Shown one piece after another: positions 1 to 25,656 of a stretch of DNA of 25,656 nucleotides (position 1 is the stretch's first letter; the number at the start of each line of letters is the position of its first letter). A program made the translations under genes and the position numbers. Source of the stretch: Gemmatimonadota bacterium (GTDB lineage: Bacteria > Gemmatimonadota > Gemmatimonadetes > Palauibacterales > Palauibacteraceae). Under the pieces are notes generated by a model, which worked only from the letters and a program-made list of their open reading frames with translations, did no database searches and was not told the origin of the DNA. The stretch covers positions 1 through 25,656 of the forward strand of contig JAOTWC010000001.1 of NCBI GenBank assembly GCA_029863105.1. Reading direction: 5' to 3'.

Positions 1-11
1 CGTCTGGACCT

Positions 12-950
12 GTGGGCATTGCGGAAGGGTGCATACGGATTCCGCTCCCCGATCCGTTTGTTCCGGGTGTTACGTGCGTCTTCGTGATGGGTCCCGAAGA
101 GTCCCCGTGGCTGCTGGACACGGGGGCCGACACGCCGGAGTGCGAAGCCGCGTTGCGCGACAAACTCTCGGCGGCTGGTTTCGTACTGGAATCGATGCCG
201 GTCGTCCTGTCGCACACCCACCTGGACCATGCCGGCGGCCTGCTGAGATATCGACCCCCGCAGCTCACGGTTCATGCCCGCGCAATCGAGGAGATGCGAG
301 CAGTCCGCCCGCGGTCCAGCCGTGGCCCCGAAGCCCTGCGGCGCATGGGAGTACCGGACACCGAAATCGGCGCTCTGGCTCCGGCCGGCGAGCCCGTCCA
401 CGGAACACCGTTCGCAGACCTCCCGGTCGATCGAACGCTGACGGGGGAGGCTGGAAGACTGCCGGCGCCCGAGGGTTGGGAATGGTTGTTGGCGGAGGGA
501 CACGCCCCCGGACATCTCCTGCTGTTCGACACGGTAACGCGGACGCTGCTTGCCGGTGATCAATTCCTGTTCAAGTGGAAGACGCCGCTGATCGTTTCCG
601 ACCCCGACTTCGACAGCCTTGGCGCGTACGTGGCTTCGATCCGCGCGGCCCGAGAAAGGGAGCCCGCCCGGATCTGCTCGAGTCACATGGAGACGATGCA
701 CAACCCGGGCGCATGGCTGAATGAGACCGAAGCGTCGATCAACCGCCGGCTCGAGCGCATTGCCGGCGCGGTGGCAGGCGGCGGGCAGACGGCCCACGAG
801 GTACTCGGGACCCTGTACCCGCAGGCGCGCGAGGGTCCGTTGCGCATCGTGTTCCTGCGGGAGACGCTGGCGATGATGCGGCACCTGGCGGCGAGAGGCG
901 AACTCGTTCGTGCCGATCGAGCAGGCGTCGAAGAGTTCGCGACCGCCTGA
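12..950 (+). CDS. MBL-fold metallo-hydrolase (may extend 5' of the window)
   Basis: Metallo-beta-lactamase motifs LLDTG, SHTHLDH (HxHxDH), GHAPGH and AGD. The frame is open back to the window edge, so the GTG start at 12 is uncertain. Confidence 0.85.
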   Translation: MGIAEGCIRIPLPDPFVPGVTCVFVMGPEESPWLLDTGADTPECEAALRDKLSAAGFVLESMPVVLSHTHLDHAGGLLRYRPPQLTVHARAIEEMRAVRPRSSRGPEALRRMGVPDTEIGALAPAGEPVHGTPFADLPVDRTLTGEAGRLPAPEGWEWLLAEGHAPGHLLLFDTVTRTLLAGDQFLFKWKTPLIVSDPDFDSLGAYVASIRAAREREPARICSSHMETMHNPGAWLNETEASINRRLERIAGAVAGGGQTAHEVLGTLYPQAREGPLRIVFLRETLAMMRHLAARGELVRADRAGVEEFATA

Positions 951-955
951 TCGGC

Positions 956-2209
956 TCAGTTCACCTGCGCGGTATCTCCTCCATATCGGCGCGCGACGTA
1001 GTCCTCGAGGATCGCGATGAACTGCTCGACGATGTCGCCACCTCTCAGCGTCATGGCCGGTTCACCGTCGACGAACACCGGGGCGATGGGCTCCTCGGAT
1101 GTGCCTGGAAGCGAGATACCGATGTCGGCGTGCCGGGACTCCCCGGGGCCGTTTACCACGCACCCCATCACCGCCACGGAGAGCGACTCGACACCGGGGT
1201 GTGTCGACCGCCATTCGGGCATGCGCTCCCGGAGAAATGTCTGAATGTCGAGCGCCATTTCCTGAAAAAACGTGCTGGTCGTTCTGCCGCAACCCGGGCA
1301 GGCAGTAACCTGCGGCTCGAAGCTGCGAATACCCAGTGACTGCAGGATCTGCCGTGCGACCCTGACCTCTTCCGTTCGGTCGCCGCCCGGCATCGGCGTG
1401 AGCGAGACGCGAATCGTATCCCCGATGCCTTCAAACAGCAGCATCGCCAACCCCGCCGAACTCGCAACCGTCCCTTTGCGACCCATCCCCGCTTCGGTCA
1501 GGCCGAGATGCAGCGGGTAGTCGCACAGCGGTGCCAGTGAGCGATAGACAGCCACGAGATCGCGGACGCCCGACACCTTGGCACTCAGGATGATTCTGTC
1601 GTGAGGCAGGCCAATCCTCTCTGCCGCCCGGGCCGAACGAAGGGCGCTCTCGACCATGGCCGCCATCGTGACCTCATGCGCCTCACGCGGTTTCGTCAGC
1701 GCCGCGTTTTCGTCCATCATGCGGGTGAGCAGGACCTGGTCGAGAGAGCCCCAGTTGACGCCGATTCGAACCGGCTTCCCATGCTCGATCGCACACTCGA
1801 TGATGCGCGCGAAGTTTTCGTCCCAGCGCTTGCTGCCAACGTTGCCCGGGTTGATGCGGTACTTGGCGAGCGCCGCGGCGCAGTCGACGTTGCCCGGCAG
1901 CAGGAGGTGTCCGTTGAAGTGGAAGTCGCCGATGAGCGGCACGGTGACGCCATGGGCGTCCAGCCGGGCGACGATCTCGGGGACGGCACGGGCGGCAGCC
2001 GGTGTATTCACCGTGACCCGAACCAGCTCACTGCCCGCCTCGACCAGCGACAGCACCTGAGCCGTCGTAGCCTCTATGTCCGCCGTGTCCGTGCTCGTCA
2101 TCGACTGGACGACGACCGGATGGTCGCCGCCAATGGGCACATTCCCGACGTAAGCCGTTACCGTCGATCGACGCGCGGGCCTGTTCAACCGGATTTCAGG
2201 GTGGGTCAT
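956..2209 (-). CDS. ispG: (E)-4-hydroxy-3-methylbut-2-enyl-diphosphate synthase (MEP pathway)
   Basis: VQSMT, ADFHF-like [39 protein letters not shown], and 4Fe-4S cysteines CPGCGRT and GCVVNGPGE. Start moved to ATG 2209 (MTHPE), preceded by AGGTGG. Confidence 0.97.
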
Positions 2210-2322
2210 CCTGGTGCCACCTGACGCTCTGACTCGGAAAGCTGTGCTGCTCCGTCCGGACGACCGAAAGTACGGGGCCCTGTGGTCACGTTCCAGCAAA
2301 CGCCAGCCAATACGAGTACCAT

Positions 2323-2356
2323 GCAGAGAGGCCCCGGTTCTCCGGGGCCTCTCTGC
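2323..2356. terminator. Perfect 15-bp GC-rich hairpin (terminator-like, no U-tract)
   Basis: gcagagaggccccgg-ttct-ccggggcctctctgc, about 70 nt downstream of the small ORF stop and upstream of ispG. Confidence 0.55.
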
Positions 2357-2427
2357 TGCCCTCCTGCCGCCGGCTGGTGAGACGGTAGTCGGCTGGCGCG
2401 CGTTACCCGCTTCGCTGTTGAGCGCGC

Positions 2428-2628
2428 TCAGTCGTGTCGGGCATGTTCCTTCTTCAGGTACGCCTTGAACCGGCGCTCGAGACCTCTGCGATCTCGGCGC
2501 ATCTCACGCTCGAACGCCAATCGGTGGGCAAACACCGCATCCTTGAGCCATCGGGTGGTCAGCGCCGGGCGCCAACCGGCGCCTCCCGATCCGACCGTTT
2601 CAACTCCCGGACCTCGAAGCCCAAACAT
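2428..2628 (-). CDS. Small basic hypothetical protein, 66 aa ([66 protein letters not shown])
   Basis: AAGGAGG SD 6 nt before ATG 2628; GC3-biased codons in the distal two thirds; upstream promoter and downstream hairpin. The ORF track starts it at a TTG at 2673. Confidence 0.7.
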
Positions 2629-2821
2629 CTGGTGCCTCCTTAGTCGCGCGCCGCCCGCACTCCGCGTGGACAATCTTTGGGTCCGCCTATGTACCTCCGC
2701 GCCGTCACCGTAACCTCAATCCTGACGGGTCACTAACGACGCGATCAACGTCGCGAACGGTCGAATTCTCCCCACCAATCCCCTCGAAATCCACCAAATT
2801 CGGCCCGTTTTTCCACGCCAA

Positions 2822-2869
2822 CCGCAATATCTTGGGGTACGGACATGATACACCCACCAGATGTTGTGG
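2822..2869. promoter_or_regulatory. Tandem NrdR-box-like operators (2822-2837 and 2854-2869)
   Basis: Minus-strand reads CCACAACATCTGGTGG and CCCCAAGATATTGCGG, 32 bp start to start. The second differs by 1 nt from the box upstream of nrdJ. Confidence 0.75.
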
Positions 2870-2874
2870 GTCAA
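2845..2874 (-). promoter_or_regulatory. Sigma70-type promoter for the small ORF
   Basis: TTGACC (2874-2869), 18-nt spacer, TATCAT (2850-2845); predicted +1 near 2838. Confidence 0.7.
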
Positions 2875-2880
2875 GTACGG

Positions 2881-2910
2881 TGGACCCTTCGTTGCCCCGA
2901 CAGGTATCCT
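2881..2910 (+). promoter_or_regulatory. Possible divergent sigma70 promoter for the NTF2-like gene
   Basis: TGGACC-N18-TATCCT; the -10 lies within the inverted repeat acagg-tat-cctgt. Confidence 0.3.
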
Positions 2911-2966
2911 GTAGCCGGCGACGCGGACGAAGGCGTCGACGGGTCCTTCCAGCAGGAGGTTGTGTG

Positions 2967-3569
2967 ATGCATGGAGTGCCGGGTGTGTGGGTGAGGATGG
3001 GTGGGGTCGGGGCACTGCTCGCGGCCGTGGCGTGTAGCGTGCCGTCCGCCCTGCAGGCGCAGGACGGGGAGGCGGGCGCAGAGGTCGAGGCTTCGGCCCC
3101 GAAAGCGAATCCCGCCGACGTCGAGTCGATCGATGCGATCCTGACGGCCGTGTACACCGTGATATCGGGTGAGGCGGGCGAAGAGCGTGACTGGGATCGG
3201 TTCCGGTCGCTGTTTATTCCCGAGGCCCGGCTGATACCGACAGGGTACAGACCTGACGGAACGCACGCGTACATCGTGTGGTCTCCGGATCAATACATCG
3301 AGGCGGCTGGCGCTCAGCTCGTGGCCAACGGGTTCTTCGAACAGGAAGAACACCGGGTGACAGAGCAGTGGGAGGATATCGCCCATGCGTTCAGCACCTA
3401 CAATTCCTACCGAACCGAGGCGGACATGGAGGCGGGAACCACCTTCATGCGAGGAATCAACAGCTTTCAACTGATGTGGGACGGCGAACGGTGGTGGGTC
3501 GTTTCCATCATGTGGGAGGCCGAGGGCCCCGATCGCCCGTTGACCGAGGGGTATCTCGGCAAGGACTGA
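2967..3569 (+). CDS. Exported hypothetical protein, NTF2-like/DUF4440-like fold
   Basis: AGGAGG at 2954-2959, 7 nt before ATG 2967; signal peptide ending ALQA-Q; SIDAIL..VY..ISG...DWDRFRSLF and RGINSFQL..DGERWW pattern typical of small NTF2-like proteins. Confidence 0.75.
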   Translation: MHGVPGVWVRMGGVGALLAAVACSVPSALQAQDGEAGAEVEASAPKANPADVESIDAILTAVYTVISGEAGEERDWDRFRSLFIPEARLIPTGYRPDGTHAYIVWSPDQYIEAAGAQLVANGFFEQEEHRVTEQWEDIAHAFSTYNSYRTEADMEAGTTFMRGINSFQLMWDGERWWVVSIMWEAEGPDRPLTEGYLGKD

Positions 3570-3600
3570 TCCAGGTGGTCGCAACCGGCGACGCTCGCCC

Positions 3601-4260
3601 TCATGCTCGCAGCAACGCCTGCAGGACACCCAGCACCGCAGCTGCGGCGGCCGCCACGACCAGGGGTCGCCAGGTGGACCTCGTTTCCTTTCTCGCCTCC
3701 GGAATCAACTCGCGGAGGACCATCCAGCCCATCGCGCCGGCGGCGAAGCCGAACCCTGCGGCGAGGTAGTCTCGAAACTGGAGAACGAACAGAAACGCGG
3801 GTACGGCAAGGAGCGGCTGGGGAATGCTGGAGAAGAAGCTCCACGCGCCCGCCTTCCAGACGGAGACGCCTCGCGGGACGAGCACGAGCGAGATCGCCAG
3901 GCCTTCTGGAATGTTGTGGACGGCGATAGCCAGCGAGATGAACAGACCGAGTTCGGCCCCACCGCCGAACGACACTCCGATTCCTACGCCCTCGGCCACG
4001 GAGTGAATCGTCATCACGCCGACGATCAGCAGGCTCTTTCTGGCGTCGGCACCCCGGAGATCTCCCACGCGCACGCCGTCGAACCGACCGAGCAGCCAGC
4101 GGCTGGCCGCGATGAACAGCAGGCCGGCGACCAGGCCGGCGCCGAGCCGGCCGGGACTCTGGTGCCAGCCCTCGTACACGAGCTGGCCCGAGGCGGCCAG
4201 CATGAGGCCAGCCGCGGCAGCGTTTCCGTACCCGAGCCAATAGCGCCCGGGTTTGGGCAC
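3601..4260 (-). CDS. ZIP (GufA/ZupT-like) divalent metal transporter; true start probably near 4338
   Basis: TIHSVAEG and AVHNIPEGLAI ZIP transport-site motifs and multiple TM helices. The frame stays open upstream and encodes another TM helix (see findings). Confidence 0.9.
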   Translation of the reverse strand: MPKPGRYWLGYGNAAAAGLMLAASGQLVYEGWHQSPGRLGAGLVAGLLFIAASRWLLGRFDGVRVGDLRGADARKSLLIVGVMTIHSVAEGVGIGVSFGGGAELGLFISLAIAVHNIPEGLAISLVLVPRGVSVWKAGAWSFFSSIPQPLLAVPAFLFVLQFRDYLAAGFGFAAGAMGWMVLRELIPEARKETRSTWRPLVVAAAAAAVLGVLQALLRA

Positions 4261-4430
4261 CCACAGGAACGGCAGGGCGCCGAGACCGGTCGCGGCTGCC
4301 GTCAGCAGGGCTAACAGGAATACGTAGAGTAGTTCGATCGGGGTGTCCCGAGATCACAGGAGACGGCGTGCGGCCAGCGTCACCGCGTCTGACAGGCAAC
4401 GGAACAGCCGACCATCGAGCCGGCAAGACG

Positions 4431-6248
4431 TCAGGCCAGCAGAGCGTCCAGTTCCTGCCGTGCCTCCGCCTGCACTTCCGCATCTCGCTCGATGTCGCGG
4501 ACCATTTCGGTGAGGACTCTTTCCTCTTCACCCGGAGCAACGGACCCGGCCGCTCTCGCCCGGGCCATCGCCGCCAGCGCATCCAGCAGCCTCTGAACGA
4601 GCCGGTCGCGCATGCGAGAGACTCTGGCGTGCGCTTCCATCCAGGCGGGCTGGGAGGTTTCGTTTCCTGCCTGCCGCTCGAGCACTCCCAAACTCTCGTC
4701 CAGACCCGCCAGGTCCCGGGCCAGGTGGCTCGCTCCACGCAGCAATTCGGTGAACACGCCGTCCGGCTGCAAGTCCGGGGTCACCGCGCGAAGTTCGCGG
4801 GCCATCCGGACGAAGTCAGCAAGCAGACGACGGGCCGCACCCTCTGGCATGTCCGCCAGAGCGGCCCTGGCCACAGTCTCGGCATCGACGGGGAGGGACG
4901 ACGTCGTGTTGGCAGACAGCAGCGCGGGGTCCTGGCGGCGCAGCACGGCCCAGATCACGGTTGCCGCGAACAGCGGCGTGATGAGCAACATGGCGGGTGA
5001 TGCAACGAAACCTGCAGCGAACCCCGTTGCGATGGCAGTTCCGAGTACCGCCCCCATGGTCGGGGACAGCCGCGCTCCGACACGCGCAGGGTGCGTGATG
5101 CGGATCGGGAGGCCAGACTCTCGCAAGCGACGGGCGGCCCGGTCCGCCACGGCTGCCGGCACTCGGGCAAGCGGCAGATCCCCACACAACGCGGCACTGA
5201 CATCGGACTGCGATCGGTCGTCACCCACGATGTCCGACAGCTGGTCGGCTATGTCCTGACGGTGATTCCGGTCGTCACCGCGTTCGAGGAACAACAGTCG
5301 TTCATTGGCCGGCCGACGGTCGTGTGATCCTGGTCCCAGGCAAGAGCCGCATAGTCCAAGGCCGAATGGATCGGCGGCACCGCACAACAGGCAGACGCGT
5401 CGGCCCGCAGAACTGAGGAAGCCGGATGAGACGTCACCACCCGATTCCAGCACTTCTGACAGAGTACCGGCCGTGGGAAACCGCTGTCCCGGATCTTCAC
5501 GCGTCAGGGTCGCGGTTACGTCGTCCAGCCACGCCGGGATATCCGGGCACTGTGATCGTGGCCGAAAGCCCACCGGTGATGGACTCGGCGGCAGGTGAGC
5601 CGACTTCTGGTTGGGCAGCATTCCCGTCAACGCGAAGTACAGGGTAGTTCCCAGACCATACAGATCCGACCTCGCATCTCCGCGTTCACCGGCCAGGATC
5701 TCGGGAGCCGTGTACGCGATCGTGCCCACCAGGCCGCCGGTCCGGGTCACCGTGCTCATGTCCGTTACGCGGGCCGATCCGAAGTCCGCCAGTCGCGCTC
5801 TGCCGTTCCCGCCGAGGAGCACGTTCTGTGGCTTCACGTCACGATGCAGCACGCCCATCGCATGGGCAGCCTGGAGTGCCGCCGAGATATCCAGGCCGAT
5901 CCGAACGGTTCCGTCTGCCGTCAAGCGTCCCTGGTGAGCTACGCGTCGGGCCAGGTCGGGCCCGTCAACGAATTCCATCACGAGGAATGTCCGTCCGTCC
6001 CGGTCGACGAAATCATGAAGCTGGACGACGTTCGGGTGTGAGAGACCGCGGGCTACGAGCGCCTCCCTGCGCATTCTCTCTTTGGCAACTGCCTCGGCGG
6101 TGGGGGGCGGCACAAGCAGCTTGATGGCTACCGGCGAATCGAGCGTCAGGTCCCTCGCCCGATACACGACGGAGTAACCGCCACGGCCAATCTCTTCCTC
6201 GATTCGGTACCGGTCAGCGAGGACGTGGTCCGCCGCCAGGTGGGTCAC
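4431..6248 (-). CDS. Hanks-type Ser/Thr protein kinase with Cys4 motif, two TM segments and a helical C-terminus
   Basis: IGRGGYSVVY Gly loop, VAIK, HRDVKPQN, DFG, GTIAYTAPE and DLYGLG; CLLC...CGSC at 5340-5393; hydrophobic hairpin near residues 400-437. Confidence 0.93.
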   Translation of the reverse strand: MTHLAADHVLADRYRIEEEIGRGGYSVVYRARDLTLDSPVAIKLLVPPPTAEAVAKERMRREALVARGLSHPNVVQLHDFVDRDGRTFLVMEFVDGPDLARRVAHQGRLTADGTVRIGLDISAALQAAHAMGVLHRDVKPQNVLLGGNGRARLADFGSARVTDMSTVTRTGGLVGTIAYTAPEILAGERGDARSDLYGLGTTLYFALTGMLPNQKSAHLPPSPSPVGFRPRSQCPDIPAWLDDVTATLTREDPGQRFPTAGTLSEVLESGGDVSSGFLSSAGRRVCLLCGAADPFGLGLCGSCLGPGSHDRRPANERLLFLERGDDRNHRQDIADQLSDIVGDDRSQSDVSAALCGDLPLARVPAAVADRAARRLRESGLPIRITHPARVGARLSPTMGAVLGTAIATGFAAGFVASPAMLLITPLFAATVIWAVLRRQDPALLSANTTSSLPVDAETVARAALADMPEGAARRLLADFVRMARELRAVTPDLQPDGVFTELLRGASHLARDLAGLDESLGVLERQAGNETSQPAWMEAHARVSRMRDRLVQRLLDALAAMARARAAGSVAPGEEERVLTEMVRDIERDAEVQAEARQELDALLA

Positions 6249-6259
6249 GTTCTGACGGC

Positions 6260-6832
6260 TCAGCGAATTTGATCCAGAACGAACCGGGCGTTGGTCGTCC
6301 AGCCGTCGTTCTGGTCGTAATGCCGGAGGAAGTCTTCGAGGTACTGCTTGGCCGCCGCCTGTTCTCCGAGCTGATACGAAGAGATGCCTGCGTGATACAG
6401 CGCCATGTAATGATTGGGCCAGAACTCGACGACGAGCTCCATGATCGGGCCCGCCGACAGGTCATCCCCGGCGTCGGCTACGGGATGGCCCACCCCGAAA
6501 ACGATGCCCGCAGCTTTCCAGCGGTCGTCCGCCTTCAGTTCGAGGATCAGCTCGCGAGCCCTGTCGATTTTTCCCGCGAGCGCATAGCAGGCCGCACTGT
6601 ACCCCGTTCCTTCCAGACCCGCCGGCGGCGGATACCACTGCTGTCGCGTCTCGGCTTCGACGCTGTTGCAGTAAGGCTTCGTGGCCTGGAACCAGCTGCC
6701 CGCGTCGCCGGTGAACTGATGTTCGGCACCCGCGGGATGCGCAAACGACCGGCCCGGCATGCGAAGCCCCTGAATGACCATGAACGCACTGACGCCTGCG
6801 AACAGGGCCGATAGAACGATGAGTTTGCGCAC
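6260..6832 (-). CDS. Exported/membrane-anchored TPR-like helical-repeat protein
   Basis: N-terminal hydrophobic MRKLIVLSALFAGVSAFMVI; TPR-like ALYHAGISSYQLGEQAAAKQYLEDFL; AAGGTGA SD before GTG 6832 (ATG 6850 is an alternative). Confidence 0.72.
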   Translation of the reverse strand: MRKLIVLSALFAGVSAFMVIQGLRMPGRSFAHPAGAEHQFTGDAGSWFQATKPYCNSVEAETRQQWYPPPAGLEGTGYSAACYALAGKIDRARELILELKADDRWKAAGIVFGVGHPVADAGDDLSAGPIMELVVEFWPNHYMALYHAGISSYQLGEQAAAKQYLEDFLRHYDQNDGWTTNARFVLDQIR

Positions 6833-7027
6833 GATGTCACCTTCTGCCATGGATCTCCGGGCGAATCCCGCCCTTCTGTCCTGTACGACGATCGTACGTC
6901 CAGAAGATGCACAGGATCCCTCGAGGGAAGTGAAGCAAGATGGGGGCCAAGGTCGGTCCATCCGCGTATCTTGTCCTCGGCATTGTCGGTCACCCCGTAA
7001 AACTGGCCCCTGCGAAAGGAATGATCG

Positions 7028-7540
7028 ATGTCCATGGCCGCCAATCTACTTCCGCGTTTCGACCAGATCGTAGCGAACACGCGGCAGCACCTTGCCGCGA
7101 TACCTGACGACCGCCTCGGTTGGAAGCCCCACGACAAGTCGTGGACCGTCGGCGAGCTCGGCAGCCACCTGGCAAACCTGTCCGGATGGACGATGCCCAC
7201 GCTGGCGCAGGATTCGCTGGATGTCGCGCCGCTGGACGGGGATGGCCCGCCTCCGCAGCCCGAGTACGGATCCTCCGGGGAAATGGTGTCCGTGTTTGAC
7301 GAACTAACGGCCGCTGCGCGTGCGACCATCGCCGGTACGACCGACGAAGGATTCATGGGATCGTGGACCTTGCTCGTCGGCGGTGAACAGCGCTTCTCGA
7401 TGCCGAAGATCGCGGTACTCCAGGAGTTCATCCTGGATCACCTGATCCATCACCGAGGCCAACTCACCGTGTACTTGAGGATGCTCGACATACCGGTTCC
7501 GCAGACCTACGGACCGACGGCGGACTTTCCGGACATGTAG
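7028..7540 (+). CDS. DinB/YfiT-family protein
   Basis: WKPHDKSWT..EL..HL and HLIHHRGQLTVYLR..IPVP..YGP motifs; AAAGGA SD 7 nt upstream. Confidence 0.9.
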   Translation: MSMAANLLPRFDQIVANTRQHLAAIPDDRLGWKPHDKSWTVGELGSHLANLSGWTMPTLAQDSLDVAPLDGDGPPPQPEYGSSGEMVSVFDELTAAARATIAGTTDEGFMGSWTLLVGGEQRFSMPKIAVLQEFILDHLIHHRGQLTVYLRMLDIPVPQTYGPTADFPDM

Positions 7541-7548
7541 GGAGCGTC

Positions 7549-7582
7549 GCTCGGCGCGGTCCCGTTCGAGACCGCGCCGGGC
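7549..7582. terminator. Hairpin between convergent genes
   Basis: cggcgcggtc-N8-gaccgcgccg (10 bp perfect, extendable by 3 bp with one G-U pair). Confidence 0.6.
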
Positions 7583-7589
7583 GGGTAGA

Positions 7590-8801
7590 TCAGAAAGCGT
7601 CCGGCGCGACCAGGTCGAGGTAGTTCGCGACGAAGAGATCGTGGAACTCCTGGGAACTCAGGATGTGCCCCTGCTTCTGGGCGAGATCTGCCACACGAAA
7701 TCCGAACTGTGCTGCGCGCATCCGCTGGGCGGGCGTGCCGTGGTGGCCGGGATCCGAGAACCCGCAGTCACCGAGTTCGAAGAACACTTCGAGGAACTGC
7801 TCGACGCGCCGCTGTCGCAGCGTGCCGCCCCGGGCATGCGTCAGGTAGTACGCGGACATCGCGTCGGCCATCAGTTCCGTGTAGCGGGTCGCTTCCGCGG
7901 CGTTCGGACCTCCGGGATCCGTCGTGGGGATCGGATCGCTGAAATAGTCATTCTCGAACTGTATGTGATGCGCGAACTCGTGTGAATATATCGCCTGCGG
8001 CGCGACGTCTCCGAACCCGAGCGCCTCGTAGGCCTCGAGTATGGCGTCGCCCATCACGATCCGGTCGGAGATTCCGGAACCCGGATTGCTGAACGCGAAG
8101 GCGTTGAAGCTGAACAGCACGTGGTTCCCGCCGTCGAGTATCTCCGACTCGGAGAGCGCGTCGAGGATGAGGGACGCGAAGAAATCGGCAGTGGCCTCTG
8201 ATTCGCCGAAAGCCACCTGGTAGGTCAGCGATACGCGCTCGGGATCCTGCAGCATCGTTCCCTTCATGGCGAGCAGGAGGATGTCATCGGAGTTGATGTC
8301 CCAGAAGCGCCTCACGTCCCTGTCTGTCTTCCGCATGACTTGGGTGAACTGGCCGTCGTATCCGAATTCCTGCGGCAACGACCCGTCCTGGAGCAGCAGG
8401 GCTTCGAACTGCGGGATCAGATCGGCCAGCAGGCCGAAGAACAGCAGATTGAACAGGTCGGGTTCTCCGAACACGAACTCGAAGAACTCGTCCAGGAAAA
8501 AATCGATCACGGCGGTCGAGGGTGGGCACTGGAACTCGCCGGGGTTGATCGCCCGGTCCACGGCGTTTGCGAAGTGGGACTCGGTCAGCCCGGTTTCGAG
8601 GAGACGCGTGCGCGCGCCGTCGCGGTCGAGGCCGGTAGGAAGCGAGACATCGAGATCCGAGACCACGGCCGACATCTGGCCGGGAGTGACCAAGTCGCCG
8701 ACCGTCACGGTCGGGGGGCCGGGTTCCGTGACTTGATCCTGACAGCCGACAGCGCCGAATGCGAGCAGCAGACCGGAACCGAACAGGGCTGTCCTTCTCA
8801 T
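7590..8801 (-). CDS. Lipoprotein with neutral zinc metallopeptidase-like domain
   Basis: Signal MRRTALFGSGLLLAFGAVG-C; HEFAHHIQ (HEXXH), downstream ELMAD, and HGTPAQR as in YpfJ-like zinc peptidases; GGAGG SD before ATG 8801. Confidence 0.75.
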   Translation of the reverse strand: MRRTALFGSGLLLAFGAVGCQDQVTEPGPPTVTVGDLVTPGQMSAVVSDLDVSLPTGLDRDGARTRLLETGLTESHFANAVDRAINPGEFQCPPSTAVIDFFLDEFFEFVFGEPDLFNLLFFGLLADLIPQFEALLLQDGSLPQEFGYDGQFTQVMRKTDRDVRRFWDINSDDILLLAMKGTMLQDPERVSLTYQVAFGESEATADFFASLILDALSESEILDGGNHVLFSFNAFAFSNPGSGISDRIVMGDAILEAYEALGFGDVAPQAIYSHEFAHHIQFENDYFSDPIPTTDPGGPNAAEATRYTELMADAMSAYYLTHARGGTLRQRRVEQFLEVFFELGDCGFSDPGHHGTPAQRMRAAQFGFRVADLAQKQGHILSSQEFHDLFVANYLDLVAPDAF

Positions 8802-8976
8802 GATCGTTCCCCTCCAGGTAGCATGAATCGCGGCGACATGCACTCAGGTAGTGAGGAGAAATAATCGCTGGGATTGCTCATGGGCAAGTCGGCTCCCTGA
8901 GACGCTTCGAGGTTCAAGTGTCGCTGCCGGGAGTGACCAGGTATACGTTTTCTTTTCACTTTTGCCGGAGATGACC

Positions 8977-9801
8977 ATGGTTCGCCGGGTTGCGATGTTT
9001 CTGCTGCTGGCCCTCGTCGGCTGCCGGCCGGCCACGTCCGAGTTGGCCGACATATCAGATGTCTCGTCGGTGTTCGATGAAACCGCGGGCCGCTGGGTCG
9101 ACCTGACGCATTCGTTTTCAGCGTCGAGCATCTACTGGCCGACGGACACGCTCGGGTTCGTCCTTCAGGAGCTGGCCTACGGTCCGACGGACGGGGGTTG
9201 GTTCTATTCGTCCTACCGGTACTCGGCGGCCGAGCACGGGGGCACACACCTCGACGCGCCGATCCACTTCGCCGAGGGGCGGCGGACGACCGACGAGATT
9301 CCGTTGTCGGCACTGATCGGACCTGCTGTTGTCGTTGACGTGTCGGACCGGGCGCACCCGGACTATCTCGTTTCCGTCGCGGATCTCGAGGCGTGGGAGG
9401 CCGCACACGGCCCGATGCCGAGCGGAGGGATCCTGCTGCTGAGGACGGGATGGGGCGCACGATATGGCGACAGAGCCTCTTACCTCGGAACCGACCTCAC
9501 CGGGCCGGACGCGGTTCCCGAGTTGCATTTCCCGGGCCTCGACCCGGAGGCCGCGCAATGGCTGGTCGACAACCGGGACATCGTCGCGCTCGGTCTCGAC
9601 ACGCCGAGCCTGGACTACGGGCAGTCGGCCGATTTCCGAGCACACGTCATACTGAACTCGGACAACGTCGCGGGAATCGAAAACGTAGCCAACCTGGACC
9701 AACTTCCGGCGAGCGGCAGTTTCGTCGTGGCCCTGCCCATGAAGATCGAGGGCGGGAGCGGCGGACCGCTGAGGATCGTCGCGTTCGTGCCCGGAATCTA
9801 A
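8977..9801 (+). CDS. Cyclase family (KynB-like) metal hydrolase, lipoprotein
   Basis: VDLTH, EHGGTHLDAPIHF (HxGTHxDxPxH), LLRTGW, DTPSLD, IENVANL and GSGGPLR; lipobox LVGC; GGAG 6 nt before ATG 8977. Confidence 0.88.
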   Translation: MVRRVAMFLLLALVGCRPATSELADISDVSSVFDETAGRWVDLTHSFSASSIYWPTDTLGFVLQELAYGPTDGGWFYSSYRYSAAEHGGTHLDAPIHFAEGRRTTDEIPLSALIGPAVVVDVSDRAHPDYLVSVADLEAWEAAHGPMPSGGILLLRTGWGARYGDRASYLGTDLTGPDAVPELHFPGLDPEAAQWLVDNRDIVALGLDTPSLDYGQSADFRAHVILNSDNVAGIENVANLDQLPASGSFVVALPMKIEGGSGGPLRIVAFVPGI

Positions 9802-9817
9802 GGCGAGCTGGCCTGTC

Positions 9818-12361
9818 TCAACCGCACTCGCTGTACCCGCAGGCGTGGCATTTCACGCAACCCTCGGCGAACTCGAGTCCGGAACCGCAATCCGGACAGG
9901 TACCGATAAACGTAAGCGCCGCCTGCTCTTCGAACCGGTGGATGACCGGTTTGTGGGCGGTCTGGGTGCCACCGTTGGTGACCTTCGCGGCACCGGGGTC
10001 CGGGATCGGGAGCGACTGCTGGATCCCTTCCTTTTCCTCGAGATGCCTCTCGATGACCTGGGCGATCGCATCCGGGCTGGACAGAACCTTGTTGGGGCCC
10101 ATGCCCACGGCGCGGTCCGAACTGATCCCGCGCAGCTGCTTGTGAATCGCGCGGAGTGAGATTCCGCTCCTGAGAGCCAGGCTGATCAGTCGGCCGATCG
10201 CCTCGGCATCGGCCATGGCCGGTCCGCCCGCCTTGCCCAGTGCGACGAACGCCTCGAATGGGCGGCCTTCCTGGTCTTCGTTGATCGTCACGTACATGTC
10301 GCCGAGGGGTGAGTCGATCTTGCGGGTGACACCCCGGAGCTCAGCTGGCCGCGATCGGACCAGCGGGGCCTTCATCCGACCGCCCTCCAACGCCGCGATT
10401 GTCTTGCCGCTCTCCTCGAGCTCCGACTCCAGGTCAGCGATGCGGCCAAGCGCCGCGGTGAGGGCTTCCGTCAGCTCCGGGTCCCCTATCTGGTCGAATC
10501 CCGTGGTGCCGCGACCCGCATCTGCTACGACCTTCCGGGCCGTCTTGCCGGTAGAGAGTACCTGCGCGTCACGTGAACCATCCCGGTACACCGTCACTCC
10601 CTTGCACTTCAGCTGGTAGGCGAGCTCGTAGATCCTCCGAACATCTTCTTCCGTCGCGTCGTTCGGAAAGTTGCACGTCTTCGAGATCGCGGAGTCGGTG
10701 TACTGCTGGAAGGCCGCCTGCATCCGGATGTGCTGCTCCGGAGTCACGTCGTGGGCTGTCGTAAACGTCTGCTGCACGTCCTCGGGAACTTCGTCGAAAT
10801 GGATATGGCCCTCGGTGGCGATACGCTCCATCAGCTCGTCGGAGTACCAGCCTTGCTCTCTGGCAAGTTCGACGAACATCGGGTTCACATCGGGCATCAG
10901 GACGCCCGCCTGATTGCGCATGAACGCAACCGCAAACAATGGCTCGATGCCACTGGAGCAACCGGCGATGATGGAAATCGTACCGGTCGGCGCCACGGTC
11001 GTCATGTTGCAGTTGCGGAGGCGCCGCATCGGTCGGATTCGGCTGCCGCCTTTGTCGCGTGCGCAGCTGTCGTCCGGACCCCAAATGGACTTCTCCCACT
11101 CCGGGAACACGCCTCGTTCCCGAGCCAGGCGCTCGGATTCGACCTTGGATTCCTCGTCGACGAACCGCATCAACTCGCGTCCCAGCTCGATCGACCGCGG
11201 CGACCCGTAGGGCTCCCCGAGCTGTACGAGCATATCCGCCCAACCCATCACTCCAAGACCGATGCGCCGGATCCTCTTGGACAGTTCCTCTATCGGAGGT
11301 AGTGGGTACTTGTTCGCATCGATCACATTATCGAGGAAGTGCGTCGCCTTGTGGACGGCCGTGCGGAGCGAGTCCCAGTCGATCTTTCCGTCTTCGACGA
11401 AGGCGCCGACGTTCACCGAACCCAGATTGCACACATCGTACGGGAGCAGCGGTTGTTCACCGCACGGGTTGGTCGCCTCGTAGGAGCCCATGTGCGGTAC
11501 GGGATTGTACCGGTTCGCTTCGTCGATGAAATAGACGCCGGGCTCCCCGTTCCGCCACGCCCCGTGGATGACCTTGCCGAATACTTCGCGCGCATCCAAT
11601 TGACCGACGACTTCTCCACCACGTGGATTATGGAGATCGTACGGTTCATTGCGCTCGATCGCGGCCATGAAATCGTCCGTGATGGCTACGGAGATGTTGA
11701 AGTTCGTGATCTTGTTCTTGTCGGACTTGCAGTCGATGAAGTGCAGGATGTCCGGGTGGTCGACACGGAGGATGCCCATGTTCGCTCCGCGTCGGGTGCC
11801 ACCCTGCTTGACGGCCTCCGTGGAAGCATCGTAAACCTCCATGAAGCTGACCGGTCCGCTCGCGACGCCCATGGTCGACTTTACGACGTCTCCCTGGGGC
11901 CTCAGCCGGGAGAAGCCAAATCCGGTTCCCCCGCCCGACTGGTGAATCAGGGCCATGTCGCGCAGTGTTTCGTAGATACCTTCCAGACTGTCCGGCACGG
12001 GAAGGACGAAGCACGCACTCAGCTGACCGAGAGGACGCCCGGCGTTCATCAGCGTCGGACTGTTGGGCTCGAACTGACCCAGCGCCATCATTTCGTAGAA
12101 CTCGCGCGCGGTGGACTCGATCTGAGCTTCGGTTGCGCCGTACCCGGCGTCCATCCCGGCTATCACACGTGCCACGCGCCAGAACATGTCGGTCGGCGAT
12201 TCGCTCAACTCGAGGTCGTCGTTCTTCTTCAGGTACCGCTTACCGAGAACCGTTACGGCATTATCCGTCAGGCGCGGCTGTGGGAGGTCCGCGGGGGTGG
12301 TTCCGGGATCGACGGAGGTGGGGGCCGCCTCCGACTTCATCGCCGTGTCTGGTGACTGCAT
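9818..12361 (-). CDS. nrdJ: Class II (adenosylcobalamin-dependent) ribonucleoside-diphosphate reductase with fused TSCPD-type domain and Zn ribbon
   Basis: PNSPTLMNAG, LSACFV, GGGTGF, QGGTRRGANM, ATNPCGEQ (thiyl Cys), TTVAPTGTIS, SAISKTCNF and KGVTVYRDGSR; C-terminal CPDC..CVKCHACGYSEC; AGGAG SD. Confidence 0.97.
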   Translation of the reverse strand: MQSPDTAMKSEAAPTSVDPGTTPADLPQPRLTDNAVTVLGKRYLKKNDDLELSESPTDMFWRVARVIAGMDAGYGATEAQIESTAREFYEMMALGQFEPNSPTLMNAGRPLGQLSACFVLPVPDSLEGIYETLRDMALIHQSGGGTGFGFSRLRPQGDVVKSTMGVASGPVSFMEVYDASTEAVKQGGTRRGANMGILRVDHPDILHFIDCKSDKNKITNFNISVAITDDFMAAIERNEPYDLHNPRGGEVVGQLDAREVFGKVIHGAWRNGEPGVYFIDEANRYNPVPHMGSYEATNPCGEQPLLPYDVCNLGSVNVGAFVEDGKIDWDSLRTAVHKATHFLDNVIDANKYPLPPIEELSKRIRRIGLGVMGWADMLVQLGEPYGSPRSIELGRELMRFVDEESKVESERLARERGVFPEWEKSIWGPDDSCARDKGGSRIRPMRRLRNCNMTTVAPTGTISIIAGCSSGIEPLFAVAFMRNQAGVLMPDVNPMFVELAREQGWYSDELMERIATEGHIHFDEVPEDVQQTFTTAHDVTPEQHIRMQAAFQQYTDSAISKTCNFPNDATEEDVRRIYELAYQLKCKGVTVYRDGSRDAQVLSTGKTARKVVADAGRGTTGFDQIGDPELTEALTAALGRIADLESELEESGKTIAALEGGRMKAPLVRSRPAELRGVTRKIDSPLGDMYVTINEDQEGRPFEAFVALGKAGGPAMADAEAIGRLISLALRSGISLRAIHKQLRGISSDRAVGMGPNKVLSSPDAIAQVIERHLEEKEGIQQSLPIPDPGAAKVTNGGTQTAHKPVIHRFEEQAALTFIGTCPDCGSGLEFAEGCVKCHACGYSECG

Positions 12362-12605
12362 GAGGTCCGCACTCCTGAGCTTCTTAGCCTATTCTTCCTG
12401 CCTCTTATGCCTACCCCCGAAGGGGACGAAAATCTAAGGTTGTCCCTTGCACCGCGCCGGATTTCGAAGTGACGGCTCCCCCTCGGGTGCATAACACCCG
12501 CTGAAAACATCCTCGAGATTGCGTGCAATGTTTGTCGAACCGGCGGGACAGGGCCGGATGGTCCGGAGCGGCACCAGCGCCGCCACACACCCCAATATCT
12601 TGGGG
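12362..12605 (-). other. Long (~245 nt) structured 5' leader of nrdJ
   Basis: Stems at 12505-12533, 12484-12500 and 12423-12446, and a C(UUCG)G hairpin at 12414-12425. Confidence 0.4.
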
Positions 12606-12637
12606 CCCGACTAGAATAAAAACCCTATATGTAGTGG
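12590..12637. promoter_or_regulatory. Tandem NrdR boxes (12590-12605 and 12622-12637)
   Basis: Plus-strand CCCCAATATCTTGGGG and ACCCTATATGTAGTGG match the NrdR consensus acaCwAtATaTwGtg, are 32 bp apart, and lie upstream of an RNR gene. Confidence 0.88.
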
Positions 12638-12641
12638 TCAA
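12613..12641 (-). promoter_or_regulatory. Sigma70-type promoter of nrdJ
   Basis: TTGACC (12641-12636), N17, TATTCT (12618-12613), overlapped by the first NrdR box. Confidence 0.8.
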
Positions 12642-12711
12642 GGCCTGAATTGTAACAGGCGCCGAATTCGGATCCTGCTGACCCGCAATCGGCGTCTTCG
12701 GTGCGTGCGAA

Positions 12712-13245
12712 TCAGTCTCCTGCGGCCTGCCAGCGGCCTGCGCGATGCGCTTCCTTCAGTACCAGATAGTGAGCCACCGTGCGCCGTGCGCGGGAAACCA
12801 AGTCGTCATCCACCTGCCGAACGACGCGTCCCGGGACGCCCACGACGAGACTGCGGGGCGGCACGACCATACCTTCCCGGATCAAGGCTCCAGCGCCAAT
12901 CACCGATCCCCCACCGACGACGGCGTGCGACAGGACGATCGCCCCCATCCCGATCAGGCATCCGTCACCGATCGTGCATCCGTGGACAATCGCGCGATGC
13001 CCGATTCCCACATCCGACCCGATTTCACAGGGCTGATCCGTGTCCACGTGTACCACGGTGAGATCCTGGATGTTCGTGCGCTCGCCGACCCGGATCGCAG
13101 CGATATCCCCACGCAGGACACAACCGTACCACACGCTGGCCCCGGCGCCGAGGACGACGTCTCCAGACACGACGGCACCCGGCGCGATCCAGGCACCATC
13201 GCCGAGCGTCGGGCGGGCGCTGGTCGTCAGTTGGTCGATCCTCAC
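12712..13245 (-). CDS. Gamma carbonic anhydrase-like (YrdA/CaiE-type hexapeptide-repeat) protein
   Basis: GDVVLG..ASVWYGCVLRGD, TNIQDLTVVH and GHRAIVHGC (three His ligands); GTG 13245 overlaps the amidase TGA (GTGA). Confidence 0.9.
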   Translation of the reverse strand: MRIDQLTTSARPTLGDGAWIAPGAVVSGDVVLGAGASVWYGCVLRGDIAAIRVGERTNIQDLTVVHVDTDQPCEIGSDVGIGHRAIVHGCTIGDGCLIGMGAIVLSHAVVGGGSVIGAGALIREGMVVPPRSLVVGVPGRVVRQVDDDLVSRARRTVAHYLVLKEAHRAGRWQAAGD

Positions 13246-15173
13246 GGCTGGAGCTGCGCTTCTTCGGCCGTCTGCCGGAAGAATCCCTCGATCCCGGCCA
13301 GCACCCCGCGCGCATATCTCTCCTGGAATTCCGGCGTCTTGAGCGCTGCCTCGTGGGCAGGGATCATCATGAAAGCCCCTTCCGTCAGAATCGATGGCAT
13401 CCACGACATGCGGGTAACCGCCAGATCGCCCCAATAGACACCGAGGTCGCGCAATCTCATCGAAGCGAGCATTCCGTCCTGCACGGCCTCGGCCAGGCCA
13501 TGGGAATGCGGGTGGTAGTGGTACGTGCTCGTCCCTTCCCGCCCGACAGGCTGCACCCCGTCAGGCAGGGCATTGTTGTGGATGGACACGAAGACATCCG
13601 CCTCCGCTTCGATGGCCCTCTGCGTCCGCTCGTACAGACCGACAGGGAGCGTGTCATCCCGGATCAGAACGGGCTCGCCGCCGGATTGGCGCACCAGCTT
13701 GGCCAGGATCCGACCGATCTCCAGGTTGGCGTCACCTTCGTAATACCCGGTCGGACCATGTGCGCCGGCTGCGGGATGCCCGGGATCGATCGCGATGCGC
13801 CGGCCTCGCAGGGGAACCATCGGATCGATGGATGGCGGACGGCGGATCTCGAACCGGAGCTCGACTCCGCCGTCGTCACGCGGGGCCCAGCTCGTGCGGT
13901 ATCCCCATACCCGTTCCACAAGATGGATGCGCAAGCGGTAACGGTCACCGGGCAGCTGCTCCCACTCGATACGCTCGATCAACCGCCCGCCCGCACCTTC
14001 GCGAATCCGATTCGTCGCACCGGTCGCGCCGAACAGCGTGAGCTCGATGATGTGTGAGTCGGGTTCGGTCACCGCTACGGGAACGGCGGCAGCGAGCCAC
14101 GTCCGCATGACGATCCGGTCCGGACGTACTTCGAAGCGCAGGTCTCCGACGTCGCTGCGCGCGGGCAGGCTTCCGGCCGGCAGCACTTCCAGATCTTCCT
14201 CCGCGACCCAGGCGACCAGCCCGGGAGCCAGGCGTACCCGCCAGCGGTTCCCCTCGCGACCATCGAGCGTGACCCGCGTGTGATCCGGGAACAGCCAGCG
14301 GTACGGACCGAACGGTGCCGGCCTGGCGTTGATCACGCCGTCCGCTCCCCCTGCCGGATCGTCCGGTTCGCGCAATTCGGCGACGGGCAATTCAGCCGGA
14401 CTCAGAATACGCAGCGGCAAAACCACGGCGCCGCGAGCCGTGGCGTTTCCGACGACGACGCTCACGCCAAGACGCAGCGAGTCCGCCGTGGCTGCCCAGT
14501 TACAGTCCTCCGGCGCACACGCGATCCGATAGAACGACTCCGCGGGCATGGCGAGTCGGTAGGTGCCTGTTTGTTCGGTCTCGGTCATCGACAGACGCCG
14601 GTTTCCCGCATCCAACCAGACCTCGGCACCGGGCGTGGCCCGCACGGTGACCGCGAGTTCGTCGCCCGGCAGCGCCCAGCGGATCGCATGATCCTCAAGC
14701 GACGCAGGATCGATCCACGGGGCGTCGGCTGCACCCTCGAACGCTCGCTCCGGCACGAGAAAAGGATGACGCAGAGTATCGACCTGGCTCCCTCGTCGGG
14801 CGACCAGCAGATAGGAAGCCGTGTCACCCGTCTCCGGCGGGGGAACCGGCAGATAGGCCAGGAAGGACCCGTTGGGGTTCACGTCGACGAAGTAACCGTT
14901 CACGATCAACGTCGCGTCGCCCGTGCCGATGGAGCCGAATACGAAGTTGGAGTCACTGGAGGTGATTCGCTGCAGAGAATCTGGATACTCCACGTGGAGA
15001 CGGATGGGCCCGATCACCGCCGGGATCGGTGGCAGCACACTTCCGATGATTCCCGGCGGCAGCAATCCTGGCGCTGCGGAAGTCCCGCCACACCCGGCGA
15101 AGCCGGTGATGGTCGCGATGGTCGCGATGGCTGCGATGGCCGACGTGGGTCGGCGCTTCCTCAGAGTTACCAC
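13242..15173 (-). CDS. N-acetylmuramoyl-L-alanine amidase (Amidase_3), lipoprotein with SH3-like and AMIN-like upstream domains
   Basis: IAIDPGH, EGDANL, VSIHNNA and ILTEGAFM; lipobox FAGC; GTG 2 nt after the SSS stop. The ORF-track N-terminal 150 aa is overlap with the SSS gene. Confidence 0.88.
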   Translation of the reverse strand: MVTLRKRRPTSAIAAIATIATITGFAGCGGTSAAPGLLPPGIIGSVLPPIPAVIGPIRLHVEYPDSLQRITSSDSNFVFGSIGTGDATLIVNGYFVDVNPNGSFLAYLPVPPPETGDTASYLLVARRGSQVDTLRHPFLVPERAFEGAADAPWIDPASLEDHAIRWALPGDELAVTVRATPGAEVWLDAGNRRLSMTETEQTGTYRLAMPAESFYRIACAPEDCNWAATADSLRLGVSVVVGNATARGAVVLPLRILSPAELPVAELREPDDPAGGADGVINARPAPFGPYRWLFPDHTRVTLDGREGNRWRVRLAPGLVAWVAEEDLEVLPAGSLPARSDVGDLRFEVRPDRIVMRTWLAAAVPVAVTEPDSHIIELTLFGATGATNRIREGAGGRLIERIEWEQLPGDRYRLRIHLVERVWGYRTSWAPRDDGGVELRFEIRRPPSIDPMVPLRGRRIAIDPGHPAAGAHGPTGYYEGDANLEIGRILAKLVRQSGGEPVLIRDDTLPVGLYERTQRAIEAEADVFVSIHNNALPDGVQPVGREGTSTYHYHPHSHGLAEAVQDGMLASMRLRDLGVYWGDLAVTRMSWMPSILTEGAFMMIPAHEAALKTPEFQERYARGVLAGIEGFFRQTAEEAQLQP

Positions 15174-15175
15174 CT

Positions 15176-16912
15176 CTATTCCGCCACCTCTCCCGTTGAG
15201 CGCCAGCGTCGCAGGGCGATGAGTCCCACACTGCCGACGACAGCCGCGAGCATCGCCGTCCTCCATTCGTACAGCATCGCGCCGCCGACCGCGAACATCA
15301 GCCCGAACAGCAGCATGGCGGCGCCGAGCGTGCGAAACAAATCCTGTCGGAGTGCCGTGACCGGCTCGAGACCCGTGCGCTGCCGAGAACGCTTCCATCC
15401 GGGGCCGCCAGGCCGAACCCGACGATAGAACGTGTCGAGTGTTTCGTCGGACTCCGGCTTGGTGAGAAACATTACGGCCATCCATATGATGCCCGAGCCG
15501 AAGGCTGTCACGGTCAGACGCGCCCCGAAATCGAGTCCCCCGAACATCGGCAGGTAGGAACCGATGGCGATCCCAAAGCCTGCCAGCATGGCGGCTAGTT
15601 CCGCCCATGCGTTCACACGCCACCAGAACCAGCGGAGAATGAGAACGGCACCCGGACCGGTTCCGATGGCAATCACGAACCGGAACACGGTACCGATGTC
15701 ATTGGTGAAGAACGCGGCGACGCCACCGCACAGGACCATCAGCACCGAGGCCAGGCGACCCATGAGCACCAGCCGCTTCTGCGGCGCGTCCGGCTCGACG
15801 AACCGGGCCCACAGATCGTTTACGACGTAGCTCGCACCCCAGTTGATCTGCGTGGAAACCGTGGACATGAAAGCCGCGACAAAGGACGCGACCACGAGCC
15901 CGAGTACTCCGGCCGGCAGGTAGCGAAGCATGAGGAGTGGATACCCCATTTCCGGGTCCTCGAGATTCGGGAACACGACGATCGCCGCGAGAGCCGCAAG
16001 AATCCACGGCCACGCGCGCAGCACGTAGTGCAGGAGATTGAACAGCCACGCCGCTTTCTCCGCATCCTTCTCAGTCTTCGCCGCGGACATCCGCTGGACG
16101 AATTCTCCGCCTCCGTCAGAGCGGCGCCAGGCCCACCACTGGATGCCCAGGTATGCCAGAAAAGTGCCCATCGGCAACTCCAGGGACCCGGGCGTGGGCA
16201 GCATCCCGAGCGCGTCGGACCGGCCGGCCGCTTCGAGTCCCTGTTTCAGCTCGCCGATTCCTCCGATGTCGACGATCGCATAACCGGCGACCAGCAGGGC
16301 GCCGAGCATCGCCAGCCCGAATTGCAGGAAGTCTGTGGCCACGACGCCCCACAGACCGGACACGCCGGCGTATACGAGGACAAACACGGACAGGCCGACG
16401 ACGATCCATAGACGTCCGTCCCCGGGAAGCCACGCAGGAAGCGCATCGATCACACCCAGTGCTTCGATGACCTTGCGCATCGCGAGCATGACGTAACCGA
16501 TCGCGATGCAGTTGATCGGCACCGCGAACAGGAAAGCGCGTGTGCCGCGCAGCACCGCCGCAGGTCGACCACCGTACCGGATTTCCGTCAACTCGGCATC
16601 TGTGACGACTTCGGCGCGGCGCCACAGGCGCGCGAACAGGTAGATGAGCAGGACGTGGGAAAGGGCGAACGCCCACCACTCCCAGTTGCCGGCGATCCCT
16701 CGCCGCGCCACGAGACCCGTCACGTATAGCGGCGTGTCCACGCTGAAGGTAGTGGCTGCCATCGAAGTGCCGGCGAGCCACCACGGCAGCGAGCGGCCGC
16801 TGACAAAAAATTCCACCAGGCTGCCGCTCGCACGCCTCGCGAGCCACAGGCCGATCGCCAACGTCCCGACCAGGTACGCACCGACGATCCACCAGTCCAG
16901 CGCTCCCATCAT
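15176..16912 (-). CDS. Sodium:solute symporter (SSS) family transporter
   Basis: EFFVSGRSLPWWLAGTSMAATTFSVDTPL, GLWGVVATDFLQ and AAFMSTVSTQINWGASY; many TM helices; ATGA overlap with the nagZ stop. Confidence 0.93.
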   Translation of the reverse strand: MMGALDWWIVGAYLVGTLAIGLWLARRASGSLVEFFVSGRSLPWWLAGTSMAATTFSVDTPLYVTGLVARRGIAGNWEWWAFALSHVLLIYLFARLWRRAEVVTDAELTEIRYGGRPAAVLRGTRAFLFAVPINCIAIGYVMLAMRKVIEALGVIDALPAWLPGDGRLWIVVGLSVFVLVYAGVSGLWGVVATDFLQFGLAMLGALLVAGYAIVDIGGIGELKQGLEAAGRSDALGMLPTPGSLELPMGTFLAYLGIQWWAWRRSDGGGEFVQRMSAAKTEKDAEKAAWLFNLLHYVLRAWPWILAALAAIVVFPNLEDPEMGYPLLMLRYLPAGVLGLVVASFVAAFMSTVSTQINWGASYVVNDLWARFVEPDAPQKRLVLMGRLASVLMVLCGGVAAFFTNDIGTVFRFVIAIGTGPGAVLILRWFWWRVNAWAELAAMLAGFGIAIGSYLPMFGGLDFGARLTVTAFGSGIIWMAVMFLTKPESDETLDTFYRRVRPGGPGWKRSRQRTGLEPVTALRQDLFRTLGAAMLLFGLMFAVGGAMLYEWRTAMLAAVVGSVGLIALRRWRSTGEVAE

Positions 16913-18354
16913 GGGCCTGCTCCGGCGCCGTCGAGGATCGTCCGGGCCGCGGCTCGCTCCATCGTCGGTTCGGTTCCCCAGGCGCACACGCCGACCCCGC
17001 CCAATTCCGCGAGCAGCCTCCGGTGTCCGAATGCTACCGGAAGTACGTCCTGGGAGGTCACTATCACCGACCGAACAGCTTCCTGCGTCCTCGGCGTCAG
17101 CCCGGCACTCCCTTTCCAGGCTTGCGGCGTCGACGCGATGAGCACAATCGCGAAGCGGGCGTCGTCGGAATCGTCGATCGTCCAGCCCGCCGCCTCAAAT
17201 TCCCGATTGAACGCCTCTCCAAACGGCGGCCTGCCCGGCTGCTCTCGATCGTCCCAAATCGCAACGACGCGCACACAGCGTTCCGAGCGCAGCCAGCCGG
17301 GCAGCTCACCGATCGTAAGCACGCTGTCGGTCGCAAGCTTCAGGCTCGCTTGATGAGAGTCGTCCTCCCGGCAGGTTGCGTCCGACAGCCGCATCCGGGC
17401 CGTCTCGGACCTCCGGATCGCGGTTTCGAGCCGTGCGCGGACGGCTGGATCGTCGCGGGCGGCTGCTTCGAGCGCTTCGACGGTGGCACGGAGATCCTCG
17501 GGGTAGACCAGCAGGTCACACCCGGCGGCGAGCGCCGCTACCGCTGCCCGACCGCCACTGCCCTGTGCGTCGAGGAAGCCGCTCATGTTCATGGCGTCGG
17601 TAATGACCAGACCCTCGAACGCGAGGTCACCGCGCAGCACGTGATCGATAATCTCCGGGCTCATCGTGGCCGGCAGGCTGGCTCCGAAGCCCGGGTAGAG
17701 GACGTGTGCGACCATGATGGCTGCTACTCGGTCGGCCACCTCGCGAAACGGCCGGACATCCGACTCCAGCATCGCCCGGGACGCATCGACGACGGGGATT
17801 TCCTCATGCGAATCGGCGACGGCCCGGCCGTGTCCCGGAAAGTGCTTGGCGCACGCGAGCACACCTTCGGCCTGGCAGGCGTCGATCCACGCTCGGCCGA
17901 GTTGTGCCACCACGCGCTCGTCCGCCGAGAACGCCCGCGTTCCGATGATCGGGTTCCTCGGTTCGACGTCCAGGTCCAGCACCGGGGCGAACACCAGATC
18001 GATGCCGAGGTTGCGGGCAGCGCGACCCGTGATCCGACCGGCCAGGGTGGCGGCTTCGATCGGTCGACGGTGAGCCGCCAGTCCTGCCGGCGGAGGTAAC
18101 GTAGGCAAGCCCCCGAACTGTTGACCCGGTCCGCGTTCGAGGTCCGATCCGATCCACAGAGGGTGCCCGGCGGACTCCCTCAACTCGGCGACCAGCCGGC
18201 GCACCTGCTCGCCCTGCCCCCCGAACAGGATGAACCCGCCCACGCCGAGGCCGAGCGCGCTCTTCGCCGTTTCCCGCACTTGCGCCTCAGGTTCGAGGTC
18301 CAGGCGAAGCGCCTCCAGTACGACCCGACCCGCGCATTCCCTGGCCTCCATCAC
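16909..18354 (-). CDS. nagZ: GH3 beta-N-acetylhexosaminidase (NagZ-like), no signal peptide
   Basis: SDLERG, APVLDL, RAFS, KHFPGHG..ADSH (NagZ Asp-His dyad loop) and ITDAMNM; ATGA overlap with the anmK stop. Confidence 0.88.
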   Translation of the reverse strand: MMEARECAGRVVLEALRLDLEPEAQVRETAKSALGLGVGGFILFGGQGEQVRRLVAELRESAGHPLWIGSDLERGPGQQFGGLPTLPPPAGLAAHRRPIEAATLAGRITGRAARNLGIDLVFAPVLDLDVEPRNPIIGTRAFSADERVVAQLGRAWIDACQAEGVLACAKHFPGHGRAVADSHEEIPVVDASRAMLESDVRPFREVADRVAAIMVAHVLYPGFGASLPATMSPEIIDHVLRGDLAFEGLVITDAMNMSGFLDAQGSGGRAAVAALAAGCDLLVYPEDLRATVEALEAAARDDPAVRARLETAIRRSETARMRLSDATCREDDSHQASLKLATDSVLTIGELPGWLRSERCVRVVAIWDDREQPGRPPFGEAFNREFEAAGWTIDDSDDARFAIVLIASTPQAWKGSAGLTPRTQEAVRSVIVTSQDVLPVAFGHRRLLAELGGVGVCAWGTEPTMERAAARTILDGAGAGP

Positions 18355-19493
18355 GCCGGGATCCGTTTTCCCAGCCGGCGTGGGCCCGCCGCCCCCGTGG
18401 CCCAGGACAGGTTCACCGGAATTCCGAGTACGTGCTGGCGGGCCAGGAGGGCGAACGCCGCCGCCTCTCGAGCATCACCGTTCCAGCCGACCTCCTCGAG
18501 CAGACGGACATCCGAATCTGGCAGGTGGCCGACCAGACGTCGTCGGATTTCCGCGTTGCGAGCGCCGCCTCCGCTCAGCAGTACCTCATCGACCCGAAAC
18601 CCGACCCGTGAGTAGCTGTCGGCGATCGAACGGGCCGTGAATTCGGTGAGCGTCGCGAGGGCGTCGGCGGGAGACAGGTCGTCGTGGCGGTCGAGCCATG
18701 CGTTCACGCGCGCCGCGCCGAATCTCTCTCGCCCCGTACTGCGCGGAGGCCCCTCGGCAAAAAACGGGTCAGTCATCCACTCAGCGACCAGGGCCTCACG
18801 CGCGGCTCCAGAAGCCGCCAGACGACCGTCCTCATCCCAGGCGGCTCCAGTGAACCGCGCTGCGGCTGCGTCGATCATCGCGACGCCGGGGCCCGTGTCG
18901 AAAGCCACGGGCGAGGTGGAGCTATCCGCCAGCGGAGGGAGCGCCGTGACGTTTGCCATCCCGCCGATGTTCTGGACCGCCCGGGCGTGGTCGGTTCGCA
19001 GCAGAAGATCGTCGAACGCAGGCGTGAGCGGGGCTCCGTGCCCCCCGGCCGCCATGTCGCGCACACGGAAGTCGGCAATTACATCGGTGCCCGTCCGTTC
19101 CGCGATCAATGCGGGCTCGCCGAGCTGGAGCGTCGATCCGCCCCCGCCGGGTCCAGGAGGACAATGCCGGAACGTCTGCCCGTGACTGCCGATGGCGATC
19201 ACGGGCTCCGATGCCGCTTCGATTGCGGCCGCCGCCGCCTCGGCGAACCGTTCTCCCAGGTCGAAATTCAGCCGGCACAACGCGTCGGAACCGGCGTCAC
19301 CCTCCACGGCATCGCGCAGTCGGGCAGCGAACTCCGGCTCATAACGCAGCGTGTCGAACCATTCCAGGCGGGCCACGGCGGGGATCTCGGCCGGACCCTC
19401 GAACCTGACGAGCGCCGCGTCGATACCGTCCAGCGACGTCCCGGACATCAGGCCCACGTACAGGCCCCCCGCTTCAGGCTGGCGTGGTGTCAA
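18351..19493 (-). CDS. anmK: Anhydro-N-acetylmuramic acid kinase
   Basis: GLMSGTSLDGID, IGSHGQT, DFRVRD.AAGGHGAPL, NIGGMAN, FDTGPG, STGRE, GGGARN and EAAAFA; TTG start with GAGGA SD. Confidence 0.96.
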   Translation of the reverse strand: MTPRQPEAGGLYVGLMSGTSLDGIDAALVRFEGPAEIPAVARLEWFDTLRYEPEFAARLRDAVEGDAGSDALCRLNFDLGERFAEAAAAAIEAASEPVIAIGSHGQTFRHCPPGPGGGGSTLQLGEPALIAERTGTDVIADFRVRDMAAGGHGAPLTPAFDDLLLRTDHARAVQNIGGMANVTALPPLADSSTSPVAFDTGPGVAMIDAAAARFTGAAWDEDGRLAASGAAREALVAEWMTDPFFAEGPPRSTGRERFGAARVNAWLDRHDDLSPADALATLTEFTARSIADSYSRVGFRVDEVLLSGGGARNAEIRRRLVGHLPDSDVRLLEEVGWNGDAREAAAFALLARQHVLGIPVNLSWATGAAGPRRLGKRIPA

Positions 19494-19560
19494 GTGCGTG
19501 TTTCCTCACGATCCGGGTCCAGGCGCCATTCGAGAGGGGAGAAGCTAACCCGCGGTACCG

Positions 19561-19611
19561 ACCATAGAACAGCGGGTCGGACCTTGCATCCTCACTGCCC
19601 CCGGGTACCAT
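19561..19611. promoter_or_regulatory. Candidate back-to-back promoters for the anmK operon and ggt
   Basis: Plus strand TTGCAT (19584-19589)-N16-TACCAT (19606-19611); minus strand ATGCAA (same 6 bp)-N17-TATGGT (19566-19561). Confidence 0.4.
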
Positions 19612-19669
19612 TGATCATGCGTCGGATTCCTCCGACAATCCACGACACGCCGACGGAGGCTGTGCGGCT

Positions 19670-21424
19670 TTGACCATTCACGACCGTATCTCCCGGACAG
19701 CCCTGCTCCTGTTGCTCGTGGTCGCCGGCTGCTCATCACCAACACAGACGCGACCTTCCGTCACCGAGGCTGACGTGCAATTTCCCGCCGCGTGGCGGTA
19801 TGACGCACGAACCCGGCCCGTGAGCGCGGACAGCGGGATGGTGGTGTCGACGGACAGCCTGGCGTCAGCGGCGGGAGTGGAGATTCTGCGCGCTGGCGGC
19901 AACGCCGTTGAGGCGGCGATCGCCACGTCCTTCGCCCTCGCGGTGGTCAACCCCGAGGCCGGCAACGTCGGTGGCGGTGGATTCATGGTGGCGCGCCTGG
20001 CCGACGGGACGGAATTCGCGCTCGACTATCGCGAACAGGCCCCGGGTGGCGCGACGTCGGATATGTACGTCGACGAGCAGGGCCGCGTAACGGACCGGGG
20101 CGTGGAGGGTCACCTCGCATCCGGCGTGCCGGGAACGGTAGCGGGCCTGGAAGCCGCGTATTTGAGGTACGGAGAGCTTCCGTGGGCTCGGCTTCTGGAG
20201 CCCGCGATACGACTCGCAAGGGACGGATTTCATGTGGCCGAGCGGCACCACAATTCGATTCGCGACAAGCGCGAACTGCTGAGCAAGTTCCCGACATCCG
20301 CCGGCAAGTTTCTGCCGCGAGGCGAGCCGCCCCCGATCGGATCCTCATTCAAGCAGCCTTATCTCGCGCGCACGCTGCAGGCGATCGCCGACGGGGGAGC
20401 CGCCGCTTTCTATGAGGGTTGGATCGCCGATTCGCTGGCTGCCGAAATGCGGCGGGGCGGAGGATTGATCAACCGGCGGGACCTGGCCGCGTACGAGGCC
20501 GTGTGGCGGGAGCCGGTGCGCGCGGAGTATCGCGGGTACGAGGTGGTGTCTATGCCGCCGGCGTCCTCGGGCGGTACGACCCTGACCCAGATCCTGAACA
20601 TCATGGAGGGGTTCGATCTCCAGACCGCCGGCTGGCACTCGGCCGAGGCGATTCACCTCGCCGTGGAAGCCATGCGTCGTGCGTATGCGGATCGCAATTA
20701 CTACCTGGGTGACACGGATTTCGTGGACGTCCCGCTCGCCATGCTGACGTCGGAGTCGTACGCCGATTCCCTGCGCCGCTCAATCGACCGGGACCGGGCG
20801 TCGGTGTCGGAGGAGTTCAATCGGGTCTCGGTCGAATCCGAAAACACGACGCACGTGTCGGTCGTTGACGTGCGCGGGAATGCCGTTGCGGTCACGACGA
20901 CGTTGAATTCCGGTTTCGGATCGGGAGTCGTCGTGCGTGGCGCGGGTTTCCTGCTCAACAACGAGATGGACGATTTCACCTCCCTCGTCGGGGTTCCGAA
21001 CCTGTATGGCCTGGTTCAGGGTGAGGCAAATGCCATCGCCCCCGGAAAGCGGATGCTGTCGGCCATGACGCCGACGATTGTCATCAATCCGCAGGGACGG
21101 ACCGAGCTCGTCACAGGCACTCCCGGGGGGGCGACGATCATCACGACCGTGTTTCAGATCGTCACGAACCACATCGACTTCGGTCTTCCCGTGCAGACCT
21201 CGGTAAACGCTCCTCGATTCCATCACCAGCATCTTCCCGACGTCATCCGGTTCGAGAAGGACGGCCTTCCGGCATCGGTCGTGGCGGAGCTTCGGTCGCT
21301 CGGACACGAAGTTTCGGAGCGGACCGGAATCTCCGGGAATGTGGAGTCGATCTACATCGCTCCCGACGGAACGATGTTCGGGGCTGCGGACCCCCGCCGG
21401 TACAGCAAGGCGATCGGTTACTAG
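19670..21424 (+). CDS. ggt: Gamma-glutamyltransferase (Ntn hydrolase), lipoprotein
   Basis: GGNAVEAA, GNVGGGGF, DYREQAP, GVPGTVAG, ENT-THVSV (autocatalytic Thr), NNEMDDF, PGKRMLSAM and GTPGG; lipobox VAGC; TTG start. Confidence 0.96.
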   Translation: MTIHDRISRTALLLLLVVAGCSSPTQTRPSVTEADVQFPAAWRYDARTRPVSADSGMVVSTDSLASAAGVEILRAGGNAVEAAIATSFALAVVNPEAGNVGGGGFMVARLADGTEFALDYREQAPGGATSDMYVDEQGRVTDRGVEGHLASGVPGTVAGLEAAYLRYGELPWARLLEPAIRLARDGFHVAERHHNSIRDKRELLSKFPTSAGKFLPRGEPPPIGSSFKQPYLARTLQAIADGGAAAFYEGWIADSLAAEMRRGGGLINRRDLAAYEAVWREPVRAEYRGYEVVSMPPASSGGTTLTQILNIMEGFDLQTAGWHSAEAIHLAVEAMRRAYADRNYYLGDTDFVDVPLAMLTSESYADSLRRSIDRDRASVSEEFNRVSVESENTTHVSVVDVRGNAVAVTTTLNSGFGSGVVVRGAGFLLNNEMDDFTSLVGVPNLYGLVQGEANAIAPGKRMLSAMTPTIVINPQGRTELVTGTPGGATIITTVFQIVTNHIDFGLPVQTSVNAPRFHHQHLPDVIRFEKDGLPASVVAELRSLGHEVSERTGISGNVESIYIAPDGTMFGAADPRRYSKAIGY

Positions 21425-21440
21425 CCGACCGCGGGCCCTG

Positions 21441-21495
21441 ACCTGCAGGGGGCCGGGGACAACGGGCGAGCGAGGTGTCCCCGGCCTGTGCAGGT
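21441..21495. terminator. Long interrupted hairpin between convergent genes
   Basis: Inner ggccggggaca/tgtccccggcc (11 bp) plus outer acctgca/tgcaggt (7 bp), with a 14-nt loop. Confidence 0.6.
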
Positions 21496-21506
21496 GCGTC
21501 GTGCGG

Positions 21507-22334
21507 TCAGACCTGGCGCCGAATCGTCAGTGGCGCATCGAGCGTCAGGGTCATGGCCGACCCTTCCGCCAGGATCGCATCCGAGTCCGCCGACCCCAGA
21601 ACGATCGCTGTTCCGGCCGCGGCACCGATAGCTCCACCAACGATCGTGCCTGTTTTGTTGCCGCCGATCACCCGACCCAAGACCGCACCGGCGGCCGCTC
21701 CGATACCGATCTTGCCGACCTTCTCGGCCGTGCCGTCGCGGCTCTTCATCGTCGGATTGGCCTCGGCGACCGACAGGGACACGGGGTACGAGTCTCCGTC
21801 GACGGTGACCTCGTCAAACGCCACCTTCAGCACGGCAGCCTCGCCGGACCCTCCCGACTTCTGAACCGCCGTGACATGGCCGCGAATCCTGGCACCGGCG
21901 GGGATCGCAACACGGTTCCCGACCACGACCGCGGATGACAGCGTCGTCGTGAACAGGTCGCCGACCTGGCTGGTCTTCGTGCTCAACTCCTGGTCAAGCG
22001 CGACGTACACGCTGGTCCCGCCCGCGATCGTCAGGTCTTCGTACTGCGGTCCCGGATCCGCGGGCTCCGGCTGCGGCTGCGGCTGCGGCCGGGGCCGCGG
22101 CCGAGGTTGAGCGGGCTGCTGGGTCTGCGGCTGCTGGACCTCGGGCGCGGGCTGTTCGGGCTCCGCCCCCGGCTGCGCGGTGTCCTCCAGTTCAGCCAGC
22201 GAATCCGCCGCCATCGCCAGATCCATTTCGCGATCGAGTTCTGCCTGTTCGCTCGTGCCCTCTCCGCAACCAGACACCATGGCGATCACGGCGATCGTCG
22301 CGAAAACGGACAAGGTTTTCCGGATTGTCATCAT
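21507..22334 (-). CDS. Lipoprotein with Pro/Gln linker, VirB10/TrbI-like beta domain and glycine zipper
   Basis: Lipobox VSGC; QPQ/PRP linker; IAGGTSVYVALDQELST...GD.F...IPAGARIRGHV; GAAAGAVLG..IGG...VGGAIGAAAG. Confidence 0.75.
   Translation of the reverse strand: MMTIRKTLSVFATIAVIAMVSGCGEGTSEQAELDREMDLAMAADSLAELEDTAQPGAEPEQPAPEVQQPQTQQPAQPRPRPRPQPQPQPEPADPGPQYEDLTIAGGTSVYVALDQELSTKTSQVGDLFTTTLSSAVVVGNRVAIPAGARIRGHVTAVQKSGGSGEAAVLKVAFDEVTVDGDSYPVSLSVAEANPTMKSRDGTAEKVGKIGIGAAAGAVLGRVIGGNKTGTIVGGAIGAAAGTAIVLGSADSDAILAEGSAMTLTLDAPLTIRRQV
22068..22089. repeat. (CGGCTG)x3.7 tandem repeat encoding PQPQPQ in the linker
   Basis: Read directly from the sequence. Confidence 0.8.
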
Positions 22335-22427
22335 CTGCTTGTCTCTCGGGTAGAGTTGTGACGCCGCCAGATCCCAGGTGTACGTCCCCGAATTCGAGGC
22401 TGGTCTCGCGCCGGCGCCTTCCCACCT

Positions 22428-22433
22428 ATTATA
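22428..22433 (-). promoter_or_regulatory. Perfect TATAAT -10 hexamer about 95 nt upstream of the Gly-zipper lipoprotein
   Basis: TATAAT on the minus strand in GC-rich intergenic DNA; no well-spaced -35 found. Confidence 0.4.
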
Positions 22434-22529
22434 ACCCTGCATGTCCAGCCAACAGAAGAGTGCAACGATCGTGCCGAATCGGGTTCGGGTTCCGGGTGCG
22501 GCGCGTCACGCCCGGGGAGTGCTGCCCGT

Positions 22530-24266
22530 TTGAATCAGCTCCGCAGCCTCTTGCCGTATTTCAGACCATATGTTCGTGGGGTGGTGGCGGGCCTGTTGCT
22601 CGTAATCATCAGCAACGTATTCACCATCGCTGGACCCTTTCTGCTCAAGCTGGCCGTCGACGCCCTGGCGGAGTCATCGTCCCGCGACGTCGTTACGTTG
22701 TACGCCCTGCTCATCGTCGCCGCCGCCGTCCTGTCCGGCATCACGCGTTTCGGGATGCGTCAGTTGCTGAACAGCATCAGCCGACGCATCGAGACGGACC
22801 TGCGCCGCGATCTGTTTTCCCATCTCCTCCGCCTGTCTCCCGAGTTCTATGACAGCTGGCGCACGGGCGATCTGATGAGCCGTGCGACCAACGACGTGCT
22901 GGCGGTCCGGCAGGTCGCGGGTCCGGCCATCATGTATCTCGTGAATACGGCAGCCGTTTCCCTGTTCGCGGTGGCGTTGATGATCTGGATCAGTCCGACG
23001 CTCACCGGCATCGCGATGATTCCCATGATCCTCATGCCGATAGCTGTCGTGTGGTTCGGAAAACGGATCCACACTCGGTTCGAGCGGATCCAGGAACAGT
23101 TCTCGGAGCTCAGCAACTTCGCTCAGGAGAACCTGGCCGGCATACGGATCGTCAAGGCATATGCGCGCGAGGAAGACCAGGCCGATCGGTTCGGAACCCG
23201 CAGTGTCCAGTACATGGAACGGAATCTCGACCTGGCCAGGATCTGGGGTGCTTTTTTCCCGGCGCTTCGGTTTCTCGGCGGCCTCGGGGCCGTGATCGTG
23301 CTATGGCTCGGCGGCACCGAAGTGATGGCCGGCCGAATCACCATCGGGGATTTCGTCGCGTTCGGTTTCTACCTCACGCTTCTCATGTGGCCGATGATCG
23401 CCGTTGGCTGGGTCACGAATCTGTTTCAGCGTGGTGCCGCCTCGATGGGACGGATCAATGCGCTGCTCGACACGGATCCCGAGATCGACGATGCCGGGGA
23501 GACGGTGGCCGGCCCCGTTCAGGGTGCCATCGAGTTTCGGAATGTCTGGTTCCGCTACCCGAAAACCGAACGCTGGGTGCTGGAGGACATCAGTTTCAGG
23601 ATCGAGCCCGGGCAGACGGTGGCCATCGTCGGCGCCACGGCGAGCGGGAAGTCAACCATCGTCCGATTGATTGGCCGGCTGTATGACGTGGTGCGGGGGG
23701 AGGTTCTGATTGACGGAATCGATGTCAGACGGCGGCGTCTCGAATCGCTCCGGTCGGCGATCGCCATGGTCCCGCAAGAACCGTTTCTGTTCTCGGAGAC
23801 ACTGCGGGAGAATCTGGTTCTCGACCAGGGCGAAGCGGAACAGCGCCTCGAGCGGGCGATCGACGTCGCCCAGCTACGCTCCACGATCGAGGAGATTCCG
23901 GACGGGCTGGACACGCTGCTTGGTGAGCGCGGAATCAACCTGTCAGGTGGCCAAAAGCAGCGGGCGACGATGGCGCGTGCCCTGCACCGCGACAGTCCGG
24001 TGCTCATCCTCGACGACTCCCTGTCGGCGGTCGACACGGTCACGGAAGAGGCGATTCTCGAGGGGTTGCGAGACTACATGACCGGGCGAACCTCGATCAT
24101 CGTCTCGCATCGTGTGTCCGCCGTGTCGGGAGCCGATAACATCCTCGTGCTCGAAGAAGGGAGAATCGTCGAGTCCGGCACGCACGTTGAATTGCTGGCA
24201 CTTGGAGGGGTCTACGCACGACTGCTCGAACGACAGCTGCTCGTCGAAGAACTTCAGGCCGGTTAG
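22530..24266 (+). CDS. Type IV ABC exporter half-transporter (MdlA/BmrC-like, TMD-NBD)
   Basis: Six-TM domain, Walker A GATASGKS, Q-loop VPQEPFLF, LSGGQKQR signature, Walker B LILDDSLSAVD, SHR H-loop. Confidence 0.95.
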   Translation: MNQLRSLLPYFRPYVRGVVAGLLLVIISNVFTIAGPFLLKLAVDALAESSSRDVVTLYALLIVAAAVLSGITRFGMRQLLNSISRRIETDLRRDLFSHLLRLSPEFYDSWRTGDLMSRATNDVLAVRQVAGPAIMYLVNTAAVSLFAVALMIWISPTLTGIAMIPMILMPIAVVWFGKRIHTRFERIQEQFSELSNFAQENLAGIRIVKAYAREEDQADRFGTRSVQYMERNLDLARIWGAFFPALRFLGGLGAVIVLWLGGTEVMAGRITIGDFVAFGFYLTLLMWPMIAVGWVTNLFQRGAASMGRINALLDTDPEIDDAGETVAGPVQGAIEFRNVWFRYPKTERWVLEDISFRIEPGQTVAIVGATASGKSTIVRLIGRLYDVVRGEVLIDGIDVRRRRLESLRSAIAMVPQEPFLFSETLRENLVLDQGEAEQRLERAIDVAQLRSTIEEIPDGLDTLLGERGINLSGGQKQRATMARALHRDSPVLILDDSLSAVDTVTEEAILEGLRDYMTGRTSIIVSHRVSAVSGADNILVLEEGRIVESGTHVELLALGGVYARLLERQLLVEELQAG

Positions 24267-24291
24267 GGATGCGTCGGCATCGGGCCGTCGA

Positions 24292-25029
24292 TCAGATTCG
24301 TTCGAGAACCCAGTCCGGAGTGAATTGGGTTGCCCATGCCGCCAGGGCCGTGAACCTGCCGCTGATGAGGAGAACACCGACAAGCACGAGCAGAGCTCCG
24401 CTCGCCCGCTCGACCCACGGCAGGTAGCGCTTGAACCGGTCGAACGTGCTGAGGAACCACGATACCGCCAGAGACGATACGAGGAACGGGACGGCCAGGC
24501 CCAGGGAGTAGAACCCGAGCAGGACGAGGCCGTCAGTCATCATTTCGCGTGTGGCCGCGAACATCAGGATTCCGCCGAGAATCGGACCAATACACGGCGA
24601 CCATCCCGCGCCGAACGTCACGCCGACAAGCGTGGATCCGAGGTAGCCGAGCGGCTTGTTCTTGAGGTGGATCCGCCTGTCGCGCTGCAGAAACAGCCCG
24701 GGACGCAACCCGAGCAGGTACAGCCCGAACAGGACGATCACGCCGCCGCCGATGCGCGCGATCCACAATTGATACTCGCGAAACAAACGGCCGATCAGCG
24801 TCGCCGATGCGCCAAGCATCAGGAAGATCAGGCTGAACCCCAGCACGAAAAACAGCGAGTGTGTGAACGCGGTGCGCCGGGCAGATGCGCCGCCCGACTC
24901 CAGATCCTCTATCCCGACACCGCTGACGAACGACAGGTACGACGGTACGAGCGGAAGTACACAAGGGGACAGGAAACTCAACACACCGGCGCCAAACGCT
25001 ACGGCGACTCCGATTTCCAATTCGTTCAC
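24292..25029 (-). CDS. ccdA: Cytochrome c biogenesis / DsbD-type thiol-disulfide transporter CcdA
   Basis: FLSPCVLPLVPSY and GWSPCIGPILG redox Cys motifs; GTG 25029 with AGGGG SD. Confidence 0.93.
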   Translation of the reverse strand: MNELEIGVAVAFGAGVLSFLSPCVLPLVPSYLSFVSGVGIEDLESGGASARRTAFTHSLFFVLGFSLIFLMLGASATLIGRLFREYQLWIARIGGGVIVLFGLYLLGLRPGLFLQRDRRIHLKNKPLGYLGSTLVGVTFGAGWSPCIGPILGGILMFAATREMMTDGLVLLGFYSLGLAVPFLVSSLAVSWFLSTFDRFKRYLPWVERASGALLVLVGVLLISGRFTALAAWATQFTPDWVLERI

Positions 25030-25069
25030 TGGCGCCCCTGCATACGTGTCGAAACCCCGGGGGTGCGGA

Positions 25070-25519
25070 TCAGACGGCGATCGCCTGCTCCGTCGTGTCC
25101 GAATGCAACGTCTCCAGCCGCAATACGGGTTCCGGATCCGCGCCGACGACAAGACGCCACCGCTCGTTCGACCCGAAGATCGGCAGGTACAGCGGTTCGC
25201 GGCGGTCCCCCAATCGTCGTCGGAAACCGGCGACGAGATTCAAGACACGCGTCTCCGGCACCGCGCCGTAGACAGTCACCCGTGCCGTTTCTCCGTGCGC
25301 GAACTCGGCTGCGCAGACGCGGAACACCCCCTCCGCCACTCTTCGCGTGAACAGCACGAATTCCTCGGAGTCCTCGAGATCGGGCAGGGGGGGGAATACC
25401 CAGACCTCGGATATTTCCTCGGGGGGTATGCTGCCGGCCAGCTTGCGGAGACGCTCGATCGTCTCCTCCCTGACCGTATCCCGGCCATTTGTCGTGTGAG
25501 CGGCGTTGCCGTTCTGCAC
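25070..25519 (-). CDS. Hypothetical protein (~149 aa)
   Basis: AGGAGG 4 nt before GTG 25519; protein-like composition (EVWVFPPL..EEFVLFT); co-directional with ccdA with a 40-nt gap. Confidence 0.65.
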   Translation of the reverse strand: MQNGNAAHTTNGRDTVREETIERLRKLAGSIPPEEISEVWVFPPLPDLEDSEEFVLFTRRVAEGVFRVCAAEFAHGETARVTVYGAVPETRVLNLVAGFRRRLGDRREPLYLPIFGSNERWRLVVGADPEPVLRLETLHSDTTEQAIAV

Positions 25520-25634
25520 CGTTCCTCCTGGAGGCGAAGACACCAGTTTGATGCCGCCGATCAGGGCGGTGGACAGACGGGACGGAGGGAATGTAGGGAG
25601 GTCGAGGCGGCGCGTACAGGGGTGTCCCGCGAGG

Positions 25635-25656
25635 CTAGAAGTACTCCTCGAGCGCT
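25635..25656 (-). CDS. Possible 3' end of an upstream gene (...ALEEYF-stop)
   Basis: Only 7 codons are visible; GC3-rich, ending in TAG at 25637-25635. Confidence 0.3.

What the first reader, a model, noticed from the sequence alone, without database searches (positions are those of the whole stretch)
2428..2642. Unannotated 66-aa basic small protein as the apparent output of the NrdR-boxed promoter
Seen in sequence: AAGGAGG-N6-ATG, 66 codons with GC3 bias in the distal part, a Gly-rich flexible N-terminus, then a predicted charged helix ([34 protein letters not shown]; 16 K/R against 8 D/E) and a downstream 15-bp hairpin. I recognise no family. Inference: it could be a small RNR modulator or a nucleic-acid-binding protein coupled to dNTP status. 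The NrdJ here has no N-terminal ATP cone, so an external activity regulator is plausible.
Basis: partly seen in the sequence, partly recalled or inferred. Interest (0 to 1): 0.8.

Follow-up and report, generated by a model that had tools for sequence, protein, structure and literature searches.

The report
NrdR- and DnaA-boxed orphan small protein
A real 66-residue helical protein gene, found in only one family of uncultured Gemmatimonadota, sits just downstream of the ribonucleotide reductase gene. It has its own promoter with binding sites for the dNTP-sensing repressor NrdR and a row of sites for the replication initiator DnaA, so it is probably an undescribed player in DNA-precursor supply or replication control.

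Summary
Window 2428-2628 (minus strand) is a genuine protein gene with AAGGAGG-N6-ATG and 66 codons.

- **Conservation:** homologs of 50-71 aa were found in 20 genomes from 19 genera of one Gemmatimonadota family. Within-genus dN/dS is 0.17 overall and 0.09 in the helix.
- **Family:** it matches no Pfam, NCBIfam or PDB entry. In 1.84 billion representative proteins only 32 match. It was not found in about 370 genomes of other families of the phylum.
- **Transcription unit:** it stands alone. The order is TTGACC, NrdR box 1, TATCAT, NrdR box 2 (16-bp linker, all six key positions met), a ~210-nt leader, the ORF, then a strong hairpin.

1. The leader DNA carries a helically phased, co-oriented array of DnaA-box-like 9-mers. 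There are 51 in 19 leaders against 1.3 expected, and the same motif flanks the clade's oriC.
2. The unit always lies between nrdJ and ispG.
3. In sister genomes the nrdJ promoter has the same NrdR-plus-DnaA layout.
4. The genome has only three NrdR sites: this one, nrdJ, and a 109-aa unknown ORF.

The protein models as a disordered tail plus one 40-residue helix, with an invariant RxAFExEMxRxR block. Co-regulation with nrdJ is well supported. The proposed role as an RNR modulator remains untested inference.

The parts
2869..2874 (-). -35 hexamer TTGACC of the small-ORF promoter. Its last C is the first base of NrdR box 1.
   Evidence: Only promoter-like site in 2200-3000 (10 of 12 matches, spacer 18). 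TTGAC/TTGCC is conserved at this spot in genus relatives and other genera.
2854..2869 (-). NrdR box 1 (CCACAACATCTGGTGG), lying between -35 and -10.
   Evidence: C4, A6, A8, T9, T11 and G13 are all present, which are the criteria given in PMC13584703.
2845..2850 (-). -10 hexamer TATCAT. The predicted transcription start is about 2838.
   Evidence: The start site is predicted, not measured.
2822..2837 (-). NrdR box 2 (CCCCAAGATATTGCGG), with a 16-bp linker to box 1.
   Evidence: It is 15 of 16 identical to box 2 of the nrdJ promoter (12590-12605). Tandem boxes 31-32 bp apart were scored in 14 of the 19 loci with enough upstream DNA; the other five gave one box above threshold.
2766..2817 (-). 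Array of co-oriented DnaA-box-like 9-mers in the leader DNA. CGTGGAAAA at 2809-2817 is a full match. GGTGGATTT (2787-2795), GGGGATTGG (2775-2783) and TGGGGAGAA (2766-2774) are weaker.
   Evidence: Across 19 leaders there are 51 sense GTGGAnA motifs against 1.3 expected and 3 antisense. They sit at register 5/27/37/48/58/79 after box 2. This genome's copy is partly degenerate.
2665..2673 (+). Inverted DnaA-box-like site (CGTGGACAA on the plus strand), about 40 nt before the ATG.
   Evidence: An antisense T.TCCAC lies at the same place in three genus relatives.
2629..2838 (-). Predicted ~210-nt leader (5' UTR), including the Shine-Dalgarno AAGGAGG at 2635-2641.
   Evidence: No Rfam family matches.
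2428..2628 (-). Small ORF of 66 aa plus stop. It has a disordered, variable N-tail (1-24) and one long helix (25-65) with the invariant block R36-x-A-F-E-x-E-M-x-R-x-R47.
2323..2356 (-). 15-bp GC-rich hairpin that closes the unit. It is a terminator candidate but has no U-run in this copy.
   Evidence: An equivalent hairpin lies 40-90 nt after the stop in nearly all of the 20 loci, and seven of these are followed by T-runs. The strict terminator scan is negative here.
956..2209 (-). ispG (GcpE), the conserved downstream neighbour.
   Evidence: Pfam GcpE, E 8e-115. It is downstream of the small ORF in 17 of 20 loci.
9818..12361 (-). nrdJ (class II RNR, no ATP cone), the conserved upstream neighbour on the same strand.
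   Evidence: Coordinates put nrdJ 0.26-9 kb upstream of the small ORF in all contigs that hold both.
12590..12637 (-). Tandem NrdR boxes of the nrdJ promoter, which has the same layout as the small-ORF promoter.

Best explanation
The locus is an autonomous, monocistronic gene for a lineage-specific 64-71 aa protein. It belongs to the same regulatory module as the class II ribonucleotide reductase gene nrdJ.

Shown:
- The ORF is under purifying selection as a protein.
- Its promoter is occupied by a canonical NrdR operator. Box 1 lies between -35 and -10, and box 2 lies at the predicted start.
- The first ~100 bp of transcribed DNA carry a helically phased, head-to-tail row of DnaA-box-like sites.
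- The unit always sits directly downstream of nrdJ and upstream of ispG.
- nrdJ promoters of sister genera have the same NrdR-plus-DnaA layout.

Inferred from established NrdR and DnaA biology:
[quoted passage not shown] When dNTPs are drawn down during DNA synthesis, the promoter opens.
- DnaA bound to the array downstream of the start adds a replication-cycle input, most likely a brake while DnaA occupancy is high.
- The protein is therefore made together with NrdJ when DNA precursors are needed.

Inferred from the protein:
- It has a floppy N-tail and one 40-residue helix.
- Its invariant residues (RxAFExEMxRxR) face all sides of the helix, which suggests the helix docks into a partner rather than acting as an enzyme.
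- My best guess for the partner is NrdJ or another component of the dNTP-supply/replication machinery. The protein would then be a small accessory modulator that is dispensable in some lineages.
For: Coding:
- 20 homologs have ATG and a Shine-Dalgarno sequence and are 50-71 aa long.
- There is a third-position excess of substitutions, 294/258/717.
- dN/dS is 0.17 overall and 0.09 in the helix core.
- Gene callers predict it independently.

NrdR control:
- Tandem boxes 31-32 bp apart were scored upstream of 14 of the 19 loci with enough upstream DNA, and one box above threshold in the other five.
- All six critical positions and the 16-bp linker match the published criteria.
- nrdR is present in the genome.
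- There are only three tandem sites genome-wide, one of them at nrdJ.
- The minus-strand promoter is the only one in the region and is conserved.

DnaA input:
- There are 51 sense motifs against 1.3 expected, 3 antisense, with spacings of 11/21-22/32/42 bp.
- The consensus yGTGGAAAA is the reverse complement of TTTTCCACr, within the classical TT(A/T)TNCACA box.
- The same 9-mer abuts a CTA-repeat and AT-rich element between dnaA and dnaN, the likely oriC.
- dnaA is present.
- The same array follows the NrdR boxes of nrdJ in 9 sister genera.

Module and linkage:
- The order nrdJ, small ORF, ispG is conserved.
- In one genus the ~600-bp unit is present in G295 and not found in G022, and it lies exactly between nrdJ and ispG.
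- A hairpin follows the ORF.

Fold:
- AF2 gives pLDDT above 90 for residues 25-65 as one helix.
- Conservation runs all round the helix.
Against: - No binding or expression was measured. The transcription start is predicted only.
- The RNA evidence is a single low-depth (2.8) metatranscriptome contig covering 2376-2538, and DNA carry-over cannot be excluded.
- This genome's own DnaA array is partly degenerate, with one full match.
- The one-orientation motif could in principle act in the RNA rather than the DNA.
- The hairpin lacks a U-run here, so read-through into ispG is possible.
- No NrdJ column separates genomes with and without the ORF.
- Three f1 genera with the same NrdJ gave no match to the ORF, so any RNR role is accessory.
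- The genomes are related MAGs, so counts across them overstate independence.
Confidence: 0.6

Rival explanations
1. The protein acts on replication initiation rather than on RNR. It would be a DnaA-controlled small effector that feeds back on DnaA, the clamp or a checkpoint, and NrdR adds dNTP status as a second input. B. subtilis sda is a comparable DnaA-regulated gene (from my own knowledge).
For: A phased DnaA-box array lies directly in front of the ORF. An inverted box lies near the ATG in this genus. The protein is small, helical and non-enzymatic.
Against: The same array decorates nrdJ itself in sister genera, so the array marks the RNR module and is not specific to an initiation regulator. 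No clamp-binding or known DnaA-binding motif is conserved across genera. There is no homology to Sda, SirA, YabA or Hda.
Confidence: 0.17
2. It is a basic nucleic-acid-binding peptide, for example an RNA chaperone or a DNA- or ribosome-associated factor, made when DNA synthesis is active.
For: Net charge is between +2 and +8 and pI is above 10 in 17 of 20 members. The helix is Arg-rich.
Against: Two members are neutral or only weakly basic: pI 6.6 with net charge 0, and pI 8.4 with net charge +1. The invariant block contains two glutamates and Phe/Met, which is unlike a generic polycation. There is no match to known nucleic-acid-binding families.
Confidence: 0.1
3. The ORF is secondary. The locus would mainly be a DNA-level or RNA-level device: a DnaA-titrating or reactivating site swept by an NrdR-gated transcript, or a regulatory leader/upstream ORF that sets ispG expression.
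For: ispG follows in 17 of 20 loci. The hairpin has no U-run here. The leader is long and carries conserved motifs.
Against: The peptide sequence itself is strongly constrained, with core dN/dS 0.09 and eight invariant residues, unlike attenuator peptides. The stop-to-hairpin gap of 40-90 nt does not fit ribosome-coupled attenuation. In two genomes where ~1.5 kb of downstream DNA was searched, the ORF has no ispG behind it. In G022, which has no match to the ORF, ispG sits fine directly after nrdJ.
Confidence: 0.08
4. It is not a real gene, only a chance open frame in GC-rich intergenic DNA.
For: Short ORFs are frequent at 63% GC. An overlapping 69-aa frame exists on the plus strand.
Against: Frame, length, ATG and Shine-Dalgarno sequence are conserved over 19 genera, with synonymous-biased divergence.
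Confidence: 0.02

Closest known systems
E. coli nrdAB (and nrdDG) promoter region: NrdR boxes plus DnaA boxes
   Same: One promoter integrates the dATP/ATP-sensing repressor NrdR, through two 16-bp boxes about three helical turns apart that overlap the promoter, with DnaA bound to nearby 9-mers (PMC11317965; PMC13584703; PMC9110341).
   Different: Here the regulated product is not an RNR subunit but an orphan 66-aa protein. The DnaA sites form a 3-5-box head-to-tail array downstream of the start at ~10.5-bp register, not a close double box upstream. Binding is not demonstrated.
Non-RNR NrdR target: topA of Pseudomonas aeruginosa
   Same: It shows that NrdR can control a gene outside the RNR operons (PMC4409342).
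   Different: topA has a single box and is activated. Here there is a full two-box operator in the repressor configuration, conserved across a bacterial family, and the target is of unknown function.
B. subtilis sda and the non-oriC DnaA-box clusters (from my own knowledge of the literature, not checked here)
   Same: A very small protein gene whose transcription is set by DnaA bound to a box cluster at its promoter, linking replication status to another process.
   Different: There is no sequence or fold relationship. Sda is a helical hairpin that inhibits a sporulation kinase, it has no NrdR input, and the phylum is different.
Eukaryotic small RNR regulators Sml1, Spd1, Dif1 and Hug1 (from my own knowledge)
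   Same: Small, largely disordered proteins with a short helix that bind the large RNR subunit and are regulated with DNA-synthesis demand.
   Different: There is no homology. They are inhibitors removed in S phase, whereas this gene is wired to be co-induced with the RNR. No bacterial equivalent is known, and the interaction is untested here.

Membership tests
NrdR operator (NrdR regulon member) | Two partially palindromic 16-bp boxes with conserved C4, A6, A8, T9, T11 and G13 | tested here: met
   Box 1 is CCACAACATCTGGTGG and box 2 is CCCCAAGATATTGCGG. Both have all six positions, which are the criteria from PMC13584703.
NrdR operator (NrdR regulon member) | Linker of 15-16 bp (boxes about three helical turns apart) | tested here: met
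   The linker is 16 bp (2838-2853). Box starts are 31-32 bp apart in the 14 relatives' loci where two boxes scored above threshold.
NrdR operator (NrdR regulon member) | Boxes overlap the core promoter of the regulated gene | tested here: met
   Box 1 lies between TTGACC and TATCAT. Box 2 lies at the predicted +1. The transcription start is predicted only.
NrdR operator (NrdR regulon member) | nrdR gene present in the genome, and the same operator at the RNR gene | tested here: met
   TIGR00244 hit above cut-off at G000:C72. nrdJ carries a near-identical operator.
NrdR operator (NrdR regulon member) | NrdR binds in the presence of dATP plus ATP and represses | not testable with these tools
   Needs EMSA/MST, ChIP or a reporter assay.
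DnaA-box cluster (DnaA-regulated promoter) | 9-mers matching TT(A/T)TNCACA | tested here: met
   The family consensus yGTGGAAAA is the reverse complement of TTTTCCACr. The window has one full match at 2809-2817 and weaker neighbours.
DnaA-box cluster (DnaA-regulated promoter) | Several boxes clustered beyond chance, with spacing compatible with oligomer binding | tested here: met
   51 observed against 1.3 expected. All lie within 110 nt of box 2, with spacings of 11/21-22/32/42 bp. Related genomes are not independent.
DnaA-box cluster (DnaA-regulated promoter) | The same motif is used at the organism's oriC, and dnaA is present | tested here: met
   TTTTCCACG lies next to a CTA-repeat and AT-rich element in the dnaA-dnaN spacer of three relatives. 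G000 has weaker copies there.
DnaA-box cluster (DnaA-regulated promoter) | DnaA occupancy and an effect on transcription | not testable with these tools
   Needs ChIP-seq, footprinting or reporter assays.
Chromosomal origin (oriC) | DnaA boxes plus an AT-rich unwinding element, usually near dnaA/dnaN | tested here: not met
   There is no AT-rich element in 2640-2880. In the complete genome G022, dnaA lies 1.3 Mb from the nrdJ-ispG locus. An oriC-like element is present between dnaA and dnaN instead.
Transcription-attenuation leader peptide for ispG | A peptide of unconstrained sequence apart from regulatory codons, a terminator overlapping or abutting the ORF end, and obligatory linkage to the downstream gene | tested here: not met
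   Core dN/dS is 0.09 with eight invariant residues. The hairpin lies 40-90 nt after the stop. In two loci no ispG was found within the ~1.5 kb downstream.
Any described protein family (Pfam, NCBIfam, PDB sequences) | Significant profile match | tested here: not met
   No Pfam or NCBIfam hit at E <= 0.01 for any of 20 members. The best PDB hit has E 2.3. The Atlas gave no usable hit.
Sml1/Spd1-type RNR-binding small regulators | Direct binding to the RNR large subunit that alters its activity | not testable with these tools
   There is no sequence similarity. No NrdJ alignment column separates genomes with and without the ORF.

The most novel reading that the evidence does not exclude
The peptide is a dedicated protein regulator of a bacterial class II ribonucleotide reductase, a prokaryotic counterpart of Sml1/Spd1. 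It would dock its invariant RxAFExEMxRxR helix onto the cone-less NrdJ to tune activity or specificity. It would be expressed under joint NrdR (dNTP) and DnaA (replication-cycle) control. This would be the first trans-acting activity regulator of a bacterial RNR.
Probability: 0.2. Interest if true: 0.85.

Novelty: new variant of a known kind. Interest (0 to 1): 0.6.

Why it matters
NrdR is generally treated as an RNR-specific repressor, and published surveys of its boxes look only upstream of RNR operons. Here a full two-box operator, duplicated from or convergent with the nrdJ one, has been kept for a whole bacterial family in front of an orphan micro-protein. It is joined to a phased DnaA-box array.

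This gives a sharply defined candidate for an unknown accessory factor of dNTP supply or replication coupling. The candidate is 66 aa, forms one helix, and has a 12-residue invariant motif, so it can be synthesised and tested directly.

The locus also gives a clean natural example of dual NrdR/DnaA promoter logic outside the Proteobacteria. Finally, the same neighbourhood holds a second unknown ORF (109 aa) that carries NrdR boxes in several genera. This hints that the NrdR regulon in Gemmatimonadota is wider than RNR.

Tried and rejected
1. **Known RNA.** Rfam at gathering threshold on the window and at E-value threshold on 2150-3050 gave only chance hits on the hairpin.
2. **Known protein family.** Pfam, NCBIfam, PDB sequence profiles and the ESM Atlas gave nothing. 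I did not run fold search because a single helix matches any helix.
3. **Origin by duplication of the nrdJ 5' coding end.** A shared P-x-L-T motif and, in this genus, YLKK prompted this idea. hhalign gave probability 0.3%. DNA local alignments in 10 genomes showed no signal except one z=3.5 match. Rejected as unsupported.
4. **Covariation with NrdJ.** No alignment column separates genomes with and without the ORF, though power is low.
5. **oriC reading of the DnaA array.** Rejected.
6. **A second promoter inside the leader** (recurrent TTGAC/TTGAG about 75-110 nt before the ATG). No consistent -10 across genera, so it is left unexplained.
7. **Strict DnaA-box clusters elsewhere in G000.** None with 3 or more boxes in 200 bp, but the assembly is 82% complete and fragmented.
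8. **Transcription evidence.** One perfect 163-nt contig in an estuary metatranscriptome at depth 2.8 is inconclusive.
9. **The search for related loci with the 20-sequence alignment** failed for lack of a conserved stretch. A 7-sequence alignment found only 12 further Gemmatimonadota MAG loci.

Full report
**Observation**

The feature lies on the minus strand. AAGGAGG (2641..2635) is followed by six bases and ATG (2628..2626). The frame runs 66 codons to a stop at 2430..2428. The product has 16 K/R against 8 D/E.

A 15-bp GC-rich hairpin lies at 2323-2356, 72 nt after the stop. After it comes ispG/GcpE on the same strand, not an RNR gene. nrdJ is at 9818-12361, also on the minus strand, and has no ATP-cone domain.

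Upstream of the ORF, the only sigma-70-like site of the region is TTGACC-18-TATCAT on the minus strand. One NrdR box (2854-2869) lies between the hexamers. A second (2822-2837) lies at the predicted start, 16 bp further on. Both boxes carry the six positions that mutational work identifies as critical, and the published 15-16 bp linker (PMC13584703).

**Is the ORF real?**

A six-frame search of 40 related genomes found the frame in 20 genomes from 19 genera of one family.
- Every copy has an ATG. Most have a GGAGG-like Shine-Dalgarno sequence 5-8 nt before the ATG, and two have none recognisable.
- The copies are 64-71 aa long, with one of 50 aa.
- The N-terminal ~20 residues vary freely. From an invariant Pro onward the sequence is well kept: P..LT.RWL+.A..AHR.AFE.EM.R.RR, with eight invariant residues.
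- Within the genus, differences fall 294/258/717 on codon positions 1/2/3.
- Median dN/dS is 0.17 overall, 0.09 in the helical core and 0.41 in the tail, although dS is saturated in several pairs.
- Independent gene callers have predicted the same protein as 'hypothetical', one from a Gemmatimonadota MAG.

I treat the coding status as settled.

**Distribution and family**

- A profile of the 20 sequences against 1.84 billion representative proteins found only 32 matches. Nearly all are 56-75 aa.
- A profile search of 401 genomes across the phylum found it only in family f1: 9 of 30 sampled there and 0 of about 370 elsewhere. Within f1, genus g16 has it in 1 of 19 genomes and g15 in 0 of 3.
- All named records are uncultured Gemmatimonadota or Gemmatimonadales MAGs.
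- No Pfam, NCBIfam, PDB-sequence or Atlas relative was found.

**Anatomy of the unit across genomes**

Tandem NrdR boxes 31-32 bp apart were scored 135-275 nt upstream of the ATG in 14 of the 19 loci with enough upstream DNA, and one box above threshold in the other five. In the genus alignment the -35, box 1, -10 and box 2 are the best conserved stretch. The divergent gene on the other side (window 2967-3569, plus strand) is conserved only within the genus, so the operator belongs to the small ORF.

A strong hairpin follows the stop by 40-90 nt in nearly all loci, and in seven of them T-runs follow it. The window's own copy has no T-run and fails a strict terminator scan.

ispG follows in 17 of 20 loci.

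Comparing coordinates, nrdJ lies upstream on the same strand in every contig that holds both. The gap runs from about 260 nt (G008, G023) to 7-9 kb (this genome, G019). The conserved order is therefore nrdJ, then the NrdR operator, leader, small ORF and hairpin, then ispG.

Within genus g16 the ~600-bp unit is present in G295 exactly between nrdJ and ispG. No match to it was found in the complete genome G022, where ispG follows nrdJ after about 130 nt. It behaves as a discrete module.

**A second regulator: DnaA-box array**

Directly after NrdR box 2 the leader DNA carries repeated nGTGGAnAA motifs, all in the sense orientation.
- In 19 leaders (3,640 nt) there are 51 GTGGAnA motifs, against 1.3 expected from shuffles and 3 on the other strand.
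- All lie within the first 110 nt, at register about 5, 27, 37, 48, 58 and 79 after box 2. Spacings are 11, 21-22, 32 and 42 bp, which are multiples of a helical turn.
- The consensus yGTGGAAAA is the reverse complement of TTTTCCACr. This is within the classical DnaA box TT(A/T)TNCACA (established knowledge). The strict E. coli consensus TTATCCACA is cited in PMC11317965.
- In three relatives the same 9-mer abuts a CTACTACTAC repeat and an AT-rich stretch in the dnaA-dnaN spacer. That is the expected layout of an origin with DnaA-trios. dnaA is present.

The locus itself is not an origin. It has no AT-rich element, and in G022 the nrdJ-ispG locus is 1.3 Mb from dnaA.

In this genome the array is partly degenerate. 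There is one perfect box at 2809-2817, three weaker boxes at the expected register (2766-2795), and an inverted CGTGGACAA at 2665-2673.

The same NrdR-then-DnaA layout precedes nrdJ itself in nine sister genera, including G022. It does not precede nrdJ in this genus, where only the small-ORF promoter has it. Family f2 has NrdR boxes at nrdJ but no such array.

**Regulon context**

The 82%-complete assembly has only three tandem NrdR sites: this one, nrdJ, and one on contig C135.

The third site precedes a 109-aa ORF with no known family. That ORF is conserved across the order (39 of 41 genomes) and lies in the same neighbourhood, 1-8 kb beyond the small ORF or ispG in f1. It has NrdR boxes in this genus and a few other genera only. 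Its leader has a conserved GC-rich element instead of DnaA boxes.

nrdR is present.

**The protein**

AlphaFold2 with the 20-sequence alignment gives a disordered residue range 1-24 and a single helix 25-65 at pLDDT above 90.

Invariant residues R36, A38, F39, E40, E42, M43, R45 and R47 point to all sides of the helix; the conservation moment is 0.08. This fits a helix that is gripped by a partner or self-associates. It does not fit a one-sided membrane or surface helix.

Most members are basic, but two are neutral or only weakly basic.

**How it most likely works**

Shown: a protein-coding, autonomous unit with a canonical NrdR operator and a DnaA-box-like array, fixed next to nrdJ and wired like nrdJ.

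Inferred from published NrdR mechanism: the dATP/ATP-loaded tetramer binds the two boxes and represses, while the ATP-only dodecamer does not bind (PMC9110341). The gene would therefore be derepressed when dATP falls during DNA synthesis.

Inferred from DnaA biology: an oligomer on boxes downstream of the start would modulate transcription according to DnaA status, and probably impede it. DnaA also regulates nrdAB and binds upstream of nrdDG in E. coli (PMC11317965).

Inferred from the protein: it acts by docking its helix on a partner. My rough odds for the partner or target:
- NrdJ or the dNTP-supply machinery: about 0.35, of which a true activity modulator of NrdJ is about 0.2.
- DnaA or the replisome: about 0.17.
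- Nucleic acid: about 0.1.
- ispG-related or a DNA/RNA-level device: about 0.08.
- Something else: the remainder.

Arguments against an obligatory RNR role are the absence of a match in g11, g15 and most g16 genomes, which have the same cone-less NrdJ, and the lack of NrdJ covariation.

**Expression data**

Four of the listed sediment metagenome runs hold most (83-100%) of the locus's sampled words. One estuary metatranscriptome contains a 163-nt contig identical to 2376-2538, which covers the ORF 3' half and the 3' UTR up to the hairpin. Its depth is 2.8, and no equally perfect contig covers ispG. This is compatible with a transcript ending at the hairpin. It is too thin to count, and DNA carry-over cannot be excluded.

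**Comparison with known systems and earlier notes**

- Functionally the promoter is closest to E. coli nrdAB, which has both NrdR and DnaA inputs.
- The idea of a non-RNR NrdR target has a precedent in P. aeruginosa topA, which has a single box and is activated (PMC4409342).
- A DnaA-controlled micro-protein recalls B. subtilis sda, and a small RNR-binding regulator recalls yeast Sml1. Both comparisons are from my own knowledge, and neither is homologous.
- Notes from this scan on other genomes report DnaA-box arrays at nrdR/nrdJ promoters and an orphan NrdR site inside a DnaA-box cluster. I did not test those. They suggest that the NrdR-DnaA pairing recurs, not that this protein was seen before.

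**Verdict**

The case is a new variant of a known regulatory theme with an orphan output. Interest is 0.6.

Noticed in passing
G000 contig C135 = L064:2002-2548 (not in the window): This is the third and only other tandem NrdR operator of the genome (TTGACC, box 1, -10, box 2, plus strand). It precedes a 109-aa ORF with no known family, followed by pyruvate kinase, and a cold-shock protein gene diverges from it. The ORF is conserved in 39 of 41 genomes of the order and lies in the same neighbourhood as nrdJ, the small ORF and ispG. NrdR boxes are present in this genus and about 3-5 other genera only.
   Followed up: partly
L064:2060-2200 and the equivalent leaders in L078-L090: The leader of the 109-aa ORF holds a conserved GC-rich element (GGCGCCCGGCGGGA ... 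CCCGTCgaTTGCGCTTCGCC ... GGCGgGGGCGCCGG) that looks like a structured RNA. Rfam gave no match at E <= 1.
   Followed up: partly
G000 contig C288 (reverse complement about 1870-2100); L060-L062: The likely oriC of the clade lies in the dnaA-dnaN spacer. It has TTTTCCACG-type DnaA boxes, then a CCCTACTACTACTAC repeat (DnaA-trio-like), then an AT-rich stretch.
   Followed up: partly
window 12362-12640 (minus) and nrdJ leaders in L035-L043: In this genus the nrdJ promoter has NrdR boxes but no DnaA-box array. In nine sister genera nrdJ has both. Several nrdJ leaders share a conserved 'ggccggcattcga...cgcgg...gggtcccggccgaagccgg' segment of unknown role. Rfam finds no riboswitch in the window.
   Followed up: no
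window 2640-2760 (minus) and equivalent leaders: A recurrent TTGAC/TTGAG motif (TTGAGGTTACGGTGAYGG in the genus) lies 75-110 nt upstream of the small-ORF ATG, with no consistent -10. It could be a second promoter, an RNA element or another binding site, and remains unresolved.
   Followed up: partly
G018:C3 37458-41285, G015:C13 15625-18282, G012:C38 6169-12705: In some relatives nrdJ matches in separated pieces within very long open frames (1281-2255 aa), which suggests intein insertions in the RNR gene.
   Followed up: no
window 2967-3569 (+), 3467-4738 (-), 7590-8843 (-): Several sizeable ORFs between nrdJ and the small ORF have no Pfam match. The ORF at 2967 begins with a signal-peptide-like segment and is conserved only within the genus. 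This 7-kb stretch looks like an insertion into the ancestral nrdJ, small ORF, ispG cluster.
   Followed up: no

Follow-up and report, generated by a model that had tools for sequence, protein, structure and literature searches.

In a Gemmatimonadota metagenome-assembled genome, we found a promoter that carries a canonical paired NrdR operator and, just downstream, a DnaA-box-like array. It is predicted to drive an orphan gene for a 66-residue protein in place of an RNR gene, a combination that, as far as sequence can tell, appears to be new. The promoter occupies positions 2822-2874 on the minus strand of the window, by which we mean the whole 25,656-nt stretch of DNA that was analysed. The window is contig C13 of an assembly of 414 contigs (2.1 Mb, 82% complete, 65% G+C). 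Matching DNA occurs in sediment metagenomes.

NrdR tetramers loaded with both ATP and dATP bind a pair of boxes with a linker of 15-16 bp between them and repress, and ATP-only forms do not bind DNA (PMC13584703, PMC12051234, PMC12176259). In E. coli and P. aeruginosa, box pairs an integer number of turns apart are found only at RNR operons (bioRxiv 10.1101/2025.03.28.645925; see also PMC4409342). The non-RNR candidates topA and dnaA have single boxes, and other NrdR boxes are treated as likely false positives (bioRxiv 10.1101/2025.03.28.645925). NrdR regulons of Proteobacteria are small, averaging 3.2 genes, and are devoted to deoxyribonucleotide biosynthesis (PMC5343134). A literature search did not tie NrdR to Gemmatimonadota, nor to ispG or pyk as a regulon target.

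Read directly on the minus strand, the promoter begins with the -35 hexamer TTGACC (2869-2874). NrdR box 1, CCACAACATCTGGTGG (2854-2869), starts at the CC of this hexamer and extends over the spacer. The -10 hexamer TATCAT (2845-2850) lies inside the 16-bp linker that separates the boxes, and box 2, CCCCAAGATATTGCGG (2822-2837), covers the predicted transcription start (about 2838-2836, inferred from the -10) to +16. A promoter scan of positions 900-3400 returned this one sigma-70-like promoter, TTGACC-18-TATCAT with 10/12 matches, which puts box 1 over the -35 and spacer and box 2 at the predicted start. Both boxes fit the pattern CCNCNANATNTNGNGG perfectly, and at the level of sequence the site is an NrdR operator, with consensus 16-bp boxes and a linker of 15-16 bp. 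Because no RNR gene follows, the promoter falls outside the classical definition of the NrdR regulon; the next genes are the 66-aa ORF and then ispG/gcpE.

The comparison promoter in the same window, that of nrdJ, has the same layout. Its operator (12590-12637, minus strand) reads TTGACC, box 1 CCACTACATATAGGGT (12637-12622), TATTCT and box 2 CCCCAAGATATTGGGG (12605-12590). The start-to-start spacing of the boxes is 32 bp at both promoters, and the two distal boxes differ at one position, being identical at 15/16. The earlier note had described the site at 2822-2874 as a mirror of the nrdJ promoter with a second box 32 bp on and no RNR gene downstream, and our reading of sequence and coordinates agrees with it on each of these points. 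When we searched for the distal box on both strands, allowing up to three mismatches, we obtained 5 matches against 0.33 expected, all at the small-gene and nrdJ promoters; none of 100 shuffles reached this count. The pattern CCNCNANATNTNGNGG has three perfect matches in the 2.1-Mb assembly, all within the same two promoters. Convincing box pairs spaced 31-32 bp were found at three places in the whole assembly, namely the small-gene promoter, the nrdJ promoter and a site on contig C135.

The genome encodes the cognate repressor. We identified nrdR on contig C72 as a 171-aa gene product with an intact CxxC...CxxC motif and ATP-cone, which scored 175.9 bits against the TIGR00244 equivalog (cut-off 124.65). 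Its neighbours, named from their translations, we take to be tatC, a ybgF-like TPR gene and an OmpA-type gene. The product of nrdJ (9818-12361, minus strand) has RNR barrel and TSCPD domains in Pfam and matches NF006417, the NCBIfam equivalog for B12-dependent RNR. In five genomes, those of the host and of four relatives of which one is complete, NrdJ was the sole RNR large subunit found; a class III RNR was found in none of the five. Since NrdJ is the only RNR found, the extra operator cannot belong to an overlooked RNR gene.

We then compared orthologous loci. At 18 of the 19 family loci analysed, two boxes with a spacing of 31 or 32 bp precede the small gene, at a distance of 118-225 nt from the orthologous ORF; the remaining locus is truncated at the edge of its contig. 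At least 17 genera retain the pair, and its invariance is limited to contact positions: C4, A8, T9, T11 and G13 are the same in both boxes of all 18 loci, the unspecified box positions are conserved at 57-61% and the linker at 47%. Only the TA...T of the -10 stands out within the linker, conserved in 72-83% of the 18 promoters. Most orthologous promoters have TTGACC or TTGCCC at the same place, and the -35 is shifted relative to box 1 in more distant genera. The earlier note had proposed a hidden member of the NrdR regulon, a proposal that hangs on an encoded nrdR and on boxes at orthologous loci; with both found, it came through all computational attempts at refutation. Box conservation, the encoded repressor and NrdJ as sole RNR together argue for it, and we conclude that 2822-2874 is very probably a functional NrdR-controlled promoter for the 66-aa gene.

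The paired-box scan of relatives that the earlier note had suggested also bore out the proposal. Every one of 31 family genomes had between one and five sites that fit a relaxed paired-core pattern, and the reversed control of this pattern found none. These sites precede three kinds of gene, each time with conserved neighbours: nrdJ; the small gene followed by ispG; and an orphan gene for a 109-aa protein followed by pyk. The third operator of the host genome, on contig C135, has TTGACC fused to box 1 and its box 2 31 bp on; this operator and the DnaA-box-like array after box 2 went unmentioned in the earlier note. In one genus the third operator directly faces pyk, without the 109-aa gene, and another genus has an additional operator ahead of a CapD-like polysaccharide gene. 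The 109-aa protein has a confident predicted structure (pLDDT 81.6). It had no match in the PDB at E <= 0.001, and in the AlphaFold DB it had weak matches (TM about 0.5), some of them labelled tail assembly chaperone. We considered whether pyruvate kinase replaces a missing nucleoside-diphosphate kinase and rejected this reading because ndk is present in all 31 family genomes.

The gene behind the promoter (P0001; 2428-2628, minus strand) is a frame of 66 codons that opens with the ATG at 2628, ends at 2428 and is preceded, 6 nt before the ATG, by the strong Shine-Dalgarno sequence AAGGAGG (2635-2641). Of the 19 orthologous loci where a start could be called, 18 have a purine-rich Shine-Dalgarno sequence before the chosen start. 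Within the host's Gemmatimonadota family, tblastn found homologues in 20 of the 24 genomes searched; the 16 genomes searched from the sister family gave a single marginal match (E about 0.009). When we ran a profile search on 201 genomes from the whole phylum, the gene turned up in this one family only. Among 1.84 billion representative proteins the family comprises 33 clusters, nearly all 56-142 residues long, with two long outliers that are weakly or repetitively matched. Alignment of the small proteins shows a Gly-rich, variable N-terminus and a conserved core, with the invariant residues P21, W27, F39, E40, E42, M43, R45 and R47. Differences within the genus are distributed over codon positions 1, 2 and 3 as 88:64:345, a pattern from which we conclude that the small protein is under purifying selection. 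Its GC3 is 0.66, below that of neighbouring genes (0.79). These comparisons indicate that the small frame is a real coding gene.

AlphaFold2 predicts a disordered head and a single long helix over residues 25-65 (pLDDT above 90) for the 66-aa protein. Searches of Pfam, NCBIfam, PHROGs, the PDB (profile search) and the ESM Atlas gave no match. We also searched the assembled contigs of two RNA libraries. An estuary metatranscriptome contains an exact 163-nt contig over 2376-2538, which covers the 3' half of the gene and may reflect DNA carry-over; it is a weak hint that fits expression of the small gene. Our best guess is that cells need the protein, as a small helical effector or adaptor, once they turn on dNTP synthesis. 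That it takes a direct part in the dNTP/replication circuit is a tentative suggestion, which we think is rather less likely to be right than wrong.

About 193 nt of leader separate box 2 from the Shine-Dalgarno sequence and ATG, and leader alignments show that the conserved 5' part consists of head-to-tail 9-mers of the form nGTGGAnAA. In the host these form a phased array of four (2766-2817, minus strand) at steps of 22, 11 and 10 nt, of which element 1, CGTGGAAAA (2817-2809), is a near-consensus 8/9 box; elements 2, GGTGGATTT (2795-2787), 3, AGGGGATTG (2784-2776), and 4, TGGGGAGAA (2774-2766), are weak and degenerate. Relatives have three to six good copies at the same positions, for example five at the L015 locus: the array starts 4 nt past box 2 and the word recurs at about +26, +36/37, +47, +57/58 and +78/79. 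Within 110 nt after box 2, the 18 leaders together contain 43 strict matches, where the frequency of the motif in the genome predicts 0.19, an enrichment of about 220-fold. Spacings between copies cluster at 10-11 nt (24 cases) and 19-22 nt (29 cases), with a few at 32 (3) and 42 nt (2), and the sites should therefore lie on one face of the helix. Downstream of the array, the block TTGAGG-N6-GGTGACGG (2702-2719, minus strand) is kept across genera. A DnaA-box-like 9-mer in the opposite orientation, TTGTCCACG (2665-2673, minus strand), lies 45 nt before the start codon; it is found at the same place in the host and in two of its closest relatives (L006 and L007) and is absent from more distant ones.

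The word nGTGGAnAA corresponds to the complement, TGTGNAWAA, of the universal DnaA box TTWTNCACA, which has the high-GC variant TTGTCCACA. It includes the exact DnaA-box form TGTGGATAA and the high-GC form TGTGGACAA. The same word lies in the spacer of the host dnaA promoter, which is beside rpmH and reads TTGACA-c-TGTGGAAAA-N7-TAGAAT, and again just upstream of dnaA in a congener. Nearly all small-gene promoters carry the array, as do the nrdJ promoters of some genera, including genera without the small gene; the host's own nrdJ promoter has none. Promoters of the 109-aa gene are without it, save for a single isolated match among 12. On this sequence evidence we regard the repeats as probable DnaA sites. 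We also tried to read them as a third NrdR box or extra NrdR half-sites, and rejected this: the candidate 31 bp past box 2 has three mismatches, and the equivalent sequence in relatives misfits the box pattern when the leader alignment is read by eye.

Might the operator serve something other than the small gene? The gene after it, ispG/gcpE (956-2209, minus strand; Pfam GcpE 8e-115), lies downstream on the same strand at every locus with enough sequence. It could be the relevant target and the small ORF a passenger, read-through allowing NrdR (and DnaA) to tune isoprenoid precursors. We found no consensus promoter in the 218-nt spacer between the two genes, and in the complete genome G022, which has no small gene, ispG comes directly after an NrdR-boxed nrdJ. 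A terminator-like hairpin, a 15-bp GC-rich fold, lies about 70 nt past the stop codon of the small gene (2323-2356, minus strand). It has no clear U tract and goes uncalled by a strict terminator scan, and for this reason ispG may belong to the transcription unit. However, the hairpin is strong, and a comparable one with a changed stem sequence, in some cases with a T-rich tail, follows the small gene in most relatives; such conservation of a hairpin with a varying stem suggests a monocistronic mRNA of about 0.5 kb. The ispG gene of G017 neither has NrdR boxes nor adjoins nrdJ, the purifying selection described above falls on the small protein itself, and the exact metatranscriptome contig covers the small gene and not ispG, though this last argument is weak. 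We therefore hold a role for ispG to be possible but doubtful as the main explanation, and compatible with control of the small gene. Far less probable is that the box pair survives without function, as a relic of an nrdJ promoter that was duplicated, or that it serves the divergent gene on the plus strand (2967-3569). The near identity of the two distal boxes and the position of the pair in a divergent intergenic region could be read in this way. The divergent gene starts 92 nt beyond the -35 and encodes a 200-aa secreted or lipoprotein-like protein with a signal-peptide-like start; its GC3 of 0.77 is typical of real genes, and the protein had no family match. The -35 and -10 nevertheless face the small ORF, relatives do not consistently have the divergent gene beside the boxes, and in G023 the boxes are preceded by the 3' end of nrdJ in its place. 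As for a relic, the small-gene and nrdJ promoters are dissimilar outside their functional elements, and a pair retained over so many genera with only its contact positions invariant is hard to square with loss of function.

The repeats, for their part, could bind another direct-repeat factor, for example an OmpR/PhoB-type response regulator, or act as single-stranded RNA motifs. Response regulators, too, typically bind direct repeats spaced 10-11 bp. Only the first array element of the host is near the DnaA consensus, and no DnaA-box cluster was found beside dnaA in five genomes, which include three other genera. A narrow pattern search of G022 gave no origin-like cluster. Against a factor other than DnaA stand the match of the 9-mer to the universal DnaA box and its high-GC variant and the presence of the same word at dnaA in the host and its congener. 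An RNA motif sits poorly with direct repeats, which cannot pair with each other. RNAalifold predicted no consensus pairs for six genus leaders, and no known RNA or riboswitch was matched in the window, scanned against Rfam at gathering cut-offs, or on C135, scanned by E-value. CsrA-type GGA motifs are unlikely because we found no csrA in the five genomes searched and, as noted, no consensus structure for the RNA. Taken as one alternative, a different binding factor or an RNA motif seems to us unlikely, though a serious competitor to DnaA. We give very little weight to the array marking the chromosomal origin or a DnaA-titrating or -inactivating locus (datA- or DARS-like) with no part in transcriptional control. 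Head-to-tail boxes at 11- and 22-bp steps do resemble the DnaA-oligomerisation arrays of origins, and the lack of a box cluster beside dnaA leaves room for an origin elsewhere. Yet a replication origin is unlikely because there is no AT-rich unwinding element (the intergenic 40-mer with the lowest GC, 45%, coincides with the NrdR operator), the array falls within the predicted transcribed leader and several genomes have arrays at both the nrdJ and small-gene promoters. Moreover, genes do not diverge from the array site, and contigs C144 and C175 carry better origin-like box pairs beside AT-rich DNA. A narrow array pattern, run on two genomes, matched only in the nrdJ leader and in coding regions. 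The GC skew of G022, sampled every 200 kb, was too noisy to place the origin.

Under control of the small gene by NrdR and, probably, DnaA, the promoter may work as follows. In line with the established mechanism of NrdR, a tetramer holding ATP and dATP would occupy both boxes, three helical turns apart over the -35/spacer and the predicted start, and block RNA polymerase. High dATP would thus shut the small-gene promoter together with that of nrdJ; as dATP falls, NrdR would leave the DNA and the small gene would be transcribed alongside nrdJ. A DnaA oligomer on the same-face array (about +20 to +75) could supply a second input as a roadblock or modulator, most likely a repressive one since the array lies downstream of the start. 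The output of the promoter would then report both dNTP state (through NrdR) and initiator state (through DnaA), as at E. coli nrdAB. The transcript would most likely end at the hairpin past the small gene, with read-through into ispG possible.

An NrdR operator and a row of DnaA-box-like sites at one promoter make the small protein a candidate link between DNA-precursor supply and replication. We can imagine it as a new dNTP/replication effector, made at low dATP when DnaA permits, that acts on NrdJ, on DnaA or the replisome, or on, for example, envelope-precursor synthesis; this is speculative, and we would sooner expect it to need revision than to hold as stated. If true, the 66-aa protein would be a counterpart of Sda or Sml1 in logic and not in ancestry. 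With the 109-aa gene and pyk included, NrdR would run a multi-gene, non-RNR regulon by its tetramer-on-two-boxes mechanism. NrdR is currently described as RNR-specific, and here paired operators are conserved family-wide at two non-RNR promoters. The family, whose members are mostly uncultured organisms, offers a natural case for asking what else cells switch on when dNTPs run low; pyruvate kinase and the orphan proteins of 66 and 109 aa are candidates for such a response.

Several known systems invite comparison. B. subtilis sda encodes a very small helical checkpoint protein from a promoter under DnaA control, and clusters of DnaA boxes link its transcription to the state of replication. The analogy with the 66-aa protein is functional only, there being no similarity in sequence or fold: Sda folds as a helical hairpin and inhibits a sporulation kinase, and NrdR is not involved at sda. 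The eukaryotic proteins Sml1, Spd1 and Dif1 are small, partly disordered RNR-binding regulators expressed in step with dNTP demand. We detected no homology to them, and they act on class Ia RNR, whereas the only RNR found here is the class II enzyme NrdJ. The closest likeness is to the NrdR operators of RNR genes themselves (S. coelicolor nrdRJ and nrdAB; E. coli nrdAB, nrdHIEF and nrdDG; P. aeruginosa nrdJab), with which the operator described here shares the 16-bp partial palindromes, the 15-16 bp linker, a predicted overlap with the core promoter and an encoded Zn-ribbon/ATP-cone repressor. It differs from them in that the downstream gene is neither an RNR nor a known RNR accessory, with the full pair conserved family-wide. 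E. coli nrdAB has DnaA and NrdR boxes at one promoter, coupling initiator and dNTP status. However, its DnaA boxes lie upstream of the promoter and its product is an RNR, whereas here a phased row of four to six DnaA-box-like sites comes after the predicted start and the gene encodes an orphan small protein.

A third paired NrdR-box promoter lies elsewhere in the same genome, on contig C135 (locus L002, 1998-2048), where box 1 is fused with TTGACC and a second box follows 31 bp on. The output of this predicted promoter is a conserved orphan gene encoding the 109-residue protein P0002 (2219-2548); a hairpin and then the pyruvate kinase gene, pyk (2739-3905), come after it. This layout of operator, P0002 gene and pyk is kept across the family, and in one genus pyk itself lies immediately downstream of the operator. 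The predicted model of P0002 is confident (pLDDT 81.6); its fold matches are all weak, and some of them carry the label tail assembly chaperone.

In the complete genome G022, a family member without the 66-residue small gene, nrdJ, ispG, the 109-residue gene and pyk follow one another in the same orientation, with one NrdR/DnaA-boxed promoter ahead of them all (L089, G022:C1:1450568-1454788). One isolated, degenerate NrdR-like box just past the nrdJ stop codon, followed by GTGGAC, may be what is left of the small-gene promoter. In two species of one genus, g12 (L065, 1983-2030; L064, 1997-2044), an additional promoter with paired NrdR boxes stands before a CapD/WbpM-like polysaccharide biosynthesis gene (Polysacc_synt_2).

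The matches to nrdJ are irregular in two relatives. In G018 (L057, 9959-13786) they are broken near residue 300 by ~1.3 kb, possibly an intein or an insertion of some other kind. Those in G019 (L054, 15823-18316) have some 28 residues in common around residue 430-450, suggesting a frameshift or a duplicated segment.

Within the window, we used GC3 to tell real genes from spurious ORFs around 2871-4738. By this criterion, the real genes are one at 2967-3569 (plus strand) for a 200-residue secreted or lipoprotein-like product and one at 3601-4260 (minus strand) for a ZupT-like transporter, the latter a weak match under the family cut-off. Neither of the long minus-strand ORFs, 2871-3629 and 3467-4738, is likely to be a gene. 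The leader of the small gene contains a block, TTGAGG-N6-GGTGACGG (2702-2719, minus strand), that is kept across genera about 75-90 nt upstream of the start codon; it holds no good sigma-70 promoter and lies outside any predicted RNA structure.

DnaA boxes also occur elsewhere in this genome. Adjacent pairs are present on contigs C144 (about 2900-2925, minus strand; TGTGGAGAT-ata-TGTGGATAA) and C175 (about 3170-3195; TGTGGATTGA-TGTGGATAA). Both adjoin unusually AT-rich DNA, the C175 pair also adjoins an apparent tRNA gene, read by eye, and the two sites are candidate origin fragments. In the dnaA promoter adjoining rpmH (L080 on contig C288, about 2140-2200), the spacer that separates TTGACA from TAGAAT contains a perfect DnaA box, TGTGGAAAA, a placement that suggests classical autoregulation of dnaA.

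Follow-up and report, generated by a model that had tools for sequence, protein, structure and literature searches.

The stretch of DNA analyzed here (the window; 25,656 nucleotides from an uncultured Gemmatimonadota bacterium) probably carries, in our reading of its genes, an operon for the recycling (or salvage) of peptidoglycan, with a Na+-coupled transporter of the SSS family in place of the MFS permease AmpG. Knowledge of the recycling of cell-wall turnover products comes mainly from Proteobacteria, and the way in which diderm phyla without AmpG re-import the fragments is an open question of the field. The 2022 discovery of the YejBEF-YepA system reportedly established that AmpG can be replaced, and the locus offers a concrete, testable candidate for another such replacement. 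A search of the literature yielded no published account of an SSS symporter that replaces AmpG. The genomic support is unusually clean: the symporter occupies the same slot as AmpG, the two states are swapped within genera, and the two transporters exclude one another in two phyla. We therefore consider the clade to which the symporter belongs (clade A) a strong candidate, by which fragments of the cell wall would be imported through a transporter family new to this role.

Genes of the locus

The four genes of the original prediction are all present on the minus strand, with the boundaries it gave. The chain opens with anmK (18351..19493), encoding anhydro-N-acetylmuramic acid kinase, the longest open reading frame of which begins at TTG. 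Then follow nagZ (16909..18354), for a GH3 beta-N-acetylglucosaminidase of the NagZ type that is predicted to be cytoplasmic, the gene of the SSS-family (SGLT-branch) sodium:solute symporter (15176..16912; 578 amino acids), and that of an N-acetylmuramoyl-L-alanine amidase of the Amidase_3 type, an exported lipoprotein (13242..15173). The junctions, as read from the sequence, agreed in part with those proposed earlier. The nagZ and symporter genes indeed overlap in ATGA, and the TAG stop of the latter is indeed separated by 2 nt from the GTG start of the amidase gene. The junction between anmK and nagZ, for which ATGA had likewise been claimed, is instead GTGA, where the GTG start of nagZ overlaps the TGA stop of anmK, or alternatively TGATG if nagZ starts at the next ATG.

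The amidase gene is followed on the same strand by a gene for a gamma-carbonic-anhydrase-like left-handed beta-helix protein (12712..13245; Hexapep PF00132; NF050158 E=6.3e-46, under the model cut-off). Its GTG start overlaps the TGA stop of the amidase gene, and the gene order including it was also seen in locus L037 and genome G086; it is probably the fifth member of a translationally coupled chain. On the other side, anmK is separated by a divergent intergenic region (19494..19669), the presumed promoter region of the operon, from a gamma-glutamyltransferase (GGT) gene with a lipoprotein signal on the plus strand (19670..21424; PF01019 E=8e-174; TIGR00066 555 bits, cut-off 358). A scan of this region for the sigma-70 consensus and for terminators gave no usable match.

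The enzyme assignments rest on profile models, motifs and structure comparison. AnmK is matched by PF03702 (E=6.1e-94; 315.6 bits, cut-off 24) and passes the equivalog model NF007148 (389.6 bits, cut-off 387). The GH3 protein matches PF00933 (E=6.2e-59, 200 bits) and contains KHFPGHG-x4-DSH, in the form KHFPGHGRAVADSH, in line with the pattern KH(F/I)PG(H/L)G-x4-D(S/T)H that we take to be the NagZ signature. It does not reach the NagZ equivalog NF003740 (188.9 bits, cut-off 207), and its C-terminus has some 150 extra residues without a Pfam match. NagZ had been predicted to be without a signal peptide, and this holds both in the window and in the 11 orthologues inspected, where the conserved domain begins within about 10 residues of the start.

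The amidase was rightly described as a lipoprotein. Its N-terminal signal peptide consists of a basic and a hydrophobic stretch followed by the lipobox FAGC, the cysteine of which is kept in most orthologues; two of them have an ordinary signal peptide. The lipobox is followed by tandem beta-sandwich domains and the C-terminal Amidase_3 domain (PF01520 E=1.7e-30, 106.7 bits, residues 460-629). Structure comparison of the AlphaFold model (pLDDT 84.8) showed that the N-terminal part resembles Ig-like tandems. The catalytic domain of about 170 residues gave Foldseek TM-scores of 0.84-0.89 with AmiC2, CwlV and LytH (5EMI, 4RN7, 1JWQ, 7TJ4), the range of the short forms, and of 0.46-0.78 with AmiA/AmiB/AmiC; it may accordingly lack the autoinhibitory helix insertion that marks the EnvC/NlpD-regulated subtype (E. 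coli AmiA/B/C). H466, E479, H532 and E598, presumably the His-Glu-His plus Glu ligands of a zinc amidase, are invariant across 16 orthologues.

A conserved locus with an exchangeable transporter

Every Gemmatimonadota locus that we examined shares a common plan, in which a divergent GGT gene faces murQ-anmK-nagZ, followed by a slot and, further on, the amidase gene. The divergent GGT gene was found beside murQ/anmK in loci L037, L041, L058-L061, L117-L125, L129, L131-L136, L158-L161 and L166. The slot is occupied by a clade-A symporter (the window, G196, G086, G150, G197 and G186), by AmpG, or by nothing. AmpG scored above the curated cut-off in G047, G106 and G052, and the slot of G125 and G050 holds AmpG-like genes of lower score; in G047 the order murQ-anmK-nagZ-ampG-amidase runs along a single strand. 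A transporter in the empty-slot loci, for which open reading frames on the opposite strand were selected with a GC3 filter, was considered and dismissed: the genes there form an FHA-trypsin, PP2C, Ser/Thr kinase and FHA-zinc-ribbon module.

The original prediction depended on an association of this symporter clade with amino-sugar genes, and across Gemmatimonadota the clade does stand in murQ-anmK-nagZ operons. In at least 31 of 38 genomes anmK lies 1.4-4 kb from the orthologous symporter gene on the same contig; the rest mostly involve contig ends or an anmK that was not among the matches listed, and G128 and G179 have them on separate contigs. Such an arrangement is far beyond chance. The slot position and the 4-nt overlaps are conserved in at least five families, and 37 of the 38 genomes with a clade-A symporter also have anmK, the sole exception being a contig end.

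Mutual exclusion with AmpG

A survey of 201 Gemmatimonadota genomes (clade-A symporter at E<1e-190, AmpG at E<1e-50) revealed the symporter in 38, AmpG in 35 and both in none, at an expected overlap of 6.6 (hypergeometric P=3e-4, uncorrected and with the kinship of the genomes ignored). Moreover, three genera hold both states, the same site downstream of nagZ being filled by the symporter in one genome and lacking it in another. In genus g28 G150 has the symporter and G083 does not, and in genus g64 the same holds for G197 and G147; both G083 and G147 carry AmpG elsewhere. In genus g14 the symporter is present in G186 and absent from G122, which has only a weak AmpG-like MFS protein. The exclusion extends to the Cyanobacteriota, where the symporter was found in 18 and AmpG over the cut-off in 26 of 151 genomes, again never together (P=0.026, kinship ignored). 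Nevertheless, some two thirds of the genomes with anmK have neither transporter, among them 94 of the 167 anmK-positive Gemmatimonadota and most Cyanobacteriota. Another import route must therefore exist, and it could also serve the genome of the window.

The cyanobacterial orthologues (50-64% identical) are neighboured by genes for RlmN, RpoC2, a HEAT protein, GNAT, patatin and a sigma factor, and no peptidoglycan genes were found in the neighbourhoods inspected. The phyletic profile of AnmK is uninformative in this phylum, because the kinase occurs in 150 of the 151 genomes. In favour of the proposed role, more distant symporters from other phyla (clade B) adjoin genes for MurQ, GH3, GH20 or ROK kinases, although many others of this clade have unrelated neighbours. 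The unrelated neighbours in both groups, the scarcity of the symporter among Cyanobacteriota that almost all have AnmK, and the source annotations as Na+/proline symporter would suit a passenger of the operon whose solute has nothing to do with peptidoglycan, for instance a different sugar or a derivative of an amino acid. We regard this as unlikely in view of the operon position and overlaps kept across the Gemmatimonadota families, the strict exclusion of AmpG in two phyla with presence and absence at the same site within genera, and the scores of the PutP and PanF models, which are far under their cut-offs.

Gene inventory

AmpG, a PTS EIIC (MurP), an AmpD-type amidase (Amidase_2) and Mpl over the cut-off were found neither in the genome of the window nor in four relatives, one of which is closed (3.6 Mb); the AmpG model TIGR00901 had no match in the whole genome of the window. 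That genome is only 82% complete, so for these absences we rely on the relatives. The lack of ampG and murP is as the original prediction had it, and its interpretation of a symporter in place of AmpG or a PTS is supported by the slot swap, the exclusion and this inventory; transport and substrate are predicted from them. For the later steps, which it had left to a genome check, the outcome was mixed: murQ is present in G135, G196 and G075 but was found neither in the genome of the window nor in G201 or G086, and an amgK-murU-like pair is present, tentatively assigned, as its best NCBIfam matches are below the cut-offs.

The inventory also bears on the size of the cargo. AmpG, whose slot the symporter occupies, accepts the disaccharide both with and without its stem peptide, and the symporter might likewise import whole anhydromuropeptides. 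We hold this to be very improbable, considering that neither Amidase_2 nor Mpl over the cut-off was found in the five genomes and that the only amidase of the locus is exported. In addition, an anhydromuropeptide of about 850-1000 Da is very large for the cavity of an SSS protein.

The symporter and its closest structures

The symporter matches PF00474 over residues 35-445 (E=3.5e-29; 102.3 bits, cut-off 22.8) and scores 134 bits with TIGR00813, under the cut-off of 184. In a profile search against the PDB, vSGLT (2XQ2) was found at E=4.6e-60, SGLT1/2 at about 1e-48 to 1e-51 and SiaT at 6.5e-36. Thus vSGLT and human SGLT1/2 (7SLA) are its closest solved homologues, and they share the Ala and Ser/Thr residues of the Na2 site: A62, A361, S364 and S365 of vSGLT, which we take to be the Na2-site residues (Faham 2008), align with A53, A347, S350 and T351. 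Across 27 homologues the two alanines, A53 and A347, never vary, and conservation of S350 and T351 is 90% or higher. The sugar pocket differs from that of vSGLT, since the galactose-binding residues Q69, E88 and S91 are replaced by T60, W79 and F82. Furthermore, unlike vSGLT and SGLT, the symporter of the window is extended at its C-terminus by about 90 residues, which include a conserved FYRxVRPxGxW motif. A protein of 1444 residues (P0121) that we considered as a fusion of the symporter with a recycling enzyme proved to be a symporter read through into a TonB-dependent receptor with its own signal peptide.

Proposed pathway and cargo

The cargo of the symporter is most likely peptide-free GlcNAc-1,6-anhydroMurNAc. 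Lytic transglycosylases free GlcNAc-1,6-anhydroMurNAc-peptides in the periplasm, and the proposed pathway would start from these products. The exported amidase would cut off the stem peptide, presumably before import because an AmpD-type cytoplasmic amidase is missing; the amidase is retained in AmpG-type loci too, so that its presence alone cannot tell what the cargo is. The peptide-free disaccharide would then cross the inner membrane via the symporter, driven by Na+. In the cytoplasm NagZ, judged by family assignment, would split off GlcNAc and AnmK would convert anhMurNAc to MurNAc-6-P. In most relatives MurQ would turn the latter into GlcNAc-6-P, whereas in the genome of the window, where no MurQ was found, it would probably pass via a phosphatase and the AmgK/MurU-like pair to UDP-MurNAc.

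A different division of labour is conceivable, and we give it a small but real chance: the symporter may import a monosaccharide (free 1,6-anhydroMurNAc or MurNAc) after periplasmic trimming, comparable to MurT of Tannerella, with the substrate of NagZ entering via another route. To our knowledge, all characterised SSS members that carry sugars move monosaccharides and none transports a disaccharide. The nearest solved relatives, vSGLT and SGLT, fit such a role, as does the fact that anmK is the first gene of the operon. According to PMC5790795, MurT is a non-PTS MurNAc importer of the sodium symporter superfamily. On the other hand, NagZ is without a signal peptide in the window and in the orthologues inspected, so that the disaccharide is needed in the cytoplasm; and as cytoplasmic NagZ is common to symporter-type and AmpG-type loci, a GlcNAc-containing disaccharide must be imported. 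Moreover, no other disaccharide importer was found in the inventoried genomes, and the symporter swaps with AmpG, which is defined by the GlcNAc-anhMurNAc disaccharide according to PMC7670621.

With the disaccharide as cargo, clade A would consist of Na+-driven GlcNAc-1,6-anhydroMurNAc importers, the first SSS members for a disaccharide and, next to AmpG and YejBEF-YepA, a third and independent class of importers for anhydromuropeptides; we treat this full proposition as a serious possibility and stop just short of calling it probable. If true, the clade serves AmpG-less Gemmatimonadota and, after horizontal transfer, some Cyanobacteria including marine Synechococcus and Prochlorococcus. Confirmation would widen the range of substrates known for SSS proteins, make peptidoglycan recycling annotatable in Gemmatimonadota and some Cyanobacteria, and bear on the amount of cell-wall material that abundant soil and marine bacteria release or take up.

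Comparison with known systems

Within the SSS family, SiaT (Na+/sialic acid; PDB 5NV9) and the GlcNAc1A importer OngIT (PMC9537276) also have N-acetylated amino sugars of acidic character as substrates. These substrates are monosaccharides, the genes stand in catabolic clusters that have no relation to anmK/nagZ, and SiaT is further from the symporter of the window than the SGLT branch is. MurT of Tannerella forsythia, from the operon murTKQ (Ruscitto 2016; described in PMC5790795 and PMC7670621), is a MurNAc importer. By that description it resembles the putative role of the symporter, being a secondary transporter outside the PTS that takes up an amino sugar of peptidoglycan and is encoded beside a kinase and MurQ. 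By the same accounts, MurT takes free MurNAc and is partnered by the MurNAc kinase MurK, whereas the partners of the symporter are AnmK and NagZ, and Tannerella possesses AmpG besides MurT, unlike the genome of the window. Screening of 101 Bacteroidota genomes for murQ and inspection of 20 murQ loci revealed no homologue of the symporter (0/20) and no recognisable murT-murK-murQ operon at these loci.

The ABC transporter YejBEF-YepA of Agrobacterium (Gilmore and Cava 2022, PMC9790009), which imports muropeptides with their peptides, is a precedent for a non-orthologous system in place of AmpG where the other recycling enzymes are retained. In contrast to the symporter it is an ATP-driven system of unrelated sequence with a periplasmic binding protein, and its lineages retain AmpD, unlike the symporter genomes inventoried. 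AmpG itself is the MFS anhydromuropeptide permease of E. coli and Pseudomonas (cryo-EM structure in PMC11568325), with the GlcNAc-anhMurNAc disaccharide as defining substrate (Cheng and Park 2002, as cited in PMC7670621). By sequence the symporter belongs to neither AmpG nor the MFS, the two being unrelated in both fold and family (MFS versus LeuT-fold SSS), and it can therefore only be AmpG-like in function. AmpG uses the proton motive force whereas Na+ coupling is predicted for the symporter, and the cargo of the latter is probably peptide-free, unlike that of AmpG, because no AmpD was found. Nevertheless, both occupy the slot murQ-anmK-nagZ-X-amidase, both feed the same downstream enzymes, and both would deliver the same disaccharide.

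The recycling operon

In the window (G+C 65%), gene families were assigned with Pfam and NCBIfam profiles. A tight row on the minus strand starts with anmK (18351-19493; 389.6 bits against an NCBIfam equivalog cut-off of 387), followed by a GH3 gene of the nagZ type (16909-18354), a sodium:solute symporter (SSS) gene (15176-16912; PF00474) and an Amidase_3 gene (13242-15173; PF01520 at residues 460-629). The GH3 protein has PF00933 and the NagZ signature KHFPGHG-x4-DSH, and scores slightly below the NagZ equivalog cut-off (189 vs 207 bits). The original prediction that these four genes are joined by ATGA overlaps or a 2-nt gap stands for the chain as such, for the nagZ/SSS overlap (ATGA) and for the SSS/amidase gap (TAG, two nucleotides, GTG), whereas the anmK/nagZ junction is GTGA (or TGATG). 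It also lacked a gamma-carbonic-anhydrase-like gene (PaaY-like, hexapeptide-repeat; 12712-13245, minus strand), the GTG start of which overlaps the amidase stop (GTGA), so that the coupled chain comprises five genes. The order with this gene after the amidase was also observed in locus L037 and genome G086.

The operon is real and conserved. Around the orthologues of the symporter (clade A; more distant relatives form clade B) the order murQ-anmK-nagZ-SSS recurs in Gemmatimonadota, often with the amidase next and a lipoprotein gamma-glutamyltransferase (GGT) gene divergent upstream. When the coordinates of the best SSS and AnmK matches were compared over 201 sampled genomes, anmK was located 1.4-4 kb from the symporter gene, on the same contig, in 31 of the 38 clade-A carriers; most of the others represent contig ends or matches not listed, and G128 and G179 have anmK and the symporter gene on different contigs. 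Within this sample clade A is confined to genomes that bear anmK; the single exception lies at a contig end. Clade B is also present in lineages without anmK. The predicted association with amino-sugar genes elsewhere is thus borne out.

In the window the GGT gene is the divergent neighbour of anmK (19670-21424, plus strand). Nearly all the Gemmatimonadota loci inspected have it beside murQ/anmK, regardless of the transporter (L117-L125, L129, L131-L136, L158-L161, L166), and one may speculate that the enzyme might process gamma-D-glutamyl stem peptides freed by the amidase.

The predicted localisation was recovered as well. The amidase starts with a basic and a hydrophobic stretch followed by FAGC, and most of 15 orthologues have the lipobox Cys, two having an ordinary signal peptide. 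NagZ and all 11 orthologues inspected have no signal peptide and start within some 10 residues of the conserved domain. This pattern implies that the amidase acts outside the cytoplasm and NagZ inside, as does the ATP-dependent AnmK. An AlphaFold model of the amidase (built on 16 orthologues; pLDDT 84.8) has tandem beta-sandwich domains and then a compact Amidase_3 domain, which superposes on AmiC2, CwlV and LytH (TM 0.84-0.89); H466, E479, H532 and E598 are invariant in the 16 orthologues.

The remainder of the pathway was inventoried in the window's genome (an uncultured organism; 2.1 Mb in 414 contigs, 82% complete) and in four relatives, G201, G086, G135 and the closed G196. No AmpG, PTS EIIC, Amidase_2 (AmpD/AmiD) protein or Mpl over cut-off was found in these five genomes. 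The lack of EIIC implies that there is no MurP, and the view that the classical importers have been replaced is supported. G135, G196 and G075 have MurQ; none was detected in G086, in the window's genome or in G201, which is the closest relative of the window's genome, and in these three the operon begins with anmK. Neighbouring genes for a kinase and a nucleotidyltransferase, whose best NCBIfam matches are AmgK and MurU, both below cut-off, occur in the window's genome (contig C347, locus L157, 4127-6303, minus strand), G201, G086 and G196. In the three genomes where murQ was not found, this pair may indicate an anabolic MurNAc route of the Pseudomonas type (PMC5371407).

Exchange of the symporter with AmpG

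For 29 further genomes, the surroundings of anmK were retrieved and the genes of the locus placed on them with tblastn. The locus is phylum-wide, with GGT divergent from murQ-anmK-nagZ, then a transporter slot, and the amidase further on. The slot has three states. It holds the clade-A symporter in the window, G196, G086, G150, G197 and G186. In G047 it holds AmpG (480 bits, cut-off 350), in the order murQ-anmK-nagZ-ampG-amidase on a single strand; G106 and G052 are similar, and in G125 and G050 AmpG-like genes that score lower lie on the other strand. In G083, G147, G122, G063 and others the slot is without a transporter, and an opposite-strand module separates nagZ from the amidase.

This module consists of genes for an FHA-trypsin-like protease, a PP2C phosphatase, a Ser/Thr kinase and an FHA-zinc-ribbon protein (L122, 8464-13463, minus strand; likewise in L123, L125, L129, L132, L134, L135 and L158-L161). 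In many Gemmatimonadota it is encoded in the reverse direction, after nagZ or the symporter gene and before the amidase gene, and it could tie wall turnover to Ser/Thr signalling.

The two transporters exclude each other. At thresholds of E<1e-190 for the clade-A symporter and E<1e-50 for AmpG, the 201 Gemmatimonadota include 38 genomes with the former, 35 with the latter (taking in a weak match in G122, 1.6e-52) and none with both, where 6.6 would be expected (hypergeometric P = 3e-4, uncorrected for phylogeny). The unpublished G157 was counted as having neither; no other claim rests on it. The sole borderline genome, G049, has a weak AmpG-like MFS protein (3.5e-37) and a partial clade-A gene. 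The latter (contig C27, 40296-41282, minus strand) adjoins anmK, matches only residues 2-330 (68% identical) and may be a decaying copy. Both states occur within each of three genera. In g28 the symporter follows nagZ in G150 and is missing from G083, whose AmpG (496 bits) lies on another contig; in g64 the symporter is present in G197 and missing from G147, which has AmpG elsewhere; in g14, G186 has the symporter and G122 only the weak AmpG-like protein. Among 151 Cyanobacteriota there are 18 clade-A carriers and 26 genomes with AmpG over the cut-off, again without overlap (P=0.026, uncorrected for phylogeny).

The symporter family

Among 1.8 billion representative proteins, 834 clusters matched at E<1e-30, and a tree of 110 homologues showed two fully supported clades. 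Clade A contains the window's symporter, other Gemmatimonadota proteins (56-91% identical) and, nested within these with full support, cyanobacterial ones (49-64%; L042-L056, L062-L067, L070), from Leptolyngbya PCC 7375, Crocosphaera, marine Synechococcus and marine Prochlorococcus among others. This placement suggests that the gene moved horizontally from one phylum to the other; of the sampled Cyanobacteriota just about 12% have it. In one clade-A protein (P0121; L034, 2671-7005, plus strand; 63% identical) the frame reads without a stop into a TonB-dependent-receptor-like part that carries a separate signal peptide. This could reflect a merger of two neighbouring genes or the loss of a stop, and the arrangement hints at an outer-membrane partner.

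The best solved matches of the family profile are sugar symporters (vSGLT, 4.6e-60; SGLT1/2, ~1e-48 to 1e-51), with SiaT weaker (6.5e-36). The Na2-site residues of vSGLT, A62, A361, S364 and S365, align in the profile alignment with A53, A347, S350 and T351, invariant or nearly so in the family, whereas Q69, E88 and S91, its galactose ligands, correspond to T60, W79 and F82. We read this as retention of Na+ coupling with a different sugar pocket.

Clade B (40-49% identical) comprises Acidobacteriota, Planctomycetota, Nitrospirota, further Gemmatimonadota and others. Some of its genes lie beside murQ (L089, L095), GH3 (L075), GH20 (L071), a ROK kinase (L088, L106) or GH3-beta-lactamase fusions (L074, L094; also L081, L102); L035 (44% identical) has the full row murQ-anmK-x-x-GH3-SSS, and for many others the neighbours are unrelated. 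The subfamily overall leans to amino-sugar metabolism, with the AmpG relationship in clade A only. Clade-B paralogues of Gemmatimonadota occur in coupled pairs with a gene for a fusion protein of 1035 residues, GH3 with a beta-lactamase fold (L074, 6897-10004 and 10001-11521, both plus, 4-nt overlap). The pair may serve amino-sugar uptake as a further, separate module, and it is a candidate for the route used where both AmpG and clade-A SSS are lacking.

Cargo and comparison with known systems

The assignment of the window's symporter as candidate transporter of the locus is well supported, and it is probably the amino-sugar importer of this recycling locus. That it carries an unrelated solute is improbable given the recurrent gene order, although the cyanobacterial orthologues do have unrelated neighbours. 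With NagZ cytoplasmic, the only amidase exported, and the slot taken alternatively by AmpG, whose substrates require the GlcNAc-anhMurNAc disaccharide (PMC7670621), peptide-free GlcNAc-1,6-anhydroMurNAc fits best, and we somewhat favour its sodium-driven import. To our knowledge no SSS carries a disaccharide, which counts against this cargo and would suit import of monosaccharide (anh)MurNAc; the cytoplasmic NagZ makes the latter unlikely. Import of whole muropeptides is the least probable reading, the amidase being exported. It also counts against the disaccharide proposal that both transporters are lacking from 94 of 167 anmK-positive Gemmatimonadota (~56%) and from most Cyanobacteriota, which means that another import route exists.

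A full-text literature search yielded no paper linking an SSS transporter to AnmK, NagZ or AmpG replacement, nor one treating peptidoglycan recycling in Gemmatimonadota. The exchange with AmpG in the slot, and the mutual exclusion seen in two phyla, are what this analysis adds. AmpG would be the functional counterpart of the clade-A symporter, although the protein families are unrelated. A precedent for AmpG replacement is YejBEF-YepA of Agrobacterium (PMC9790009), and a non-PTS importer of MurNAc is MurT of Tannerella, which passages of PMC5790795 place in the sodium symporter superfamily, yet also call MFS.
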